Under the pieces are notes generated by a model. The model made no database searches, had not been told where the DNA came from, and worked only from the letters and a program-made list of their open reading frames with translations. The position numbers and the translations under genes are program-made. This document shows positions 1 through 64,000 of a DNA stretch of 64,000 bases, one piece after another. Positions within the stretch are counted from its first letter, which is position 1, and the number at the start of each line of letters is the position of its first letter. The stretch comes from Alphaproteobacteria bacterium (GTDB lineage: Bacteria > Pseudomonadota > Alphaproteobacteria > GCA-2731375), in NCBI GenBank assembly GCA_965225945.1, contig CBDDBZ010000034.1, positions 352,280 to 416,279 on the forward strand. Direction: 5' to 3'.

Positions 1-201
1 TTCACGGAGCTGAACGAGGCCTACCGCGCGCGTTTCGGCTTCCCCTTCGTGATGGCGGTGAAGGGGTGCGACAAGGCGGAGATCCTGGCCGCTTACGACG
101 CCCGCCTCGCCCATGACGCGGACACCGAGACCACCACCGCGCTCGCCGAGATCGAGAAGATAGCACTGTTGCGCCTCCGCGATCGTCTGCCGCCGGCTTG
201 A
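1..201 (+). CDS. uraD: OHCU decarboxylase domain, C-terminal part (5' truncated by window edge)
   Basis: Frame 1 reads FTELNEAYRARFGFPFVMAVKG...ALAEIEKIALLRL then TGA at 199-201; N-x-x-Y-x-x-RFGFPF is the UraD signature. Confidence 0.8.
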   Translation, partial: FTELNEAYRARFGFPFVMAVKGCDKAEILAAYDARLAHDADTETTTALAEIEKIALLRLRDRLPPA

Positions 202-268
202 AAGCACGGCACCATCAATTGCTGTAAGCTCCCGCGCCTGGAAATTCGATCGAGGAGAGGACGTCACC

Positions 269-1198
269 ATGGATTACCGCACCATCGCCACCGGTCTGCG
301 CTTTCCCGAGGGGCCGATCGCCATGCCCGACGGCTCGGTGATCCTGGTGGAGATCGAGCGCGGCACCCTCTCCCGCGTGAGGCCCGACGGCACGGTCGAG
401 GTGGTGGCGGAGACCGGCGGCGGGCCCAACGGCGCCGCCATGGGCCCGGACGGGCGCTGCTACGTCTGCAACAACGGCGGCTTCGAGTGGCACTACCAGG
501 AGGACGGGCCGGGCATGCGCTCGATCGGCCAGGCCGCCGACTATGTGAGCGGCCGGATCGAGGCGGTGGACATCGAGACCGGCGAGGTCGAGGTGCTCTA
601 CACCCAGTGCGGTGATATCCAGATCAAGGGCCCGAACGACATCGTCTTCGACCGCCAGGGCGGCTTCTACTTCACCGATCTCGGCAAGGTGCGGAAGCGC
701 GAGTGGGACCGTACCGGGATCTTCTACGCCACCATCGACGGCAAGCACATCGAGCAGGTCGCCCATCCCCTGGTGACGCCCAACGGCATCGGCCTCTCGG
801 GGGACGAGAAGACGCTCTACGTGGCCGAGACCTGGACCGGTCGGCTCTGGGCCTTCGACGTCGAGGCGCCGGGAGTGCTGGCGAAGCAGCCCTTCCCCTC
901 GCCGCACGGCGGCCGGCTGGTCGCCAACACGACGGGCTTCCGCAACTTCGACAGCCTGGCGGTCGAGGCCGACGGGCGGATCTGCATCGCCACCCTGATG
1001 AACGGCGGCATCACCGTGGTGACGCCCGACGGGAGCGAGATCGAGCACGTCGAGGCGCCCGACGCCTGGTACACCACCAACATCTGCTTCGGCGGCGAGG
1101 GTTTGAGGACGGCGTATATAACCCAGTCCTGGCACGGCACGCTGATCGCCTGCGAGTGGCCCCGCCCGGGCTTGCCGCTCAATTTCTTGAATATTTGA
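269..1198 (+). CDS. SMP-30/gluconolactonase/LRE family beta-propeller protein
   Basis: GLRFPEGP, GGPNG, GPNDIVFD, TPNGIGLS, FDSLAV and TTNICFGG motifs; GAGGAG RBS upstream. Confidence 0.9.
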   Translation: MDYRTIATGLRFPEGPIAMPDGSVILVEIERGTLSRVRPDGTVEVVAETGGGPNGAAMGPDGRCYVCNNGGFEWHYQEDGPGMRSIGQAADYVSGRIEAVDIETGEVEVLYTQCGDIQIKGPNDIVFDRQGGFYFTDLGKVRKREWDRTGIFYATIDGKHIEQVAHPLVTPNGIGLSGDEKTLYVAETWTGRLWAFDVEAPGVLAKQPFPSPHGGRLVANTTGFRNFDSLAVEADGRICIATLMNGGITVVTPDGSEIEHVEAPDAWYTTNICFGGEGLRTAYITQSWHGTLIACEWPRPGLPLNFLNI

Positions 1199-1248
1199 GG
1201 AGGTAGACAGCGGCCGGGCCGTTCGACCCACCGATCCCGTCCATTGCC

Positions 1249-2295
1249 TCACATCCGGCTATACCATGTTCCTTTTCTAGTGCCGTGCTGAAACAGATGG
1301 CTGGCCGTTACCAACGATTGAAGGTGTTTTTTCACGGTATTGCGGTTTGCGCCCGTGATCTTTACGACATCGCGAATCGTCATCCGTCCATGTTCCTGGG
1401 CCAGTTCGAGAATTTGAACGGATAGTTCGGGCAGCGCACCGAGCATGATGCGTTCGCGCTCGAGCTTTATTTCGAGCCGTCTTTTCTGCCGTTGCAAGGC
1501 GCGCAGGAAGTAGGTGATCCATGGCGTCCAATCGGGGCTATCACCACGGATCGTGCCCTGAGTTCCGCGCAGAGCGACGTAATAGCTTTCCTTGGTTTGC
1601 TCGATCACGCTTTCCAATGAGCTGTAAGGTATATAGGCGTACTCGCCGCGCAGGAGCAGCAGCGTGGTCAGAATTCGTGACAGCCGACCATTGCCATCCT
1701 GGAAGGGATGAATCTCCAGAAAAACCACGATGAAGAGCGCAACGACAAGGAGTATGTGGAGTTGGCGTTCCTCCAGCGCGGTCACGGTCCAGGCGACAAC
1801 TTCCGACATCAACCGGGGCGTATCGAAGGGAGAGGCCGTCTCCAAGACGATGCCGATCTCGTTGCCGTCGACATCGAAGGCGCTCACATGGTTAGGGTCG
1901 GTTTTGTAGTTGCCCCGGTGCCATTCGTCCTTGGTGCTATGAATCAAAAGATCTCGATGAAGCTGCTTGATGTGATTTTCGGTGATGGCGTCGGCATTGG
2001 CGAATACCGTCTCCATCACCTCCGCGTAACCGGCGACTTCCTGTTCGTAGCGCGTTTCAAATTTCATGATTTCCAGATTTGCGAGCAGCCGCTCGACGTC
2101 CTTGTCGGAAAGTCGGCTGCCTTCGATCCGCGTGGAAGAACCGATGCTTTCGACCGTCGCAACCCGGCGCAGCGCGGACAGCCGCTCCGGTGCCAGCATT
2201 CCGAACGCCCTCCACGCCCCCTTGAATTCATCGATCTCGGCGATGAGGGCGAGCATCTCGGGCGTGATTGCCAATGAGTCGGCCTTGAATGCCAT
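1249..2295 (-). CDS. Fic family protein with C-terminal winged-helix HTH
   Basis: Fic motif HPFQDGNGRLSR; SSTRIEG; C-terminal HTH (GANRNTVKKHLQSLV); visibly lower GC than neighbours; start taken at ATG 2295. Confidence 0.9.
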   Translation of the reverse strand: MAFKADSLAITPEMLALIAEIDEFKGAWRAFGMLAPERLSALRRVATVESIGSSTRIEGSRLSDKDVERLLANLEIMKFETRYEQEVAGYAEVMETVFANADAITENHIKQLHRDLLIHSTKDEWHRGNYKTDPNHVSAFDVDGNEIGIVLETASPFDTPRLMSEVVAWTVTALEERQLHILLVVALFIVVFLEIHPFQDGNGRLSRILTTLLLLRGEYAYIPYSSLESVIEQTKESYYVALRGTQGTIRGDSPDWTPWITYFLRALQRQKRRLEIKLERERIMLGALPELSVQILELAQEHGRMTIRDVVKITGANRNTVKKHLQSLVTASHLFQHGTRKGTWYSRM

Positions 2296-2466
2296 ACCCA
2301 AAAACTTACCCCAAACTACCCACAATGACAAGGTGAATACGAAATAGCCAGAAATCAACCCGTAAATACCCGTAAATGCGGCTATTTCAGGTTCGAGGCC
2401 AGCGCGGAGATCCGGTTTGGATGGCTGCGCCTCCCGCGCAACGCCGCCGACGAGCGGGCCTTCCCC

Positions 2467-4053
2467 TCAATGTGGCAGGTCGAAGGCCTCGGCGAAGCGG
2501 TTGTAGCAGGCCAGGGGATCGCCGTATTTGCGGTGGCCGGCGCTGTGGTGCGCCGAGACCACCAACAGCAGCTCGCGCTCGGGCGACGTGGTGCGGAGAT
2601 AGTCCTCCAGAGTGATCTGGGCGATCTCCTGGTTATGGGGATCGTTGCCGATCTTGCAGCCGATGAACGCCAGGCGTTGCACCAGCGGGCCGCGATCGGC
2701 GCCCGAATCGAGATAGGCCTGGGTCCAGTTGCGGCTCTCCTCGGGGTCGAGCGCCAGCACCACCTCCTCGATGCGCTCGAGGATCGCCGCCTCGCTCATC
2801 CCCTCGGCCGCCGCCGGCGGCTTGATCTCGACCGGCCCGTTGCCCGGGACATGGGCCTGGTGGTGGGCCACCCGGTTGAGGAAGGCGGCGGCGAGGAACA
2901 GCAGCTTCACCCGCTGGGGATGCTCGAAATTGGCGTAGAACCAACCCAGCGTGTTGCAATATTCGTAGCAGTGCTGCGACATCGAGAAATTCATCGGCTC
3001 ACCGGTCTCCAACACCACCCGGGCGGCGGCGATCTGGATCGTGTCGATCAGGTGCATCAGTGATTTCCCGGCCTTCAGCAGGTCGGCCAGCACTTCGAGA
3101 TAGCCGGGCTCCGGCTCGCGGATGATTGCGGTGATCAGCCGTTCGGCCTCCTCGCCCGAGAGCCCATCGGCGTTGGCGTAGAGTGCGCGTTCCTCCTCGG
3201 CGGTGCCGCCATAGGGCACGGCGCTCAGCTTCTGGCCCTCGATGAAGATCTTCACCGCGTTGCAGGCGAGCTCGTAGGTCGAATACCAGCGCGGGCCGAC
3301 GGCGATATCGAGGGCGCCGGCATAGATCACCGGGTGCGCGTTCTCGTGGCCGACCGCGCGGGCCAGCTCCACCGTCGCGCGGGCACGATAAGACTTGTGG
3401 CCGGTGGTGTAGGAGCGGTTGTGCAGCATCCGGTCCTGCACGTCGATCAGCCCGGCGAAGACCAGCTCGGCGAGCGCCCGCTCGCGGTTCGAAGGCTCCT
3501 CGTAGAGGCCCCGGAAGATTCGATAGGCCGCCATCACCTCGCCCCGGTGGACCAGGGTCATCCAGTGGCCCAGCCGCTCCTCCACCGTGCCCGGCTCGCG
3601 AACCGCCTCGGCGTCCGGCCAATGCACGACGGGCACCGGAGGCGGGCCCTCGGGCAAGGTAAAACCGCGCGCGTAGTGGCCCGGTGCCTTCAGGATCTTC
3701 TGGTTCCAGATGTCGAGGCCGGTCGGTATGTACCAGATGGTCTGCGCCAGCGGCAGGGCGCCGTATTCGCCCGGCACCAGGCGTGCCAGATGAATCGCCG
3801 CCCGGGCACTCAGCAGGCAGTGGTCGTTGTTGACGAAGTTGACGTAGCCGTCGTCGATCCGCTCGTGATAGGGCACGTGGGTGAGCGGCCCGTGGATCCG
3901 CACCGCCTCCAGCACCATTTCCTCGAACGGCCGGCCCTCGCGCACCAGGTCGTAATAGGTATCGCTGGCGCCGTGCTGGTCGCGGGCCAGGATGCGTTCC
4001 TTCAGCCGCTCGTAGAGGGCGCGATCGTCCCCCGTCGTCGCCTGCATCGTCAT
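2467..4053 (-). CDS. Uncharacterised helical-repeat protein with four conserved His-containing motifs
   Basis: Long ORF with host-like codon bias and a GGAGGA RBS before ATG 4053; repeated helical blocks containing NDHC, TGHK, SQHC and DPHN. Confidence 0.75.
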   Translation of the reverse strand: MTMQATTGDDRALYERLKERILARDQHGASDTYYDLVREGRPFEEMVLEAVRIHGPLTHVPYHERIDDGYVNFVNNDHCLLSARAAIHLARLVPGEYGALPLAQTIWYIPTGLDIWNQKILKAPGHYARGFTLPEGPPPVPVVHWPDAEAVREPGTVEERLGHWMTLVHRGEVMAAYRIFRGLYEEPSNRERALAELVFAGLIDVQDRMLHNRSYTTGHKSYRARATVELARAVGHENAHPVIYAGALDIAVGPRWYSTYELACNAVKIFIEGQKLSAVPYGGTAEEERALYANADGLSGEEAERLITAIIREPEPGYLEVLADLLKAGKSLMHLIDTIQIAAARVVLETGEPMNFSMSQHCYEYCNTLGWFYANFEHPQRVKLLFLAAAFLNRVAHHQAHVPGNGPVEIKPPAAAEGMSEAAILERIEEVVLALDPEESRNWTQAYLDSGADRGPLVQRLAFIGCKIGNDPHNQEIAQITLEDYLRTTSPERELLLVVSAHHSAGHRKYGDPLACYNRFAEAFDLPH

Positions 4054-4145
4054 CGTTTGTTCCTCCGGCTGCCCGCGCAATGCTAATGCCAGCCGCGACA
4101 ATTAGCCACTCTCCGCGCCGTCCCGCTCCCCCTCCCTCGCCCGCT

Positions 4146-5675
4146 TCAGATTCGCCGGCCCGCCTCGCGCCAATAGGGCTCGCGCAGCTTGCGCTTGAAG
4201 ATCTTGCCGGAATCCTCCCGCGGCAGCTCGTCCAGCACGTCGAGCTTGCGGGGGAGCTTGTAGGCCGCGATCCGCTCGCCCAGATAGGCCCGGACCGCGT
4301 CCAGATCGATTGCAGCGCCGTCCACCACCGACACCGCCGCCGCCAGGGTCTCGCCGAACTCGTCGTGGGGGATGCCGAAGACGGCGCAGTCGCGGACCTC
4401 GGCCATGTCGATCAGCACCGCCTCGATCTCGGCCGGGTAGATGTTGACGCCGCCGGAGATCACCATGTCGTGCCGCCGGTCGCGCAGGAACAGCCAGCCG
4501 TCCTCGTCCAGGTAGCCGATGTCGCCGTTGGTGACCAGGCCGTCGCGCTCGATCGCGAGCCGTTCGTCGTCGCGCTTGTGGTAAGTGAAATCGCTCAGCA
4601 TGTCGATCGACATGTAGATCTCGCCCTCCTCGCCGGGAGGAAGCGGGCGGCCGTCGGGATCGAGAATGCGGAGCCGCGTCCCCTCGCGCGGCCGGCCGAC
4701 GGTGCCGGGCTTGGCGAGCGCCTGCTCGGACGTGGCGATAGTCACCAGGCCGGCCTCGGTGGAGCCGTAGTATTCTCGGATCACCGGCCCCCACCATTCG
4801 ATCATCCGCCGCTTGACGGCAATCGGGCAGGGCGCCGCGCCGTGGATCACGCACTCCAGGCTGGAGGGGTCAAAGCCCTCGCGGACCTCCTGCGCGAGCG
4901 CCAGCAGGCGGACGAACATGGTCGGCACCATGTGCATGTGGCTGAGGCCGCGCCGCTCGATATCGCCCAGCAAGCCCGCCGCGTCGAAGCGCGGCAGCAG
5001 ATGGATATCGCACCCCATGCCATAGAGCAGCCGCATATATGCCATCGGCGCGCTGTGATAGAGCGGCCCGGTGATCGCGCCGACGGCGCCGGGACGCACT
5101 CCGAAGCCCTCCGCCGCGAGCCGTTGGGTCCGTTGTTGCTGCTCGGGCGAGGCGGCTTCCCGCCGCACGCCCTTCGGCCGGCCGGTGGTGCCCGCGGTAT
5201 AGATCATGCTGCCCCGGGTGGCGCCCTCGCCCGCCTCCCAGGGGGTTTGCGCCGCCACCCACTCGCGCCATTCGGGCCGGCCTTCGGGATCGGGGGGATC
5301 GCTTTCGGGCAGGCCGTAGGCGCGGCGGATCTCGGCCGGCGTCTCGACCAGGATCACCTCGACGCCGGCCGGCACGGCGTCTCTGATCCGGGGCCAGAGG
5401 TCGGTATGCACCAGCGCCACCTCGGCGCCGCAGTCGGCCAGGATGTAGCCCGTCTCCTCGGCCGTGAAATGCCAGTTGACCGGCACCGAATAGGCCCCGA
5501 TCAAGCTCGCCGCCTGGGTCGCGGAGATGAAGGGCAGGTCGTTCCGCAGGAGCAGCGCGACCGAGTCGGCCTCCCCCACGCCGAGCGCCGCCAGCCCCGC
5601 CGCCGCGCGCCGCGCCTCGGCCTCGAGCACCGCCAGCGTGACCCGCCGCGCGCCACTGGTCGCGATCGGTTGCAT
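4146..5675 (-). CDS. Acyl-CoA synthetase (AMP-binding enzyme)
   Basis: MIYTAGTTGRPKG, EYYGSTE, TNGDIGY, GGVNIYPAEIE and SGKIFKR adenylation motifs. Confidence 0.92.
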   Translation of the reverse strand: MQPIATSGARRVTLAVLEAEARRAAAGLAALGVGEADSVALLLRNDLPFISATQAASLIGAYSVPVNWHFTAEETGYILADCGAEVALVHTDLWPRIRDAVPAGVEVILVETPAEIRRAYGLPESDPPDPEGRPEWREWVAAQTPWEAGEGATRGSMIYTAGTTGRPKGVRREAASPEQQQRTQRLAAEGFGVRPGAVGAITGPLYHSAPMAYMRLLYGMGCDIHLLPRFDAAGLLGDIERRGLSHMHMVPTMFVRLLALAQEVREGFDPSSLECVIHGAAPCPIAVKRRMIEWWGPVIREYYGSTEAGLVTIATSEQALAKPGTVGRPREGTRLRILDPDGRPLPPGEEGEIYMSIDMLSDFTYHKRDDERLAIERDGLVTNGDIGYLDEDGWLFLRDRRHDMVISGGVNIYPAEIEAVLIDMAEVRDCAVFGIPHDEFGETLAAAVSVVDGAAIDLDAVRAYLGERIAAYKLPRKLDVLDELPREDSGKIFKRKLREPYWREAGRRI

Positions 5676-5884
5676 CCTCGCGCATCCTCCCCCTGCTGGG
5701 CGCCGGCAGTCTGGCAAAGGGACAATCGCCGTGTCAAAGCGGAAGGCGGGGCATAGTGGAAAGGAGCGGCGCCGTTCGCGTTGCTCCGGCGCGGCTGGAG
5801 CATTTCAAGCTGGCGCGAGGCCGCCCGCTCCCCCGGCCCGCCGATTTGCTTCAGACCCGAGGCGCTCCAACGGCTAAGCGCCGA

Positions 5885-8800
5885 TCACGCCGAATTCTCG
5901 ATCCAACGGCGGGTTTCATCTATCGCTGTTTCCAGCTCGGCGACTTCCTCGGCGGCGTCTTCGATCGTTTGGACATCGATCTCGATCTGATGCGCGATCA
6001 TGGCGATGCGTTCCGCCGCGAGATTACCGGCCATTCCTTTCAAATCGTGAGCTGCGCGGCGTGCGCCATCGAGGTCGCCGACAGCGAGTGCGTCTTGGAT
6101 TGCCCTTAGCTGGAGGCTCGATGCATCGGGAATAGCCGCGATCAAATCGTGGAAATCATCCACTTCGATCGCATCGCGCAAACTCGTCAGTCTTTCGGAA
6201 TCAAAAATTGTTCATCATAGCACCTGATGTCGGGTACCCTCCGCCGCGTCGCCCTGGCCCGTCTTGTCGTGGCTTGCGTCGTCTTCGATGGTGTCCGCCA
6301 ACGCCGCCGCCACCCGAGCGGTCTCGCGTCGCCCGACGGCCCGGGCTATCGCGGCAAACAACGCCTTTGGCTCGATCGGCTTGGCGACGTAATCATTCAT
6401 CCCCGCCGACAGCACCTGATGTCGGGTACCCTCCGCCGCGTCGCCCTGGCCCGTCTTGTCGTGGCTTGCGTCGTCTTCGATGGTGTCCGCCAACGCCGCC
6501 GCCACCCGAGCGGTCTCGCGTCGCCCGACGGCCCGGGCTATCGCGGCAAACAAATCGGCTTGGCGACGTAATCATTCATCCCCGCCGACAGATAATCCTC
6601 GCGGTCGCCCGCCATGGCGTTCGCGGTCAAGGCGACGATCGGGATGCCACCTTCGGGTCCCGGCAACCGGCGGATATTCTTCGTCGCGGCCAGGCCGTCC
6701 ATCTCCGGCATCTGCACGTCCATGAGCACCAGGTCGTAGGGCGCGGATTGCACCGACTGGACGGCCTCGATGCCATTGCCGACAACCTCGGCATGATGGC
6801 CCGCCTTGCCGATAATCCCCGTGATCAGCCACTGATTGACCTGATTGTCCTCGGCGACGAGGATTCGTAGCGGCCCGGCCCGAGCCATCGGCGGGGCCTC
6901 CAGGTCGGCCTCGACGGCATCGGGCGGAGCGCCCAGCCCACATGGAATCGTGAACCAGAAAGTGCTGCCCTCGCCGGGCGCGCCCTCGACGCCGATCGCG
7001 CCCCCCATCAGCTCTATCAGTTGCTTGGAAATCGACAGACCGAGCCCGGTGCCGCCGTATTTCCGCGAGGTCGAACTGTCCGCCTGGGTAAACCGAGTGA
7101 ACAGTTTCTCCCGAACATCGGCGGAGATCCCGATGCCGGTGTCCCGCACCGCGACACGAAGCTCGCATGTCTCGTCGTCGAGCATGTGATGCGAGGCGGA
7201 AACCGTAACGCTTCCCCGTTCGGTGAACTTGATCGCGTTGCTCACCAGGTTGAGGACGATCTGGCGCAAACGCACGCAATCGGCTCTCAGCCACCCGGGC
7301 ATGTCAGGCTCGAGTTCCATGCGAAAGTCGATTCCCCTGTCGCTTGCTCTGCCGCCGACAAGGGAGGTGATATGATCGAACTCCCGCTCGAGGTTGAAAG
7401 TCGTCTCCTCGAGTTCGAGTTTCCCGGCCTCCAGCTTGGAAACGTCCAGAATGTCGTTGATGAGGGTCAAAAGCGCGCCTGCTGAACGTTGTGCCGTGGC
7501 GGCCAATTTTCGCTGCTCCGCCGTCACGTCGGTACCGAGAAGCAGGCCAAGCATGCCCAGAACGCCGTTCATCGGCGTGCGAATCTCGTGGCTCATCGTC
7601 GCGAGGAACTCGGTCTTCGCGCGCGTGGCGTCCTCCGCCCTGTCCCGCTCCAGAGCCAAACCCTCCGACAGCTTCGTAAGCTTGCGCGCCTGAATCTCCA
7701 ACACCACGCGCGTGTCTTCGCTCTCCTCGATCCGAATTTTCAGCTCTTCGTTGAGCGTCTTCAGAGAATTCTCGGCGTACTTGCGCTGGGTGATGTCGGT
7801 GTCGGAGCCGCGATAGCCGTGAAATTCGCCATCCTGGTCGAAAACCGGAACCCCGCTCACCTTGATGTGGCGAACCTCGCCGTCGGCGCCTTCGATGGCT
7901 TACTCAAAGTCGCGGAAGGGCCTGCGCGCCTCCAGATCGCCGAAATGCCGCCGCCACATCTCCGGATCGGCCTCGAGCTGGGCGGCGCCGACGAAACTCT
8001 CGCGCAATTTGCCGATGACTGATTCGGGCGCCACTCTCATGGTTTCGAAATACCGGCGGTCGACGTAGGTGAAGGCGCCATCCGGATCGGTCTCCCACTG
8101 CCAGTCGGAGGCGGCCTCGGCGAAGTCCTTGAAGCGTTGCTCGCTTTCGTGCAGTTCCCGGGTTCTGTCCTCGACCTGTAATTCCAATCCCTGGTGTGCC
8201 TCGTGCAACGATTTCGCCGAAAGATCGAGATTGGCCGCCATTCGGTTGAAAGCATCGGTCAAGTGGCCGAATTCATCCCTGGTCCTGACGTCGATCTTGT
8301 GATCGAGCCTTCCGCCGCCGACGATTTCCGCCCCCCGCATCAACGCTTTTACCGGTGTGACGATCCCTCTGGTGATGGCCCAGCCCGAGCCGCCCGCGAT
8401 CGAGATGGCAACGGCGCCCAGGACGATGAGCCAGAAGCGCGCCGCCGCGATCGAGGTCGTGGCATGGCCCGCCGCCAGAATCGTCTCCGCATGGATCAAG
8501 GGCTGGATGCGATCGTCCAAAAGGGCATCTATCGTCGTGAGGTCGTCCTCGAACCTGCGTAGCTTCTCGCGGAGTTCATCGGTGACGGCCATGATCCGCT
8601 TGCCGGCTTTCACGGAATCCGTAAAGTCCCGGTCGATCCGGTCGAGCAAGGTCGTCTCTTCGGCGGAGAGGTCGGTCTCGCGATACGACGCTTCGAACCG
8701 TTCTAAGTCCGCCATCGCATCGGCGGCCTCCGCGCGCAGGGCGGCATCCGGGTGAAGGACGTAGCCCTCGATGGCGGCGAAGGCTTCGTCGATATTGATT

Positions 8801-9390
8801 TCCATTTCCAATGCGCTGTGCAGCTTCTTCAACCCGTCCGGGGCTGTCATATCGATCGCTTGCTGGAGCTTTTCGTCGATGAGCTGGTCGATCTCCTTGA
8901 CGGACTTCCTGATCGTCTGGAGCAAAGCGTACTGCTCGTCGGCGAGGGTGACGATCTCGTCGCCCAGCGTCTTGAAGTCGGCATAGAGCGTGGCGACCTC
9001 CCGGCCCAGCCGTTGCTCTTCGGCGGTTTCCGCCAGCCGCTCGAAGCGGGCGGCGAAGCCTTCGAAATCAACCTCGGAATCGAGCATTACCACGAGGTCC
9101 TCGGGCTCAAAATTCCGGAGGTAACTGAACACCGCCCGGGCGGTCTCCTCGGCGTTGATCTCCATCTCCAGGACGGCCTGTTCGAGCGGCTCCTCGATTT
9201 CCACGACCTGACGCAGGTCCCGATCGATCTGCTGGATATAGCGGTACGAGACGACACCGCTGACCACCAGAACCAGGAGCAGCAGCCCGAAAGCGAGCCA
9301 CAGCTTTTGCGCCACCCCCCAATGCCACAGGTCGGAGATTTGGGCGTCACGAGGTGGGGGAACGTCTCCCTCGCGTTTATCTTCAACCAT
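5885..9390 (-). pseudogene. Hybrid sensor histidine kinase (TM-periplasmic-HAMP-PAS-HisKA-HATPase-REC-Hpt), disrupted
   Basis: HAMP (RDEFGHLTDAFNRM), PAS (ASDWQWETD), H-box ([15 protein letters not shown]), N/G boxes, REC ([14 protein letters not shown]) and Hpt (AAHDLKGMAGNL). In-frame TAA at 7900-7902 inside PAS (FRDFE*AIEG); 192-bp duplication with a 13-bp deletion after REC; Hpt separated by a further stop. Confidence 0.85.
6219..6589. repeat. Tandem duplication with a 192-bp unit; second copy lacks 13 bp
   Basis: 6219-6410 is repeated at 6411-6589; the latter lacks CGCCTTTGGCTCG. Confidence 0.9.
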
Positions 9391-9511
9391 GGCAGCCTCC
9401 TCGGGCGGCCTGTCGCTTTGCCATCAATGCGGGGGTCATCGGCACGCTTGCGTCCCGGGTGTCGAGGTGAGTTGAGGCTAACTTGCTCTCGGTCAATATC
9501 CGGCTCCCGGA

Positions 9512-10012
9512 TCAGTGTCGCTCGTCTCGGGTGAGCGCCTTTTCCACCGCCGCAGCCAGGGCGTCGAGCACTTTCTTCCCGTCCTCCCGCACCTCGCCGC
9601 GGACCTTATGGGCCACGACGGTTGCCATGGCTCCGGCGTGCGCGCTAATCACATCGAGGCCCTTCGGCGCCGCCGGTTCACCGGCCGAGATGAAACGGCA
9701 CAACGACTGCGCTATCGCGGTCAACAACGGATAATCGAGGCTGGCCGCCTGGCCCCCGATGTCGTGGCTGATGGCGAAAATCTCCCCCACGGCATCCGCC
9801 GCGCAGGTCGGCGAGCCCATCGCCCGGGAGATCGCATCGTTGATCTTCCGCAGGTCCGTTTGCACCACGGCCTCGTAATCGGCCCTGAGCTCTCGAAGCC
9901 CCACCTCGGCATCCCGGACCATTTCCGCCATGCTCGCCCCGCCGGTCTTGGCGACCTTCGCCCGTAGAAGGTTCGACGGGTTGATCACCTGGTCCTTACG
10001 CTCTTCGTTCAT
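9512..10012 (-). CDS. Hpt-like histidine phosphotransfer protein
   Basis: ISHDIGGQAASLDYPLLTAIAQSLCRFI resembles alphaproteobacterial stand-alone Hpt-like proteins; ATGA overlap with the upstream regulator. Confidence 0.7.
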   Translation of the reverse strand: MNEERKDQVINPSNLLRAKVAKTGGASMAEMVRDAEVGLRELRADYEAVVQTDLRKINDAISRAMGSPTCAADAVGEIFAISHDIGGQAASLDYPLLTAIAQSLCRFISAGEPAAPKGLDVISAHAGAMATVVAHKVRGEVREDGKKVLDALAAAVEKALTRDERH

Positions 10013-10530
10013 GGTTTCCCCGCCACCTGCCTGGCCACGTCGTCCGAGATATATTCCTTGCGTCTTTCGGAACCGTCGTAGTTCGGGTTCTGGCTGCGCC
10101 GGCGATCCGGACCAACGTAGGTCTTGGTCTTTATGAACGGCCGGGGATTTACAATGATCGAAACGATGCGCGAATGAAGCGTTTCGACCGAGATCGGCTT
10201 GGCCAGAAATTCGGTCACGCCGGCATCGCGCGCCTCGGCGACGAGATGCGTCTCGGTATGGCCGGTCAAGAGGATGATGGGGACGTAGGGAGTATTGCAT
10301 CTGCGCACCAGACGGGTGAAGTCGAGCCCGTCGAGCGGTCGCATCGCCCAGTCGGTGATGATGATGACCGGGCACGAATTATACATTACGTCGAAGGCTT
10401 TCGGCACGTCGGCGCAGAAATTTATTTTTGTGATCCGCATGGCGTTCAAGAGCGCCTTGACGATCGCATGCATGTTCAAGTCGTCATCGACGACCAAAAC
10501 GCTCAGCACTTCTAGGTTATAGTTGCTCAT
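10009..10530 (-). CDS. CheY-like response regulator with C-terminal YxGPDRR motif (Cle-type)
   Basis: VLVVDDD, IITDWAM, LLTG and FLAKP receiver motifs, followed by KTYVGPDRRR. Confidence 0.85.
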   Translation of the reverse strand: MSNYNLEVLSVLVVDDDLNMHAIVKALLNAMRITKINFCADVPKAFDVMYNSCPVIIITDWAMRPLDGLDFTRLVRRCNTPYVPIILLTGHTETHLVAEARDAGVTEFLAKPISVETLHSRIVSIIVNPRPFIKTKTYVGPDRRRSQNPNYDGSERRKEYISDDVARQVAGKP

Positions 10531-11180
10531 AGGAAATTTCCGCTCGCGCGGAAGACGGTATTTCCGTCCGTCTTGCGACTATCTTCGATTGACGCGACCA
10601 CCCCATTTGCCCCGTTCGATCGTTGAGGGTTGCCGGCTCGGAGGCCAGCATGACGGCCTCGACCCGACGGCTGATCTCCAGCCACGTCAAAACCCGTGTT
10701 TTCGTACAGTGTCCCCATCCCGCGCCGCTGATTTCACCGCCGCGTGCACCATGTCCGTGGAGACGAACTCAACTCACGCCCTGAATCTAGGCTGCATACG
10801 CTAATATTTTGTTAACCCTACATTCCCCGGATGAGAACCGGTTCTTGGCATCAGAGTCGCTTTTCGGGCGCTCGAGCGTGGCGAGATGAAGCATCACGCG
10901 ACCAGGAGAAGCCGCTCCAAAGCGGCCGTTCTTGCTGGAGGTTGCAGAACCACAATCGCTTCGCATCCGGTGCAAGACGGTCTGCCATCGCCATGGTTTC
11001 CGGGCTTGGCCGAGAAAGGCCGGCTCGGGTCATGGTCGAGAGCTTGACGAGCGTTCGAGTTTCTGCAAGTATAAGCGGGCGCGGGTCGCCTTTCTGGTAT
11101 TTAATCGACTCACTCGGGAAAATGAAAAATCGATCCCGAGAGGGGTCGTGTTTGTATTCGTTTCAATATAACAGGGGAGG

Positions 11181-12329
11181 ATGAGAGTCAATACTATGAA
11201 ATCCATCAACATTGCTATTGCAGGAGTTGGTAACTGTGCTAGTTCTTTGATTCAAGGCGTTGATTACTACAGAAATGAGACCTTGCAGAAAACCGCCGGG
11301 ATCATGCATCCCGACATCGGTGGCTATGGTCCGTGCGACATCACCTTTGTCGCCGCCTTCGACATCGACCGGCGCAAGGTGGGCCGTCCGTTGGAGGAGG
11401 CCATCTTCGCGCCGCCGAACCGCGCCCTGGTCTTTCAACGCGCCATCACCCCGACCCATGTCGTGGTCCAGAAGGGGCCGGTGCTGGACGGCTTGGCCGA
11501 CCACATGGCGGACTATGGGGACGACGAGGCCTTCCGCCTCTCCGACGCGCCCGAGGTCGAGGTGACCGAGGCGCTGCGGCGCTCCGGCGCCGAGGTCTTG
11601 GTCTGCTATCTTCCCGTCGGCTCCGAGCTGGCGGTCCGTCATTATGCCCGGGCTTGCCTGGAGGCCGGCGTCGCGATGGTCAACTGCGTGCCCGTCTTCA
11701 TCGCATCGGACCCCAACTGGGCCGAGAAATTCCGGGCCGCCGGGCTGCCGATCGTGGGCGACGACATCAAGAGCCAGGTCGGCGCCACGATCGTCCACCG
11801 CAACCTGGCCCGGCTCTTCAACGACCGCGGCTATTCGCTCGATCGCACCTATCAGCTCAATACCGGCGGCAACACCGACTTCCTCAACATGCTGGCCCTG
11901 GATCGGCTGAAGTCGAAGAAGCTGTCGAAGACCAACTCGGTGCAGTCGCAGCTCGACGTGCCGTTGGAAGCGCGGCAGATCCACATCGGCCCCTCCGACT
12001 ACGTGCCCTGGCAAGGCGACAACAAGGTAGCCTTCATTCGCATGGAGGGCCGTGGCTTCGGCGGCGCCGCAATCGAGCTCGAACTGCGCCTCTCGGTGCA
12101 GGATTCGCCGAATAGCGCCGGCGTCGTCATCAATGCCGTCCGCTGCGCCAAGCTGGCGCTGGAACGGGGTCTCGCCGGACCGCTCGAAGCGGCTTGCGCC
12201 TACTACATGAAGACGCCGCCCCGGCAAATGCGGGACGACGAGGCGCGAGAGAGGTGCGAGGTCTTCATCCGGGGCGGAGAGACTGGCGCCGGAGATCTCG
12301 CCACGCTCCGGCGCGCCCCCGCCGGCTAG
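11181..12329 (+). CDS. ino1: myo-inositol-1(3)-phosphate synthase
   Basis: GVGNCASSL, YLPVGSE, GDDIKSQVGAT, YQLNTGGNTDFLNM and DSPNSAG motifs; alternative start at ATG 11196. Confidence 0.95.
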   Translation: MRVNTMKSINIAIAGVGNCASSLIQGVDYYRNETLQKTAGIMHPDIGGYGPCDITFVAAFDIDRRKVGRPLEEAIFAPPNRALVFQRAITPTHVVVQKGPVLDGLADHMADYGDDEAFRLSDAPEVEVTEALRRSGAEVLVCYLPVGSELAVRHYARACLEAGVAMVNCVPVFIASDPNWAEKFRAAGLPIVGDDIKSQVGATIVHRNLARLFNDRGYSLDRTYQLNTGGNTDFLNMLALDRLKSKKLSKTNSVQSQLDVPLEARQIHIGPSDYVPWQGDNKVAFIRMEGRGFGGAAIELELRLSVQDSPNSAGVVINAVRCAKLALERGLAGPLEAACAYYMKTPPRQMRDDEARERCEVFIRGGETGAGDLATLRRAPAG

Positions 12330-12332
12330 ACC

Positions 12333-13205
12333 ATGGCGCCGGCGGCCACGAGCGCTCGAGGCGACCAGGCTGGGGGCAGGCGCTCCCCGCCGGCCGCCGC
12401 CCGCTGGCCCGAGCGCTTGCGTGGGCTTCACGCCGCCGTCGGGCGCGCGGTGGCGTCGATGTCCGGCGTCGATCTCGGGCGGCGAAATGCCAAGGGTGAT
12501 GAGGTCAAGGACTTCGATCTCGCGGCCGAAGGAGCGATCGTCGAATTTCTCGAGTCGGTGGCGGTTCCTCTCGTCCTGGAGACGGAAGAGGGGCCGGGGC
12601 GCACACTCGGCGGCGAGGCGCCCGAATGGCGTCTGATCGCCGATCCCGTCGACGGCTCCGACAATCGGGCGAGAGGACTGCCTTTGAGCGCCTTTTCCTG
12701 CGCCGTGCTTCCCGCCGGCGCGGCGCTCCGGCCCGAGGAGGTCGTGGCCGCCATTGTGGGACCGATGGAGGGTGAAGACGCCTGGGTCGCGACCGCCGGC
12801 GGCGGTGCCTGGCACGGCTCGGCGCGGATCGCGACGTCCGGCGTCGCCGAACTCGGCGAGGCGATGATCTCGGTCGAGTTGAACCATTGTCGTCCCTCGC
12901 CTGCGCTCGGCCGGATCATGGGGCTGGCGCGGGGCGTGCGCAGCTACGGCTGCGCCTCCCGGGCTCTGGCGCTGGTCGCCGTCGGCGCAATCGACGCGCA
13001 CATCGATATACGCCGCCGCCTCACGATCGAAAGCTGGCTCGCCGGCGCTTTTCTGGTTGGGCAAGCCGGCGGCTGCCTCGTCGGTCCCGACGGTGGCCCC
13101 ATCCCGGCGCCGGCAAGCCTGCTAGAGCGACGTTCCTTGATCGCCGCTGCGACGCCGGAGCTCTGCCGTGACATCGTAGCCGAGCTCGCAAGTCATGAAG
13201 ACTGA
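12333..13205 (+). CDS. Inositol monophosphatase / FIG-superfamily phosphatase
   Basis: DLAAE, TEE, DPVDGSDN and RSYGCAS motifs; located between ino1 and the IPCT/DIPPS gene. Confidence 0.85.
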   Translation: MAPAATSARGDQAGGRRSPPAAARWPERLRGLHAAVGRAVASMSGVDLGRRNAKGDEVKDFDLAAEGAIVEFLESVAVPLVLETEEGPGRTLGGEAPEWRLIADPVDGSDNRARGLPLSAFSCAVLPAGAALRPEEVVAAIVGPMEGEDAWVATAGGGAWHGSARIATSGVAELGEAMISVELNHCRPSPALGRIMGLARGVRSYGCASRALALVAVGAIDAHIDIRRRLTIESWLAGAFLVGQAGGCLVGPDGGPIPAPASLLERRSLIAAATPELCRDIVAELASHED

Positions 13206-14559
13206 CGCCCGTGCCGCTCGACCCGAGCTCGCCGTCGTTCTTGCCGCCGGTGCCGGAACCAGGCTTTCGTCACGGACGCCGACGTCGAAGCCGATGACGC
13301 CATTGCTTGGCCTGTCGTTGGCCGAACGTAGCTTGACGACCTTCAGCAACGACCTCGCCATACGGCGTTTTCTCGTCGTTCTGGGACACGACGCGAAGCG
13401 GGTACGCGAGCACTTCGAGCAGATCGCCCGTCGACGAGATCTCGAGGTCGCCTATGTCGAGGCCGCCGAGTGGCGAGCCGGCAATGGCGCGAGCACGCTG
13501 GCTAGCCGTGGGGCTATCTCGGACGACATCTTCTATCTTGCGATGGTCGACCATGTCTTCGATCACGAGATCGGCCGCCGACTTTGCCGAGCGCCGCCCC
13601 CCGTGGGCGCCATCGCCTTGGCCGTGGATCGTGACAAAGGAGGCGTCCACGATTTGGACGACGCCACCCGCGTCCGTCTCGATGGTTTGAGGATCACCGC
13701 GATCGGCAAGCAGCTGGAGAACTGGGACGCGGTCGATACGGGTGTCTTTCTGTGCACTTCAGGTCTTTTCGAAGGGCTCGAGCGGGCCCGTGCCCAGGGC
13801 GCGCACGGGCTGTCCGCCGGCATCACGGAGCTGAGCCGCGCGGGTCGTGCGGACGCCGTCGATGTGACCGGCTGTTCCTGGCTCGACGTGGACACGCCCG
13901 AGGCGCTTGGATTGGCGGAGGCGAGGATGCTGCGCGCCGCGGCAACCAAGCCGAGCGACGGTCCTGTCGCCGGCACCCTCAATCGGCCGGCGTCGCGCTT
14001 TCTGACCCGCTACCTCGTCAGGACCTCACTCACGCCCAACCAGATTTCGTTGCTGTCGATGGTGTTGTCCTGTCTCGCCGCGCTCGCCTTCGCGATGGGC
14101 GGCTATGCGGCCTTGGCCTTAGGTGGCATCGTGGCGCAGATCGCCTCGATCGTCGACGGCTGCGACGGCGAGGTGGCGCGGTTGAAGCGGATGAACAGCG
14201 AATTCGGTGGCTGGTTCGATACGGTTCTCGATCGCTATGGCGATGCCTTCCTTCTCTTCGGCCTGACCTGGCACGTCTATCTTCGCGACGCCAGCCATGC
14301 GGCACTCGCCCTCGGCTTCGCCGCGATCATCGGTTCTTTCATGAACAGCTATACCGCGCAGCGCTATGACGCCCTGATGATGGCCCGGAACGGGGGGGGC
14401 TTTCGGTTTCGTCTCGGACGCGACGTTCGCGTCTTCCTCATCTTCCTCGGTGCGATCGCGAATCTGCCCTTGGCCACGCTGGTGATCGTCGCGGTCGTCA
14501 TGAATCTGGAGGTGATGCGACGAATCTACGTCCTGTCCCGCGAATCGCCCCTGGCCTGA
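13195..14559 (+). CDS. Bifunctional nucleotidyltransferase + CDP-alcohol phosphotransferase (IPCT/DIPPS-like)
   Basis: N-terminal LAAGAGTRL...KP, MVDH, DTGVF and WLDVDTPE; C-terminal membrane domain with TPNQIS and DGCDGEVAR...FGGWFDTVLDRYGD. Confidence 0.9.
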   Translation: MKTDARAARPELAVVLAAGAGTRLSSRTPTSKPMTPLLGLSLAERSLTTFSNDLAIRRFLVVLGHDAKRVREHFEQIARRRDLEVAYVEAAEWRAGNGASTLASRGAISDDIFYLAMVDHVFDHEIGRRLCRAPPPVGAIALAVDRDKGGVHDLDDATRVRLDGLRITAIGKQLENWDAVDTGVFLCTSGLFEGLERARAQGAHGLSAGITELSRAGRADAVDVTGCSWLDVDTPEALGLAEARMLRAAATKPSDGPVAGTLNRPASRFLTRYLVRTSLTPNQISLLSMVLSCLAALAFAMGGYAALALGGIVAQIASIVDGCDGEVARLKRMNSEFGGWFDTVLDRYGDAFLLFGLTWHVYLRDASHAALALGFAAIIGSFMNSYTAQRYDALMMARNGGGFRFRLGRDVRVFLIFLGAIANLPLATLVIVAVVMNLEVMRRIYVLSRESPLA

Positions 14560-14719
14560 AGCGATTCAGGAGTCGGATCGAGCCTCGTCGCTTCCCCAGG
14601 GCTTCCCCAGGCCATTTCCATTCCGAAACAGCGTCCGCGATGAGCGCCCGGAGGCGGGAAGGCAAGTGCCATTCCTCTTCGACCTCCATTGGTGCTACAT
14701 TCGGCGTGAGCGGCTGGCC

Positions 14720-14923
14720 ATGGTCATGACGGGACCAACCGGAGGGAACAGCGCGTTGGCGGACACAGGGCGTAATTTGCAGAGTTTGCTGCTCCGCCTT
14801 CTCTGTCGGCTCGGAATCCACGATTTCAAGACCATCGATATCACGTTCGGATTTGGCGCCGGCGGCAGCGTCGAAACGGTGGAATGCCAGCGCTGCGGCT
14901 TGAAGGCGATTGGGCGTAATTGA
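14720..14923 (+). CDS. Small putative zinc-binding protein (C-x4-H ... C-x2-C)
   Basis: LLCRLGIHDF...VECQRCG; start uncertain (ATG 14720 or TTG 14756 after GGAGGG). Confidence 0.55.
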   Translation: MVMTGPTGGNSALADTGRNLQSLLLRLLCRLGIHDFKTIDITFGFGAGGSVETVECQRCGLKAIGRN

Positions 14924-15007
14924 CTCGGTGGGACGCCGCTCGGCGTGAGCGCTGAAGTTCGGCGTGAGAGCTGAAGTAATGAGTCGCCTTCGGGCCGTCC
15001 CGTTCGC

Positions 15008-15868
15008 TCAAATCGTCGGGCCGGTACCGGCGACGGTGGTGCGGAGCATCCGGCGCTTGTGGCGGGTCTCGTCGAAGCCGATGCCGCGGTGCAGCGCCGC
15101 CCGGTTGTCCCAGAGCACCAGGTCGCCGACCTTCCATTGGTGGCGGTAGGCGAAGCAGGCTTGCGTCGCGTGCGCGATCAGGCCGTCGATCAATTCGCGG
15201 CCTTCGTCCCAGCCCATGCCCTCGATCTCCCGGGTGTGGGCGCCGGCATAGATCGTCTTGCGGCCGGTCTCCTCGTGCACCCGGATCAGCGGGTGGCGGA
15301 CCGGCGGCAGGGCCGCCCGTTCCTCCGACGTCAAGGCGGTCTCGTCGATGTCGCGACGCGACCAGTAGAAATCGTGCACGCCGACCCGCCCCTCAACCAT
15401 TTCCTTGGTCTCCTCGGGGAGTGCGTCGTAAGCCCGGACCATGGTGGCGAACTCGGTATCGCCGCCTTCCTCGGGCACGATGCGCGCATGCAGCAGCGAG
15501 GCCATCGCCGGCACTCGCTTGAAGGAGCTGTCGGAGTGCCAGCGCTGATTGTCCTTGTTGAGCTGCGCCACCGGGTGGTCCGGCGCCATGAACTCACCAT
15601 TTTCGTCGATATTGGTGGCGGCATAGAGCTCCGGCCGGCCCTTCACTTGGAGCGCCGACATGTTGATCAGCTCCAGCTCGCCGATCCGCTGGCTGAAGGC
15701 GACCTGAGAATCGTCGTCGATCTCCTGCTCGGGGAAGACGGCGATGACGTGGTCGAGCCAGGCGCGGCGCACCTCGGCCATGGTCTCGTCGTCGATCGGG
15801 CCGGCGAGATCGAGGCCGGTGATCTCGACGCCGATGGCGGGGGTCAGGGGGCGGGTGGTGATGGTCAT
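15008..15868 (-). CDS. TauD/TfdA family Fe(II)/2-oxoglutarate dioxygenase
   Basis: WHSDSSF (HxD), GGDTEF, HPLIRVHEETGRK and WDNRAALHR. Confidence 0.92.
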   Translation of the reverse strand: MTITTRPLTPAIGVEITGLDLAGPIDDETMAEVRRAWLDHVIAVFPEQEIDDDSQVAFSQRIGELELINMSALQVKGRPELYAATNIDENGEFMAPDHPVAQLNKDNQRWHSDSSFKRVPAMASLLHARIVPEEGGDTEFATMVRAYDALPEETKEMVEGRVGVHDFYWSRRDIDETALTSEERAALPPVRHPLIRVHEETGRKTIYAGAHTREIEGMGWDEGRELIDGLIAHATQACFAYRHQWKVGDLVLWDNRAALHRGIGFDETRHKRRMLRTTVAGTGPTI

Positions 15869-15997
15869 GGCTTCGCTCCGGCGTGAGGTGGCGAATTCTA
15901 ACATGCATTCGGCGGTGGCGTCGAAGGGCGGCGCGAGTTAGCATGGGAGCAATTCGAGGGCGCCCCGGCCGGGCGGGGCGTCGGGGAGGGACGCGAG

Positions 15998-17170
15998 ATG
16001 ATCAGCAGTTTTTCGACGCTCTTCGCCGGTCACGTCGACTTGGGCGACATGGGCCGCGAGGCGACGCCGGCCAACGATCGGCGTTATTCGGGCGAGCATC
16101 TGAACACGATTTACGAGAAGACCGAGGCGATCGCCAAGTGCCTCGACGAGAACGGTTACGATATCTTCTGGCTGGCCGAGCACCACTTCCAACACGAAGG
16201 CTACGAGTGCATTCCCAACCTGTTGATGATGGGCCTGCACTTGACGCACTTGACCGACAACATCCGCATCGGCTGCGGTTTCAACATCACGCCGATGTGG
16301 CACCCCCTGCGCCTGGCGGAGGATTACGCCACCGTCGACATCCTGACCAAGGGCCGGGTGGTCTTCGGCGTCGGCCGGGGCTATCACACCCGTGAGGTGG
16401 AGACGCTGGGCGGCCCGCTGTTGGACGCCGAGGCCAACCGGGAGATCTTCGAGGAGCAGGTGGAGATCCTGTTCAAGGCCTTCGACAACGAGTCCTTTTC
16501 CCACCAGGGCAAGTACTTCACCTTGCCGCCGGAGGTGCCCTATCGCGGCTACGACCTGAAGGAGCTGAGCCTGGTGCCCCGGCCGGTGAACCTGCCCGTC
16601 GAATGCTGGCAGCCGGTGGTCAGCGCCACCGAGCGCGGCCTCGACTTCATGGTCAAGCACGGCATAAAGGGGCTCGTCGGCGGCGGCTCGGCATTGCTGG
16701 CGGAGCGGCCGATCGTCGCCTACCAGGAGGCCTGGAAGCGCGCAGGCGTCGAAAAGAGGCTCGGCGAAGGCCTCGCGCTCGGCGTCTCCTTCCACCTGGC
16801 GCCGACGGCCGAGCAGGCGATGCGCGAGGCCAGACCCTATTTCGAGGAGCATGCGAAGATGTTCGGCCCGCTCGGCTTCATCGGCCCGCTGAGCGACGAG
16901 CAGCTCGCCGCGCTGGCCGGCCGGGAGGGCTGGGTCGAGGCCGGCGTGCCGACGCTCGAGCGCGCGGTCGAGGCCGGTTCGTGGTACTGCGGCCCGCCGC
17001 AAGGCTTCGTCGAATTCCTGCAGGGCCTGGAGGAGCGCTATCCGGGGACCGAGGCGGTCAACGTCAACAACGCCGTGGGCACCCCGCAAGCGGTGATGCT
17101 CGAGCAGTTGGAGTGGTTCGCCCGCGACGTCATGCCCGCCTTCCGCGGTCGTCGCGAAGCCGCCGAATAA
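15998..17170 (+). CDS. LLM class (luciferase-like) flavin-dependent oxidoreductase
   Basis: WLAEHHF, WHPLRLAEDYATVDILTKGRVVFGVGRGY and FARDVMPAF. Confidence 0.92.
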   Translation: MISSFSTLFAGHVDLGDMGREATPANDRRYSGEHLNTIYEKTEAIAKCLDENGYDIFWLAEHHFQHEGYECIPNLLMMGLHLTHLTDNIRIGCGFNITPMWHPLRLAEDYATVDILTKGRVVFGVGRGYHTREVETLGGPLLDAEANREIFEEQVEILFKAFDNESFSHQGKYFTLPPEVPYRGYDLKELSLVPRPVNLPVECWQPVVSATERGLDFMVKHGIKGLVGGGSALLAERPIVAYQEAWKRAGVEKRLGEGLALGVSFHLAPTAEQAMREARPYFEEHAKMFGPLGFIGPLSDEQLAALAGREGWVEAGVPTLERAVEAGSWYCGPPQGFVEFLQGLEERYPGTEAVNVNNAVGTPQAVMLEQLEWFARDVMPAFRGRREAAE

Positions 17171-17303
17171 TCAAACCCGAATAAAGCTACCGAGGCGAAG
17201 CCGAGGGACATTTTCACGATCGACGAAGTCGCCGATGGCGCGCACCTTGCGCTCTTCGCCGACGGGGAAGGGAATCGGTATTGTCGCCCGTGGCTCGGCC
17301 GGC

Positions 17304-17579
17304 TCAGGTGCCCGGCATGACCGGCATTTCCTGCAACGCATCGGGTCGCGCCTGGTCGACCGGCCGGATGCGTTTGACCAAGCCCTTGGCGATGATTTCG
17401 ATCGTGCCGTCGCCATGCTCGAAGGCCACGTAGTTTCGCTGGTCGTTCATCATGTCGATGACGCGCTCGTTCGGATTGAGGAACAAGTGGCCGTTGACCG
17501 CCCCATCCTCGGTGACGATCTCGACGGCGACCCGCCGCTTCGGCTTCTGCTCGCCACCGTAGCCTTGATATATCGCCAT
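17304..17579 (-). CDS. Hypothetical protein, 91 aa
   Basis: Compact beta-rich ORF with host codon bias, divergent from the cob riboswitch. Confidence 0.55.
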   Translation of the reverse strand: MAIYQGYGGEQKPKRRVAVEIVTEDGAVNGHLFLNPNERVIDMMNDQRNYVAFEHGDGTIEIIAKGLVKRIRPVDQARPDALQEMPVMPGT

Positions 17580-17692
17580 CTTTGAACGCCATTAACCCGC
17601 GGGGCCGAATCACGCCAGCGGACGATGCTGCGACCCCATCCACGGCGCGCAAACCATAACACATTCACCGGTCCCGTCTAACGGCTTCGCCC

Positions 17693-17918
17693 GCGGCTGG
17701 TCTCCATGTGACGAACCGTGCTAGCGTCGGCCTCGCCGAGCGTAGGGAAGCCGGTGCGGTCCGCGCGCGCGACTATTATGGACGTCGAGCGGGTCAATTC
17801 CGGCGCTGCCCCCGCAACTGTAGGAAGGAGGGCGCGGCAGAAAGCCACTGGTTCGGGAAGCACGATCCGGGACTGGGAAGGCGCCGCGTCCGACGACTTC
17901 GAGCCAGGAGACCTGCTC
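17693..17918 (+). promoter_or_regulatory. Cobalamin (B12) riboswitch
   Basis: AGGGAA-CCGGTG...AATTCCGG-GCTGCCCCCGCAACTGT...GCCACTG...CTGGGAAGGC...GAGCCAGGAGACCTGC in order, directly upstream of cob genes; boundaries approximate. Confidence 0.93.
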
Positions 17919-17973
17919 GGCGATCGATGGCCGGCCGGCGGCGTGTGCCGCCCGCCACATCCTCGGAGGGAGG

Positions 17974-18561
17974 ATGCGTCCCGTGACCAGTCCGACCCCC
18001 GCGCGAGCGCCGTTGCCGCCGCTGACCCTGGTCTTGGGCGGTGCCGAATCGGGCAAGAGCGTGCACGCCGAACGGCTCGCCGAGGCGCGTGACGGCCCGC
18101 TGCTCTACATCGCCACGGCGGAGCCGCTCGACGAGGAAATGACCGCGCGGGTCGCCCGCCACCGGGCCCGGCGCGGCCCGCGCTGGCGAACCCGCGAAGT
18201 GCCGCTGGCATTGCCCGAGGCGATTCGCGCGGCGGACGCCGAGACGGCCGCCGTCCTGGTCGACTGCTTGACGCTCTGGCTCGCCAACCTGATGGGCGCC
18301 GAACGCGATCCGGCCAGGGAGGCCGAGGCGCTCGCCGCCGCCCTCGCCCGCACGGCCGCGCCGGTGATCCTGGTTTCGAACGAGGTCGGGCTCGGCATCG
18401 TTCCCGAAAACCCGCTCGCCCGGCGGTTTCGCGAGCATGCCGGCCGGCTTAATCGCGCGTTTGCCGCGGCGGCCGACCGGGTCGACTTTCTCGCCGCCGG
18501 CATTCCCCTCGCGCTCAAGTCCCCGGGCGCGGCCCCCTCGATGGAAAGCAACGCAATATGA
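17974..18561 (+). CDS. cobU: Adenosylcobinamide kinase / adenosylcobinamide-phosphate guanylyltransferase (CobU/CobP)
   Basis: LGGAESGKS, YIATA, VLVDCLTLWL and VSNEVGLGIVP. Confidence 0.93.
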   Translation: MRPVTSPTPARAPLPPLTLVLGGAESGKSVHAERLAEARDGPLLYIATAEPLDEEMTARVARHRARRGPRWRTREVPLALPEAIRAADAETAAVLVDCLTLWLANLMGAERDPAREAEALAAALARTAAPVILVSNEVGLGIVPENPLARRFREHAGRLNRAFAAAADRVDFLAAGIPLALKSPGAAPSMESNAI

Positions 18562-19583
18562 GCAAAATTCCCGCCACCGTGATCACCGGCTTCCTGGGCG
18601 CCGGCAAGACCAGCATGATCCGCCGCCTGGCCGAGCAGGCCGACGGCCGCCGGCTCGCCTTCATCATCAACGAATTCGGCGAGATGGGGATCGACGGCGA
18701 CATCCTGCGCGGCTGCGGCCTCGAGCAATGCGACGAGGAGAGCGTGGTGGAACTGGCCAACGGCTGCATCTGTTGCACCGTGGCGGACGATTTCCTGCCG
18801 ACCATCGAGGCCCTGTTGGCCCGGCCCGAGCCGCCGGACCACATCGTCATCGAGACCTCGGGCCTGGCGCTGCCCAAGCCCCTGATCCGAGCCTTCGCCT
18901 GGCCCGAGGTCAGGACCCGGGTGACGGTCGACGGCGTCATCGCCGTGCTGGACGGCCCGGCGGTGGCCGCCGGCCGCTTCGCCGAGGACCCCGAGGCGGT
19001 CGCCCGGGCCCGCGCGGCGGACCCGAACCTGGATCACGAAAGCCCGCTGGTCGAGCTCTACGAGGATCAACTCGCCTGCGCCGACCTGGTGGTGATGAAC
19101 AAGATCGATCTGCTCGATGAGGCGACCCGAGATCGCGTTCTCGGCGAGGTCAGGCGCGAGCTGCGCGAGGGCGTCGGCCTCGTCCGCGCGGTGCACGGCG
19201 CCCTCGACGCCAAGCTGCTGCTCGGCATCGGCGCACGCGCGGAGGACGGCCTCGACGCCCGGCCCTCGCACCACGACGACGAGGCCGAGCACGACCACGA
19301 CGATTTCGAGAGCTTCGTCGTGGCGCTCCCGGAACAGCCCGACCCAGCCGCCCTCGCCGCCCGTCTGGGCACCGTCGCGGCCCGCTTCGGCGTCTTGCGC
19401 CTGAAAGGCTTCGCGGCGATCGCCGCGAAGCCGATGCGCCTCGTCGTGCAAGGCGTCGGCCCCCGGATCCAGCACTATTTCGACCGGCCCTGGGGCGCGG
19501 GCGAGGCGCGCGAGGGGCGCCTGGTTGTTATCGGCGAGAGCGGCCTCGACGCATCTGCGATCAGCGCCGAGATCGTGGGCTAG
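18558..19583 (+). CDS. cobW: Cobalamin biosynthesis GTPase/metallochaperone CobW
   Basis: GFLGAGKT, NEFG, GCICC, IETSGLALPKP and a His/Asp-rich segment. Confidence 0.95.
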   Translation: MSKIPATVITGFLGAGKTSMIRRLAEQADGRRLAFIINEFGEMGIDGDILRGCGLEQCDEESVVELANGCICCTVADDFLPTIEALLARPEPPDHIVIETSGLALPKPLIRAFAWPEVRTRVTVDGVIAVLDGPAVAAGRFAEDPEAVARARAADPNLDHESPLVELYEDQLACADLVVMNKIDLLDEATRDRVLGEVRRELREGVGLVRAVHGALDAKLLLGIGARAEDGLDARPSHHDDEAEHDHDDFESFVVALPEQPDPAALAARLGTVAARFGVLRLKGFAAIAAKPMRLVVQGVGPRIQHYFDRPWGAGEAREGRLVVIGESGLDASAISAEIVG

Positions 19584-19592
19584 GGGCGGCGA

Positions 19593-22500
19593 ATGCATCT
19601 CCTGGCCGCGCAGCCGGGTGGCGTCGCCGATGGCGGGGAAGCCGTCGACCTCGGCCAGAGTCCAGGAAAAATCGTCATCCTGTCGGCGGCCGACACGGAG
19701 CTCGCAGGGCTAGCGGCGGCGCGCGGCCGCCTCGGCGAGGCCTTTCCGAGCCTACGCCTCGCCAACCTGATGAACCTGACCCACAACCTCTCCGTCGACA
19801 CCTATGTCGAGGCGGTGATCCGCCATGCCGGCCTGGTGATCGTGCGCCTCTTGGGCGGCGTCGCCTATTGGCCCTACGGGGTCGAGCGGATCGTCGAGAC
19901 GGCGCGGGCCGGCGCCATCCCCCTGGCCCTGCTGCCCGGGGACGACCAGCCCGATCCGGAACTCGACGGCCTCTCCACCCTAGAGCGCGCGGCATGCCAT
20001 CGCCTCTGGCAGTATGCGGTGCACGGTGGCCCGGAAAACGCGACCAATCTGCTGGCCCATGCCGCCAGCCTCCTGGGCCACGACGTGGCCTGGCGGGAGC
20101 CGACGCCGCTGCTGCCGGCGGGGGTTCTGGGCCGAGACCTCGAGGGCTTGCGCGCCACCTGGGAAAAGGGGGCGCCGGTAGCGGCCCTGGTGTTCTATCG
20201 GGCCCTGATGCAGGCGGGAAACCTGGCGCCCGTCGAGGATCTGGCGGCGGCGCTCCGGGCCCGGGGCGTCGAGGTCCTGCCCTATTACGTGCAAAGCCTG
20301 AAGGACCCGGTCTCGGCCGACCTGCTGGCCCGAACACTTCGCGAGATCCGCCCCGATGTCGTCTTGAACGCCACCGCCTTCGCGGTCTCGACGCCGGGCG
20401 GCCCGCGCACCGAGACGCCGTTCGACGCAGCCGACTGTCCGGTCCTGCAGGTGGTCTTCTCCGGCGGAATGGAGGCCGCCTGGCGCGACGGCACGGCCGG
20501 GCTCTCGGCCCGCGACATCGCCATGAACGTGGCCCTGCCGGAGGTCGACGGCCGGATCTCGAGCCGCGCCGTCAGCTTCAAGGCGGAAGCCCGCTTCGAT
20601 CCGACGACGGAACTCATCGTGGTGCGCTACGAGAGCGTGCCCGACCGCATCGCCTTCGTCGCCGATCTCGCCGCCGCCTGGGCGCGGCTCGCCCGCACGC
20701 CGGTCGGGGATCGACGGATCGCAATCGTGCTGGCGAACTATCCCAACCGCGACGGGCGGATCGGCAACGGCGTCGGCCTCGACACGCCGGCGGGCGTGGT
20801 CCGGACGTTGCAGGCGATGGCGGCGATGGGCTACGAGATCGAGGCGGTGCCGAACGACGGCGCGGCCTTGATCGAGCGCTTGCTCGCCGGCCCGACCAAC
20901 GCCGCCGACGGACGCGCGCGCGCGAGCCCGGAGATGCTCTCCCTCGCCACCTATGAAATGTTTCTCGCCCAGATGCCGGCAGCGGCGCGCCGTCGGGTGG
21001 TGGCGCGCTGGGGGGCGCCGGAGGCGGACCCCTTCTTCCGTCCGGGCGCGCTCGATCGCGGCGCCTTCGCGCTCCCCGTCCTCCGCCTCGCCAAGGTGGC
21101 GATCGCGATCCAGCCGGCGCGCGGCTACAACATCGATCCGAAATCAAGCTACCACGACCCCGACCTGCCGCCACCGCACGGCTACCTCGCCTTCCACGCC
21201 TGGCTCAGGCGCGATTTCGACGCCCACGCGGTGGTGCATTTCGGCAAGCACGGAAATCTGGAATGGCTACCGGGGAAGGCGCTCGCGCTCTCCGCCGAGT
21301 GCTTCCCGGAAGTGGCGCTCGGCCCGCTGCCGCACCTCTACCCCTTCATCGTCAACGATCCGGGCGAGGGCGCGCAGGCCAAGCGACGGGCTGCGGCGGT
21401 CGTGGTCGATCATCTGACGCCGCCGCTGACCCGCGCCGAGAGCTACGGCCCGCTGAAGCAACTGGAGGCCCTGGTCGACGAGTATTTCGAGGCCGCCGGC
21501 ATGGATCCCCGACGGCTGCCGATCCTTGCCGAGGAAATCCTCTCGCTGGCCCGGAGCATCGGCCTCGACGTCGACGTCGGCATAGCAGCCGGCGACGACG
21601 AGGCCGCCGGTCTCGGCAAGCTCGACGCCTATCTCTGCGATCTGAAGGAGATGCAGATTCGCGATGGCCTGCACGTCTTCGGCCTCTCGCCCGAGGGCGA
21701 CCAACTCCGCGATCTGCTGGTGGCGCTGACCCGCGTGCCGAGGGCCACCGGAGAGGGCGGTGACGCCTCCCTGACCCGGGCGCTCGCGGCCGACCTCGGG
21801 CTCGATCGGTTCGATCCCCTCGAGGTGGATGGCGCCGCGCCATGGACGGGGCCCCGGCCCGCCTGCCTCGCCGACATCGTCGCGGATCCCTGGCGCACCG
21901 CCGGCGACACGGTGGAGCGGCTGGAAGTGTTGGCGGCCGCGCTCGTCGCCGGCGAGGCCGGGGCGCCGGCGGAGGGGCGGGCGACGGCGGCGGTGCTGGC
22001 GGAGATCGAGACCCGATTGCGCCCCGCCGTCGAGGTCTCGGGCGCGGCGGAGATCGAAGGCCTCATGACCGGGCTGGACGGCCGGTTCGTCGCGCCGGGG
22101 CCGAGCGGCGCGCCGACCCGGGGCCGGCCGGAAGTGCTGCCGACGGGGCGAAATTTTTACTCCATCGACACCCGCGCGGTGCCGACGCCGGCCGCCTGGC
22201 GGCTCGGCTGGCGCTCGGCCACGCTGATCGTCGAGCGACACTTGCAGGAGGAGGGGGACTGGCCCCGGGCGGTGGCGCTCTCCGCCTGGGGCACGGCCAA
22301 CATGCGCACCGGTGGCGACGACATCGCCCAGGCCTTGGCGCTGATCGGCGCGCGGCCACGTTGGGATTCCGCTTCCGGGCGGGTCGCCGGCTTCGAGATC
22401 ATCCCGCTGGAGATGCTCGACCGACCGCGGGTCGACGTGACGCTTCGGGTCTCCGGCTTCTTCCGCGACGCCTTTCCGGCGCAGATCGACCTCTTCGACA

Positions 22501-23345
22501 GCGCCGTCGCAGCCATCGCGGCGCTGGACGAGGTGGCGGAATCCAATCCGCTCGCTGCCCGTGTCCGGGCCGACGTCGTTTGTCTCGAGGCCGCCGGCGT
22601 CGCGCCCGACGACGCCCGGCGCCGCGCCCGTGCCCGCGTCTTCGGTTCTAAGCCCGGGGCCTACGGCGCCGGCTTGCAGGCGCTGATCGACGAACGCGGC
22701 TGGCGCGACGAAGCGGACCTCGCCCGGGCCTATGTCGCCTGGGGCGGCTACGTCTATGGCGGTGGGCGCGCGGGCGAGGCGGAGCACGGCCTGTTCCACG
22801 ATCGCCTCGCCGCCGTGGAGCTGGTGCTGCACAACCAGGACAACCGCGAGCACGATCTGCTGGACTCGGACGACTATTACCAATTCGAGGGGGGCCTCGC
22901 CGTCGCGGCGCGCGTCGCCTCCGGCCGCCAACCGGCGATCTACCACAACGACCACTCCCGACCCGAGAGCCCGAAGGTCCGCACGCTGGAGGACGAGGTC
23001 GCGCGCGTGGTCCGCGCCCGGGTGATCAACCCGAAGTGGATCCGCGGCGTGATGCGCCACGGCTACAAGGGCGCCTTCGAGATGGCGGCGACGGTCGATT
23101 ATCTGTTCGCCTTCCAGGCCACCGCGGGCGTGGTCCGGGACCATCATTTCGATCTCGTCTACGATGCCTATCTGGGCGACGACCGAGTCCGCGCGTTCCT
23201 CGACGAGAACAATCCGGGCGCGCGGTGCGAGATCGCCGAGCGGCTGCTGGAAGCGGTGACGCGCGAGCTCTGGCGGCCCCGGCGCAACACCACTCGCGCC
23301 GCGCTGGAGGCGCTGGCGGGGGAGCAGCGGGGAGAGACGGTATGA
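19593..23345 (+). CDS. cobN: Cobaltochelatase subunit CobN
   Basis: 1250 aa; MHLLAAQPG start, ANYPNRDGR, HFGKHGNLEWLPGK, LPTGRNFY and VLHNQDNREHDLLDSDDYYQF. Confidence 0.97.
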   Translation: MHLLAAQPGGVADGGEAVDLGQSPGKIVILSAADTELAGLAAARGRLGEAFPSLRLANLMNLTHNLSVDTYVEAVIRHAGLVIVRLLGGVAYWPYGVERIVETARAGAIPLALLPGDDQPDPELDGLSTLERAACHRLWQYAVHGGPENATNLLAHAASLLGHDVAWREPTPLLPAGVLGRDLEGLRATWEKGAPVAALVFYRALMQAGNLAPVEDLAAALRARGVEVLPYYVQSLKDPVSADLLARTLREIRPDVVLNATAFAVSTPGGPRTETPFDAADCPVLQVVFSGGMEAAWRDGTAGLSARDIAMNVALPEVDGRISSRAVSFKAEARFDPTTELIVVRYESVPDRIAFVADLAAAWARLARTPVGDRRIAIVLANYPNRDGRIGNGVGLDTPAGVVRTLQAMAAMGYEIEAVPNDGAALIERLLAGPTNAADGRARASPEMLSLATYEMFLAQMPAAARRRVVARWGAPEADPFFRPGALDRGAFALPVLRLAKVAIAIQPARGYNIDPKSSYHDPDLPPPHGYLAFHAWLRRDFDAHAVVHFGKHGNLEWLPGKALALSAECFPEVALGPLPHLYPFIVNDPGEGAQAKRRAAAVVVDHLTPPLTRAESYGPLKQLEALVDEYFEAAGMDPRRLPILAEEILSLARSIGLDVDVGIAAGDDEAAGLGKLDAYLCDLKEMQIRDGLHVFGLSPEGDQLRDLLVALTRVPRATGEGGDASLTRALAADLGLDRFDPLEVDGAAPWTGPRPACLADIVADPWRTAGDTVERLEVLAAALVAGEAGAPAEGRATAAVLAEIETRLRPAVEVSGAAEIEGLMTGLDGRFVAPGPSGAPTRGRPEVLPTGRNFYSIDTRAVPTPAAWRLGWRSATLIVERHLQEEGDWPRAVALSAWGTANMRTGGDDIAQALALIGARPRWDSASGRVAGFEIIPLEMLDRPRVDVTLRVSGFFRDAFPAQIDLFDSAVAAIAALDEVAESNPLAARVRADVVCLEAAGVAPDDARRRARARVFGSKPGAYGAGLQALIDERGWRDEADLARAYVAWGGYVYGGGRAGEAEHGLFHDRLAAVELVLHNQDNREHDLLDSDDYYQFEGGLAVAARVASGRQPAIYHNDHSRPESPKVRTLEDEVARVVRARVINPKWIRGVMRHGYKGAFEMAATVDYLFAFQATAGVVRDHHFDLVYDAYLGDDRVRAFLDENNPGARCEIAERLLEAVTRELWRPRRNTTRAALEALAGEQRGETV

Positions 23346-23992
23346 CCACTTCCGAGAAAAGCGATCTGGCCGAGGAGAGCGCTCTCGATCGGCGCCACGC
23401 CGAGAAGATGCGCAACAAGAAGGCGGCACGGGACAAGATCCTGGCGACCAAGACGATCGAGAAGGGGCTGCTGATCGTCCACACCGGAAAGGGCAAGGGC
23501 AAGTCGACGGCGGCCTTCGGCCTGGTGATGCGCGCGCTCGGTCACGACATGGGCGTCGGCATCGTGCAGTTCGTCAAGGGCAAGTGGGAGACCGGCGAGC
23601 GCCGGGTGTTGGAGCAATTCGGCGAACTGGTGACCATCCGCACCATGGGCAAGGGCTTCACCTGGGATACCCAGGATCGCCAGCGCGACATCGCCGCCGC
23701 CCAGGCCGCCTGGGAGACGGCGAAGGAGATGATCGAGGCCAGCCGCGGCCCCGAGCGTGCGCATCGGCTGGTCCTGCTCGACGAGCTCAACATCGTGCTG
23801 CGTTACAATTATCTCGACATCGCCGAGGTGGTGGCGGTGCTGGCGGCCAGACCGGACGACCTCCACGTCGTCGTCACCGGTCGCAACGCCAAGGCCGAGC
23901 TGATCGAGATCGCCGACCTGGTGACCGAGATGACTATGGTCAAGCATCCCTTCCGCGCCGGCGTGAAGGCGCAGGTGGGCATCGAGTTCTGA
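23342..23992 (+). CDS. cobO: Cob(I)yrinic acid a,c-diamide adenosyltransferase
   Basis: [30 protein letters not shown] and KHPF...GIEF; ATGA overlap with cobN. Confidence 0.95.
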
Positions 23993-24005
23993 GGGGGCGC
24001 GGGCG

Positions 24006-25487
24006 ATGGCGCGGGCGAAGGGGCGGGCGATCATGTTGCAGGGCACCGGCTCCGATGTCGGCAAGTCGCTGCTCGTCGCCGGCCTCGCCCGGGCCTACCG
24101 GGCGCGCGGGCTCGCCGTACGTCCGTTCAAGCCGCAGAACATGTCGAACAACGCCGCCGTCACGATCGACGGCGGCGAGATCGGCCGGGCCCAGGCTTTG
24201 CAGGCCCGCGCCGCCGGCGTCGAGCCCACCCTCGACATGAACCCGGTGCTGCTGAAACCACAGAGCGAGATCGGCGCCCAGGTGGTGTTGCGCGGCCGAA
24301 TCCTGTGCAACGCCGATGCCCGCGCCTATCAGGAGCTAAAACCGACCTTGCTGGCGGAGATCGTGGCGAGCTTCCGGCGGCTGGCCGAGGGTGCCGACTT
24401 GATCCTGGTGGAAGGCGCCGGCAGCCCGGCCGAAATCAATTTGCGGCAAGGCGACATCGCCAACATGGGCTTCGCCGAGGCGGCAAACCTGCCGGTGGTT
24501 CTGATCGGCGACATCGATCGCGGCGGCGTCATCGCCCAGCTCGTCGGCACCGACGCGGTGCTTGCGCCTGCGGATCGGGCGCGGATCGTCGGCTTTTTGG
24601 TCAACAAGTTCCGGGGCGATCCGAGCCTCTTCGCCGCGGGGCTGGACGAGGTGGCGCGGCGCACCGGCTGGCATGCCCTCGGCCTGATTCCATGGTTCCA
24701 CGAGGCCTGGCGGCTGCCGGCGGAGGACGCGATGGCGCTGGATTCGGCGTCCTGGCGCCGGCCCGGCGACGGCGTGGTTCGGATCGCGGTACCGCGGCTG
24801 CCGGGGATCTCCAACTTCGACGACCTCGATCCGCTGCGCGCCGAACCCGAGGTGGCGCTCGACCTCGTGACGCCGGGCCGCGCGCTTCCGGGGGACGCCG
24901 ACCTCGTGCTGCTGGCGGGCTCGAAGACGACGCTCGGCGACCTGGCGTTCCTCCGTGAGCAGGGCTGGGACATTGACATCCAGGCGCATCGCCGGCGCGG
25001 CGGCGCCATTCTCGGAATTTGCGGCGGCTTCCAGATGCTGGGCGAGCGAATCACCGATTCAGTTGGCCTCGAGGGCGCGGCGGGCGAGGCGGCGGGACTT
25101 GGGCTTTTGGCGCTACGCACGGTGCTCGGCGGCGCCAAGCGCCTCGCGCCCGCGGCGGGCACGGCCGTCGAGACCGGCGCCGAAGTCTCCGGCTACCTGA
25201 TGCACGTCGGACGTAGCGAGGGGGCGGACCTCGGGCGGCCGATGCTGCGCCTCGGCGGCCGCCCCGACGGCGCGGTCTCGCCCGACGGGCGGGTGATGGG
25301 CTGCTATTTGCACGGCCTGTTCGCCGCCGACGGCTTCCGTCGCGACTTCCTGTCGGCGCTCGGCGCCCGCGCGCCCGGCCGCTTCAGCTACGACGCGGCG
25401 GTGGACGCGAGCCTGGATAAGCTCGCGGCGCACCTGGCCGAGGCGGTGGATCTCGACGCGCTGCTCGACCTCGCGGTTCAGCGGTAG
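24006..25487 (+). CDS. cobQ: Cobyric acid synthase
   Basis: [41 protein letters not shown] and YLHGLF. Confidence 0.96.
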
Positions 25488-26464
25488 AGCCAGATGAAGA
25501 GAATGGTGATGGTGAAGAGGAGGCCCCAAGCGTGGAGATAGAGCCGCAACGCGCGGCGGATGTCCTCGGCCGTGGCCGCCTTGCGGCCGTCGCCCATCCA
25601 GGGGTCGTCGGAGACGACGCCGCCATAGCTCCGGGGGCCGTTGAGCGCGAGGTCGAGGGCACCGGCCATCGCCGCCTCCGGCCAGCCGGCGTTGGGCGAT
25701 TGGTGCCCGGATGCATCGCGGCGCATCGCCTGGTTGGCGCCACGCCAGCTCGCCTCGGGGACCAGCAACGCGGGCAGCGCCAGCAGGCCGCCGGTGATTC
25801 GCGCCGGAATGTAGCTCAGAAAATCGTCCAGCTTGGCGGCGGCGCGGCCGAACTCGCGGTGTCGCTCGCTTTTGTGGCCGATCATGCTGTCGGCGGTGTT
25901 GACGGCCTTGTAGACGAGCATGCCCGGCAGGCCGAACAGCATGTACCAGAACCAGGGCGCGACGACGGCGTCGGAGAAATTCTCCGCCAGCGATTCGATG
26001 GCGCCCCGCGCGACGCCCGCGGAATCGAGCGTTTCCGGGTCACGGCCGAGCAGATGGCGCACCGCCTCGCGACCCCCTTCGAGGCCTCCCGTCTCCAGCC
26101 CCCGGGCGACCTTGGCGACATGGTCGTACAAGTCGCGTCCCGCCAGCAGCACGGCGACGACCACGGCTTCCAGCAGCAGCGAGAAGGGCGTCTGGACGAA
26201 GGCCCAGGTCAAGAAGACGCCGATCCCGGCGTGCAGCGGCACGATCGCGATCATGACCACGAGACCTCGCCGCCGCCGGCTTTCGGGCGAGCGGGTCTCG
26301 TCGTTGAGGCGCACGTCCAGGGCACCGATCAGCCGTCCCATCGCCGCCACGGGATGGCCGATCACGCGGTAGACGGCGGACGGCTCGCCGATCAGCGCGT
26401 CGAGCACCAGACCCAGCGCCAGTATGGCGAAGGGGTCGATATATATGTCGATCATCGGAAACAT
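25478..26464 (-). CDS. cbiB: Adenosylcobinamide-phosphate synthase CbiB/CobD
   Basis: [25 protein letters not shown] and [15 protein letters not shown]; hydrophobic membrane protein. Confidence 0.95.
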
Positions 26465-26532
26465 CGGCCGAACTTGCGCCGGACCGAGAGGACCGTCAAC
26501 GCGGTCCGGCAGAGTCGAGGGAGGAAGCCGGA

Positions 26533-27516
26533 ATGGGCAAACTGGGCGTAATGGTCTGCGGCCATGGCAGTCGCGACGCCGACGCGATTCGAGAGTTCGA
26601 AGCGGTGGCGGCCGGCATCGCTGAGCGCTTGCCGCAATACGACGTCGATTCCGGCTTCCTCGAATTCGCGACCCCGCTCATCCGCGAGGGGCTGGACGCG
26701 CTCAGGGCGCGCGGCGTCGACGACATCCTGGCGGTGCCGGGGATGCTGTTCGCCGCCGGCCACGCCAAGAACGACATCCCCTCGGTGCTGAACAGCTATC
26801 AGGCGCAACACGATTCCCTGCGTATCCGCTACGCCCGCGAGCTGGGTATCGACCCGAAGCTGCTACGCGCCTCGGCCGACCGGATCGAGGCGGCGGTGCG
26901 AAACGCCGAGGGAGAGGTTCCGGCGCACGAGACGCTGCTGGTGGTGGTCGGCCGGGGCGCTTCCGATCCCGACGCCAACTCCAACGTCGCCAAGGTGACC
27001 CGAATGCTCTGGGAGGGCTTCGGCTTCGGCTGGGCGGAGACGGCCTATTCCGGCGTCACCTTTCCGCTGGTCGGCCCGGCGCTGGAGCACGCCGCCAAGC
27101 TCGGCTACCGGCGGATCGTCGTCCATCCCTATTTCCTCTTCACCGGGGTGCTGGTGAAACGGATTTACACCCACACCGACCGGGCGGCGGCGAGGCACCC
27201 GGAGATCCAGTTCGTCAAGGCGCCCTACCTCAACGACCATCCCCTGGTGCTCGACGCCTTCGCCGATCGGGTGGGCGAAATTCTCGACGGCAAAAACGTG
27301 ATGAACTGCCAGCTTTGCAAGTACCGCGCCCAGGTGCTCGGCTTCGAGGCCGAGGTCGGCCTGGCGCAGGAGAGCCATCACCATCACGTCGAGGGCTTGC
27401 TGGCGCGCGAGGACGAGGACGAGCACGGCCACCATCATCACCATCGGGGCCACCACCCCTACCCGCACCGCGACCATCCGCTCGGCCCGGTGAGCTTGAA
27501 GGACGAGGAGGACTGA
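26533..27516 (+). CDS. cbiX: Sirohydrochlorin cobaltochelatase, long CbiX with Cys motif and His-rich tail
   Basis: GHGSRD, FLEF, AAGHAKNDIP, GRGASDPDAN, MNCQLCKYR and poly-His C-terminus. Confidence 0.92.
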   Translation: MGKLGVMVCGHGSRDADAIREFEAVAAGIAERLPQYDVDSGFLEFATPLIREGLDALRARGVDDILAVPGMLFAAGHAKNDIPSVLNSYQAQHDSLRIRYARELGIDPKLLRASADRIEAAVRNAEGEVPAHETLLVVVGRGASDPDANSNVAKVTRMLWEGFGFGWAETAYSGVTFPLVGPALEHAAKLGYRRIVVHPYFLFTGVLVKRIYTHTDRAAARHPEIQFVKAPYLNDHPLVLDAFADRVGEILDGKNVMNCQLCKYRAQVLGFEAEVGLAQESHHHHVEGLLAREDEDEHGHHHHHRGHHPYPHRDHPLGPVSLKDEED

Positions 27517-27523
27517 GCGGGGA

Positions 27524-29077
27524 ATGGCGATCTTCGATGCCTATCTCGTCGTCGACTGGAGTGCCGCGGCCCGGCCCCGCCAGGGCGCGGACAGCATCTG
27601 GTACGGCCTCTACGAGCGCGGCCGGCGCGGCCTCCGGGCCTGCGCGCTCGCCAACCCCTCGACCCGGTCCGAGGCCTTGGAACGGCTGGCCGAGATCCTG
27701 GCCCGGCTCGCGACGCGGGGGCGGCGCACCCTCGCGGGCTTCGATTTCCCGAACGCCTATCCGGCCGGTTTCGCGCGCCGCGCCGGCTTCCCGGGCACGC
27801 CGTGGCGCGCGGTCTGGGACGGGATCGCCGAGCTGGTCGAGGACCGGCCCGACAACGCCAACAACCGTTTCGAGGTCGCGGCCGGGCTCAACGAGCGGAT
27901 ATCCGGCGCCGATTTTCCTTTTTGGGGCTGTCCGGCGGGGCGCGCCGGACCCCGCCTCTCCGCCCGCAAGGTCGACCGCCACGCGGCGGAGGGGTTGGCC
28001 GAGCGGCGCCTGGCGGAGGCCTGGGTGCCCAGGGCGCAGCCCTGCTGGAAACTCGCCTACACTGGCTCGGTAGGCAGCCAGGCGTTGCTCGGCATCCCGG
28101 TGCAGCGGGCGCTCAGGGACGATTCCCGGCTCCGCGACCAGACCCTCGTCTGGCCGTTCGAGACCGGCCTCCGGCCGCCGCCCGAAGGTGATTGGCGGGT
28201 CGTGTTGGCCGAGGTCTACCCCTCGCTGGCGCCCATCGCGCTCGGCCACGGCCCGGTGAAGGACGCCCGCCAGGTGACTGCGACCTGCCGCCTGTTGGCG
28301 CGGCGCGACGAGGCGGGCCAGCTCGCGGTCGATCTCGCCGGCCCGCCCGAGCTCGATTCCCGCGCCCGAAAGATCGTCGAGCGGGAGGAGGGCTGGCTGC
28401 TCGGCGCCGGCACCTTCCCGGCGACGCGGCGCGCCGGCGGCGAGGCCTACCTCGCCGAGCCGGCGGCGATCCAGGCCCAGTCCTTCGCCCGGGTGCGCGA
28501 GGCGGCGCGGCTGGAGGCGCCGACGGCGGGATTGGACCGGATCGCCGAGCGGGTAGTGCACGCGACGGCGATGCCGGAACTGGCGGACCGCCTGGTGGGA
28601 AGCGACGATTTCGTCCAGGCGGCGATTCGCGCGCTGGGCGCGGGCGCGCCGATCTTGGTCGACTGCGAGATGCTGGCGCGCGGCATCACCGCGCGGCGCC
28701 TGCCCTCGGGATGCGAAGTGCATTGCAGCCTGAACGATCCCCGGGTGCCGGGCCTCGCGCGGCGCCGGGCGACGACCCGGTCCGCCGCCGCGCTCGAACT
28801 CTGGCGCGCTCGCCTGGAAGGTGGCGTGGTGGCGATCGGCAACGCGCCGACGGCGCTCTTTCACTTACTGGCGATGCTGCGCGCGGGCGCGCCACGGCCC
28901 GCCGCGATCGTCGCTCTGCCGGTCGGCTTCGTCGGCGCGGCCGAGGCCAAGGCCGCGTTGATGGCGGAGAGCCACGGCGTCCCCTATCTGACGCTTCCCG
29001 GCCGGCTCGGCGGCAGTGCCATGGCGGCGGCAGCGGTCAACGCCCTCCTGGGCCTCGCCGGGGAGGGAATCGAATGA
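27524..29077 (+). CDS. cobH: Fusion: N-terminal unknown (DUF429/RNase H-like) domain + precorrin-8X methylmutase CobH
   Basis: C-terminal ~210 aa has AIQAQSF, RVVHAT, TRSAAA, AIGNAPTAL, PVGFVGAAEAK and GRLGGSAMAAAAVNA; N-terminal ~300 aa has VDWS, GFDFP, EVYP and EEGW. Confidence 0.85.
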   Translation: MAIFDAYLVVDWSAAARPRQGADSIWYGLYERGRRGLRACALANPSTRSEALERLAEILARLATRGRRTLAGFDFPNAYPAGFARRAGFPGTPWRAVWDGIAELVEDRPDNANNRFEVAAGLNERISGADFPFWGCPAGRAGPRLSARKVDRHAAEGLAERRLAEAWVPRAQPCWKLAYTGSVGSQALLGIPVQRALRDDSRLRDQTLVWPFETGLRPPPEGDWRVVLAEVYPSLAPIALGHGPVKDARQVTATCRLLARRDEAGQLAVDLAGPPELDSRARKIVEREEGWLLGAGTFPATRRAGGEAYLAEPAAIQAQSFARVREAARLEAPTAGLDRIAERVVHATAMPELADRLVGSDDFVQAAIRALGAGAPILVDCEMLARGITARRLPSGCEVHCSLNDPRVPGLARRRATTRSAAALELWRARLEGGVVAIGNAPTALFHLLAMLRAGAPRPAAIVALPVGFVGAAEAKAALMAESHGVPYLTLPGRLGGSAMAAAAVNALLGLAGEGIE

Positions 29078-30279
29078 GCGCCTGGCTCAGCGTGATCGGA
29101 ATCGGCGAGGATGGTCTCGCCGGCCTCGGCGCCGCACCCCGGAGCCTGATCGAGGCGGCCGAGGTGCTGGTCGGCGGCAAGCGGCACCACGCCCTGCTGC
29201 CCGATCATACGGCGGAGCGGCTGGGCTGGCGGTTTCCGCTCGAACCCTTGATGGCGGAGCTGGAGGCCCGGCGCGGCAAGCGCGTGGTCGTGCTGGCGAG
29301 CGGAGATCCCTTCTGTTACGGCATCGCCGCGACGCTCGCGCGCCACCTGCCGCTGGCTGAGATGCGGGTGCTGCCGGCGCCGTCGGCCTTCGCGCTGGCC
29401 CGCGCCCGGCTCGGCTGGCCGGCCCACACGGTCCAATGCCTGACGCTGCACGGCCGGCCGCTCGAGATCGTCGCCGGTTGGCTGCTGGCGGGCCAGCGGT
29501 TGCTGCTGTTGAGCCACGACGGGGCGACGCCCGCCAAGCTCGCGGCCTTGCTCGCCGCGCACGGCTTCGGGCCCTCGCGGATGGTCGTGCTGGAGCACAT
29601 GGGGGGCGAGAAGGAGCGAATCGTCGAGACCACGGCGGGCGAATGGGGCGAAGCCGGCGCGGCCGACCTCAACACCATCGCGCTTCTATGCCGGTCCGAG
29701 CCGGGCGTGCCCTCGCGCCCCCGCGTGCCCGGACTTCCCGACGAGGCGTTCCGTCACGATGGCCTGATCACCAAGCGGGAAGTGCGCGCCGCGAGCCTCG
29801 CGGCGCTCGGCCCGCTCCCCGGCGCGCGGCTCATCGACGTCGGCGCCGGCGCCGGCTCCATCGCCATCGAGTGGCTCAGGGCAGCCGCCAACGCAAGCGC
29901 CGTGGCGATCGAGCGCGATGCCGCCCGCGCCGCCACCATCGCGGAAAACGCGGCCGCGCTCGGCGTCCCGAACCTCGATATCGTCACCGGCGAGGCACCG
30001 GCAGCGCTCAGCCATCTCGGACCGGCCGACGCGGTCTTCCTCGGCGGTGGCCTGACCGCCCCTGGCATGATCGAGGCCTGTCTCGCGCCCCTGGTCTCGG
30101 GCGGGCGGCTGGTCGCCAATGCCGTCACCGTGGAGGGCGAGGTGGTGCTGCTCGACGCCTGGCGCGCGCATGGCGGCGAGCTCAGGCGGCTGGCGATCAG
30201 CCGGGCCGAGGCGCTCGCCGGCGTCACCGCCTGGCGGGCCCTGGCGCCCGTCACCCAATGGGCGATGGTGGTGCCGTGA
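29074..30279 (+). CDS. cobL: Precorrin-6Y C5,15-methyltransferase (decarboxylating), CbiE-CbiT fusion
   Basis: GIGEDG, LASGDP, GLPDEAF, ITKREVR, DVGAGAGS and ANAVTVE. Confidence 0.93.
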   Translation: MSAWLSVIGIGEDGLAGLGAAPRSLIEAAEVLVGGKRHHALLPDHTAERLGWRFPLEPLMAELEARRGKRVVVLASGDPFCYGIAATLARHLPLAEMRVLPAPSAFALARARLGWPAHTVQCLTLHGRPLEIVAGWLLAGQRLLLLSHDGATPAKLAALLAAHGFGPSRMVVLEHMGGEKERIVETTAGEWGEAGAADLNTIALLCRSEPGVPSRPRVPGLPDEAFRHDGLITKREVRAASLAALGPLPGARLIDVGAGAGSIAIEWLRAAANASAVAIERDAARAATIAENAAALGVPNLDIVTGEAPAALSHLGPADAVFLGGGLTAPGMIEACLAPLVSGGRLVANAVTVEGEVVLLDAWRAHGGELRRLAISRAEALAGVTAWRALAPVTQWAMVVP

Positions 30280-30977
30280 GCGGGCGCGTTTACGGCATCG
30301 GCGTCGGCCCGGGCGATCCGGAGCTGATCACGCTGAAGGCGCTGCGCCTGCTGACCACGGCACCGGTCATCGCCTATCCCGCGACCGAAACCGGCGAGAG
30401 CGTGGCGCGCCAGATCGTCGCCCCGCATCTCGCCGGCGGGCAGCGGGAAATCCCCATTCCGATCCCGATTCAGAGCGGCCCCTTCCCGGACGAGGGGGTC
30501 TACGAGCGGGCCGCCGAGGAGATCCTGGCCGTGGTCGCCGGCGGCGAGGACGTGGTCGTGCTGTGCGAGGGCGATCCCTTCTTCTACGGCTCCTTCCTCT
30601 ATCTCTATGCCCGCCTGGCGGACCGCTGCCCGGTGGAGGTGGTGCCGGGCGTCTCCTCCCTGATGGCCTGCGCGGCGGTGCTGGGGGCGCCGCTGGCCGC
30701 GCGGAACGACGTGCTGGCGGTGCTGCCCGCGACGCTCGACGAAGCGACGCTCCGGAGCCGGATCGCCGCCGCCGATGGCGTAGCGCTGATCAAGGTCGGC
30801 CGCCACCTGGAGAAGGTGCGCGGCGTCCTGAATGGGATGGGACTGGCCGACGACGCCCGCTATATCGAGCGCGCGACCATGGCAACGCAGCGCCTCCTGC
30901 CGTTGGCCGAGGCACCGGCGCCGGCGCCCTATTTCTCCATGATCCTGGTCCACCGGCGCGGCGAGGCGTGGCGATGA
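30276..30977 (+). CDS. cobI: Precorrin-2 C20-methyltransferase
   Basis: GIGVGPGDPELITLKA, CEGDPFFYGS and PYFSMILV; GTG start overlapping the cobL stop. Confidence 0.93.
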   Translation: MSGRVYGIGVGPGDPELITLKALRLLTTAPVIAYPATETGESVARQIVAPHLAGGQREIPIPIPIQSGPFPDEGVYERAAEEILAVVAGGEDVVVLCEGDPFFYGSFLYLYARLADRCPVEVVPGVSSLMACAAVLGAPLAARNDVLAVLPATLDEATLRSRIAAADGVALIKVGRHLEKVRGVLNGMGLADDARYIERATMATQRLLPLAEAPAPAPYFSMILVHRRGEAWR

Positions 30978-32791
30978 GCCGCCCGGCGATCATCGCGCTC
31001 ACCGCTAACGGCGCCACGTTGGCGCGCCGCATCGCGGACGCGCTGGGCGACGGCGAGATCCACGGCCTCGCGCGCCGCGTGGTTGCGGCCGACGTCGGCT
31101 TCGAGGACGTCGGCGATCATCTCCGCGCACTGTTCGGCGCCGGGCGGCCCATCGTCGGCCTCTGCGCCACCGGAATTCTGATCCGCGCGCTGGCGCGAGA
31201 GCTCAGTCACAAGCGGGCGGAACCACCGGTGCTGGCGGTGGCGGAGGACGGTTCCGCCGTCGTGCCGTTGCTGGGGGGTCATCGGGGCGCCAACGACCTG
31301 GCCCGGCGCATTGCAGACGAGCTCGGTGGGACCGCCGCGCTCACCACCGCGGGCGACGTTCGCCTCGATTTGGCGCTCGATTCACCGCCTCCCGGCTGGC
31401 GCGTCGCCGATCCGGACCCCGCGAAGGCGGTAACCGCAGCACTTCTCGCGGGCGAAGCCGTGGCACTCCATGTCGAGGCCGGGGAGGCGGATTGGCTGGT
31501 CCGGGGCGGCGCCGTGTTTTCGGGCGAGGGCGAGACGGCGGTACGCCTCACCGATCGAATTGTCCCGGCGCGGCCGGGCGAACTGCTGCTTCATCCGGCG
31601 ACCCTGGCGCTCGGCGTCGGAACCGAGCGGGGGGCGCCGCCCGAGGCGCTCCGCGAGCTGGTTCTCGAAGCGCTCGCGGCGGAGGGCTTCGCACTCCCCT
31701 CGATCGCCTGCGTCGTCTCGCTCGACCTCAAGGCGGGGGAACCGGCGGTGCTCGAGCTGGCCGCCGGGCTCGAAGTGCCGGCGCGCTTCTTTGACGCTGC
31801 CCGGCTGGAGCAAGAAACCCCACGCCTGGCGACGCCGTCCGAGACGGTATTCCGCGCCGTCGGCTGCCACGGCGTGGCCGAGGCCTCGGCGCTTGCCGCG
31901 GCGGGGCCGGAGGCTGGGCTGGTGATCGCCAAGCGCCGGGGGGCGCGGGTGACGATGGCGCTCGCCCGCGCGGCCCGGGTCATCGATCCCGCTTCGGTCG
32001 GCCGCGCGCGGGGCCGGCTCGCCGTGGTCGGGATCGGTCCGGGGGCGCCCGAATGGCGGACGGGCGAGGCCGCGCGGCACTTGAGGGAAGCCGACGACGT
32101 CGTCGGCTACGAGCGCTATCTCGATCTCGTCGCCGACCTCACCGGCGGCGCTCGACGGCACGGCTTCGCAATCGGCGAGGAGCGGGCGCGGGTCGCCCAT
32201 GCCCTCGATCTCGCGGCGGCGGGCCGCCGGGTCGCCCTGGTCTCCTCGGGCGATGCCGGGATCTACGCCATGGCGGCCCTGGTGTTCGAGCGGATCGACC
32301 AGGCTGGGCGCGGCGATTGGCGCCGCGTCGCGGTCGAGGTCGCGCCGGGGATCTCCGCCCTGCAGGCTGCTGCCGCCCGGATCGGCGCCCCCCTCGGCCA
32401 CGACTTCTGCGCCATTTCCCTCTCCGACCTGCTGACGCCCCGGGCGGTGATCCACGACCGGTTGGAGGCGGCGGGGCGCGCTGGCTTCGTCGTCGCCCTC
32501 TATAACCCCGCCTCCCGCGCGCGACGTCGGGGTCTGGAAGAGGCGCTGGCGATCCTCGCCCGCCATCGCCCGCCCGAGACCCCGGTGGTGGTGGCGCGCA
32601 ATCTCGGCCGGGTGGGCGAAACGGTGACGGCGGTGCCGCTCGATGCGCTCGATCCGGCCACCGTCGACATGATGACGCTGCTGATCGTCGGCAACCGCGA
32701 GACCCGGATGGTAAGGCAAGAGGACGGCCGGCACCGGGTCTACACGCCCCGGGGCTACGGCGCGGGGGCCGAGCGGGAGGCGACCTCGTGA
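30974..32791 (+). CDS. cobJ: CbiG/CobE + precorrin-3B C17-methyltransferase fusion
   Basis: N-terminal CbiG ([28 protein letters not shown]); C-terminal [28 protein letters not shown] and TPRGY. Confidence 0.92.
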
Positions 32792-33558
32792 CCGTGCATT
32801 TCATCGGCGCTGGGCCGGGGGCGGCAGACCTGATCACCGTCCGGGGCCGCGATCTAATCGCAGCAGCGCCGGTGGTGCTTTATGCCGGTTCCCTGGTGGC
32901 GCCGGCAATGCTGCAATGGGCGGCGGCGGACGCCCGCGTCCTCGACACGGCGCCGATGACATTGGATGACATCATCGCCGAGATGGCCGAGGCGCATGGC
33001 CGGGGCGAGGAGGTCGCCCGGCTGCATTCGGGCGACCCCTCGCTCTATGGCGCGATCCAGGAACAGATGCGCCGGCTCGACGCGCTTTTCATTCCCTATG
33101 ACGTGACGCCGGGCGTGCCGGCCTTCGCCGCCGCCGCCGCGACGCTGCGCCGCGAGCTGACGCTGCCCGGCATCGCGCAGTCCGTGGTGCTGACGCGCAC
33201 CGCGATGAAGGCCTCGGCGATGCCGCCCGGCGAGGCGCTGGCCGCCTTCGCCGCCACCGGCGCGACGCTCGCCATCCACCTCTCGGTGCGCAATCTGGCC
33301 CATGTCTGCCGCGAGCTCACGCCCCACTACGGCGCCGATTGCCCGGCCGCCGTGGTCTACCGGGCGAGCTGGCCGGACGAGCAGGTGATCCGGGGCACGC
33401 TGGCCGATATTCGCAGCTCCGTGCGCGCGGCCAAGATCACCCGGACGGCGCTGATCCTGGTCGGGCCGGTGCTGGCCGAGGAGGGCTTCGACGACAGCCG
33501 CCTCTACGCCGCCGACCATCGCCACCTGCTCAGGCCCGGCAAGCGGGCGCGGGAATAG
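32788..33558 (+). CDS. cobM: Precorrin-4 C11-methyltransferase
   Basis: [35 protein letters not shown] and SRLY. Confidence 0.95.
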
Positions 33559-33563
33559 CGCGG

Positions 33564-34316
33564 CTACGCCTTGATCCAGGCGAGCGCCTCGGCGAGCTCG
33601 GTGGTTTCCGGCGCGGCCGGGAGCGGCGGACGCGCGATCATCACCACGGGGAGGGAGAGTTCGCGCGCGGCGTCGAGCTTGGCCCGCGCGCCCGCGCCGC
33701 CGGCGTTCTTGGCCACCACGACATCGACCCGCAGGCGACGGAACAATTCCACCTCCCGCGCCGGATCGAACGGCCCCCGCTCGAGCAGCAGGCGGTGGTT
33801 CAACAGCGGCAGCTCGGTGCTGGGCGGCTCGATCAAGCGGACGAGGAACTGGACCTCGCGGCGGATCGAGAAGGGGGAGAGATCGCGCCGGCCGATGGCC
33901 AGGAAGACCCGCTTTGCGCCCGCCGGCAGCGCGGCCGCGGCTTCGCTCGCGTCGGCCACCAGGGTCCAGCGATCGCCCTCGACTGCGGCCCAGGGCGGGC
34001 GGGAGAACCGCAGCAGGGGCACGCGGGCGGCGCGGGCGGCCTCGACCGCATGGCGCGAGATTTGCGCGGCGAAGGGGTGCGTCGCGTCGACCAGCCGCTC
34101 GAAACCGCCCTCGATCAGATGGCGGGCGAGCCCCTCGGCGCCGCCGAAGCCGCCGCGCCGTGTCGGAATCGCGAGCGGCGCCGGCGCGCGCGTCACGCCG
34201 GCGAGCGAGACGATGGCCGCCACCTCGGGATCGTCGGCGAGCACGCGGGCCAGCGCCGCCGCCTCCCCGGTGCCGCCCAGCACGAGAACCCGTGTCGGTT
34301 CAGGCGAAGCCGGCAT
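33564..34316 (-). CDS. cobK: Precorrin-6A/cobalt-precorrin-6A reductase
   Basis: LVLGGTGEA, GGFGG, VDATHPFA, RGPF and KNAGG. Confidence 0.92.
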   Translation of the reverse strand: MPASPEPTRVLVLGGTGEAAALARVLADDPEVAAIVSLAGVTRAPAPLAIPTRRGGFGGAEGLARHLIEGGFERLVDATHPFAAQISRHAVEAARAARVPLLRFSRPPWAAVEGDRWTLVADASEAAAALPAGAKRVFLAIGRRDLSPFSIRREVQFLVRLIEPPSTELPLLNHRLLLERGPFDPAREVELFRRLRVDVVVAKNAGGAGARAKLDAARELSLPVVMIARPPLPAAPETTELAEALAWIKA

Positions 34317-35400
34317 GGCCGATCTCGTGTCCCTGGCGGTCATAGACCAGAACCTCGACCTCGGTGCCGCCGGCCAGCGTCGCCAGCGCCGTCCGCCGGG
34401 CTTGCCTGGCCACCGCGTCGGCGAGCGGGATGCCCGCCGCCAGCGCGATCTCGAGGGCGGCCCCGGCGCTGATCGCCACCTCGATTTCCGCCGCCGTCGG
34501 CGCGTCGCCGTCGTGGCGCCGCGCCAGGCGGGCGAGGAAGGCGGTGTCGACGGCCGAATGGTCCGAATGCAGGTCCAGGTGCCCTGCGGCGAGCTTGCCG
34601 AGCTTGGCGAAGCCGCCGGCGATAGAGAGCTTCGCCACCGGATGGTCGCGGAGATACTTCAACAGCCCCCCGGCGAAATCGCCCATGTCGATTAGCCCCT
34701 GTTCCGACAAGCCATGGCGGGCACGGACCGCCTCCTCCGAGGTTCGTCCCGTGGCCGCGCCGATGTGATCGAGGCCGAGCGCCCGGGCGACGTCGATCCC
34801 GCGGTGGATCGAGTGGATCCAGGAGGCGCAGGAATAGGGGATGACGATCCCCGTGGTGCCGAGGATCGAGAGCCCGCCGACGATGCCGAGCCGCCCGTTC
34901 GTGGTCTCGCGGGCCAAATCCTCGCCGCCGGGAATCGAGATCGTGACCTCGACCCCACCCGCGCTTCTGCCCTCGGCCAGGTGCGCGCGGGCCACCTCGC
35001 GAATTGCCCGCTCGATCATCTTTCGCGGCACCGGGTTGATCGCCGGCTCCCCCGGGGCCAGGGGAAGGCCGGCGAGCGTCACCGTGCCGACGCCCTCGCC
35101 GGCGCGAAACACCACGCCTTCCCTACGGCCGAGACGGCGGACCCGCGCCTTCACCGTGGCGCCGTGGGTGACGTCGGGATCGTCGCCCGCATCCTTGACG
35201 ATTCCCGCCTCCGCCCAACCCTCGCCCCGTGCCTCGGTGGCGAGCGCGAAGGCCACCTTCGCCCCCCGGGGCAGCGTGATTTCGACGGGATCGGGAAACT
35301 CACCCGTGAGCAGCGCGGCAAAGGCCGCCTTCGCCGCCGCCGTCGCACAGGCGCCGGTCGTCCAGCCGCGCCGCAAACTCTGTCGTTCCACGCCTCGCAT
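34300..35400 (-). CDS. cbiD: Cobalt-precorrin-5B C1-methyltransferase
   Basis: LRRGWTTGACATAA, KDAGDDPDVTHG, AINPVPR and GGLSILGTTG. Confidence 0.95.
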   Translation of the reverse strand: MRGVERQSLRRGWTTGACATAAAKAAFAALLTGEFPDPVEITLPRGAKVAFALATEARGEGWAEAGIVKDAGDDPDVTHGATVKARVRRLGRREGVVFRAGEGVGTVTLAGLPLAPGEPAINPVPRKMIERAIREVARAHLAEGRSAGGVEVTISIPGGEDLARETTNGRLGIVGGLSILGTTGIVIPYSCASWIHSIHRGIDVARALGLDHIGAATGRTSEEAVRARHGLSEQGLIDMGDFAGGLLKYLRDHPVAKLSIAGGFAKLGKLAAGHLDLHSDHSAVDTAFLARLARRHDGDAPTAAEIEVAISAGAALEIALAAGIPLADAVARQARRTALATLAGGTEVEVLVYDRQGHEIGHAGFA

Positions 35401-35471
35401 GGCGGATAGTGTAGCGATCGGGGTCGTCGGATGACTAGCTTCCACGCGACCGGCTGCCGCATAATGGCGCC

Positions 35472-36296
35472 ATGATCGAGGGGCTATCGACATCCGCGCT
35501 GCCGTCGCTCGAGCCGGGCTGGGTCTGGCTCGCCGGCGCCGGGCCGGGCGATCCGGGCCTGCTGACGGTATTGGCGCTGAAGGGCCTGCAAGAGGCCGAC
35601 GTCGTGGTGCACGACGCGCTGGTCGACGAGCGGGTGCTGGCGCTGGCCCGAGGCGGGACGAGCTTGGAGTTCGCCGGCAAGCGCGGCGGCCGGCCCTCGG
35701 CCAAGCAACGCGACATCACCTGCCGGCTGATCGAACTCGCCACCGCCGGGCGGCGGGTCTTGCGGCTCAAGGGGGGCGATCCCTTCGTCTTCGGCCGGGG
35801 CTGCGAGGAGGCGCTGGCGTTGCGGCGCGCCGGCGTGCCGTTCCGCGTCGTGCCCGGGGTGACGGCGGCGATCGGCGGCCTCGCCTATGCCGGCATTCCG
35901 CTGACCCACCGCGACGCCAATTCGGCCGTCACCCTGGTGACCGGACACGCCAGCTCCGGCGAGGTGCCGGACGGGCTCGATTGGGCGGCGATCGCCAGGG
36001 GCTCGCCGGTGATCGTGCTCTACATGGCGATCAAGCATCTGGAGCGGATCTCGAACCGGCTGATCGCCGGCGGCCGGGCGGCCGACGAGCCGGTCGCGGT
36101 AATCTCCGAGGCCGCGACGCCGCGCCAGCGGCTCCTGCGGGCGACGCTCGCCACCGTGGCGGCGGAGGTGGAGGCCGGCGGGATGCGCCCGCCGGCCCTG
36201 GTGGCGATCGGCCCGATCGTGGAGCTGGAAGGCGCGCTCGGCTGGCTCGGGGTCGCCGACGGCGGGGCGGGCCTGGATCGCCGCCGTGCCGGCTGA
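35472..36296 (+). CDS. cobA: Uroporphyrinogen-III C-methyltransferase (SUMT)
   Basis: GAGPGDPGLLT, RLKGGDPFVFGRG, PLTHR and VTGH. Confidence 0.95.
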   Translation: MIEGLSTSALPSLEPGWVWLAGAGPGDPGLLTVLALKGLQEADVVVHDALVDERVLALARGGTSLEFAGKRGGRPSAKQRDITCRLIELATAGRRVLRLKGGDPFVFGRGCEEALALRRAGVPFRVVPGVTAAIGGLAYAGIPLTHRDANSAVTLVTGHASSGEVPDGLDWAAIARGSPVIVLYMAIKHLERISNRLIAGGRAADEPVAVISEAATPRQRLLRATLATVAAEVEAGGMRPPALVAIGPIVELEGALGWLGVADGGAGLDRRRAG

Positions 36297-37659
36297 AAGC
36301 GCTGATGGCGCGCCCGGACTGATCGTCGCCGCGCCCGCCTCCGGCGCCGGCAAGACGCTCCTCACCCTGGGGTTGCTGGCGCATATGCGCGCGAATGGCC
36401 CGCATGCGCGCGGCTTCAAGGTCGGTCCGGACTATATCGATCCCGGCTTTCACGCCCGGGCGAGCGGGCATCCCTGCCCCAACCTCGATCCCTGGGCGAT
36501 GCGGCGCGAGAGCATTAGGCACGCCTATGCCCGGCTCTCCAAGGGCGCCGAAATCATCCTCGGCGAAGGCGTGATGGGCCTCTACGACGGGGCCCGGGAC
36601 GGAACCGGCAGCACCGCCGATCTGGCGGCGTTGCTGGGCTTGCCGGTGCTGCTGGTGCTCGACGTCCGCGGCCAGGCGGCCTCGGCGGCGGCCACCGCCC
36701 TCGGCTTCCAGCGCTATCGCGACGAGGTGACATTCGCCGGCGTGGTCTGCAACCGGGTCGGCGGCGCCGGCCACGAGGCGATGCTGCGCCGCGCGCTCGA
36801 CGAGGCCGCCATTCCCTGTTTCGGTTGCCTCCCGCGCGACGACGGGCTCGAATTGCCGTCGCGCCATCTGGGCTTGGTGCAAGCCGACGAGCGAGAGGAT
36901 CTGGATCGCTTCCTGGCGCGGGCGGCGGCCTGGGTCGGCGACCGTCTGGACGTCGAGGCCATCGTCCGGGCAGCACGCGGGCCAGGCGGCATCGCGGCGT
37001 CGGAACCCTCGCCGCCGCTACCGCCGCTCGGGCAACGCATCGCCGTCGCCCGAGACGCCGCCTTCGCCTTCGCCTACGACGCGGTGCTGGCGGGTTGGCG
37101 TCGCGGCGGCGCCGAGATCCTGCCGTTCTCGCCCTTGGGCGACGAGGCCCCGGCGGGCGACGCCGACGCGGTCTATCTCCCGGGCGGCTATCCGGAGCTA
37201 TACGCGGACCGCCTGGCCGCCGCCGGGTCGTTTCTGGATGGGCTGGCCGCCGCAGCCGGCCGGGGGGCCGCGATCTATGGCGAGTGCGGCGGCTTCATGG
37301 TGCTCGGCCGAGGGCTGGTGGACGCCAAGGGCCGACGGCACCGGATGGCGGGCCTACTGCCGGTGGAGACCAGTTTCGCCGCGCCCGAGCTTCATCTGGG
37401 TTATCGCCGGATCGCGCTGCTGGAAGACGGTCCGCTCGGGTCCCGGGGGACCGCCTATCGGGGGCACGAATTCCACTACGCCCGTCTCGTGGGAAACGAC
37501 GGCGGCGCGGCGCTGTTTCGCGCCGCCGATGCCGAAGGGTGGGGAGAAGTCGATGTGGGATGCCGCGTCGGGCGGGTTATGGGCAGCTATCTCCACCTCA
37601 TCGATTCCGCGAGCGCGCCAGACGTCGCGCCGCGCGCTCGGCCATCCGCGCTTCCCTGA
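36286..37659 (+). CDS. cobB: Cobyrinate/hydrogenobyrinate a,c-diamide synthase
   Basis: SGAGKT, KVGPDYID, EGVMGLYDG, PSRHLGL, GGYPE, ECGGFM and HEFHY. Confidence 0.95.
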   Translation: MPAESADGAPGLIVAAPASGAGKTLLTLGLLAHMRANGPHARGFKVGPDYIDPGFHARASGHPCPNLDPWAMRRESIRHAYARLSKGAEIILGEGVMGLYDGARDGTGSTADLAALLGLPVLLVLDVRGQAASAAATALGFQRYRDEVTFAGVVCNRVGGAGHEAMLRRALDEAAIPCFGCLPRDDGLELPSRHLGLVQADEREDLDRFLARAAAWVGDRLDVEAIVRAARGPGGIAASEPSPPLPPLGQRIAVARDAAFAFAYDAVLAGWRRGGAEILPFSPLGDEAPAGDADAVYLPGGYPELYADRLAAAGSFLDGLAAAAGRGAAIYGECGGFMVLGRGLVDAKGRRHRMAGLLPVETSFAAPELHLGYRRIALLEDGPLGSRGTAYRGHEFHYARLVGNDGGAALFRAADAEGWGEVDVGCRVGRVMGSYLHLIDSASAPDVAPRARPSALP

Positions 37660-37870
37660 CGGCGCGGCGCTCGGCCTCGATCTGGTCGGCGCCCAAAAGC
37701 TCGCGGCGCTCGGCCACCCGCTCCAGGATGCGGCGACGTTCGTCCCTCGACACCGCCATCCAGCCCCCGATCTCCGCCGCGCCGCGATAGCAACCGCGAC
37801 AGTATCCGGTCTCCGGGTTCATCGAGCAGATGCCGATACAGGGCGAGATCGGTTCGCGAAGCGTGTTCAT
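37598..37870 (-). CDS. DUF1289-type small Cys-rich protein
   Basis: SPCIGICSMNPETGYCRGCYR...EIGGW pattern. Confidence 0.8.
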   Translation of the reverse strand: MNTLREPISPCIGICSMNPETGYCRGCYRGAAEIGGWMAVSRDERRRILERVAERRELLGADQIEAERRAVREARMAERAARRLARSRNR

Positions 37871-37882
37871 GGCGCCCGGACC

Positions 37883-38152
37883 CTAGTGGATAGAATCCAA
37901 CATATGGTACCCCTACGACGGTTTCCCGAGTTCTTCCGGAAAGGCGCCCGGTGCGCCGTGATGGGGGCGCATCACAAGCGCCGGGCAACGCGTCCGGCGG
38001 GCTCGGGAAGCCGCCCTTCGGGTCCCATATCCTGGCTTCTCGGGGCGTCGGGCACCCTTGACGATGTGCCGGCATCGCCGGCGGGCGCCCTCCTGGCGAG
38101 AAACCAGGATATGGGATCGTAGGGGTACCATATGTTGGATTCTATCCACTAG
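37883..38152. mobile_element. MITE-like palindromic element with CTAG ends and 36-bp perfect terminal inverted repeats
   Basis: CTAGTGGATAGAATCCAACATATGGTACCCCTACGA at 37883-37918 and its exact reverse complement at 38117-38152; internal hairpins. Confidence 0.85.
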
Positions 38153-38339
38153 AGCACGATCCGACCATATGGAAGCGTTTGATGGCGGCAAATCGGCCTC
38201 TGGGGCAGGCGCGCCGCGCCGCGCGATGCGGGCCATCGGGCAAGCGGCCGGGCCCACCCCAGAGGCCGATTTGGCCCACCGAAGGCCGGGTTCTTTTGGG
38301 CCGTGGCGGCGAAAAGGGCATTCATGAGGCATTCATTTT

Positions 38340-39368
38340 CCTGATTACGCACTTCACTCAGCCGGGTTGATGTAGTATAAATCGTGAACAAATGGCGGTT
38401 TTTCTGGAGGTTCACAATGCCACGCAACAAGGTTCAGTTCCAGAAGGGGCTCAGCGAGCCGCGTTTTCGTGAGTTGTACGGTACCGAGGAGCAGTGTCGC
38501 GAGGCCCTTTTCCGCTGGCGCTGGCCGGAGGGGTTCGCCTGCCCCGATGTGGCGCCACGCGCCATTGCGAGATCGCCGGGCGAAAACTCTACCAATGCGC
38601 CGCCTGCCGTCATCAAGTCTCGCTGACCGCCGGCACGCTCTTCCACGCGACCAAGCTGGCGCTGACCCTGTGGTTCTCGGCGATCTATCACATGACCCAA
38701 TCGAAGAAAGGGATCTCCTCCCTCGAACTCGGCCGGCGGCTCGGCGTCACCCAGACCACGGCCTGGAAGATCAAGCAGAAACTGATGCAGTCCATGCTCG
38801 AGCGCGATGCCAAATTGCCGCTCACCGGGCGGGTGGAGATGGACGATGCCTACCTCGGCGGCCGCCGTTCCGGGGCCAAGCGCGGCCGGGGCGCGCCGGG
38901 CAAGACGCCGTTCGTCGCCGCCGTCCAGACCACGGCGGAGGGCCAGCCCGTGCGCATCAAGCTGCGCCGCGTCAAGGGCTTCCGCAAGAGAGAGATCGCC
39001 AAGATGGCCAAGCGCGACCTGAGCCCTGGGGCGACCGTTTTCAGCGACGGGCTCAACTGCTTCACCGCCGTCACCACGCGGGGCTGTGCGCATCATCCGA
39101 TATCCACCGGCTCCGGACCCGGGGCCGTCGCCGGGCCCGCCTTCAAATGGGTCAACACCACCCTCGGCAACCTCAAAAACACCCTGCGCGGTACCTACCA
39201 TGCGATCCGACCCAAGCATGTGCCGCGCTACCTGGCGGCGTTCCAGTACCGATACAACCGCCGCTACCGGCTCGCCGACATGATCGAAGCCCTCGGCCGC
39301 GATGCCCTGCGCACGCCGCCCATGCCATATCGGCTCCTGAAGTTGGCTGAGGTTAGTGCGTAATCAGG
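38340..39368 (+). mobile_element. IS1595 family insertion sequence
   Basis: Ends CCTGATTACGCAC / GTGCGTAATCAGG; 8-bp target duplication TTCATTTT at 38332-38339 and 39369-39376. Confidence 0.92.
38417..39363 (+). pseudogene. IS1595 transposase with a frameshift near 38545
   Basis: [13 protein letters not shown]...WPEGFACP continues in another frame as RCGAT...CAACRHQ...EMDDAYLGG...FSDG...WVNTTLGNLK...YRYNRR; one base missing in a C run. Confidence 0.85.
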
Positions 39369-39489
39369 TTCATTTTTGCCCGAAAATGAATGTTTTTCCG
39401 CCCAAATGAATGCTTTCGCTTCGCTCGCGACCTAAATGACGTCCCGCGCGGTGGGTTTCTCGCGGCGCCGGGAGGGCCGGCAGCGCGAT

Positions 39490-39762
39490 GGCGTCTTCGA
39501 GGCGGTGAGGGCCGAGATCGAGGGCGTCGCCGCCAGCGAGGGCCGCCCCCGCCTGCCGGTCGCCGAGCGGGGCCAGGACGGGCACGAGCGGGGGCCCGAG
39601 GGGATCGCCTTCGCCGACATCGGCTTCGACGTCGATGTCGGCGCTTTGTTCCAGACCCCGGGCAAGCTCGCGGCCGAGGCTATCGAGGCCGACGTGCACG
39701 TCGTCGGCGTCTCGAGCCAGGCGGCGGGCCACGAGACCTTGGGGCCGGAGCTGATCGAGGCG
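39490..39762 (+). pseudogene. Degenerate fragment of the methylmalonyl-CoA mutase B12-binding domain
   Basis: [19 protein letters not shown]...[17 protein letters not shown]...[15 protein letters not shown] matches the DxHxxG B12-binding domain; no catalytic barrel; small deletions. Confidence 0.8.
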
Positions 39763-39864
39763 CGCCGCGATGCGGGCCATCGGGCAAGCGGCGCAACGCA
39801 CCCCAGAGGCCGATTTGGGCCACCGAAGGCGTAGTCAAACGTTTCCATATGGTCGGATCGTGCT

Positions 39865-40617
39865 CTAGGTGGCGAGCGTCGCCAAGGCGAGCAGAAACGC
39901 AGCCTCGCTGACCTGCTGCGCGGCACCTAGTACATCGCCCGTCCGCCCGCCGAGGCGGCTCCGGGCCAACCGGTGGACGGCGCCGACGGCAATCGCCATG
40001 GCCACGAGGCCGGCGAGCACGAACTCCCAGGAAAGCGCCAAGAGCGCCAGCGCCACGGCAATCGCGAGGCTGAGCCCGGTGGCCCCCGCCGTGGGCCGGC
40101 CGGCGTGGTGGGCGAGACCGTCGCTCCGCGCCGCCGGCAGGGCGTGCATGAGGGGGACCATGGCGGCGCGGCCGAGGACCGCGGCGACGACCAGGGCCAC
40201 GGCGCGTGCCTCGGCGCCGGACAGCTCGGCGAGCGTCACCAGCCGGAGCGCGAAGACGATCAGAAGCGCGAGGACGCCGAAGGCGCCGATGCGGGAATCC
40301 CGCATGATCTCGAGCCGCCGCGCCCGGTCCGGTCCGCCGATGCCGTCGGCGAAATCGGCGAGCCCGTCCTCGTGCAGAGCGCGGGTGAACCAGGTCGCGA
40401 ACGCGAGGGCGAGGACGATCGCCGCGAGCGGCGGCGTGCCCACGACCTCGAGCAGCAGGAGCAGCGTCGCCGCCAGCCCGCCGACCAGAAGGCCCGCGAG
40501 CGGAAAGGCCCAAACCGCCGCCGCGAGCCGTTCGCCCGGCAGCTCGAGAGCGTGCGAGACCGGTAGCCGGGTGAGGAAGCCGAGCGCGCGGCGGGCCTCG
40601 GTGATCGCCTCAGGCAT
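39865..40617 (-). CDS. cobS: Adenosylcobinamide-GDP ribazoletransferase (cobalamin synthase, CobS/CobV)
   Basis: FLTRLP, ALHEDGLADFADG, IMRDSRIGAFG and GGRTGDVLGA; TAG stop coincides with the MITE CTAG. Confidence 0.93.
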   Translation of the reverse strand: MPEAITEARRALGFLTRLPVSHALELPGERLAAAVWAFPLAGLLVGGLAATLLLLLEVVGTPPLAAIVLALAFATWFTRALHEDGLADFADGIGGPDRARRLEIMRDSRIGAFGVLALLIVFALRLVTLAELSGAEARAVALVVAAVLGRAAMVPLMHALPAARSDGLAHHAGRPTAGATGLSLAIAVALALLALSWEFVLAGLVAMAIAVGAVHRLARSRLGGRTGDVLGAAQQVSEAAFLLALATLAT

Positions 40618-40724
40618 GCCGCCCCGCCCGTCCTCGGTGCCTGGGAAATTCATTGCAGCCGGCTCGCCCCCTGGAGCATAACTCGGGCCCGAAAATAACC
40701 CGAACCAAGAACAGAAGAAACCAC

Positions 40725-41759
40725 ATGACGCAACCGCCGGCACCCGAAACTTTCCACGAAATTCCCGCCCTCTTGTCGGCCGCGCCGAGCGCCGACGACG
40801 TGGCGGGCGCGGCGGCCCGGGCGCGCGAGGCTCGACTGACCAAACCCGCCGGCGCGCTCGGTCGGCTGGAGCAACTGGTCGTCTGGCTGGCCCAGTGGCA
40901 GGGCCGCCATCCGCCCGTGCTCGACGATGTGCGGGTGCTGATCTTCGCCGGCAATCACGGCATCGCCCGGCGCCGCGTCTCGGCCTTTCCGGCCGAGGTG
41001 ACGATGCAAATGGTGGCGAACTTCGAAGCGGGCGGTGCCGCCATCAATCAGTTGAGCCGCTTCGCCGGGGCCGAGCTTTCGGTCCTGGCACTCGACCTCG
41101 AGCGGCCGACGGCGGACTTCACCGAGGCTCCGGCGATGGACCAGGCGGAATGCCTCGCCGCCCTTCGCGCCGGCTACCAGGCGGTGCCGCCCGGCGCCGA
41201 GCTGGTGGTGCTGGGAGAAATGGGGATCGCCAACACCACCGCCGCCGCCGCGCTTAGCGCCGCGCTGCTCGGCGGCACGGCGCAGGACTGGGTCGGTCGG
41301 GGCACCGGGGTCGACGACTTCGGCCTCGCCCGCAAGCGCGCGGTGGTGGCCCGCGCGCTGGCCCACCACGGCGACGCGCTGGCCGACCCGCTGGAGGCGC
41401 TCCGCCGCCTCGGCGGGCGGGAGATCGCGGCGCTGACGGGCGCGATCCTGGCCTGCCGCCTCGCGCCGGTGCCGGTGGTGCTGGACGGATATGTCGTCGG
41501 CGCGGCGGCGGCCGTGCTGGCGCGCCTGGCCGAAGGCGCGCTCGAGCACGCGCTCGCCGGTCATTGCTCGGCCGAGCCCGGCCACCGACGATTGCTGCAA
41601 GCACTCGCCATGGCACCACTGCTCGACCTCGACATGCGCCTCGGCGAGGCCTCGGGCGGCGCCCTCGCCGTAGTGCTGCTGCGCGCGGCGCTGGCGACCC
41701 ATCTCGGCATGGCGAGTTTCGCCGAAGCGGGCGTGGACACAGCCGTGGAACCGTCCTAA
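40725..41759 (+). CDS. cobT: Nicotinate-nucleotide--dimethylbenzimidazole phosphoribosyltransferase
   Basis: LTKPAGALGRLE, FAGNHG, GEMGIANTT, GGREIAA and MRLGEASG. Confidence 0.95.
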   Translation: MTQPPAPETFHEIPALLSAAPSADDVAGAAARAREARLTKPAGALGRLEQLVVWLAQWQGRHPPVLDDVRVLIFAGNHGIARRRVSAFPAEVTMQMVANFEAGGAAINQLSRFAGAELSVLALDLERPTADFTEAPAMDQAECLAALRAGYQAVPPGAELVVLGEMGIANTTAAAALSAALLGGTAQDWVGRGTGVDDFGLARKRAVVARALAHHGDALADPLEALRRLGGREIAALTGAILACRLAPVPVVLDGYVVGAAAAVLARLAEGALEHALAGHCSAEPGHRRLLQALAMAPLLDLDMRLGEASGGALAVVLLRAALATHLGMASFAEAGVDTAVEPS

Positions 41760-41857
41760 GTCGCCGCCCGGGGCGCGCCGCCCGGGCGTGGTTTCCGGTT
41801 TCGCCGGTTACGCCATTTGGGCTATAGTCGCCACCGACGGACACACGGACGGACGAC

Positions 41858-42370
41858 GTGAGCAATACTTTCGTCAAGAAATTCAGCTATTCGCTGGAGG
41901 AGCTGATCGAGTGCGGCCACGGCCGGCTGTTCGGCCCGGGCAATGCGCGTCTGCCGCTGCCGCCGATGCTGATGTTCGACCGGATCGTGCGCATCTGCGA
42001 GACGGGCGGAGCCTTCGGCAAGGGCGAGATCGTGGCGGAGCTGGACCTCAATCCGGACCTCTGGTTCTTCGGCTGCCACTTCGAATCCGATCCCGTAATG
42101 CCGGGCTGTCTCGGCCTCGACGCCATGTGGCAGCTCGTCGGCTTTTTCCTCGGTTGGAACGGCCTGCCAGGCAAGGGCCGCGCGCTCAGTACCGGCCAGG
42201 TCAAGCTCAAGGGCGAGGTCGTGCCGACGGTTCGACACCTGACCTGGCAGATCGACATCAAGCGGATTTTCAGCCGCAAAATGGGCCTCGGCGTCGCCGA
42301 CGGCATTATGAAGGCGGACGACGAGGTGGTCTACGAAGCCAGCGACCTACGCGTCGGCGTCTTCGCCTGA
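41858..42370 (+). CDS. fabA: 3-hydroxydecanoyl-ACP dehydratase/isomerase
   Basis: [12 protein letters not shown] and [25 protein letters not shown]. Confidence 0.96.
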
Positions 42371-42389
42371 AGCCGAGGAAGGCAGCGAT

Positions 42390-43607
42390 ATGCGACGTGT
42401 CGTGGTTACCGGGATGGGGATCGTTTCGAGCATCGGCAACGACCAGGACGAGGTGCTCGAGTCCTTGCGGTTGGGCCGCTCCGGCATCGTCGCGGCCGAG
42501 GAATATGCTGAGCGGGGCTTCCGCTCCCACGTGCACGGCGCCATCGATATCGATTTGAACGCGCGCATCGATCGCAAGGCGCGCCGCTTCATGGGCGACG
42601 GCGCGGCCTACAACTACGTCGCGATGCAACAGGCGATCGAGGACGCGGGGCTGCAGGCGGAGCAGGTCTCGAACCCGAGATCCGGCCTCGTCGTCGGCTC
42701 CGGCGGACCCTCCACCCGCAATCAGATCCTCGCCATCGACACCGCGCGCGAGAAGAGCGCGAAGCGCGTCGGCCCCTACATGGTGCCGCGCTGCATGTCG
42801 AGCACCAACTCCGCCTGCCTGGCGACCGTATTTAAGATCAAGGGTGTCAACTACTCGATGACCGCGGCCTGCGCGACCAGCGCGCATTGCATCGGCCACG
42901 GCGGCGACCTGATCCGCGCCGGCCGGCAAGACATCGTCTTCGCCGGCGGTGGCGAGGAGATCGACTGGACGCTTTCGGTCCTGTTCGACGCCATGGGGGC
43001 GATGAGCTCGGGCTACAACGACACGCCGGAGAGGGCCAGCCGCGCCTTCGACGTCGATCGCGACGGTTTCGTCATTTCCGGTGGTGGCGGCCTACTGGTC
43101 CTGGAGGAGGTGGAGCACGCCAAGGCGCGCGGCGCCACGATCCATGCCGAACTCGTCGGCTATGGCGCCACCTCCGACGGCGAGGACATGGTGCAGCCCT
43201 CCGGCGAGGGCGCGGCGCGCTGCATGGCGATGGCGCTCGACAGCGTCGAGGGCGAGATCGACTACATCAATGCCCACGGCACCAGCACGCCGATCGGCGA
43301 CGTGCGCGAGATCGAGGCGATCCGCGAGGTCTTCGGCGACGCGCCGCCGCCGATCAACTCGACCAAATCGCTCACCGGGCACAGCCAGGGCGCCACCGGC
43401 GTGCACGAGGCGATTTACAGCCTGCTGATGATGCGGCACGACTTCATCGCCGCCTCGGCCAACATCGACAATTTGGATCCCGCCTGCGGCAACGCGCCGA
43501 TCGTTCGCGAGCGCTGGGACGGCGTCAGTTTGAATCGCGTGATGTCGAACAGCTTCGGCTTCGGTGGCACCAACGCCGCGTTGGTTTTTCAGCGCTTCGA
43601 GGAGTAA
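42390..43607 (+). CDS. fabB: Beta-ketoacyl-ACP synthase I
   Basis: [34 protein letters not shown] and [10 protein letters not shown]. Confidence 0.96.
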
Positions 43608-43668
43608 CGATGGCGGCGAGGGCGAGTGTTTTGTCGCCGCTTCGGCGGCGGCGTTTCGTGGTGGCGTC

Positions 43669-44490
43669 ATGAGCGAGGGCGGGACGGGGCGGTTGATGGC
43701 GGGTAAGCGGGGCTTGGTGCTCGGCGTCGCCAACGATCATTCGATCGCCTGGGGCGTGGCCCGGCGGCTCGCGGCGCATGGCGCGGAACTCGCCTTCACC
43801 TATCAGGACGACGCCTTTCGCAAGCGGGTCGAGCCGCTGGCGGCCGCGGTCGGGGCTGAGATCGTCATGGCGTGCGACGTCGCCGACGCAAGCAGCCTCG
43901 ACGCGCTCTTCGGCGAGCTGAGCACGCGCTGGGGCCGGCTGGATTTCCTGGTCCACGCGATCGCCTATTCCGACAAGGCCGAGCTTCGCGGCCGTTACGT
44001 CGATACGACGCGGGAGAATTTCCGCAACACGCTGCACATCTCCTGTTTCTCCTTCACCGATCTCGCGCGGCGCGCCACCGCGCTGATGGACGGGGGTGGC
44101 AGCCTGGTGACGCTCACCTATCTGGGGGCCAGCCGGGTGATGCCGAGCTACAACGTCATGGGCGTCGCCAAGGCTGCGCTGGAGGCGAGCATCCAATATC
44201 TCGCGGTCGATCTCGGTAAGGACGGGATCCGGGTCAACGGCATCTCGGCCGGGCCGATGCGGACGCTGGCCGGCTCGGCCATCGCCGATGCGCGCTACGT
44301 CTGGCACTACAACCAGGACAATTCCCCCCTGAAGCGCAACGTCACCCTGGACGAGGTGGGGAACGCCGGGCTCTATCTGCTGAGCGATCTTTCCGCCGGC
44401 GTGACCGGCGAGACCCTGCACGTCGACGCGGGCTTCCACGTCATCGGCATCCCCAGGCCTTCATCGAAGGACGAGGGCGGCGAAGGCTGA
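43669..44490 (+). CDS. fabI: Enoyl-ACP reductase
   Basis: GVANDHSIAWG, YNVMGVAKAALE, ISAGPMRTLA and VTGETLHVDAG. Confidence 0.96.
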   Translation: MSEGGTGRLMAGKRGLVLGVANDHSIAWGVARRLAAHGAELAFTYQDDAFRKRVEPLAAAVGAEIVMACDVADASSLDALFGELSTRWGRLDFLVHAIAYSDKAELRGRYVDTTRENFRNTLHISCFSFTDLARRATALMDGGGSLVTLTYLGASRVMPSYNVMGVAKAALEASIQYLAVDLGKDGIRVNGISAGPMRTLAGSAIADARYVWHYNQDNSPLKRNVTLDEVGNAGLYLLSDLSAGVTGETLHVDAGFHVIGIPRPSSKDEGGEG

Positions 44491-44513
44491 AGCCCTCGGC
44501 CAAGACCCCACCA

Positions 44514-45010
44514 TCACGAGATGACGGGCGGTTCGTGGCTCCACTCCGTGTGTTCGAAGGCGCGCGCGGGCGCGTGGCCGGCGGTGGCGCGAAAGCCGCC
44601 CCAAGGCCAGTCCCGGGGCCGCGCCACCATGCCGGCGCGGACCGGGTCCGGCACCACATGGCGGCAGAGCTCCAGGAGATGCGCCTCGCGCTCGACCAGA
44701 ATAGCCTTGTAGCGGCCTTGGAAGACGTGCCCGGTCCGCCCTCGGGCCCGGTCGGCCGCTGGGTGAAGACGCCGTTCAGCTGCCGCATGCCGCCGGACAG
44801 GTTCGCCATCGGTGTCTCGACGAGCAGATGGTAGTGGTTGTCCATCAGACACCAGGCATGCCGGAGCCAGGCGAAGCGCTCGACCGCCGCGCCCAGCAGG
44901 TCGACGAAGAGCCGGCGATCATCGTCGTCGCGCACGATGTCGGCGCGGGCGTTGCCCCGGTTGGTAACGTGGTGGAGCGCGCCGGGGTATTCGATGTGGA
45001 GCGGTCGCAA
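44514..45010 (-). pseudogene. Y1/HUH (REP-associated tyrosine transposase-like) transposase, frameshifted and truncated
   Basis: YPGALHHVTNRGN, CLMDNHYHLL (HUH), then in another frame GHVFQGRYKAILVE...HVVPDPVRAG; the usual YxxxNPV motif has decayed. Confidence 0.85.
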
Positions 45011-45114
45011 TATGAGCCGATCCTAAGGAAGCCGAGCGCAAAAAACAAGACCTGACCCCTAAGCTCTTGCGTGTCGGGACGTATCGTGCCAACCTTTACT
45101 CACACCAGATATTT

Positions 45115-45618
45115 CTAGAGCAGATCGTTGCGTTGCGATTCGATTGCCGAAAGGGCCTTTTTGGTCATACGAAGAAACCGCTTTGCCTCATCTGGGCTGA
45201 TCATCATGAACGGTTCGCTGACGATGTCGGTCGAGAATGATCCGCTGCGCCACGTCCTAATGGAGTACTTTTCACTGTCGGAGTGCGCATAGACCTTGTT
45301 GCGCAATTCAATAAGATTTTTATGCAGTCCCTTTTCCGCCAGGGAATACCCTAGTGGCTCTTTTGTCAACCGTGGCCAACTCTTACTCTTCGTGAAAGCC
45401 CTCGCATAGGATACGACCAAAGCGGTTACATAAACGGACTGCTGGAAGTACACGGATCCACGTTTCTCCCATGGCTTGTAATGCCAGCCTTTTTTAAGGA
45501 TGAGTTCCGCACACTGCTGCGCAAAGACGATGTCTCGGCCTGACACATATAATTTCCCGCAAAGCCGCCTGTCTCTTTCGCTGAGCGCAAGTTCCATCTT
45601 TTCAGACATCGTCTGCAT
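45115..45618 (-). CDS. Low-GC hypothetical protein with HEPN-like RxxxxxH motif
   Basis: Helical ORF containing SYARAF...LHKNLIELRNKVYAHSD; markedly more AT-rich than host genes. Confidence 0.65.
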   Translation of the reverse strand: MQTMSEKMELALSERDRRLCGKLYVSGRDIVFAQQCAELILKKGWHYKPWEKRGSVYFQQSVYVTALVVSYARAFTKSKSWPRLTKEPLGYSLAEKGLHKNLIELRNKVYAHSDSEKYSIRTWRSGSFSTDIVSEPFMMISPDEAKRFLRMTKKALSAIESQRNDLL

Positions 45619-45862
45619 CGCAATAATTCCCCGATGGTAGAATGCGTAGTCGGCCTTTATTGGTGCATTCGACTAGGTTCGTATTCTCAGCAAAACTATA
45701 GCACCTTCGCGCAATCTCGTGAACTATGATCTTAGATTGACTCCTTCGGGTCATCAGCCAACGAAAGTCGAATCCTGTCGCCACATGCGAAACCTCCGGC
45801 AAAGTGGATATTGGCACTCGGATGGTCGCGGTAGGGAAGCGGGTTGCCGCGCTCCCCCCGCA

Positions 45863-45976
45863 GTTACGGTAGGAATGCGCATTGCTGCGCACCCCCCGCG
45901 GTTACGGTAGGAATGCGCATTGCTGCGCACCCCCCGCGGTTACGGTAGGAATGCGCATTGCTGCGCACCCCCCGCG
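45863..45976 (-). repeat. Three identical tandem 38-bp group II intron domain VI units
   Basis: CGCGGGGGGTGCGCAGCAATGCGCATTCCTACCGTAAC (minus strand) at 45863-45900, 45901-45938 and 45939-45976, with no spacers. Confidence 0.93.
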
Positions 45977-47857
45977 CAGATCCGGACGTGGTCGTTGAAC
46001 CATCCGGCTCCTACCTCGGGTGCTTGACGGCAAACCGCTGGTCCGGCCATGGGTGGCGGATGGAGGCGCGTGGCCACAGGATTTCGGTCATGCGCTCCAG
46101 TCGCTTCCAACTAAATCGGGCTCGCTGGGACCGGCGGCGTAGCGCCCGCATCCACCGGCGTTGCAGCCTGCGGAGGAACGCACGGATGAACCGGCCTGAC
46201 CCTGGGACGGCAAAGTAGTTGAGCCAGCCATTGCAGACTCGCCCCAGCCACCTACCAACTTCCCAGATGTCGTGGTGCCAGCGCTTGCGGAGCACCTCGT
46301 CGATGCGCGCCAGGGTCCTGTTGACCCGTTTGGCGACCGGTTTGCGACCAAGCCGAAAGCGTCCTCTCAGGGTCGTCGTGCAATAGTGCGTGAGGCCCAG
46401 AAAGTCGAAAGTCTCCGGCTTGCCCACCCCGCGCTGGCGCCGGTTCAAATCCGCGAACCGGCCAAACTCCACGAGGCGGGTCTTGTCCTGGTGGAGGCTG
46501 AGACCGAACCGGGCCAGCCTCTCCCGAACGTCGCGGAGGTACCGCTCCGCATCCCGCTTGTGTTGGAACCCGACAACGATATCGTCAGCGTAACGGACGA
46601 TGATCGCTTCGCCATCCGGGACGTTCGGGCGCCATTTCTTGTGGAACCACAAGTCGAGCACGTAATGCAGGAACACGTTCGCCAAGACGGGGGAGACTAT
46701 TGCCCCCTGCGGCGTGCCCATACCCGTATCTGCCCATGACCCACTCTCTATGACGCCGGCGTTCAGCCATTTCCGGATCAGACGGATGACCCGCCTGTCT
46801 CCGATGCGGTGCTCTAGGAACGTGATCAACCAATCCCGCGGGATCGTGTCGAAGTACGCCCGGAGGTCTGCATCGACTATCCAGCTGACCTTGCGCCGTT
46901 CTATCCCGAAGGCCAGGGCATCGAGCGCATCGTGCGCCCCCCGCCCCGGTCGGAACCCGTAGCTGAAGCCAAGAAACACCACCTCGTAGATCGGTGTCAG
47001 GATCACATCCACAACCGCCTTCTGGACGACCTTGTCCTCCAGCGCCGCGATCCCGAGCGGTCGTGTCCCCCCGTCCGGCTTGGGTATCTCTACCCGCCGA
47101 ACCGGCGGCGCCCGGTACGCTCCCCCTCTGTGCAGGCGCCGGTGCAGGTCGAGCAGGCGCTCATCCAGACCCTCGCCGTACATGTCCCACGTAACGCCGT
47201 CGACACCGGCTGCTGCGTCCTTCTTCAATGCGAAGTAGGCCGCACCGAGCGCGTCCGGCGTAATGTGGTGGAAGAGCGAAGTGAGACGTTCCTTCGGGTT
47301 TCTCTCTGCAGCTTTCCGTATCCGGGCCGCCGCCTGTGGCACGCTTACCCGACACTGTGTTCGGCGCGTGCTTTGGCAATCCGGATTCCCCTTGGTTGAG
47401 GCCCTTTCCTCCGGCGACTCCGCAGAAGCTCGCGCTCCCTTGTTCGCCGCCCTCACAGGTCGTACGGCCTCATCCGACTTCTTCAAACCGTTCATCATAG
47501 GCTTCGGTTTTCTCCATTCCCTACGCGGCCCCTTTACGACAACCGGGGCAGTTTGAAGACCTCCCAGGGTCCCAACAGAAGGCGTGCGAACGTGCATGGG
47601 TTCTCTGACACCGCGGGGCTCGCCGACATCTCACCAAAACGACGCCTGCGATATTGCCTTCGACCGATCTGAAAGCCTCGGCACCCCGGACCATCGCTTT
47701 TACGGTGCTCAATAGCCCTGCCCATCCATGCCGCTACCGACGCTTCGCCTGCCCCCTCACGGGAGCCAACGCACGGCTCGCGGAGAAACGTGGTTCGGTT
47801 ACTCCTTCGTTCCGGGGGACTTGCACCCCCTACCTTCTGCCAGTTCGCCTGGCGCAC
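45939..47857 (-). mobile_element. Inner group II intron, full length (bacterial class E-like by appearance)
   Basis: 5' end GTGCG at 47857; IEP in DIV; DV GAGCCGGATGGTTCAACGACCACGTCCGGATC at ~45979-46010; DVI with bulged A, ending AAC. Confidence 0.92.
46011..47498 (-). CDS. ltrA: Group II intron reverse transcriptase/maturase, no endonuclease domain
   Basis: AAGVDG, IPKPDGGTRPLGI, SYGFRPGR, GTPQGAIVSPVLAN, RYADD, FDFLG and GWLNYF; ends after domain X. Confidence 0.95.
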   Translation of the reverse strand: MMNGLKKSDEAVRPVRAANKGARASAESPEERASTKGNPDCQSTRRTQCRVSVPQAAARIRKAAERNPKERLTSLFHHITPDALGAAYFALKKDAAAGVDGVTWDMYGEGLDERLLDLHRRLHRGGAYRAPPVRRVEIPKPDGGTRPLGIAALEDKVVQKAVVDVILTPIYEVVFLGFSYGFRPGRGAHDALDALAFGIERRKVSWIVDADLRAYFDTIPRDWLITFLEHRIGDRRVIRLIRKWLNAGVIESGSWADTGMGTPQGAIVSPVLANVFLHYVLDLWFHKKWRPNVPDGEAIIVRYADDIVVGFQHKRDAERYLRDVRERLARFGLSLHQDKTRLVEFGRFADLNRRQRGVGKPETFDFLGLTHYCTTTLRGRFRLGRKPVAKRVNRTLARIDEVLRKRWHHDIWEVGRWLGRVCNGWLNYFAVPGSGRFIRAFLRRLQRRWMRALRRRSQRARFSWKRLERMTEILWPRASIRHPWPDQRFAVKHPR

Positions 47858-47910
47858 CAGACCCGAGCGGGCGCGATTGACGCACTCGGTTCCTCACCTG
47901 GCAGGTTCGC

Positions 47911-48295
47911 TCAAGAGTTTTGCCATGAGCGCGTGAACGTGACTGGCGGCAGGGGATGCCGCTTGAGGATTTCTGCCATCCGGTCCCAGTTCAGGCACCT
48001 GAGGCGGCTGCGGCGTGTAAGCCACTTCCGCCAGATGCGGACGACCTGGTAGCGGAACCAACCGAGACGTTTGCCATTTCCCGTCAGACCGTAATATGCG
48101 CAGTGGCCTCGGATCACCTTAGCGAGGTGATCCCGCTGAGCCTCGATCGGCAGGTGCCGGTGTCTCTTGCACCAGTCGTGCACCGATTTCAGCGCGCGGG
48201 CGAAGCGGCCCTTCGCCGTGATTTGACGAACGACGTCCTTGCCTTGCATCGACCGCCCCCAAACGTGGGTGAAGCCGAGGAAGTCGAACGTCGTG
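47911..48295 (-). pseudogene. C-terminal fragment of a second, divergent group II intron RT/maturase
   Basis: TFDFLGFTHVWG...IRGHCAYYGLTGN...WRKWLTRRS...HPLPP. Confidence 0.85.
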
Positions 48296-48310
48296 GCCGA
48301 CGCCATCCAG

Positions 48311-48489
48311 TGGCGCCCGTACCCTGCAAGCCGCCTGGGCCCTTCACCCCGAACGCTTCGTCCACGGCACCCCGAAACCCGCCCCGCTTCCCGAAGCCGT
48401 CTGGATCAACCCACCCGCCACTTCCACAACAGGAGAAACGAGTCAGTAAATAGAAACCGTCGGTGTCTCAAAGTCGTTGACAGGTTCCG
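48311..48489 (+). mobile_element. 3' remnant of an IS3-family element that truncates the outer intron
   Basis: Reads RTLQAAWALHPERFVHGTPKPAPLPEAVWINPP then stop, followed by end-like TGTCTCAAAGTCGTTGACA. Confidence 0.65.
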
Positions 48490-48630
48490 CCCCGAAGTAC
48501 AGCCTCCTTAGGGGTCATACCGACTAAAATACGCAACCGGCGAAAGTTGGTTCAGCAATAATTGTGAGTCGGACCCGATTTCCTTGGACACAGAATTGGT
48601 TTAATCGAAGTGTCCAAGGAGGACCGGAAC

Positions 48631-49041
48631 ATGACCGACAATTTTGAAAACAAAGTTGCTGTTGATGGGCCTGTGGTAAACGAGGGCGAGCTTGGCTCGT
48701 CCACGTTTTCCCCGGGCCAGGTTTCGCCGGCAGGCCCGCTGGGACTTGGCCAGCGGTGGACGGTGACGCGCAAGCGTGAGGTTGCCCTGCGGCTTTTGCG
48801 TGGCGAGCCGGTGGAACTTTTGTCGCGGCAGTTGGGCGTGGAGATTTTCCGGCTCGAGCAGTGGCGTGAGAAGGCGATCGCCGGGATCGATGCCTCGCTC
48901 AAGGAACGCAAGGGCGATCCGGTAAAGGCGGAACTGGACATCGCCATGAAGCGGATCGGGGAGTTGATCATGCAGGTGGAACTGCTGGAGGCCAAGACGG
49001 AGACGTCCGGCCCTTTGGGGCGGCGGAGGTCGCGGCGATGA
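48631..49041 (+). CDS. Transposase OrfA (HTH)
   Basis: RWTVTRKREVALRLLRGE...LSRQLGV, then a leucine-zipper-like tail. Confidence 0.8.
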   Translation: MTDNFENKVAVDGPVVNEGELGSSTFSPGQVSPAGPLGLGQRWTVTRKREVALRLLRGEPVELLSRQLGVEIFRLEQWREKAIAGIDASLKERKGDPVKAELDIAMKRIGELIMQVELLEAKTETSGPLGRRRSRR

Positions 49042-49949
49042 GTGCCGCCACCTCTCCCGGCACGGGTTTGGCCTACGGCCTCCAGCGGGTCTGTGCGGCC
49101 TGGGGTTTTGCCCGTTCCTCGTTCTACGCCATGAAATCCCGGCAGCAGGCCACCGCTGAGCGCCCACCAGCAAAGCGCCGGGGACCGAAGCCCTCGATCT
49201 CGGACGAGGCTCTGCTGGTGGCCATCGAGGCCGACCTGGAGGCATCCCCCTGGGAGGGCGAGGGACACCGCAAGGTCTGGGCTCGGCTTCGGGTCTGTCG
49301 TGGCATCCGTGTTTCCCGCAAGCGGGTGCTCCGGGTGATGCGCGAGAACAACCTGCTCTCGCCCCATCGCTGCCGCCGCCGTGGCGGAAATCCCCATGTC
49401 GGTGAGATCATCACCCATGCCCCCAACCTCATGTGGGGCACGGACGGCGTTCGGGTGTTCACGGTGGACGACGGCTGGGGCTGGATATTCACCGCCATCG
49501 AGCATTGGAACGCCGAGTGCGTCGGCTGGCATGTGTGCAAGCGAGGCGACCGCTTCGCCGCCCTTCAGCCGATCTCCATGGGGCTTGCGAGGCTGTATGC
49601 CTCGACCTCCGCCGGTGCGGCGCGGGGGCTGGCCTTGCGGATGGATCACGGCTCCCAGTATCTGTCGGACCACTTCACCAACCAGATCAAGTTCTGGGGC
49701 ATCCAGCCGTCCTACGCCTTCGTCGAACAGCCCCAGACCAACGGCGTCGCCGAGAGGTTCAATCGCACGCTCAAGGAACAGATCATCCATGGCCGCATCT
49801 ACCGCAACATCGCGGAGCTGCGGAACGCCGTCCGCGGGTTCGTCGAACAGTACAATGCCCAGTGGATCGTGGAGAAGAACGGCTACCTGAGCCCCGCTCA
49901 AGCTCGTCAGGCGTGGCACACCGCGATGTCACTCAGGCCCGCCGCATGA
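49038..49949 (+). CDS. DDE transposase OrfB (rve core)
   Basis: NLMWGTD, MDHGSQY and PQTNGVAERFNRTLKE; ATGA overlap with orfA. Confidence 0.9.
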   Translation: MSAATSPGTGLAYGLQRVCAAWGFARSSFYAMKSRQQATAERPPAKRRGPKPSISDEALLVAIEADLEASPWEGEGHRKVWARLRVCRGIRVSRKRVLRVMRENNLLSPHRCRRRGGNPHVGEIITHAPNLMWGTDGVRVFTVDDGWGWIFTAIEHWNAECVGWHVCKRGDRFAALQPISMGLARLYASTSAGAARGLALRMDHGSQYLSDHFTNQIKFWGIQPSYAFVEQPQTNGVAERFNRTLKEQIIHGRIYRNIAELRNAVRGFVEQYNAQWIVEKNGYLSPAQARQAWHTAMSLRPAA

Positions 49950-50008
49950 GACAAACTTGTGTCCAAGGAACCGGGTGCGATACATTCAGCAATAATTGCT
50001 TATTCGGA

Positions 50009-50232
50009 CGGAGGTCGGAGTAAGCTGCGAGTCTTCGAGCCCCTCTCCGCGGACCGGGCCGGCTCCGAGCAGACCGCGGCCTATCGTGAAGCTCGAGGCG
50101 GGCGATCCGGCAGCCAGCCAGGCCTTCGCGGCCATAGTGGGCCAGTACGGCGAGGACCCCCTCGCCACCTTTCATCTGAAGCGGCTGCTCTCGGGGGAAT
50201 CGGGCGTGCGGATCGTGCTGGGCGGGTCGTAG
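50009..50232 (+). pseudogene. Probable C-terminal remnant of a class III adenylate/guanylate cyclase protein
   Basis: KLRVFEPL...AAYREA then (other frame) KLEAGDPAASQAFAAIVGQYGEDPLATFHLKRLLSGE; recognised by resemblance only. Confidence 0.5.
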
Positions 50233-50680
50233 CCCGAGTGGGCTGTGAGCCAGCGGTCCATGAACCCCATGGTTCCGCGCCGGGATGGAGTGAGTCTATG
50301 TGGCCTTCTCGGCAGTGGAGGAGGCTTCGATACCCGACACAACGGTTGGAACAGCATGACGCGGCGAAGAAGGCGGGGGTTCCGGAGTTCCGGAAAGACA
50401 AGTAGCCATTAGGTCGGTTACCGAAGATGCTGTTGGCGGAGATGGCGCGCGAACGGCTGAGTCCTTTGGCTACCTGCCGCCGTCGCCGGCCGCGCGCGGC
50501 CGATTTCCGCTGTCCGGCCGGTGGGCGGCGGGACAGCGCGGGCGCCGAAGCATGCCGATCAGGTGATCGTGAAACTGCTCGACCCCAGCCCTGACGCTGA
50601 CGGTGGTCGTCAGCCGTCCACCGCCGATCAGCAGCATTCCGGTACCGAGCAAGACGGAGACCGTACCGGGGTCATTCGTT

Positions 50681-52576
50681 CTACGGGATGATCAGCACCA
50701 TCTTGGCGAAGATGAGATCGGGATCATCGCCGATGAGATGATGGTTCGCCTTCACTATTCTCGTCCACAGGTGGCCATTTCGATAGAAGAATACGGCGAT
50801 CTTCGAGAGCGAGTCCCCTTCCTGGACGGTGTAGATGCCCCGCGCATTAGTGAGTCTCGCCACCCCGCTCTGGGCCACTTCGATCGCGAGACGGGCGCTT
50901 TCAAGCTGCTGGCGCTGAGATTCGTTGAGACGACTGACATTGGCGCTTTGCCTCAGCAGCAGATCGTACTCCTGGGTTAGATCCGCCGCCTTGGACCGGG
51001 CATGCTCAAGGTCTCCGCTCGTCAGCGCGAACTCGCGTTCGAGATCGGTCGCGGTGTCTTCCAGCTTGCTAAGCTCTTCACGAAGCCGATCACTTTCCAC
51101 GGTCCTTGTCGACAGCTCTAGCCTGAGACGATCGCCATCCGACGTCGCCTGCGCGAGTGCGTGCCTGAGCTCGTCGTTGCGACGGGTCAACTCCTGATTC
51201 TGGGCTATCGCCTGATTGGTCTGGCTTAGCAATACGGCCAGCTCGTCCTCTTTCGCGCTGAGGGCATGGCGTTGTGTCTGCAGCTGGCGGCTGAGCTCGT
51301 CGCGTTCGCCGAGCACCCTCGATCGCTGCGTCTTTAGCTCGGCCACCTCGGATTCGGATCGTCGAGTCTCGGCAGTGAGCTGCTGGACGGAGCTTCGCGC
51401 ACTGCCCAGGTGGTCCTCGAGCTGCGAGTTGAGAGCTTCGAGCTCCATCACTCGAGCGGTGGCCACCCCAAGCGTGGTTTCTAGCTCCTGCATCGACATT
51501 TCGGCAAACTCGAGCGAACGCGATTGTTCCGCCAGCGAGGCGTTTCGAGCCGCGAGCAAGGCCAGCGAGGCGTTTCGAGCCGCGAGCAAGGACTGTGTTT
51601 CCGCTAGCTCGGAGCGCTGCTGTTCCAATGTCGAAAGCAGGTTCTCGACGTCCGCCGCTTGTCGTCGAGCGTCGGCCCGAGCTTCCGCGAGCTCGGTCTG
51701 CAAAGCGGCTGTCGCGGCTTCGAGTGTCTGAATCTGACCGCGGGAGACTTCGAGCTCGCTCGCCAGCGACTCGACCGATGCCTTGGCGACGTCGCGCGTG
51801 CCGGTGAGCCTCGTCACCTTGGCCTCACGTTCGCGCAGCTGTGCCTCGAGCTCGGCGAAGGCAAGTCTGAGACCGTCGAGGTCACTCGACATTTGTGCAT
51901 TCGTTATGTTTTCTTGCTCGAGCTGACGCCGGAGGACCGAGTTCTTAGCCTCTAACTCGTCGCCTCGCGCCCTCGATGCGCTCAGTTCGCGGTTGAGCGC
52001 CTCGGATGCCGACTCGGCCTTGTCGAGCGCCTGTCGGGCCTGCAGCTGCGCAGCCCCAAGGGATAACAGCATCGCAGCCTTCTCTTCGAGCCGCGCCGCG
52101 GTGCTTTCGAGATCAGACTCAACGGTCCGCAAATCGGTTTGCAGCCGCTCACGATCTGATTCGAGCTCGGTAATCCGGCCGCTTCGAGGCTCGGCCACCT
52201 CATCGAGCTGTCGCCGGTCTTCTCCAGCACGGGCAAGCGTTTGCCGGGTCTCGGCAAGGGAAGCTTCGAGCTGTTCAATCTGTTTGCTTTTTTCCGACAG
52301 CTGCTGGCCTAGGCTATTGCTTGCGGTGGTGATGGTGGCAATCTGAGCGGCCAGACGATCGGGTTCTGCTGCTGCTTGCTCTGCACTTTGACGCGCCCGA
52401 TCCAGTTTTTCAGACGCCTCCTGCAGCTTGGCGTCGAACTGCTCTTTCGCCCTCTCGAGCGCTGCTTCCTGTACCGCCACGCCCTGGCTTAGCCGGTAAG
52501 CGTGCACAGACATGCCGATGAGCAAGGCCAGGGTCAAAAGTGCTCCAGCTACGGTCCACGATCCGGATTTTTTCAT
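50681..52576 (-). CDS. Membrane-anchored long coiled-coil protein with C-terminal LysM domain
   Basis: N-terminal hydrophobic helix, ~550 aa of heptad-rich sequence, then YTVQEGDSLSKIA...WTRIVKAN...DPDLIFAKMVLIIP. Confidence 0.85.
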   Translation of the reverse strand: MKKSGSWTVAGALLTLALLIGMSVHAYRLSQGVAVQEAALERAKEQFDAKLQEASEKLDRARQSAEQAAAEPDRLAAQIATITTASNSLGQQLSEKSKQIEQLEASLAETRQTLARAGEDRRQLDEVAEPRSGRITELESDRERLQTDLRTVESDLESTAARLEEKAAMLLSLGAAQLQARQALDKAESASEALNRELSASRARGDELEAKNSVLRRQLEQENITNAQMSSDLDGLRLAFAELEAQLREREAKVTRLTGTRDVAKASVESLASELEVSRGQIQTLEAATAALQTELAEARADARRQAADVENLLSTLEQQRSELAETQSLLAARNASLALLAARNASLAEQSRSLEFAEMSMQELETTLGVATARVMELEALNSQLEDHLGSARSSVQQLTAETRRSESEVAELKTQRSRVLGERDELSRQLQTQRHALSAKEDELAVLLSQTNQAIAQNQELTRRNDELRHALAQATSDGDRLRLELSTRTVESDRLREELSKLEDTATDLEREFALTSGDLEHARSKAADLTQEYDLLLRQSANVSRLNESQRQQLESARLAIEVAQSGVARLTNARGIYTVQEGDSLSKIAVFFYRNGHLWTRIVKANHHLIGDDPDLIFAKMVLIIP

Positions 52577-52657
52577 TGTCGGGGTCCTCGTATGTCACGC
52601 TGCGGCTATTGGACCACACGAGATCAATTCATGTAAATTGCAAAGTTTGCCGGCTCT

Positions 52658-52730
52658 TGCCGAATCTCACGAAAGTAGCCACCCAATATCAGGCAAAGTA
52701 GCCACCGATTCTCACCAAAGTAGCCACCCC
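52658..52730. repeat. Orphan IS21-like end with three AAAGTAGCCACC direct repeats
   Basis: Repeats at 52672, 52695 and 52717 (22-23 bp period), preceded by TGCCGAATCTCAC. Confidence 0.6.
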
Positions 52731-52998
52731 TTCGGGGCGGCCGATTTTGGTTCGACTCAGTGTGCCGTCCTACGTCTCGGATTTTCGCGAATTGTCCGAG
52801 GGTGTCAACGGCGGAGTAAAATGGGGCCACCGCGGCGGTGTAAAGAGGGGCTGTCAAACGGCTTTCAATATTGACCCCCGATCGGCGTGCAAAATTGACC
52901 CCCCTGAGCGGCACGGCGGAGGTTGTCCCGGTAGTCAATAGGGGGGGTCCCTGTTGACCCACCGGGGCAACCGGGCCGCAGGCACGGCCGGCGGCGGG

Positions 52999-53727
52999 TC
53001 AGGAGCGGTTCTTGAAGCGCCAGCTCTCGTTGCCGGTCTCGATGATCTCGCAGTGGTGGGTCAGGCGGTCGAGCAGCGCGGTGGTCATCTTGGGGTCGCC
53101 GAAGACGGATGGCCATTCGCCGAAGGCGAGGTTGGTGGTGATGACGATCGAGGTGCGCTCGTAGAGCCGGCTCATGAGGTGGAAGAGCAGCTGCCCGCCG
53201 GCCTGGGCGAAGGGCGGGTAGCCGAGTTCGTCGAGGATGACGAAGTCGCGGCGGACGAGCTGGTCCGCGGTGCGGCCCTGGCGTCCGGCGCGGAGCTCGG
53301 CCTCGAGGTGGTTGACCAGGTCGACGACGTTGTAGCAGCGGCCCCGGGCGCCCTTGCGGATGCAGGAGCGCGCGATGGCGACGGCGAGATAGGTCTTGCC
53401 GGTGCCGGTGCCGCCGACCAGCACGATGTTGCGCTTGCCCTCCAGGAAGCCGCCGCCGGCGAGCTCCTGGATCAGGGGCTCGTTGACTGGCGAGGCGGCG
53501 AAGTCGAAGTCGGCCAGCTCCTTGGCCGTTGGCAACCTGGCGGACGCCATCTGGTACTTGATCGAGCGCGCCGTCTTGTCGGCGATCTCGACCTGCGGCA
53601 GCGTACCGATGATCTGCTGCACCGGATGACGACGCTTGAGCCCGTCGGCAAGGATGTCGTCGTCGGCGGCGCGCATGCCCGCGAGCTTCAACGCCGTCAT
53701 CATCGCCAGCACCTCATGACGCTCCAT
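52999..53727 (-). CDS. istB: IS21 helper ATPase
   Basis: [20 protein letters not shown] and ALLDRLTHH. Confidence 0.93.
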
Positions 53728-55228
53728 GACCGGCCTCCCTCAGGCGATCGTAGCGCTGACAGTCGGCCACCGGCCGGTGGCGAAGCCGCAGGCCCTCGGG
53801 CGTCGGGATGGTCGCCGGCGGTGCCGGCTGGCACTGCCGGGCGAGGATGTTGAGCACGACGTCGGCGCTGCAGGCGCCGCAGTCGAGCGCCTCGGCACAG
53901 GCCGCCTCGACCGCCTCCAGCCCGTCCTCCTGAACCGCCGCGAGGATCCTCACGAACTGCCTGTCACCGTCGTCGCAACCCGTCAGCCGGGCCCGTATGC
54001 GGCCGAGCGCGCCGGGCAGTTGCCAGCCCTTGAAGGGCGCGCCGTTCCTCAGCGCACCAGGCTTCCGCGTCAGGATCGGCACGTAGTGCCACGGATCGTA
54101 GGCGATCTCGCCGCGCCCGAAGCTCCGGGGATGCTCGGCGACGGTCTCGCCGTCCTGGCGGATGACGATCCGATCGGCGTAGGCCCGCACGTCGACCGGC
54201 CGCCCGACGGCACGGGCGGCGACGCTGTAGTGGTTGTTGTCGAAGCGCACCAGACAGGTCTTGGACACCGCCACCTCGGTGGCGTGGAAGCCGTCGAAGG
54301 GGCCGCGATAGGCCATCAAGAAGGGCCGCTCCTCCTCGAACACCTGCCACACCGTCTTGCTCTCGATCGTCGGATGCGGCCGCTTCTTGGCGTCCTCGAT
54401 ACACCGATCCATCAGCCACTCGTTGATCTCGACGTAGGAGCGGCCCCGCGGGATGGGCACGAACAGGCGGCCGCGGACGTCACCCACCGGCCTCTCGACC
54501 TGCCCCTTCTCCCAGCCCGCACCCGGAGTGCACGCCACCGGCTCCACCAGATGGTGGGAGCACAGCTCCAGAAAGCGCCGGTTGTAGGCGCGCTCCTTGC
54601 CGACGAAGACCATGCTCACCGCCGTCTTCATGTTGTCGTGGATGCCCCGTCGGCAGACCCCGCCGAAGAAGTGGAAGGCCCGTTCGTGCGCCTCGAACAC
54701 CATCTCCTGGCTCTCGCGCGGGAAGTTCTGAACCAGCTGCATGCGGCTGTAGCAGAGCCGCATGTGCGCCGCCTTCACCTTGGTCGTCACACCCGACAGG
54801 CGCGCGTACTCGTGGCTCCAGTCGAACTGGTAGGCCTCGCCGGGATCGAAGCTCAGCGGCACAAAACCCTGCGACGGCGACAACAGCCGCCACCGCCGAC
54901 GCCAGGTCCTGGCGTAGCGGCGCACCGCGTCGTAGCCGCCGCCATAGCCCAGAGCCGCAAGGTCTTCATGAATCCGCAGCAGAGACAGCCGATCCCGGCG
55001 CGGCTTCTTCTCGTTGGCCTCCAGCTGGCGCTCGAGCTCATCCACCCACGGTCCAAGCTTCGGCATCGGCTGGATCTTGCGCGCGTAGCTGTACGAGGTC
55101 TCATCGCCCCGCACCACCTTGCGCACCGTGTTCTTCGAAACCCTCAAATCCCGGGCGATCTTCTTGATCGGAACGCCCCTCACCAGATGATCCCGACGGA
55201 TCCGTGCGATCGTTTCCACTACCAGCAT
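53714..55228 (-). CDS. istA: IS21 transposase
   Basis: N-terminal [24 protein letters not shown] and [11 protein letters not shown]. Confidence 0.93.
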
Positions 55229-56111
55229 CTCCCCCACCTCGTCTGTCCAAACAACGAGGTGTGTTAAAAATCACAAAACCAGGGGGGTCAATTTTGGACG
55301 CCGATTACCCCACCAAGGGGGTCAATATTCCACGCCGATCAACAAGGGGCCACCGTCGGCTGCGAGCTTGTCCCCGTAGTCCACGGGAGGGCCCCGCGCG
55401 CGACGCGGCGTGCCCTCGACAGGCTGACGCGGCGGCGCGCGCGGGTGGGACCTGTGGGCCCACGGGGTCAAGCATGGGCACGGTGGTCGGTTCACTCGGC
55501 GGCTGGGTCTCGACGCTGGCGGCTTTGATTGAGGCGGTAGCTCTCGCCGTTCATCTCGAGGATGTGGACGTGGTGGGTGAGGCGGTCGAGCAGCGCCCCG
55601 GTGAGGCGCTCGGAGCCGGGCTTTCGGAAGATAGGGATAGACATCGAGGTCGAGCCGTGGCGGCCGTCGTTCGATCCGGCACGGCACCAGGTGCTTGTGG
55701 GGAAGGTCGAAGGCAAGGAAGTGGACCTTGCGCGCCACACCGCCGATCACCGCCATCGCCTCGCCGAAGTCCGCCTGGGCGTGGCCCGCGGGGTGATGCA
55801 GGGGCACGAACATCTCGCGCGACCGAAGCCGCCGCTCACGGACATAGTCCTTCACGATGGCGTAGCCGCCGGTGAACCCGTACTCGTCCCGGAGACGGTC
55901 GAAGATCCGCTTCGCCGTGTCCCCCGTGCGCCCGCCGGTCCTGGGCGCGTTCGGGCGAGCATCGTGGTTTGCCGGTTCTGCCACCTCGATTCACGGTCAT
56001 CGAGATCGCCACGGGCGTCAATCATGGGACATGTGTTAGCGGTGGTTCCAGGGTGCGCTTATATGGTGCTCTTTTTGAGCGGTCGGTGGCGGTTGGGGGT
56101 TGGTCCCGGCG

Positions 56112-56366
56112 GGTGGCAACCCCTGCCGCTTCGTGACCAAGTACAGGTCGCGCCGGCTTGAGCGCTTCCTGACGGAGGAGGAGTTCCGCCGTCTCGGCCG
56201 GGTGCTGGACGAGCTGGAGACGGAGGAACGGCTTCCGGTGTACGCGGCGGCGGCGCTGCGGTTGCTGATGCTGACCGGGTGCCGATGCAGCGAGATCATG
56301 ACCCTGAGGTGGGAGGACGTGCATCTCGAGGTGAGCGAGATCCGGCTCCCGGACAGAAAGACAGGC
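56112..56366 (+). pseudogene. Internal fragment of a tyrosine integrase paralogous to the downstream gene
   Basis: NPCRFVTKY...ERFLTEEEFRRLGRVL...LRLLMLTGCRCSEI...KTG, closely paralleling 56583-57779. Confidence 0.8.
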
Positions 56367-56582
56367 TTTTATTTTGTTCCCGGGACAGTCGAGGCCATAC
56401 AGTGCCAATCGTACCCTAACCGACTGTTGTATTTACGATAATTTTTCTCTTCGGCCTTCCTTCCCCCTTGCATTGAGGACAGAAGTGTCCTCTCATTGCC
56501 ACTGAATTGATGCGACGCGTTTGCCGCTTGATTACACGCTCCGGTCCATCGGCTCGGGCCGGGGCACGCATCGGGGCCCGTC

Positions 56583-57779
56583 ATGCCGAAGAAAAGCACC
56601 CTCCGTCTCACCACCCGCAGCGTCGCCGCCCTGCCGGTCACCGGCAAGGATGTCCTTTACTGGGACCGCGACTTCTCCGGCTTCGGGGTACGGGTCTATC
56701 CCTCCGGCGCCAAGGTCTATGTCGTGCAGACCCGCGCGCTGGGAAAGTCAAAACGCGTCACCCTCGGGCGGCACGGAGTGATCTCGGCCGATCAGGCCCG
56801 CCGCAAGGCGGCCATGACCATTGCACGCATCAAGGCGGGAGAAGACCCCTCGCCCACTCCATCCGTTTCGGTGGCCGAGCTTACTGTCGCCGATCTGGCG
56901 GAGCGCTATCTCAAGGAGCATGCCGAGGTTCATTGCAAGCCCCGGACGAAGGAGGCCTATCGCTGGCTGGTGGTGAAATTCGTGCTGCCGGAGTTGGGCA
57001 AGCTCGCGATCGAGGCGGTGGAACGCGAGCACATCGCGGCGCTGCACTACGGACACCGCGAGACGCCCTATCAGGCGAACCGGATCCTCGAGGTGGTCCG
57101 AACGATGTTCAACTTGGCCGAAGCCTGGGGCCTGCGCAAGGACGGGGCGAACCCTTGCCGGTTCGTGCAGAAGTACAAGGAGAAGAAGCGCGAGCGGTTC
57201 CTGACGGAAGACGAGTTCCGCCGGCTGGGCCAGGTGCTGAACGAGGTCGAGGCCGAGGGCTCGGAGACGTTCTCGGCGGTGACCGCCATCCGCCTGCTGA
57301 TGTTGACAGGCTGCCGCCTGAACGAAATCCAGACCCTACGCTGGGAGGACGTCGATCTGGCGGCGGGCGAGTTGAGGCTCCAAGACAGCAAGACCGGCGC
57401 CCGGATGGTGCCATTGTCTCGTGCATCGGTGGCGGTGCTTTCCGCTCTGCCCCGCCCGGAGGGCAATCCCTGGGTTATCGTCGGCAAGAGGCCGGGCGCC
57501 CACTTGACCGATCTTCAGCATCCCTGGCGGCGCATCCGCACGCGCGCCGGGCTGGAAGATGTGCGGATCCATGACCTCAGGCATTCTTTTGCTTCTCGTG
57601 CGCTGGCGCTCGGCGAGAGTCTGCCCATGATTGGCAAGCTACTCGGGCACACGCGGGTCCAGACAACGGCCCGCTACGCCCATCTGGCGAATGAGTCCGT
57701 CAAGGCCTCGGGTTCCAGGATCGCCGACAGCATCGGTGACGATATTCTCGCGGGGGAGTCAAAGGCAGACGCCGCCTGA
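56583..57779 (+). CDS. Tyrosine recombinase/integrase with N-terminal arm-binding domain
   Basis: WDRDFSGFGVRVYPSGAK; catalytic R (TGCR), K (SKTG), HDLRH, LGH and Y (TARY) all intact. Confidence 0.93.
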   Translation: MPKKSTLRLTTRSVAALPVTGKDVLYWDRDFSGFGVRVYPSGAKVYVVQTRALGKSKRVTLGRHGVISADQARRKAAMTIARIKAGEDPSPTPSVSVAELTVADLAERYLKEHAEVHCKPRTKEAYRWLVVKFVLPELGKLAIEAVEREHIAALHYGHRETPYQANRILEVVRTMFNLAEAWGLRKDGANPCRFVQKYKEKKRERFLTEDEFRRLGQVLNEVEAEGSETFSAVTAIRLLMLTGCRLNEIQTLRWEDVDLAAGELRLQDSKTGARMVPLSRASVAVLSALPRPEGNPWVIVGKRPGAHLTDLQHPWRRIRTRAGLEDVRIHDLRHSFASRALALGESLPMIGKLLGHTRVQTTARYAHLANESVKASGSRIADSIGDDILAGESKADAA

Positions 57780-57875
57780 ATCTCTCCGCCGTCACCATGC
57801 CGTGTTGAGGGGTAGCGCAGATCCCGGTTCGGGACTATTTCTTTACATCCCGTGCCGGGATATCTATGTTTCATC

Positions 57876-58169
57876 ATGCGGATCATCGCGAAGCGGACGT
57901 TGCGCGCCTATTGGGAAAGAGAGCCCAGAGCAGAACAACCGCTGAAGGCGTGGTACGCGATCGCGGCGAAAGCGGACTGGTCTTCGCCAGCGGATGTGAA
58001 GGCGGTGTACGGAAACGCGAGCATCGTCGGCAACGACGGGGTCGTATTCAACATCGGCGGGAACAGGTACCGGCTTATCGTCCGCTTCGACTACGTGCAT
58101 CGGATCGGGTTCGTGCGTTTCGTGGGAACACATGCCGAGTACGACGTGATCGATGCGTCCGACGTCTAG
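57876..58169 (+). CDS. higB: HigB family toxin
   Basis: MRIIAKRTLRAYW...VFNIGGNRYRLI...FVGTHAEYD. Confidence 0.92.
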   Translation: MRIIAKRTLRAYWEREPRAEQPLKAWYAIAAKADWSSPADVKAVYGNASIVGNDGVVFNIGGNRYRLIVRFDYVHRIGFVRFVGTHAEYDVIDASDV

Positions 58170-58178
58170 GAGTTCGAC

Positions 58179-58553
58179 ATGAATATCAGACCGATCAAAA
58201 CCGAAGCCGACTACGACGCAGCACTGATCGTGATCGAAGAACTGATGGGTGCCGCGCCGGACACGCGGGAAGGCGACGAACTTGCGATCCTCGTTACCCT
58301 CGTGGAGGCCTACGAAGCAGAGCACTGGCCAATAGAGGCACCAGATCCAATCTCGGCGATCGAGCACGTCATGGAGGTTCGCGGCATGTACCAGAAAGAC
58401 TTCGCCGCACTGATCGGCTCCCAGCCCCACGCCTCGGAGGTGCTCAATCGTCAACGCCCGCTGACCCTGCCGATGATCCGGGTGTTGTCAGCCGAATGGG
58501 ATCTTCCCGCTGACATCCTGGTGCGCGAGTACGACCTCACAACCACCGCGTAG
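58179..58553 (+). CDS. higA: HigA family antitoxin (HTH)
   Basis: IRPIKTEADYDAAL...LVEAYE...PDPISAI...ASEVLNRQRPLTLPMIR. Confidence 0.92.
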   Translation: MNIRPIKTEADYDAALIVIEELMGAAPDTREGDELAILVTLVEAYEAEHWPIEAPDPISAIEHVMEVRGMYQKDFAALIGSQPHASEVLNRQRPLTLPMIRVLSAEWDLPADILVREYDLTTTA

Positions 58554-58790
58554 CCGAGAAGATTCGTTACAGCTGCAGCGCAGTTACGCGCACTTCCGCC
58601 GAGGATCTTGTTGGCGACGGCAACCGTGGCCCGGTTGAAGCCACGCTGCTGATGACATGGCGGCATGAACGACGACTGGAATACACCTTAATCAAGCCGA
58701 CAGGCTGTCCGACAAGCCGGGGCCACCTACGACGACGCCGGTACCGCGGGAACCGCGAAAGCGGCGTGAGGTTCGGGATCGGGGAAGGGA

Positions 58791-60017
58791 ATGGCCAAGC
58801 TTCAATTTCGAACGATCTCCAACCGCATGGTAGCGGCGCTGAAAGTCGGGAAGGACACGGTATTCTGGGACCGGGAGTTTCCGGGGTTCGGAGTGCGCGT
58901 TTATCCCTCGGGCCGCAAGTCCTACATCGTCAACTACCGTGCCGGCGACGGCGGCAGGAAGGCCCCCAACAAGCGCGTCATGCTCGGGCGCTGCGACAGG
59001 ATATCGGCCGACCGGGCGCGGCGCATGGCCCATCAGGTACTGGGCAACGTCGCCGGCGGCGACGACCCGGCGAACGAGCGTGCTGAGGCCCGCAGCATGC
59101 CCACTCTAGGGCAAGCTTTCGATTAATTCATGGCGGCCAATCCCAACCGGGCGCCAACCACCGACAAGGGCTATCGCGACTTCGTCGAGCGCTATCTCGC
59201 CGACTGGCTCGGCCGCCCCCTTGACACCATCGCTCGCCGTGATGTCGAGGCCCGCTTCAACCGCATTACCACGCAAAACGGCTGGGCGACGGCCAACCGC
59301 ACGATCTCGCTGTTGCGCTCGGCCTATAGCCGGCCCTGCGTCGATTACGACGGCCTGCGCAACCCGGTCTATTTATGGCTTGCCGCCGGCGGCAAGTTCC
59401 ATCGCAAGAGGCGGCGCAAGATACCGTCGCCGGCCGAGGTGCTGCCGCGCTGGCGCGCGGGCATCCAGGCCGTGGTCTCATCGCCGAAGTCGCGGGACGC
59501 CTTCTGGTTCGGCTTCTACACTGGCATGCGCCTCAACGAGGTGCTGCGGCTGCGATGGGATCGGGTGGATCGGGAGAGGCTGATCTTCCGCGTCGAGGCG
59601 ACCAAGACCGGCGTGCCGCTGGAGTTGCCGGTCACCCGGCAACTGGCCGCCCTCCTTGAGCGCCGGTGGGAGGAGAGCGGCACCCTGCCGGAAGGCTGGG
59701 TGTTTCCGTCGACCATCACCGGAATGGGCCATATCCGGAACCTGGCGCAACACTACAAGCCGATCGGCGAGGCCGGGGGTGCAAAGTTCTGGTACCACGG
59801 TCTTCGCAACGCCTTCATCACCGTCGCGGAGCGCGATCTGATGCTGCCGCACGCCCTGACCAAGCGGCTGGTCAACCACGCCCCACCCAACGATGTCACG
59901 GAAGGCTACGCCGCCGACTGGACCATCGGCCAATTACGCGACCCCGCGCAGAGAATCGCCGACCGTGTCGAGGCGTTGATGATGAACGACCACGCACCCG
60001 CGACGGAGACGTCATAG
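58791..60017 (+). pseudogene. Second tyrosine integrase with an in-frame premature stop
   Basis: Arm-binding N-terminus; TAA at 59124-59126 in frame with the downstream TGMR, TKTG, HGLR, VNH and EGY motifs. Confidence 0.85.
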
Positions 60018-60422
60018 CACTCCCGCCGACGAGTCGACCGGACCGAGCACGGACCCCGGCCGTGAATAAAGGCTTGCGCATGGTCGGCCTCGCGCCCTCG
60101 GCTTCGGCGGTGAAACCGCTTGTGGTGGAAGCGGGGATCGAATTGGAAAACCTACAGCGGTTGCTGGCGCGCAACGCCGGTATCGCCGCATGGCCGCTCA
60201 CGAACCGGGGCGCTCGCAAGTTGCGTGCTCGGATCGACGAACTGTTGAGTGTTGGCACTTCTTCGGAACCCGGCAACGACAATCACGGCGATTGGGGCAT
60301 GGTGCCACCTTTCCTTGGCCTGATCGTAGTGAGTGTGCCCCAGCCGGCCCGCATAACAGCCCGTTGATTTAAGTCGGCGCCGTCTGATTCTCTGGTTCCC
60401 TGATTTGCAGGGGGATTCGCCG

Positions 60423-60490
60423 ATGGCGATGGGACGGCAGAAGGATGGTCAGGGGGACCTGATGGTGAGCTGGTCGGAGATGCCGCGCGC
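60423..60490 (+). pseudogene. N-terminal stub of an IS5/IS1182-like transposase
   Basis: MAMGRQKDGQGDLMVSWSEMPR; recognised by resemblance only. Confidence 0.45.
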
Positions 60491-60962
60491 CCTCGCGGTG
60501 CGATTTGCCGGGTGCCTTGGCCATCACCGTCCCTCGCGTTTCATGCGTCGCACGACGTGACTATGTTCGGTTTCTTCGAGAAAACGCCCAAGGCGCTCGG
60601 CGTCGGCCATGGCTTTCTTGAGCGCCACCAACAACGAGGCGACGTTCTCCAGGTCAACGTCGACTGTAGTGTCATCGTGGGATTGCTGTCCCGCGATCGT
60701 AAACGTTTTCCCGGCGACCGAGACAAATTGTCAGCGTTCCGGCTGCCGCTGCGCAAGTGGGCTTTCGCGGTCTACCTGTACGTCACGAACCTCAAGGGCT
60801 TGTCGAGCATGAAGCTCCACCGCGACCTTGAGATCACCCAGAAGTCGGCGTGGTACATGCTTCAGCGCCTGCGAGAAAGCTGGGACGCCAGCGGCCTGGA
60901 GAAGTTCGCCGGCCCGGTCGAGGTCGATGAGACCTATTTCGGCGGGCTGGAGAAGAACAAAC

Positions 60963-61717
60963 CTTGCCTATCCGGTTATCACCCACACCCACTATATGTA
61001 GTGTGTCTCCTTGGACTGCAGGCAAGGGCCGGCGCAGGCGCATTGAGGAGGCGATCCGGCTAATTCTTGATTGTTCTGAAAACCGAACCGGAGTTTGATT
61101 CACGTCACGTACTTAACATCGGGGGGCGGAACGGTGGCGACCAAGGGAAAAACGAAGAAACCCACGGCCAGACGGGAAGCTGCTGATGAAACGACATCGT
61201 CTGAGCGATTGACGGCACTAGTCGAAGAAAGCGACGCGCTGGCACGAATCGTTGCGAAGAACCCGTCCGCGCCTGTTAGTCTCCTGCGCGTTTTGAGTCG
61301 CAGCGAAGACGAAGCGACACGCAAGAACGTGATCCTCAATCCGTTTACTTCATATGACGTATTGAGCGAACTTGAAAACCAGTTCACAGAGCTATTTGTG
61401 AATAATCCGGCACTCGAATCTTACAATTCAATGAAGCTCTGATTTCCTGGAATATTCCATCGGTGTCGTTCACCTCCGATTTCAGATAAATTTCAATGAA
61501 GTGACGGTCCTTTATGCAACGTGGCGTTTTGCCAAATCCGACTCAATGATTAGGATTTCCACCACGCTAAAGTGTCGCCTAAAAGGCGCTACAATGCCGT
61601 CCGAGTCCCTGCTCGGCATCGCCGGAGATATCTCCGCTTCGACCTGCACCGAGCTTTACTCAGGAAAATGGGTGCACACTACATATAGTGGGTGTGGGTG
61701 ATAACCGGATAGGCAAG
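60963..61717. mobile_element. Non-autonomous cargo-carrying element (MITE/MIC) with 43-bp perfect TIRs
   Basis: CTTGCCTATCCGGTTATCACCCACACCCACTATATGTAGTGTG at 60963-61005 and inverted at 61675-61717; 8-bp duplication GAACAAAC on both sides. Confidence 0.92.
61134..61442 (+). CDS. Passenger protein with leucine-rich-variant/HEAT-like repeats
   Basis: VAKNPSAPVSLLRVLS, VILNPFTSYDVLSELE and FVNNPAL repeated NP motifs; lower GC. Confidence 0.6.
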   Translation: MATKGKTKKPTARREAADETTSSERLTALVEESDALARIVAKNPSAPVSLLRVLSRSEDEATRKNVILNPFTSYDVLSELENQFTELFVNNPALESYNSMKL

Positions 61718-62407
61718 GAACAAACATGCCAACGAGAAGAAGCGGCTGGGCCGCGGAGGTGTCGGCAAGGCCGTGGTCGCCGGAGCCAAGGACCGAGACA
61801 CCAACCGCGTGAGCACCGAAGTCGTCGAGGCGACCGACGCCAAGACGCTACAGGGGTTCGTAGCGGAGCGCGCGGCGCCGGGCGCAACCGTCTACACGGA
61901 CGAGGCGGCGGCCTACAAGGGCATGCCCTTCGATCACCAGTCAGTGCACCACGGCACCGGCGAGTACGTCCGCCATATGGCGCACGTCAATGGGATGTGA
62001 GAGCTTCTGGGCGGCCCTGAAGCGCGGCCATAAGGGCGTCTATCACAAGATCAGCCCGAAGCACCTGCAACGCTATGTCGACGAGTTCGCGGGCCGGCAC
62101 AATGTCCGAGACGCCGACACCATCGACCAGATGCGGTCGATGGTTGCCAGCATGGCCGGAAAACGGCTGCCCTACGAAGCTCTGATCGCGGACAATGGGA
62201 GGTCCAGCGGGGCGCGCAGCTAGACGCTCTCCCTAGTAGAGTTCGCCCCGGGAGCTTTGGACGGCGGAACGGGGCGGCCCCTGACCCTCTCGGTTGCGAC
62301 CATAGCCGAGAGGGATTTTGCATCTCTACTCCAGATTTTGATCCTGTTTATCAACCGTCACCAGAAGAAGTACGTGAAGCCGTAATCGGGCTTGTTTGAA
62401 AATGTCG

Positions 62408-63788
62408 GAGCTATTGTCAAAAGTTGGTGACGGTGGTTTTCAGGCGGCGCGTTCGATCAGCTTTTCTCCGTCTTTGAATTTGACGCCCTCGACGATCTCG
62501 GCGAGGCGGTGAGATCCGTCGAGACGCCGCCATTTCTTGGCTGCCGACTGGCACAACTTGAAGACCATGGTGAGCGCCGTGGTCCGGCTGAGGCAGCCCT
62601 TGGTCTTGATGGTCCTCAGGGCGCACGGTTGCGAAGGTGCTTTCTATGGGATTGGTCGTGCGCAGGTGCTTCCAGTGCTCAGCCGGAAAGTCGTAGAAGG
62701 TGAGCAGCCCCGCGCGGTCCTTGGCCAGGCAGGCCGTGGCCTTGTCGTACTTGGCGCCGTAGGCCTCCAAGAAGAAGTCGAACGCCTTCTCGGCCCGATC
62801 CTTGGTCTCGGCCAACCAGATGTCCTGCAGGTGCCCCTTGGCCTTGGCTTGGAGGGACTTGGGCAACTTGTTCAGAACGTTGCCGGTCTTGTGCAGCCAG
62901 CAGCGCTGTTCGCGCGTCGTGCCGTGGCTCTCGCGCAAGGCCTTCCAGAAGCCGAGCGCTCCGTCTCCGACGGCCAGCTCGCGCGCCACCTCGAGGCCGC
63001 GCCGCTTGAGATCGAGCAGCAGCTCGCGCCACGACTGGGCGCTCTCGCGATAGCCGTCGGCGATTGCCAGCAGTTCCTTGCGGCCCCACTGGTCGGCGCC
63101 GATGATGACCAGGATGCATTGCTTGTCGTGCTCCATCCGGGGCTGGAAATAGATCCCGTCGGCCCAGAAATAGAGATAGCGCCGGGCCGAGAGGTCGCGC
63201 TTTTCCCAGCGCGCCAGCTCGCCTTGCCAGACATCCTTCAAGCGCGTGATCGTCGAGGCCGAAAGCCCCGGTGCGTCCGGCCCCAGAAGAGCGGCCAGGG
63301 CCTCGGTGAAGTCGCCCGTCGAGATGCCCTTCAGGTAGAGCCAGGGCAAGAGCTCCTCGATCGACTTGGCCCGCCTGAGGTAGGGCGGCAGGATCGCCGA
63401 GGTGAAACGGATCTTGCCGGCCTCTCCTGAACCCCCGCGGTCGCGCACCCTGGGGCAGCGCACCGCGACCGGCCCGATGCCGGTTTGAACCTGGCGCTCG
63501 CGATGATGACCGTGGCGAACGACACGGCGCCGGCCCGCATCGTCCTCCAGATCGCCGTGCGCCGCGATGAAGGCCGTGACCTCCATCTCAACGGCTTGCG
63601 CCAAGAGACGCCGCGCTCCCGAGCGCAACACCGACGTCAAGGGATCCTCCGAAAATGACCCTGGATGGCGAAGTTCAACAACTCTATCCTCACTCATGGC
63701 GTATCCTTTCCTTATGGGAATCGGCGACTCGGTATCGCCAGGATACGCCGCCTTCAATTCATCGCGTCACCAACTTCGGGTATAGCTC
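62408..63788 (-). mobile_element. IS256 family insertion sequence
   Basis: Ends GAGCTAT...AAGTTGGTGA / TCACCAACTT...ATAGCTC; 9-bp target duplication AAAATGTCG at 62399-62407 and 63789-63797. Confidence 0.92.
62417..63697 (-). pseudogene. IS256 transposase with a +1 frameshift near 62620
   Basis: YLKGISTGDF, WADGIY, VGDGALGFW, QRCWLHK and RTTNPIES; the expected tail LRTIKTKGCLS...KKWRRL is in another frame. Confidence 0.85.
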
Positions 63789-64000
63789 AAAATGTCGCGG
63801 CGGTTGAGATAGCGTTGGTGGTTGAAGATTCCATGGGGTGGATTGTGATCCACTTTTCAGAGTGGTGTCGGAACATAACTCTCTGTCTCCCGTCAGTGCC
63901 TATGAGACAGAAATAGTGGAGCGCGTTCCTGTTCATGGGAAGGCTGGTGCAGTCGCCGGGCAACGCGGTTCGACAAGAGCTTTCTTGACTTCCTCGACGC

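Follow-up and report, generated by a model that had tools for sequence, protein, structure and literature searches.

What is a complete group II intron doing immediately behind the domain V (DV) of another intron, and how did it get there? The question is raised by a locus on the minus strand of a 64,000-nucleotide stretch of bacterial DNA (the whole stretch is called the window here), where an intron that we call B follows the remains of a different intron, A. The first-pass annotation had described a twintron, with B inserted exactly at the junction of DV and domain VI (DVI) of its host.

Two introns and a run of domain VI hairpins

Intron B, whose source is a sponge-associated bacterium, has the features of a mobile group II intron, namely a 5' end with D1-D4, DV and DVI, an RT/maturase, and EBS1-IBS1 pairing (Table 1). 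GTGCG at 47857 (minus strand) forms its 5' end and fits the group II GUGYG consensus, and D1-D4 match Rfam RF02005 at 47823-47599 with 163.7 bits (gathering score 49). DV and DVI together (46012-45939) reach 35.4 bits with RF00029, which is under the gathering score of 40, and when the window sequence is folded both take the expected shape, a DV hairpin with catalytic triad and 2-nt bulge and a DVI with a bulged A. The GIIM match of the protein (21.8 bits, 1.9e-4) is just under the 23-bit Pfam cut-off; past residue 465 there is no further Pfam match, and an endonuclease domain is absent. About 20 copies, 97-100% identical, stand at different sites of the window's genome. Some of these copies carry insertion sequences themselves. 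Intron B is also found in contigs of RNA libraries, where its presence is no proof of transcription; all four read runs consist of contigs, and depth and RNA-library presence are not firm on expression or copy number.

Table 1. Features of the locus, in window positions
Feature	Position	Strand	Basis
Divergent fourth DVI, from a B-class intron other than B	45825..45862	-	fold; identity to B-class DVIs
Two additional copies of the intron B 38-nt DVI	45863..45938	-	Tandem Repeats Finder
Intron B, complete (5' GUGCG, D1-D4, RT ORF, DV, first DVI)	45939..47857	-	motif, Rfam and Pfam
DV of intron B, 3' end ...CCGGAUCUG, itself a B target	45977..46011	-	DV model R1, 48.9 bits
Intron B RT/maturase, 495 aa, intact ORF in DIV	46011..47498	-	Pfam RVT_1 1.4e-36, GIIM
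EBS1 of intron B (CAGAUC), loop of D1 hairpin GCCGAGGCUUUCAGAUCGGUCGAAGGC	47666..47671	-	6/6 pairing with 5' flank
DV of intron A, ending ...GGGUCUG; last six bases are IBS1 of intron B	47858..47893	-	R1 model, fold, L102 homologue
3' part of intron A: RT/maturase tail (131-aa ORF 48306-47911)	47911..48321	-	homology to fuller A copies
High-copy repeat fragment truncating intron A	48322..48564	.	read depth, similarity
IS3-family insertion sequence (orfA/orfB)	48565..49949	+	Pfam; right coordinate not a mapped IS end

Intron B begins one base after the DV of intron A (47893-47858), a different and 5'-truncated intron. The RT tail of A is 97% identical to its counterpart in genome G002 and 90% to that in G037, where the open frame has 449 aa; a Pfam search with its 131-aa ORF found no match. 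RF00029, even at E up to 10, gave no report of this DV, and a DV-only model was used instead. The training set of this covariance model, R1, comprised 43 distinct DVs from related introns other than the A type; in its alignment 516/516 pair cells are paired, and six of the 12 pairs vary on both sides. It scores the DV of intron A at 43.9 bits (E 1.9e-11), next to 48.9 bits for that of intron B and 11.9 bits for the best place elsewhere in the window, and the sequence folds into a lower and an upper stem with a 2-nt bulge between them. The 5' flank of intron B is the RT tail and DV of another intron, as first annotated.

The empty site is seen at locus L102, in an intact relative of A whose DV and DVI are contiguous: ...CGCTCGGGTCTG is followed directly by TGGGGGGAGGGGCTCGGCAACGACCCCTCCTACCCGGC, and the junction reads ...GGGTCTG/TGGGGGG... 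with no interruption. The RT tail at L102 is 90% identical to that of the window's A and belongs to a 449-aa frame, and the locus matches RF02005 with 103.3 bits and RF00029 with 33.9 bits. Compared with its occupied relatives, this locus confirms insertion precisely at the DV/DVI junction.

The 3' side tells a different story from the one proposed. Tandem Repeats Finder gives 3.9 copies of a 38-nt DVI unit over 45976-45829. In run X1, one contig holds the flank, the fourth DVI and B; short-read contigs collapse the DVI repeats, and the 76 bases of the two additional copies are missing from a contig of that run. The fourth hairpin had been taken for the DVI of the outer intron. It does fold as a DVI, but it is of the B class (89-92% identical to DVIs of the B-class introns L042, L043, L046 and L048), and L102 shows a different, A-type DVI. 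A search with the fourth DVI and its 3' flank found nothing in G001 and G002, and in G037 just 39 nt of DVI matched. The A-type DVI, which in other genomes stands after the intron B DVI, is nowhere in the window's genome. The 'normal' DV-DVI junction obtained by joining the flanks behind GGGTCTG is therefore a chimera, because 45825-45862 is not the DVI of A.

Upstream, homology to fuller A copies begins at 48321, and read contigs show depth jumps and loose ends at 48318/48321. At L031 a B-like intron is interrupted by an element whose end the adjoining stretch (48322-48564) resembles at 76%, and beyond this stretch Pfam reports rve, rve_2, rve_3 and HTH_21 on 49038-49949. The end of that IS3-family element also abuts intron B position 1101 on contig C38.

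Whereas in a twintron both flanks come from one outer intron, the window has an A DV on the 5' side and a non-A DVI on the 3' side. Judged from its sequence, the locus is a rearranged relic and not an intact twintron: insertion at DV/DVI stands, but A is cut at 48321 and its own DVI is lost.

Where intron B inserts and how it probably recognizes the site

The window's genome contains 14 5' junctions of intron B, eight after its own DV, three after DVs of other introns and the remaining three in ordinary DNA; the last six bases of the flank are GGTCTG or GATCTG in all 14 cases. The 11 junctions at DV ends lie at the same base after DV, a base that is hit in three different host DV types, and every heterologous DV with the G(A/G)TCTG ending is occupied (3/3). 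Behind the 18 DVs of intron B comes a B 5' end in eight cases and a DVI in ten. Self-insertion arrays take the form [D1-DV]n[DVI]m, with a period of exactly 1881 nt, which is the distance from the 5' end to the DV end of intron B; one array has at least 3.5 cores (a contig end interrupts it), then four DVIs. The self join of DV end and 5' end is also contained in an 864-nt contig of RNA library X15. A short contig of the same library joins an A DV to an A-type DVI, and may represent a spliced product or an unoccupied A of another strain.

EBS1 of intron B pairs with G(A/G)UCUG, which in this intron class is the DV end plus the DV-DVI linker, and all G(A/G)TCTG junctions of intron B give 6/6 pairs. 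The target boundary lies 35 nt 3' of the ORF stop, outside the ORF, and the fold places four or five of the six bases of IBS1 on the 3' side of the DV stem. EBS1 and flank covary across lineages (CAGATC/GATCTG, CGCATC/GATGCG, CAGACG/CGTCTG, CCGTCC/GGACGG, TCGGCG/CGCCGA, TCATTC/GAATGA). Pairing is 6/6 in 17 of 32 distinct hairpin/flank rows, where letter-shuffled flanks (2000 shuffles) gave 4.0 such rows on average and never more than 9. In G061, the B EBS1 variants (CAGATC, CCGATC) set against the A DV ends (TCTG, TCGG) give counts of 11 and 5 versus 1 and 3, to be read as suggestive only.

A candidate EBS2 seems to lie in the unpaired segment just upstream of the EBS1 hairpin. In L072 it pairs 9/9 with the exon; in intron B it reads GCGAUG and matches CATCGC in two ordinary flanks. 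We considered EBS2/IBS2 as the reason for the preference for DV ends and rejected it, because the DV sites do not match GCGAUG. Six base pairs cannot explain the preference either, since the window's genome has 8685 G[AG]TCTG sites and the chosen DV ends are 21 of them. Measured against this background, insertions of intron B are enriched at DV ends. Insertion near the donor might account for the choice of DV over thousands of GATCTG sites, as might reverse splicing into intron RNA with recombination as the next step.

The arrangement recurs in other genomes. B-lineage introns occupy A-type or B-class DV ends in G002, G037 (L026), G061 and one metagenome contig; a metagenome scan for the junction yielded three contigs only. 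The B-lineage 5' end directly follows an A DV in the window, in G002 (L101/L128), at L026/L112 and in G061, and the twintron layout, in which the A DV, B and the A DVI succeed one another, is found at L026/L112, L032, L033 and L055. One 4.6-Mb chromosome of a symbiont genome holds 120 matches. At L057 and L058 a B-class intron is interrupted precisely at its DV/DVI boundary by an 832-nt ORF-less intron, which carries CAGATC in the same hairpin as B. At L056 the 5' end of the ORF-less intron again follows a DV, and L065 has a DV-DVI nearly identical to that of the B-class host, without the insertion. This ORF-less intron with EBS1 CAGAUC is a lineage unrelated to B, found in two further assemblies.

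Ordinary DNA is a frequent target as well. Ordinary flanks ending in a GATCTG-like hexamer account for 5/5 intron B copies in the MAG of L021-L025 and 7/9 distinct flanks in G002, as well as one of two in G037 and two of three metagenome matches. Since such DNA harbours the majority of copies in two other genomes, intron B is not specific to introns. The original proposal that B parasitises introns via their catalytic core must be narrowed accordingly: it describes 11 of the 14 junctions here, those in other genomes and the second lineage, but not the ordinary-DNA copies. Likewise, the expectation of a DV in the 5' flanks of homologues was borne out in several genomes, whereas those flanks are mostly ordinary DNA in G002 and the L021-L025 MAG.

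How the locus and the arrays may have arisen

Starting from the observed junctions, empty site, covariation and recurrence, we consider it probable that targeting of the DV end through EBS1, nesting into arrays and subsequent recombination account for both the locus and the arrays. We infer the following course of events, including the pathway of retrohoming and the steps of recombination. Intron B would be an active group II retroelement, its protein lacking an endonuclease domain, and would choose its targets mainly by the pairing of the six-base EBS1 (CAGAUC) with G(A/G)UCUG, the final hexamer of the 5' exon. The 3' strand of DV and the two-base linker to DVI read ...CGG(A/G)UCUG in its own class, and therefore each resident class intron would offer a target at the DV/DVI boundary, be it B, an intron of the A type or one of the 'C type' present on contigs C24 and C37. 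Reverse splicing and reverse transcription at this boundary would split the host intron, with D1-DV upstream and DVI downstream, and repeated insertion of B into B would produce [D1-DV]n with [DVI]n behind it. The numbers would then become unequal, and flanks would be exchanged between copies, through homologous recombination between the 1881-nt or 38-nt units. The window locus would be one such product: a truncated A would have contributed its DV, B a single core and three DVIs, and another B-class host the last DVI.

One point against this best explanation is that cores and DVIs are seldom equal in number (1 versus 3+1 in the window, 2 versus 6, 2 versus 1). In addition, self-nesting is absent from the six full-length B copies listed for G002 (L111, L113, L115, L117, L119, L121), from the five in the L021-L025 MAG and from the 31 junctions in G061. 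The non-nested copies in G002 and the MAG still have the same DV/DVI sequence, and the G061 tandems consist of complete units in succession behind an A-type DV. The arrays could stem from a few insertions followed by unequal crossing-over or composite moves, because self-nesting is not general.

The latter thought leads to a reading that we regard as a fair contender, albeit one that we doubt. Intron B may enter any GATCTG-like site; copies that land in introns or insertion sequences would survive since they do no harm, and it would be unequal crossing-over or composite mobility, rather than repeated targeting, that enlarges the arrays. The prevalence of ordinary targets in two genomes, the unequal core and DVI numbers and the absence of self-nesting in G002, the L021-L025 MAG and G061 all speak for it, and insertion sequences, too, hit B copies. 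Against it, the initial nesting still requires insertion at the exact junction, the same base is hit in three host DV types here and in more elsewhere, and 21 DV sites among 8685 hexamers are a very small neutral target.

Somewhat less plausible is the first-pass view in full, whereby the locus is an intact twintron with 45825-45862 as outer DVI, and the inner intron is a specialist parasite of the catalytic core whose EBS1 has been selected for the DV end. Conservation is in its favour, as the DV end (...GGATCTG, then (T/C)GCGGGG) is kept across RTs down to 50% identity. So are the sharing of EBS1 CAGAUC by two unrelated inner lineages, the full occupancy of heterologous DV targets in the window's genome, and the situation in G061, where each of the 31 junctions examined has an A-type DV or a B unit of such an array in front of it. 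However, the outer intron is truncated here and its real DVI is missing, ordinary DNA hosts most G002 copies and 5/5 in the L021-L025 MAG, and a relative with an 86% identical RT has another EBS1 and other targets.

We think it unlikely that A, ORF-less or with a degenerate ORF, and the inner B spread as a composite unit for which B supplies the sole reverse transcriptase. Such a unit would fit the ORF-less A introns that carry B inside them at L026 (746 nt up to the DV of A) and L055 (836 nt), the tandem A::B units at L055 with a period of 2792 nt, the 20 junctions of A DV and B among the loci retrieved from G061, and the outer intron that carries the ORF-less inner intron at two places with different exons (L057, L058). 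Yet L102 is an ORF-containing A without B, B also moves alone, there is no sign of the B protein acting on A, and the RT tails of A and B are distantly related (the A tail is only 36-40% identical to the C-type tails of the window's genome).

Misassembled repeats as the source of the 47857/47858 join and the tandem arrays have next to no credence with us and are rejected for the joins: although the genome is a draft of 39 contigs with three arrays reaching contig ends, one locus on contig C33 is a mosaic of DVI and 5'-end pieces resembling an assembly or consensus error, and short-read contigs collapse DVI repeats, the join of A DV and B recurs in the separate assemblies G002 (97-99% identity), L026/L112 and G061, the self join recurs in X15, another data set, and the joins coincide to the base with the canonical end of the intron and conform to EBS1-IBS1 pairing.

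Returning to EBS1-guided insertion at DV ends, we would tentatively go one step further, to an idea that we hold to be improbable as it stands. The DV end of this endonuclease-less class may serve as a self-renewing homing site for B, for ORF-less B derivatives and for an unrelated ORF-less intron, giving rise to hyperparasitic hierarchies (ORF-less A with B inside, B inside B).

Implications and comparison with known systems

A six-base guide can, on this evidence, make the most conserved piece of a ribozyme a landing pad, and introns may multiply inside one another with host genes untouched. The [D1-DV]n[DVI]m arrays would be natural constructs in which the catalytic and branch-point domains stand kilobases apart, and bear on the distance tolerance of splicing, the origin of split and trans-splicing introns and the survival of ORF-less introns. 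For annotation of this class, a group II 5' end right after ...GGATCTG, together with a run of 38-nt DVI hairpins, would mark nested copies that intron finders miss; the pipeline of PMC8919778, by the account given there, is unable to detect the outer introns of twintrons. Insertion near the donor or reverse splicing at the RNA level, if true, would revive an RNA-level route of intron spread, and nested hierarchies, if true, can fill a symbiont genome.

Our literature search, which covered the main texts of mostly freely available papers, found no description of DV/DVI homing or of such arrays. The first-pass annotation had been unable to place the targeting mode in any described system. Judged by that search, the DV/DVI site is new, but only the site, since nested homing into introns is known from Methanosarcina acetivorans (PMC4424553). 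The comparisons below follow the sections of the cited sources that deal with each system.

Group IIC introns insert after terminator or attC stem-loops (PMC4424553) and resemble intron B in hairpin-adjacent insertion, a short IBS1 and an endonuclease-less protein. They differ in the place of IBS1, which in B falls for the most part within the hairpin's 3' strand rather than behind the hairpin, and in that B has many ordinary targets, a 6-bp EBS1-IBS1 pairing and a match to RF02005, a match that need not exclude IIC. In Clostridium tetani, C.te.I1 has four DV/DVI repeats (McNeil, Simon & Zimmerly 2014, per PMC4424553); as here, 3' domains are repeated behind one core, giving several 3' splice sites, but there DV and DVI are repeated together, for alternative splicing of a host gene. 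In the window, DVI alone is repeated and looks like a by-product of nesting.

Internal introns of Euglena twintrons often lie in domains V or VI. In these chloroplast twintrons (Copertino & Hallick), removal of the inner intron precedes folding and splicing of the outer one (PMC4424553), which is a likeness; they are, however, degenerate organellar introns, for which the sections drawn on describe neither EBS1-defined homing to DV ends nor self-nested arrays. The plant mitochondrial cox1i1149g2 (Zumkeller, Gerke & Knoop 2020, PMC7049729) is a self-invading intron, inserted like B into its own copy. As portrayed in that paper, though, this organellar insertion lies after intron position 652 and is a single event that left an unspliced 'zombie' inner copy, without RT-driven arrays.

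The Thermosynechococcus elongatus twintrons, with ORF-less inner introns in ORF-containing outer ones (Mohr, Ghanem & Lambowitz 2010, PMC2882425), share with our system a recognition almost wholly by RNA base pairing and the occurrence of ORF-less inner introns. Their insertion site, by contrast, lies between the first two ATGs of the DIV ORF, they are IIB1 introns whose proteins have an endonuclease domain, and the passages of PMC2882425 concerned present no split-domain arrays.

Repeated homing into introns, with a 'perpetual homing site', was described for M. acetivorans (Dai & Zimmerly 2003; PMC4424553, mentioned in PMC2882425). Nests there reach up to five levels, deletions by homologous recombination offset insertions, and the host is unharmed (PMC4424553). 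The likeness lies in repeated site-specific homing into related introns, which here amounts to eight self junctions and three with other introns. Self-insertion of one intron, however, is prominent in the window's genome, and the target in M. acetivorans is, going by the title of the 2003 paper, within the intron ORF (domain IV), whereas here it is the DV/DVI boundary. With nesting at this boundary, the catalytic domain (DV) and the branch-point domain (DVI) therefore come to lie apart, and the DVIs form an array of their own.

Intron B and the remains of its host

Intron B, the complete group II intron on the minus strand of the window, has its 5′ end one base past the domain V (DV) of another intron, A. 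This placement, already claimed in the first-pass annotation, is correct. A covariance model was made from 43 distinct DVs of B relatives in other genomes, with the outer (A) type left out; in the alignment, 516 of 516 pair cells are paired and 6 of the 12 pairs show two-sided change. Run on the whole window with filters off, the model gives 48.9 bits for B's own DV, 43.9 bits (E 1.9e-11) for the hairpin preceding B, and at most 11.9 bits elsewhere. That hairpin also folds like a DV, with a lower stem, a 2-nt bulge and an upper stem. The A-type DV (window 47890–47860) reads GAACC...GGGTC, in which AAC replaces the AGC triad and A.G stands where B has G.A; the same swap is seen at loci L092, L097 and L098. 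A domain search of B's protein found no endonuclease domain.

Features of the intron locus and of the remaining window
Feature	Position	Strand	Basis or remark
Cobalamin riboswitch	17744-17914	+	RF00174, 82.7 bits
IS200-like Y1 transposase, weak match	44441-45010	-	E 3.3e-4, below cut-off; just downstream of intron locus
38-nt DVI repeat of intron B	45976-45829	-	Tandem Repeats Finder, 3.9 copies
Intron B DV and first DVI	46012-45939	-	RF00029, 35.4 bits, below the gathering score of 40
Intron B protein, 495 aa, ORF intact	47498-46011	-	Reverse-transcriptase domain and weak maturase match
Intron B D1-D4	47823-47599	-	Rfam RF02005, 163.7 bits
EBS1 of intron B, CAGAUC	47671-47666	-	Loop of D1 hairpin GCCGAGGCUUUCAGAUCGGUCGAAGGC
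Intron B 5′ end, GTGCG	47857	-	Sequence listing
36-nt hairpin ending GGGTCTG at 47858	47893-47858	-	DV of intron A
131-aa ORF (FDFLGFTH...)	upstream of 47857	-	Reads as RT tail of another intron
Fragment of high-copy repeat	48322-48564		Adjoins the IS3-family element
IS3-family insertion sequence	48565-49949	+	

The piece of intron A is single-copy in the window's genome. G002, a genome of the same genus, has its RT tail at 97% identity, and a further genome, G037, has it at 90%, there with a frame open for 449 aa. The match of the window to fuller A copies goes no further than 48321, with other elements beyond; A is therefore 5′-truncated here. The truncation is due to the high-copy repeat fragment together with the IS3-family element, the end of which also interrupts a B copy on contig C38 (B position 1101). 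In locus L102 of G037, A's DV runs straight into a DVI (...CGCTCGGGTCTG joined to TGGGGGGAGGGGCTCGGCAACGACCCCTCCTACCCGGC), and the locus scores 103.3 bits on RF02005 and, over DV-DVI, 33.9 bits on RF00029; L102 is the unoccupied target. In G002, A's DV leads into the first 103 nt of B.

On the 3′ side, three identical DVI units are followed by a fourth (45862–45825) that differs at 9 of 38 positions, counted on the listed units. This fourth unit had been taken for the outer intron's own DVI, an assignment we have to withdraw. The A-type DVI (TGGGGGGAGGGGC...) is different: it follows B's DVI in L026/L112, L032, L033 and L055, as well as in G002, where a split copy (L125) has it in its 3′ half, and it was not found anywhere in the window's genome. 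The fourth unit instead shows 89–92% identity with B-class DVIs from other genomes (L042, L043, L046, L048), and is similar, too, to a DVI in the window's own genome, that of another intact intron. With an A DV on one side and a non-A DVI on the other, B's flanks thus go back to two separate host introns, most simply read as the result of recombination between B copies or arrays residing in different hosts. Rather than the twintron first described, the locus is a relic, with its outer intron truncated and its terminal DVI foreign. The region is a cluster of mobile-element remains.

Nested arrays in the window's genome

The draft genome (39 contigs, 6.27 Mb) contains about 20 B copies at 97–100% identity. 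Fourteen 5′ junctions could be assessed; five further copies, which run into contig ends, are broken by insertion sequences or are truncated, are left out. Eight lie behind B's own DV (...CCGGATCTG, then GTGCGCC), three behind DVs of other introns (the window's A, plus a C type whose flanks on contigs C24 and C37 are identical over 150 nt) and three in ordinary DNA, where one target reads, by eye, as an IS3-type orfA gene. All 14 flanks end GGTCTG or GATCTG. Several copies form head-to-tail tandems whose period, exactly 1881 nt, equals the span between the 5′ end and the last base of DV. Following the 18 B DVs, the next element is a B 5′ end in 8 and a DVI in 10. Runs of DVIs stand behind the arrays: one array holds 3.5 cores or more with 4 DVIs, other arrays have core/DVI numbers of 2/6, 2/1 and 1/3, and the window has 1/3+1, while B copies in clean ordinary targets carry one DVI each. 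Cores side by side with DVIs pooled at the end are what nesting at the DV/DVI junction predicts, and what whole-intron tandem insertion would not produce. The unequal numbers of cores and DVIs would require later unequal recombination.

Three further places deserve mention. At C31:260175, a three-core array opens with a unit that begins TTGCGCC, not GTGCGCC; the 5′ U may be real or may stem from a consensus error. At C33:304480–304860, a mosaic of DVI and C-type 5′-end pieces behind a B array is probably an assembly or consensus problem, or else a complex rearrangement. At C24:80300–81030 (minus strand, in L006), TGCGGG separates B's DVI from a mini-intron that is ORF-less, measures about 650 nt and brings a DV (...GGGTTTTG) and a DVI of its own. 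The arrangement resembles a nest of three levels, the start of a DVI serving as target for a different intron.

Public sequencing runs with the stretch are sponge and related metagenomes and metatranscriptomes; all four runs aligned to it consist of contigs, which neither prove transcription nor fix copy numbers. One contig of run X1 leads from the 3′ flank through the fourth DVI and a single B DVI into B's 3′ part, with 76 nt skipped. In run X15, an 864-nt RNA-library contig has a DV end joined to an intron 5′ end (a jump back of 1881), and a short contig joins A's DV to an A-type DVI, representing an unoccupied A or a spliced twintron.

Intron flanks in other genomes and target choice

Seventy-two loci were fetched with the B protein and scanned with the DV model. 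In six (L026, L031–L034, L055), all of the B lineage and all with an A-type DV, a DV ends one base before the intron 5′ end. In these genomes, A is ORF-less (746 nt up to DV in L026, 836 nt in L055) and starts TTGCGCC, with the 5′ U of A-type introns (L026:2896; L055:15 and 2807). A::B units can be tandem, with a period of 2792 nt. The 4.6-Mb chromosome of G061, the genome of L031, has 120 matches to a B-like intron (example loci are L135, L143 and L148), at least 22 of them full length and about 40 internally deleted; the latter keep positions 1–546 and 1739–1918. Over 35 loci of this genome (L031–L034, L055 and 30 further fetched), 31 distinct 5′ junctions were counted, 20 behind an A-type DV and 11 behind another B unit's 3′ end; none of the 31 is elsewhere, and none is self-nested, in contrast to the window's genome. 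Tandems of complete B units in G061 stand behind A-type DVs.

The first-pass annotation had cast B as a parasite of introns, with a DV expected upstream of its homologues. A DV is there in the six loci, but 7 of 9 distinct B flanks in G002 are ordinary DNA (the other two are DVs of A and of another B-class intron), as are the flanks of 5 of 5 copies in the MAG of L021–L025, whose RT is 99% identical. B is no obligate intron parasite. G037 has one flank of each kind, and one of three metagenome contigs with the junction pattern has a DV flank. A second, independent inner intron of 832 nt, without an ORF and bearing CAGATC in the corresponding D1 hairpin, occupies the exact DV/DVI boundary of a B-class intron whose RT is 56% identical to B's; it does so in two places with different exons (L057, L058). 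Its 5′ end also stands behind a DV in L056. In the loci fetched from other genomes, an intron 5′ end directly follows DV in 10 distinct contexts and a DVI does so in 81, numbers that, with B as bait, do not represent a frequency.

How the site is chosen is partly explained by base pairing. EBS1 of B, the intron loop that pairs with the last six 5′-exon bases (IBS1), makes 6/6 pairs with GAUCUG as well as with GGUCUG. Covariation between the loop and the final six flank bases is seen among relatives (loop/flank CGCATC/GATGCG in an 86% identical relative, CAGACG/CGTCTG, CCGTCC/GGACGG, TCGGCG/CGCCGA, TCATTC/GAATGA, TAAGCG/CGCTTA). Pairing is 6/6 in 32 of 49 rows, in which the 5′ ends are heuristic calls and some low rows are probably mis-called. 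It is 6/6 in 17 of 32 distinct hairpin/flank rows, against a mean of 4.0 (maximum 9) with letter-shuffled flanks and 2.7 (maximum 8) with flanks permuted among rows (2000 trials each). Within the class, conservation of the DV end ...GGATCTG and of the (T/C)GCGGGGGG after it extends down to 50% RT identity; thus, an intron with EBS1 CAGAUC meets its target in most relatives and in itself. Pairing alone does not account for 11 of 14 junctions, since only 21 of the 8685 G(A/G)TCTG hexamers in the window's genome are DV ends. The DV sites lack a match to a candidate EBS2. The preference for DV might come from better survival of copies in harmless sites, from insertion close to the donor, from amplification of arrays or from a route through RNA.

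Two side observations concern other targets. In the relative with the 86% identical RT (L028, L030), a two-base loop change accompanies the different target, with no intron association. In L056:1–2888, a B-class intron lies in domain I of another intron (...CATTGAGCCGCG, then GTGCGCC) and its EBS1, CGTGGC, matches that flank; by sequence, this would be a twintron at yet another conserved site.

Relation to described twintrons

The finding is real and larger than the first-pass annotation saw, and its details need correction. What appears to be new is the DV-end landing site, the base-pairing reason for it, the self-nesting arrays and the recurrence with two inner lineages. A full-text literature search returned no description of homing into the DV/DVI junction or of (D1–DV)n(DVI)m arrays; the two most relevant older papers and the supplements were outside its reach, and a prior description is possible. 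The general idea of homing into introns has precedent. A review deals with twintrons and with the nested arrays of M. acetivorans, including repeated homing into other introns, recombination deletions and a perpetual homing site (PMC4424553), and T. elongatus has ORF-less introns in DIV of ORF-containing ones (PMC2882425). The inner intron of Trichodesmium occupies a domain I site (PMC4649490), a plant mitochondrial intron is inserted in itself behind position 652 (PMC7049729), and the red-algal twintron site is DIV (PMC4476101).

Follow-up and report, generated by a model that had tools for sequence, protein, structure and literature searches.

Stacked domain VI hairpins behind a single group II intron core: a probable scar of nested self-retrohoming

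In an alphaproteobacterial genome we found a group II intron that carries three identical copies of its own 38-nt domain VI (DVI) behind a single domain V (DV), and we consider this stack likely to be the scar of nested self-retrohoming at the DV/DVI junction (a slash marks a junction throughout). The intron lies in a window of 64,000 nucleotides, which is the whole stretch of DNA that was analysed (assembly GCA_965225945.1, contig CBDDBZ010000034.1). Each insertion into a resident copy would produce the order body[body-DVI]DVI, and repeated insertion would produce n bodies followed by n DVIs. At the window locus at least one nested insertion would have taken place, and the surplus 1.9-kb bodies would have been lost by recombination between direct repeats; as recombination between bodies cannot remove the tails, one intact body and three DVIs would be left before the DVI of the host intron. 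The locus holds one body only, so that two are absent if each DVI came with one. The whole intron and its DVI stack lie on the minus strand, and their parts are the following.

47857, minus strand: 5' end of the inner intron, GTGCG (sequence).
45977..47857, minus strand: inner intron body of 1,881 nt, from GTGCG to the CUG of DV, tandemly repeated at other loci of the same genome.
47666..47671, minus strand: EBS1 loop CAGAUC, intron positions 187-192 (RF02005 alignment, covariation).
46011..47597, minus strand: intron-encoded protein (IEP) of 528 aa, with RT and maturase (Pfam, phmmer).
45977..46010, minus strand: DV (32 nt, AGC triad, 2-nt bulge) and the linker UG (RF00029 alignment, fold).
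45976..45939, minus strand: U1, a 38-nt DVI in normal register with DV (TRF, exact match, fold).
45938..45901, minus strand: U2, a 38-nt DVI identical to U1 (TRF, exact match, fold).
45900..45863, minus strand: U3, a 38-nt DVI identical to U1 (TRF, exact match, fold).
45862..45825, minus strand: U4, a divergent 38-nt DVI with 29 of 38 positions identical to U1-U3, followed by the flank CATCCGAG (sequence, fold).

The 38-nt unit is a canonical DVI. When folded alone it forms a 14-bp hairpin closed by a GCAA loop, with two bulged bases (UA) and AAC as its 3' tail; the bulged A lies 7 nt before the 3' end, and the energy of -21.4 kcal/mol (z -4.16) was not reached by any of 200 shuffles. U4 folds similarly (-22.7 kcal/mol, a value reached by 2 of 200 shuffles), and its basal stem is of the DVI type found in related introns (TGCGGGGGG..TCCCTACCGCGAY); most simply, U4 would be the DVI of a 5'-truncated host intron. 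TRF reports the stack at 45829-45976 with period 38, 3.9 copies, 93% matches and a score of 247. A preliminary description of this DNA had spoken of one DV, then three identical 38-bp units, then the 38-bp DVI of an outer intron, each unit being a complete DVI hairpin with a bulged A. The order was borne out in position and phase by TRF and by the sequence, and the hairpins by the folds, the units ending in ..AAC or ..GAC.

The full inner intron measures 1,919 nt, that is the 1,881-nt body ending in the CUG of DV plus one 38-nt DVI. Its ribozyme domains DI-DIV match Rfam RF02005 (group-II-D1D4-6) at 47823..47599 on the minus strand over the full model (1-225), with 163.7 bits at a gathering score of 49, while the RF00029 match for DV and DVI at 46012..45939 (minus), which corresponds to DV with U1, scores 35.4 bits (E 2.8e-4), under the gathering score of 40. 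The IEP contains RVT_1 (Pfam, E 1.7e-36, 126.3 bits) and a maturase domain, GIIM, at 21.6 bits, slightly short of the cutoff of 23, and its best phmmer matches in PDB are group II intron RTs (7uim at 1.2e-46); no endonuclease (HNH/En) domain was detected in the IEP by the Pfam scan. An RF02005 ribozyme with GUGCG, DV and DVI folds, an RT-maturase and an EBS1-IBS1 pairing are thus all present, as in bacterial RT-encoding group II introns. About 19-20 near-identical copies occur in the genome at varied insertion sites, and the ORF of 528-532 aa is intact in 12 of the 14 full-length ones. Judged by these features, the inner intron is an active-looking, endonuclease-less group II intron for which splicing and retromobility are predicted.

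The inner intron sits exactly between the DV of another intron (..GGGTCTG) and U4. This host, and the mobile element upstream of it, are placed as follows.

47858..48306, minus strand: host intron remnant, consisting of a maturase-tail ORF (48306..47911) and a DV (about 47893..47858) ending GGGTCTG.
48552..49990, plus strand: IS3-like insertion sequence, upstream of the host remnant and outside the intron stack (Pfam).

The remnant ORF of 131 aa matches GIIM below the cutoff (19.3 bits, E 0.0011) and shares 26% identity with the inner IEP at its C-terminus. By BLAST the remnant is single-copy in the genome, and its DV hairpin is supported by the fold. No intron-like sequence was found farther upstream of the maturase tail, and the host is a 5'-truncated remnant, distantly related to the inner intron. 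The preliminary description had the DVI of an outer intron follow the stack; U4 is indeed there, but the outer intron is represented by a 3' fragment (maturase tail, DV and DVI) rather than a whole element. The IS3-like element, which interrupts the DNA upstream of the remnant, has two plus-strand ORFs of the orfA/orfB kind (48610-49041 and 49038-49949) with HTH_Tnp_1 (weak), rve, rve_3 and HTH_21; a minus-strand ORF at 48552..49919 was rejected as a gene, since its Pfam scan was empty and the real genes are on the plus strand. Elsewhere in the genome, a 1.4-kb insert (C38 ~144739-146156) splits the outer body of the array called C38b below, and the 35 bases that abut the truncated body there match the edge of the window's insertion sequence. 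The window also holds a cobalamin riboswitch aptamer at 17744-17914 on the plus strand (RF00174, 82.7 bits).

The reason why this intron should invade itself lies in simple base pairing. The DI hairpin loop reads UUUCAGAUC in the RF02005 alignment, and CAGAUC, the EBS1 loop, is perfectly complementary to GAUCUG, the six bases which precede the intron's own DVI (linker and the 3' strand of DV). Each copy thus has the family homing site between DV and DVI, and in the window the self-insertion point lies between 45977 and 45976. The assignment of EBS1 is supported by covariation of loop and target sites in relatives: independent insertion sites in three genomes (the window's own assembly, G000; a congener, G028; and a second alphaproteobacterial MAG) end GATCTG/ or, with a G.U pair, GGTCTG/, a relative with 85% RT identity has the loop CGCAUC and sits at GATGCG/ sites, and another variant has the loop CCGAUC, one copy of the lineage standing at a GATCGG/ site. 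These sites gave no convincing EBS2 or EBS3. The match of the self-target to EBS1 is perfect because of an A opposite the triad G in DV; in the window DV, this A stands opposite the G of the AGC catalytic triad (46008 and 45981, minus strand), where U is usual. A third intron family in the genome likewise has G opposite A, and in the DV of the truncated host (~47893-47858) AAC faces G at the triad position. The self-site is probably suboptimal after the cut, because the base there is C, while T is the commonest in other flanks (12 of the 19 3' flanks compared start with T).

The same homing habit is seen outside the intron's own copies. The lineage inserts into the DV/DVI junction of other introns in the window and in contigs C24 and C37 of G000. 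In G028, one locus (L036) has the intron's DVI followed by the DVI of another intron, and a second (L040) shows the 5' junction only, with a DV-like flank. Landing at DV/DVI was also found at L048, at L125 and at 30 sites in a further genome, G305. The window locus and other such loci are therefore twintrons, with one intron inside another at a site fixed by the intron boundaries. In G305, where no self-nesting was found, the inner intron's own DV tail is one base off the occupied sites (CATGTCC vs CACGTCC), and it is possible that this base could matter as a putative IBS2 contact. Contig C24 contains a triple nest (~80900-80993, minus strand), which reads from another family's DV into the inner intron with its DVI, then TGCGGG, then the 5' end of a third family (GTGCGCCGG..). 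The area of DV and DVI seems to be a hot spot for several intron families.

The arrays that nested insertion would predict exist elsewhere in the same genome. With the 1,881-nt body as query, G000 (39 contigs, 6.27 Mb) yielded bodies that repeat head-to-tail every 1,881 nt exactly. With B for the body and U for the 38-nt DVI (U' and U'' being irregular units, and numbers in brackets giving the part of a body that is present), the loci read as follows.

C38a (contig C38, 555991-562657): contig end, B(1010-1881) B B B U U U U.
C31: exon, B B B(1-1623), contig end.
C37: DV of another intron, B B U.
C33: B(845-1881) B U U' U U U.
C38b: B fragment, 1.4 kb, B(1101-1881) B U U U U'' U U.
Window locus: B U U U, then U4.
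C39: B(31-1881) U U U.
C35: contig end, B(1506-1881) U U.
C20, C24 and C34a: B U, three single copies.

There are 8 B/B junctions in 5 arrays, each reading ..CCACGTCCGGATCTG/GTGCGCC, and 27 U units; the DVI/DVI junction pattern has 17 matches, one of which is an odd chimeric piece in C33. A U followed by a B, that is DVI joined head-to-tail to a body, does not occur in this map of G000, nor does the junction of 3' end to 5' end that marks tandems of the groEL-intron type. The order B-B-B-U-U-U is what insertion at B/U of a resident copy predicts, whereas head-to-tail insertion or block duplication would give B-U-B-U. Array C38a is the clearest, with at least four bodies and exactly four DVIs, and of the 10 loci with an assembled 3' end, 6 have more than one DVI, namely 3, 5, 2, 4, 6 and 3. 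SNPs or indels distinguish the bodies inside each of the arrays C31, C37 and C33, whereas C38a has identical bodies; such differences would fit separate insertions better than block duplication. The predicted series of three bodies and three DVIs is therefore found uncollapsed at other loci of G000, and all junctions in the genome lie exactly at the predicted insertion point (DV-CTG/GTGCG and AAC/CGCGG). Repeated nesting is thus present in G000, and the window locus keeps the tails only.

Two of these arrays contain irregular sequence. In C31 the outermost body begins TTGCG and not GTGCG (G1 to T, position 260175) and has the most private SNPs, as would be expected of the oldest copy, no longer able to splice. 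In C33 (~304580-304671, minus strand), directly after the five-unit stack, a 32-nt piece interrupts the 5' region of another family; it resembles a boundary between two successive DVI units, with the last part of one and the first part of the other, and may be a recombination product or a local misassembly.

How far the stack can be read as a tally is a separate matter. The preliminary description had taken the array to count three insertion events. The self-insertion origin is supported, but body and DVI numbers are unequal at most loci (2:1 in C37, at least 2:5 in C33, at least 2:6 in C38b), body counts being minima in the arrays that reach contig ends (C31, C35 and C38). Since the numbers mismatch, and since slippage or unequal exchange can shift the count once two units exist, the number of DVIs is a minimum or approximate record of insertions and not an exact one.

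We also considered whether slippage or unequal exchange of the 38-nt unit alone made the three copies, with no nested insertion at the window at all. Short perfect tandem repeats do expand and contract, the unit counts are irregular (1 to 6) and unmatched to the body counts, and one array has a unit with a 2-nt deletion, another a unit with a changed first base (T). However, slippage cannot start the stack, because the base before GCGGGGGG is T in B-U-U4 and C inside the stack. A body-DVI-host DVI arrangement offers only ..AAC-T-GCGGGGGG and would give T-type junctions, whereas the two internal junctions in the window are C-type, AAC/CGCGG, as would come from insertion at DV-CTG/CGCGG. [quoted passage not shown] Repeat endpoints are not arbitrary, as unit boundaries throughout G000 coincide exactly with intron 3' ends. 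We thus regard slippage as an unlikely sole origin, although it may have changed two units to three.

Another way to reach the same structure is arrival in one event, in which a composite RNA of body-DVI-DVI-DVI, spliced via a distal 3' splice site of a nested array, retrohomed into the host; the DVI stack would then function as a series of alternative 3' ends. The window and C39 are of nearly the same haplotype (one differing site over 1,851 shared nt), and both consist of a single body with exactly three DVIs. The C39 copy lacks its 5' end, beginning at position 31, and a 5' truncation of an intron copy marks a single abortive reverse-transcription event. In addition, T stands directly behind the unit that precedes U4, and T is also the base most often met after the cut elsewhere. 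On the other side, group II 3' splice sites are normally chosen near the DVI that docks beside DV, two loci are too few to exclude coincidence, and the contigs from RNA libraries, which cover the body, stop or fork at 45939 (the 3' end of U1), which is expected of any multi-copy repeat; two RNA runs yielded no spliced joint, although contigs of this kind can hardly be relied on to show one. Arrival of the whole stack as one composite RNA seems improbable to us, and nested insertion at the DV/DVI junction remains the preferred origin.

The preliminary description had left it open whether the bodies collapsed by recombination or in the hands of the assembler, so that the true locus could still have three tandem bodies. 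Arrays in C31, C35 and C38 end inside a body at contig ends, which means that the assembler had trouble with the repeat. Collapse by the assembler is nevertheless very unlikely, because three identical 1,881-nt tandem bodies are resolved elsewhere in the same assembly; the window locus lies well inside a 416-kb contig, and it would be odd to lose the bodies yet keep all three DVIs. Loss by recombination would then account for the single body. The read-derived evidence consists of k=31 Logan contigs, which cannot count 38-nt repeats. One contig from a sponge-metagenome run (X7) bridges the flank, U4, one DVI and the body at the window locus, skipping 76 nt with an ambiguity of 38; it stems either from a pre-expansion or single-DVI strain or from k-mer collapse of the 38-nt repeat. 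Contig depth in a further run, X1, is 12.7 for the flank and ~1,170-1,300 for the body, and in X7 it is 112 and 165-190, sums which may include other organisms. The body:flank depth ratios of ~100-fold in X1 and less than 2-fold in X7 hint at very different intron loads between samples, to which other organisms may contribute. Finally, lariat read-through or rolling reverse transcription of circles was rejected, as it predicts partial-DVI/5' end or 3' end/5' end junctions, which are absent from G000.

The preliminary description suggested looking for variable-length DVI arrays behind related RTs; arrays of 1-6 units exist within G000, but TRF found no DVI-type array at 78 loci with related RTs. 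In the congener G028, whose near-identical intron has the same self-site, all 7 loci have a single DVI, and in the second alphaproteobacterial MAG (99% RT identity, same self-site) so do all 5. No DVI/DVI junction occurs genome-wide in the two closest genomes, G028 and G027, or in 400 other genomes sampled from the class. A scan of JGI metagenome contigs for the DVI/DVI pattern gave 12 matches: nine were rejected as chance matches outside introns and two as introns whose 3' exon happens to begin CGCGGGGGGG, which leaves the two-DVI stack of a heterologous twintron, L125. In the ribozyme, only 1-2 DI substitutions separate G000 from the non-nesting relatives, and none of them is in the EBS1 loop.

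Arrays of other designs were met among the relatives. Loci L055, L061 and L065, from one Alphaproteobacteria MAG (probably G305), are head-to-tail arrays with DVI/GTGTGCC junctions, in which a full intron is followed by 730-nt ORF-less copies, all within the DV/DVI junction of a different intron. Locus L118, from another MAG, is a head-to-tail doublet of 1,913 nt. Locus L072, from a Rhodothermales MAG, shows repeated nesting of a related intron at two sites that recur (heads at 895, 1792, 2388, 6086, 7405 and 8074), with one head-to-tail junction and TRF doublets of 596 and 669 nt; one of the nesting sites ends ..GGAGGTAACAACATG/, in ATG, and may be the IEP start.

The preliminary description suggested that the four branch-point/3' ends could also permit alternative splicing or an exchange of DVI between introns. 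A broader reading can be offered only tentatively, as we hold it doubtful in its full extent. The homing site of this lineage would be the part of group II introns that is conserved best, namely the DV-DVI linker and the DV strand on its 5' side, by which it would parasitise other introns and, in G000, itself. The resulting concatemers of n bodies and n DVIs would contain only one contiguous ribozyme, the innermost copy; the distal DVIs would serve as alternative branch sites and 3' ends, and composite RNAs of a body with several DVIs would splice and retrohome as units.

The genome is of interest in several respects. It shows intermediate and decayed stages side by side, as uncollapsed nests and as tail-only scars, together with a simple base-pairing reason for them, and the DVI stacks provide a readable though approximate footprint of past insertions. 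The loci also form a natural set of constructs, one core with 1-6 branch-site domains, for studying the choice of 3' splice site; if the stacked DVIs are used as 3' ends, this would be a natural system for both 3' splice-site choice and DVI exchange. A practical warning for annotation is that intron finders and short-read assemblers will be misled by DVI stacks and by tandem bodies.

Nested homing of group II introns is best compared with Methanosarcina acetivorans, where Dai and Zimmerly, in 2003, reportedly placed the homing site in related intron ORFs. A later review (Zimmerly and Semper 2015, PMC4424553) describes for that archaeon group II introns that home repeatedly and site-specifically into other group II introns, in nests of as many as five; homologous recombination deletes copies and so balances the insertions, and the intron is a perpetual homing site. 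The G000 arrays share with this system, as described there, nested homing and the loss of copies by recombination, the latter being our proposal here (PMC4424553). Unlike what that text describes, the site in G000 is the ribozyme's own DV/DVI junction, the genome is bacterial and identical copies are invaded. As this site splits the 38-nt tail from the body, loss of bodies leaves a visible DVI stack.

Self-invasion is also described for the twintron cox1i1149g2 of lycophyte mitochondria, a group II intron within a copy of itself (Zumkeller et al. 2020, PMC7049729). It is a single nesting at intron position 652, and the copy inside is degenerate: it lacks the bulged A and is not seen to splice. 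On the same source, it differs from G000 in being organellar and in having neither arrays nor DVI stacks (PMC7049729). The groEL intron resembles our case in that several copies share one locus and the resident copy recreates an acceptable target. Its second copy, however, stands at the 5' exon/intron junction and gives whole-intron repeats joined 3' end to 5' end, whereas in G000 DV is joined to the 5' end; junctions of the groEL type are present in the relatives L055, L061, L065, L118 and L072. In C.te.I1 of Clostridium tetani, repeats of DV and DVI specify alternative 3' splice sites, as shown in vivo according to two reports (PMC3919590, PMC4424553). There too, 3'-terminal domains are repeated behind one core; yet those repeats, as the source presents them, include DV and each precedes a different exon ORF (PMC3919590), while here DVI alone is repeated and the units abut without ORFs. 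The C.te.I1 arrangement, a DV and DVI repeat with its own exon or ORF, was not found at our loci. A full-text literature search, outside which subscription journals largely fall, found nothing on DVI-only stacks or on homing into the DV/DVI junction. Thus, nested homing with recombinational loss is already known from M. acetivorans, and what appears to be new here is the self-site at the DV/DVI junction and the DVI stack as its probable scar.

Follow-up and report, generated by a model that had tools for sequence, protein, structure and literature searches.

A group II intron in the window (the whole stretch of 64,000 nucleotides that was analysed) probably carries the EBS1 loop of an element that homes into the DV/DVI junctions of other introns and that also inserts into itself, forming nested arrays. 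The pairings, the covariation, the junction sequences and the junction counts on which this reading is built were all observed.

Organization of the locus

The inner intron occupies the DV/DVI junction of a different group II intron, which is truncated by an insertion sequence (IS; Table 1). The outer DV is followed by the complete inner intron and then by the outer DVI, which is the arrangement of a twintron. Most body copies and fragments elsewhere in the genome are near-identical to the body in the window, at 99.2-100% identity, and two further body copies had diverged to 97.2% and 95.1%. The DVI units were detected as a tandem repeat with a period of 38 nt and 3.9 copies, and the predicted fold of a unit (-21.4 kcal/mol) has a UA bulge located 7 nt before the 3' end. 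The DVI array begins exactly at the predicted insertion point and every unit stops exactly at the intron 3' end. The C-terminal fragment of the outer maturase gave a GIIM match of 19.3 bits, under the Pfam cut-off of 23.

Table 1. Coordinates of the intron features in the window, with the basis of each assignment
Feature	Position	Strand	Basis or remark
Inner group II intron	45939..47857	-	1,919 nt: 1,881-nt body (GTGCG through DV and linker, ending GATCTG) plus first DVI
Domain I core	47599..47823	-	RF02005 (group-II-D1D4-6), 163.7 bits against a gathering score of 49, model 1-225/225
EBS1 hairpin	47656..47682	-	Sequence, RF02005 alignment, fold
EBS1 CAGAUC	47666..47671	-	Intron positions 187-192; covariation
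EBS2 AGCGAUG	47692..47698	-	Intron positions 160-166, 13-nt bulge 5' of the EBS1 hairpin; covariation
EBS3 A	47606	-	Intron position 252; complementarity to exon +1
RT/maturase, 494 aa	46011..47495	-	RVT_1, 1.4e-36; TIGR04416, 347.5 bits against a cut-off of 300
Domain V, inner intron	45979..46010	-	RF00029 alignment; hairpin with 2-nt bulge, -12.3 kcal/mol
Self target GATCTG	45977..45982	-	DV end plus 2-nt linker, directly 5' of first DVI; perfect EBS1 complement
Three identical 38-nt DVI units	45863..45976	-	45976-45939, 45938-45901, 45900-45863; two surplus
Outer (host) intron DVI, diverged copy	45825..45862	-	Sequence; fold, -22.7 kcal/mol
Outer intron DV (47892-47860) plus linker TG	47858..47892	-	Sequence, fold; last 6 nt are the inner IBS1
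Outer maturase C-terminal fragment, 131 aa	47911..48306	-	26% identity to inner residues 357-489, E 4e-7
IS3-type insertion sequence truncating the outer intron	48552..50000 (ends approximate)	+	rve, HTH_21, HTH_Tnp_1

The inner intron has the parts expected of a mobile group II intron. It starts with GTGCG, aligns with the full length of the RF02005 domain I model, and pairs with its flanking exons through EBS1, EBS2 and EBS3. Its DV folds as a hairpin containing a 2-nt bulge, and UA is bulged in its DVI. RF00029 (DV-DVI) aligned over model positions 1-77 with an E value of 1.5e-4, although its score of 35.4 bits falls short of the gathering score, which is 40. Throughout the clade the AGC triad of DV has its G opposite A rather than U. 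The ribozyme comprises about 430 nt. The intron-encoded protein, whose reading frame lies in domain IV, matched reverse transcriptase and maturase families (RVT_1, TIGR04416) and, for the maturase (X) domain, GIIM weakly (21.8 against 23), and no endonuclease domain was detected in its 494 residues. In the window's genome nearly identical copies occupy many sites, and 11 of 14 full-length bodies retain the 494-codon open reading frame intact, which indirectly suggests that copies are still active.

Group IIC introns lack an EBS2, have an EBS1 of 3-4 bp and enter directly downstream of terminator or attC stem-loops. The present intron does not fit this description, having a 6-bp EBS1 and an EBS2 that covaries with flank positions -9 to -14. 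Hairpin targeting of the IIC kind was likewise rejected, since the tendency to form hairpins at the 13 non-intron sites did not exceed that at 1,500 control sites with the hexamer (Mann-Whitney p 0.56). Among solved structures the intron-encoded protein is nearest to IIC reverse transcriptases (7uim, 1e-46), ahead of LtrA and TeI4h, a similarity that does not by itself assign a class (D, E, F or other).

Target recognition

The hairpin reads GCCGA-GGCU-UUCAGAUC-GGUC-GAA-GGC on the minus strand with CAGAUC in its loop, as the earlier note had described, and only the span given there (47683-47655) required correction, being one base too wide on each side (47682-47656). On rechecking of the sequence, the loop paired as claimed with the intron's own DV/DVI junction GATCTG (6/6 Watson-Crick) and with the actual 5' flank GGTCTG, which abuts the intron start at 47857 (five Watson-Crick pairs and one G-U). 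In the RF02005 alignment the hairpin is a stem-loop whose loop is variable. Folded alone it forms the same stem-loop at -7 kcal/mol, an energy that does not surpass that of shuffled sequences (z -0.54). Taken alone, the hexamer match showed no significant excess over chance: the window has 73 occurrences of G[AG]TCTG where 69 would be expected, and the genome has 8,685. The above-chance case rests on comparative and genomic evidence and not on the hexamer match.

An unbiased covariation scan over the intron columns of 20 related intron lineages provided the comparative evidence. The columns that covaried best with flank positions -1 to -6 were exactly intron positions 187 to 192 (17-19 of 20 lineages). 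EBS1 paired with its own flank at a mean of 5.50 of six positions, compared to 4.12 for mismatched lineages, and none of 20,000 shuffles reached the observed value among the 18 lineages with distinct loops. Pairing was complete (6/6) in 11 of these 18 lineages and in 3.6% of 304 mismatched pairs. On this comparative evidence CAGAUC is the EBS1 of a mobile group II intron, in agreement with the earlier assignment.

The lineage comparison also located EBS2 and EBS3, for which the earlier note had proposed a search. Flank positions -9 to -12 and -14 mapped to intron positions 160-163 and 166, with a matched mean of 4.50 against 3.64 that none of 20,000 shuffles equaled. The EBS3 adenine was Watson-Crick complementary to the first base of the 3' exon in 17 of 19 lineages, and the runner-up column reached 10 of 19. 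At the window locus CGCT (47869-47866) is the IBS2 and GGTCTG (47863-47858) the IBS1 of the inner intron.

These assignments do not support the earlier suggestion that the intron's best target is itself. At the foreign junction in the window (CGCTCGGGTCTG followed by T), EBS2 forms all four pairs and EBS1 and EBS3 pair as well, whereas at the self junction (CGTCCGGATCTG followed by C) EBS2 is reduced to one mismatch, one wobble and two Watson-Crick pairs and the EBS3 A mismatches the C at +1. The cognate target is thus a DV/DVI junction that belongs to a different family of introns. EBS2 appears, from the sequences compared, to be co-adapted to the DV strand of the host family: position 161 is G opposite C(-10) in the window's lineage and A opposite U(-10) in genome G037.

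Covariation of EBS1 with the intron's own DV end, which the earlier note had proposed to test, was not seen among the relatives; J5/6 stayed steady while EBS1 varied, and EBS1 covaried with the 5' exon instead. The J5/6 sequence was GGAUCUG (or GGAACUG or GGUUCUG) in lineages with EBS1 loops as unlike as CGCAUC, GCAAAU, CCAAUG and UACGAU. The loop of a second domain I hairpin (GUCGUU) could pair with that of DV (AACGAC), but visual inspection showed that relatives do not keep this pairing, and it was rejected.

Self-insertion in the window's genome

The source assembly is a draft resembling a metagenome-assembled genome (39 contigs, 96.55% complete, 5.58% contamination), and the nested arrays are known from this one assembly, in which three contigs terminate inside arrays. 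The genome has 14 intron 5' ends, of which eight lie after the intron's own DV end, three after the DV end of another intron (in the window, C24 and C37) and three elsewhere. Body-body junctions were present at eight places on four contigs in different unique flanks. Own DVI-DVI junctions numbered 16 on five contigs, which is not a clean count of events as DVI arrays can also expand and contract by slippage. No junction of a DVI with an intron 5' end was found in the window's genome. Eight insertions after the own DV end, together with DVI-DVI junctions and the lack of DVI-to-5'-end junctions, argue for nested self-insertion, and the three tandem DVI copies in the window are its scars. The earlier proposals that the intron inserts into its own DV/DVI junction and that each inserted copy carries along a fresh junction were thus borne out by eight such junctions.

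One array, C38:555991-562657, has at least four bodies followed by exactly four DVIs, and other array loci include C31:260176-265560 and C33:304671-307775. No differences separate the three full units in the C38 array, and units within the C31, C37 and C33 arrays differ by SNPs or a 12-nt insertion. Similar SNP haplotypes occur in separate arrays (for example C33, C38:142077 and C37), although depths and unit haplotypes differ among loci and the arrays are cut by IS elements or truncated in locus-specific ways. In Logan contigs of four public runs (two RNA, two of unrecorded kind; contigs only, not reads), matched against window positions 45700-48000, those of the RNA runs covered the intron; no joints were listed, and there were 29 loose ends.

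Sites matching CG[CT]NNNG[AG]TCTG were occupied at 8 of 18 own junctions and at 3 of 537 other sites. This 80-fold excess is not accounted for by the three pairings and may reflect a further recognition element or purifying selection against genic insertions. No free foreign J5/6 site was present in the genome; among the 18 motif matches, the only intron junctions were the intron's own 10 copies. The sense strand of the intron itself contains two G[AG]TCTG sites, J5/6 and 47171-47166 within the open reading frame, and the latter carried no insertion in any genome copy.

Relatives in other genomes and metagenomes

Homing after DV was not confined to the window's lineage. Four relatives (L040, L042, L044 and L070) are located after DV-like flanks, and G037 has 33 insertions in foreign DV/DVI junctions. 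In contrast, self-nesting was absent from five other genomes with close relatives, which indicates that complementarity alone is insufficient for self-homing and further weakens the earlier notion of a best target in the intron itself. In one of these genomes (G033), an intron of 99% identity occupies 10 sites outside introns and is not nested. In G037 the own junction, GGATCTG followed by T, looks even better as a target, yet self-nesting was not seen there; G037 does have head-to-tail copies, joined 3' end to 5' end and 1,918 nt apart.

A metagenome scan for an intron 3' end joined to a DVI start gave 12 hits, of which L133 was the sole true case of an intron in a junction. In L134 and L140 the intron 3' ends are followed by CGCGGGGGG-like sequence, and the other nine hits were rejected as chance matches in unrelated, in several cases apparently coding, sequence. 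The same pattern was not found in 32 other genomes of the order or in the 400 genomes of the class that were searched.

Proposed mechanism and alternatives

The target is read by EBS2 (AGCG...) at -12 to -9, by EBS1 (CAGAUC) at -6 to -1 and by EBS3 (A) at +1. The sequence fitting all three is the 3' strand of DV and the DV-DVI linker of another group II family (CGCUCGGGUCUG followed by U). Because a foreign DV/DVI junction provides all three pairings, the lineage would home into such junctions, and its own junction is a near-cognate site since GGAUCUG closes DV across the whole class. That self site has been used repeatedly in the window's genome, probably through reverse splicing into DNA, with replication forks priming the cDNA synthesis. 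Each self-insertion would yield the order body-(body-DVI)-DVI, and repeated events would yield an array in which n bodies precede n DVIs. The 1.9-kb bodies would then recombine homologously with one another, which would remove bodies and spare the short DVIs, which would explain the one body and three DVIs in the window.

The arrays could instead be assembly artefacts, with single copies only and a self-complementarity without consequence. This is improbable, even though the assembly is a contaminated draft with contigs that end within arrays, the full units of C38 are identical, the public-run contigs on the locus reported no joints and the five related genomes show nothing comparable. Assemblers may miscount units, but they do not invent junction sequences, and here eight body-body and 16 DVI-DVI junctions stand in different unique flanks; unit-specific SNPs or the 12-nt insertion and the locus-specific interruption or truncation of arrays also speak against an artefact. 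A chance match combined with tandem DVIs produced by replication slippage alone is hardly credible. The hexamer is common and short tandem repeats do slip, but slippage cannot make body-body junctions, so this explanation is refuted if the assembly is right. Moreover, the two ends of the repeated unit coincide exactly with the predicted insertion point and the last base of the intron, and the other sense-strand hexamer site was never used.

Self-insertion might also have taken place at the RNA level, by reverse splicing of an excised intron into the single-stranded J5/6 of another intron RNA, after which the composite would be copied and would integrate or move as one piece. If a composite moved as a unit, few primary events would cover many loci. 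Intron RNA is the most abundant nearby substrate with the site, own junctions are preferentially occupied, a nested array with normal intron termini could in principle move as one element, and SNP haplotypes are alike across arrays. We nevertheless regard this route as unlikely: depths and unit haplotypes differ by locus, the 33 separate foreign-junction DNA loci of G037 fit ordinary DNA retrohoming, and a composite with at least 1.9 kb between DV and DVI may not fold. A conserved intramolecular pairing of EBS1 with J5/6, for instance as EBS1 masking, would account for a perfect 6/6 complement within one RNA; it is very improbable, as J5/6 is near-constant opposite entirely different EBS1 loops, and EBS1 follows the 5' exon instead.

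Comparison with known systems

The case is a novel variant of known twintron and nested-intron behaviour. Nested arrays of up to five introns are described in Methanosarcina acetivorans (Dai & Zimmerly 2003, via PMC4424553, PMC2882425). These resemble the present arrays in repeated site-specific homing into group II introns, the lack of a host gene, loss of copies by homologous recombination and a perpetual homing site. The target there is the open reading frames of related introns, whereas here it is the DV/DVI junction of the ribozyme core; that system is archaeal, and in the present, bacterial one the intron also inserts into copies identical to itself, with stacked 38-nt DVIs as the residue. 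In the twintrons of Thermosynechococcus elongatus (Mohr, Ghanem & Lambowitz 2010, PMC2882425), the ORF-less F3 enters domain IV of F1 between two start codons, one level deep, whereas here an ORF-carrying intron enters between DV and DVI and also enters itself.

Self-directed insertion has parallels in two other reports. In Escherichia coli EcKTE56.groEL (Gomes et al. 2025, PMC12584367) a second copy similarly reuses IBS1/IBS2 with a non-cognate EBS3-IBS3, but the full copies stand head to tail (3' to 5' end), an arrangement present in G037 and not in the window's genome. The mitochondrial intron cox1i1149g2 of Lycopodiaceae (Zumkeller, Gerke & Knoop 2020, PMC7049729) is also inserted in its own copy, although as a single organellar event into domain IV, with a degenerate and unspliced inner copy and no arrays. 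Clostridium tetani C.te.I1 (PMC4424553, PMC3919590, PMC4024640) likewise has one body followed by several 3' modules, each with a 3' splice site. Its DV+DVI repeats are spread across coding exons and give alternative protein isoforms, whereas the units here are DVI only, directly tandem and in non-coding DNA. No report of DV/DVI-junction homing or of DVI stacks was found in the literature searched, subscription papers and supplements being outside its scope.

Implications

Spliceosomal introns and non-LTR retroelements presumably descend from group II introns, and it is a long-debated question how the latter can multiply without the death of their host. More tentatively, and at somewhat less than even likelihood, the lineage may be hyperparasitic, with the DV/J5-6/DVI core junction of other introns as its cognate site, and may turn on itself once foreign junctions are exhausted, building nested arrays. 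If so, insertion would split the catalytic DV of the host from the branch-site DVI and thereby disable the host intron until the guest splices out, an instance of conflict between introns, and the surviving DVI stacks would be both a record of past events and a set of multiple 3' splice sites. An intron's own catalytic core would supply a conserved, non-essential "safe haven" in every intron of the class.

The lineage would offer a case from nature in which an intron is a parasite both of other introns and of itself, with a target code (EBS2, EBS1, EBS3) mapped to single bases. Its natural cognate and near-cognate sites would let the contribution of each pairing be measured, and the arrays would be material for the study of sequential or alternative 3' splice-site use. 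Annotators should be aware that nested introns can leave behind tandem DVI-like repeats and direct repeats of 1.9 kb. Some relatives have junction substitutions that break pairing with their own EBS1 (GGAACTG in L070 and some G037 copies, GGTTCTG in L044), and these could be a form of self-immunity.

Recognition sequences of the inner intron

The features of the 1,919-nt inner intron and of the arrays that it forms elsewhere in the genome are collected in the table. The proposal of an earlier note that this intron homes into itself was based on the complementarity of the loop CAGAUC to the intron's own junction of domains V and VI (DV/DVI; GATCTG, 45982-45977). By itself, this hexamer match is not more than chance, as the window contains 73 copies of G[AG]TCTG (69 expected), the window's genome 8,685 and the sense strand of the inner intron two. 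The finding thus stands or falls on independent evidence.

Features of the inner intron, its outer (host) intron and nested arrays in the window's genome (body, intron start to GATCTG)
Feature	Position	Strand	Evidence or context
Group II intron start, GTGCG	47857	-	Sequence
Domain I, RF02005 (group-II-D1D4-6)	47823-47599	-	Rfam, 163.7 bits (gathering score 49)
Flagged hairpin, GCC-GA-GGCU-[UUCAGAUC]-GGUC-GAA-GGC	47682-47656	-	CAGAUC at 47671-47666
Reverse transcriptase (RT)/maturase, 494 aa	47495-46011	-	TIGR04416, 347.5 bits; RVT_1, 1.4e-36
DV, then linker TG	46010-45979	-	Sequence, Rfam alignment, fold
Three identical 38-nt DVI units	45976-45863	-	Directly 3' of linker TG
Fourth DVI, diverged	45862-45825	-	After the three identical units
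Outer intron maturase, C-terminal 131 aa		-	5' flank of inner intron; 26% identical to inner protein
Outer intron DV hairpin, then TG	47892-47860	-	5' flank; fourth DVI lies past inner intron
Array	C38:555991-562657		3 full bodies, fourth cut by contig end; then exactly four DVIs
Array	C31		2 bodies, third cut by contig end
Array	C37		2 bodies; 1 DVI
Array	C33		1.5 bodies; 5 DVIs
Array	C38:141849-144738		1.4 bodies; 6 DVIs
Single-body loci	C39; window locus		1 body and 3 DVIs each

Introns encoding relatives of the RT/maturase (99-65% identity) were taken from public genomes at 80 loci, and the 5' end and homologous hairpin were mapped in each. The hairpin loop differs among lineages and follows the last six exon bases (CGCAUC/GATGCG, GCAAAU/ATTTGC, CCAAUG/CATTGG, UACGAU/ATCGTA). 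With the splice site set by alignment, the loop was compared with its own flank in 18 lineages that differ in loop sequence: 11 paired 6/6 and 16 at least 5/6, as against 3.6 and 26.6%, respectively, of 304 mismatched lineage pairs; none of 20,000 shuffles attained the observed mean. A position-free scan of every flank position against every alignment column in 20 lineages gave intron positions 187, 188, 189, 190, 191, and 192 as the top columns for flank positions -1 to -6 (17-19 of 20 lineages paired), which are exactly window 47671-47666. Covariation with the 5' flank in both analyses confirmed the assignment of CAGAUC as EBS1, and the sequence, coordinates and pairings first described for the hairpin were correct, its coordinates having been drawn one base wider per end.

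EBS2 and EBS3, which the earlier note had left to be found, were both located by covariation scans. EBS2 occupies intron positions 160-166 (window 47698-47692), within a 13-nt bulge just upstream of the EBS1 hairpin, and pairs with -9 to -14 (0/20,000 shuffles). EBS3 is position 252 (A, 47606); in 17 of 19 lineages this base is the Watson-Crick partner of the first base of the 3' exon (runner-up column, 10 of 19). The three mapped guides indicate that the target is read as by a IIB-like intron, and class IIC was rejected on this basis, yet in comparison with solved structures the RT most closely resembles IIC RTs. When relatives were checked for EBS1/DV-end covariation, DV ended in GGAUCUG in nearly all clade members regardless of EBS1, which rules out a conserved intramolecular pairing of EBS1 with the junction. 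Sequences and simple folds place G opposite A, not the usual U, in the DV 'AGC' triad throughout the clade (GAGCC...GGAUC; window copy and loci L031-L104); in DV of the outer intron family (GAACC...GGGUC or GGAUC), A takes the usual place of the triad G, opposite G or A.

Insertion into the junctions of other introns

The outer maturase end, DV and TG before the inner intron and the fourth DVI after it place the insertion exactly between DV and DVI of a second, different group II intron, which an IS3-type element truncates on the upstream side. At this site, CGCU pairs 4/4 with EBS2, GGUCUG pairs with EBS1 by five Watson-Crick pairs and one G-U, and U pairs with EBS3. Relatives with the same EBS1 in other genomes follow DV-like flanks (L040, L042, L044, L070), one complete chromosome (G037) holds 33 sites at which a foreign DV end meets the intron 5' end, and public metagenome contigs added one further case of homing into an intron junction. 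The three-guide pairing, the flanks and the G037 junctions identify the point between DV and DVI in other group II introns as the cognate homing site of the lineage.

The terminal sequence (...aaatcgggtccgactca) of the IS3-type element (window 48552-50000) recurs where the intron body at C38:144738 is cut (C38:~144739), and the element appears to land in intron arrays as well. The intron splits an IS3-family orfA-like gene (...GIAEGL|YYSWSKEF...) at one identical position both in L035 of genome G033 and at C20:119926-121843 of the window's genome; the C20 copy is degenerate (9 stops in the maturase frame). A third intron type (GTGCGCCGGAAAAACCGG...) lies downstream of arrays, after TGCGGG of the outer DVI, at C33:~304560-304670 and C24:~80900-80992 (-); the C33 copy has ~32 nt of DVI-like sequence in place of ~10 nt within its domain I.

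Nested copies in the window's genome

Body (positions 1-1881) and DVI were mapped separately across the window's genome, the one draft assembly from which nested arrays are known, and several loci consisted of a run of bodies followed by a run of DVIs. Exact-junction counts in this genome placed the intron's own DV end directly before 8 of 14 intron 5' ends and gave 16 own DVI-DVI junctions but no DVI-to-5'-end junction. This order is the expected product of insertion after the GATCTG of a resident copy, and the DVI repeat unit exactly matches the stretch that begins at the predicted insertion point and ends with the last intron base. The absent DVI-to-5'-end junction would be expected from head-to-tail tandem integration, from intron circles and from end-to-end template switching, and slippage is unable to produce body-body junctions. 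SNPs or a 12-nt insertion distinguish units inside the C31, C37, and C33 arrays and thereby speak against a simple assembly loop. The 494-codon reading frame is intact in 11 of 14 full-length bodies. The outermost C31 unit (C31:260175) begins TTGCG rather than GTGCG; this mutated first base should block its 5' splice site.

At the window locus, two further self-insertions would give three bodies followed by three DVIs, and recombination between the 1.9-kb direct repeats would then delete whole bodies but spare the 38-nt DVIs, leaving one body and three DVIs. Body loss is the step we infer; a review reports that in Methanosarcina acetivorans arrays insertion is balanced by recombinational loss in the same way (PMC4424553). 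Recombination that resolves abortive cDNA synthesis, or slippage inside the DVI array, could also have changed the DVI number.

Preference for the intron's own junction

The claim that the intron's best target is itself did not hold. The self site is only near-cognate: EBS1 pairs 6/6, but EBS2 pairs as x:|| and EBS3 stands opposite C. Among sites fitting CG[CT]NNNG[AG]TCTG, 8 of 18 own junctions were occupied vs. 3 of 537 others, and pairing does not explain this preference. The second G[AG]TCTG within the intron was never used in the window's genome. Either a further feature of the junction is recognized or insertions elsewhere were purged; an effect of a hairpin at the target site was unsupported by the 13 non-intron sites. 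Apart from the intron's own ten, the window's genome has no free intron junction of this type, which fits our conjecture that self-homing is spill-over after foreign sites run out.

Five other genomes that carry close relatives showed no self-nesting, the public metagenome contigs searched showed no nesting, and order-level and class-level genome samples yielded nothing. In G033, a 99%-identical intron occupies ten non-intron sites. In G037, the own junction is GGATCTG|T, but the intron has instead entered the foreign site again; the resulting head-to-tail tandems (spacing, 1,918 nt) resemble those described for the E. coli groEL intron (PMC12584367). The tandems of this 82%-identical relative (L059-L071, L098) are full-length (ccgtaac|GTGTGCC); many copies carry EBS1 CCGAUC, not CAGAUC, and copy L069:4419 follows GGATCGG. 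In some junction-homing relatives (the L070:3249 and L044 introns, some G037 copies), the own junction is GGAACTG or GGTTCTG, which breaks pairing with the own EBS1 and could represent self-immunity, but GGAACTG also occurs in lineages with unrelated EBS1 (L093, L094).

Group II intron homing into other group II introns is already known, with reports of insertion into intron ORFs in M. acetivorans (PMC4424553) and into domain IV in T. elongatus (PMC2882425); a plant mitochondrial intron entered its own domain IV once (PMC7049729). In the main-text literature searched, we found no report of a lineage that homes into the ribozyme core between DV and DVI, of arrays at least four deep built by repeated self-insertion or of DVI-unit stacks as scars.

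Public sequencing runs and other observations

Runs X1, X3, X15, and X17 were examined over window 45700-48000. No joints were reported for the public-run contigs (not reads) aligned to the window locus. Summed word depth in two runs of unrecorded kind was ~1,000-3,000 over the intron vs. ~12 over unique flank, a sum over organisms rather than a copy number. RNA-run contigs span the intron, end at its 3' end (45938/45939) and run on as foreign DVI-like sequence. Several runs containing this stretch are labeled sponge metagenome. Unrelated to the intron, the window carries a cobalamin riboswitch aptamer at 17744-17914 (+) (RF00174, 82.7 bits; gathering score 31.5).
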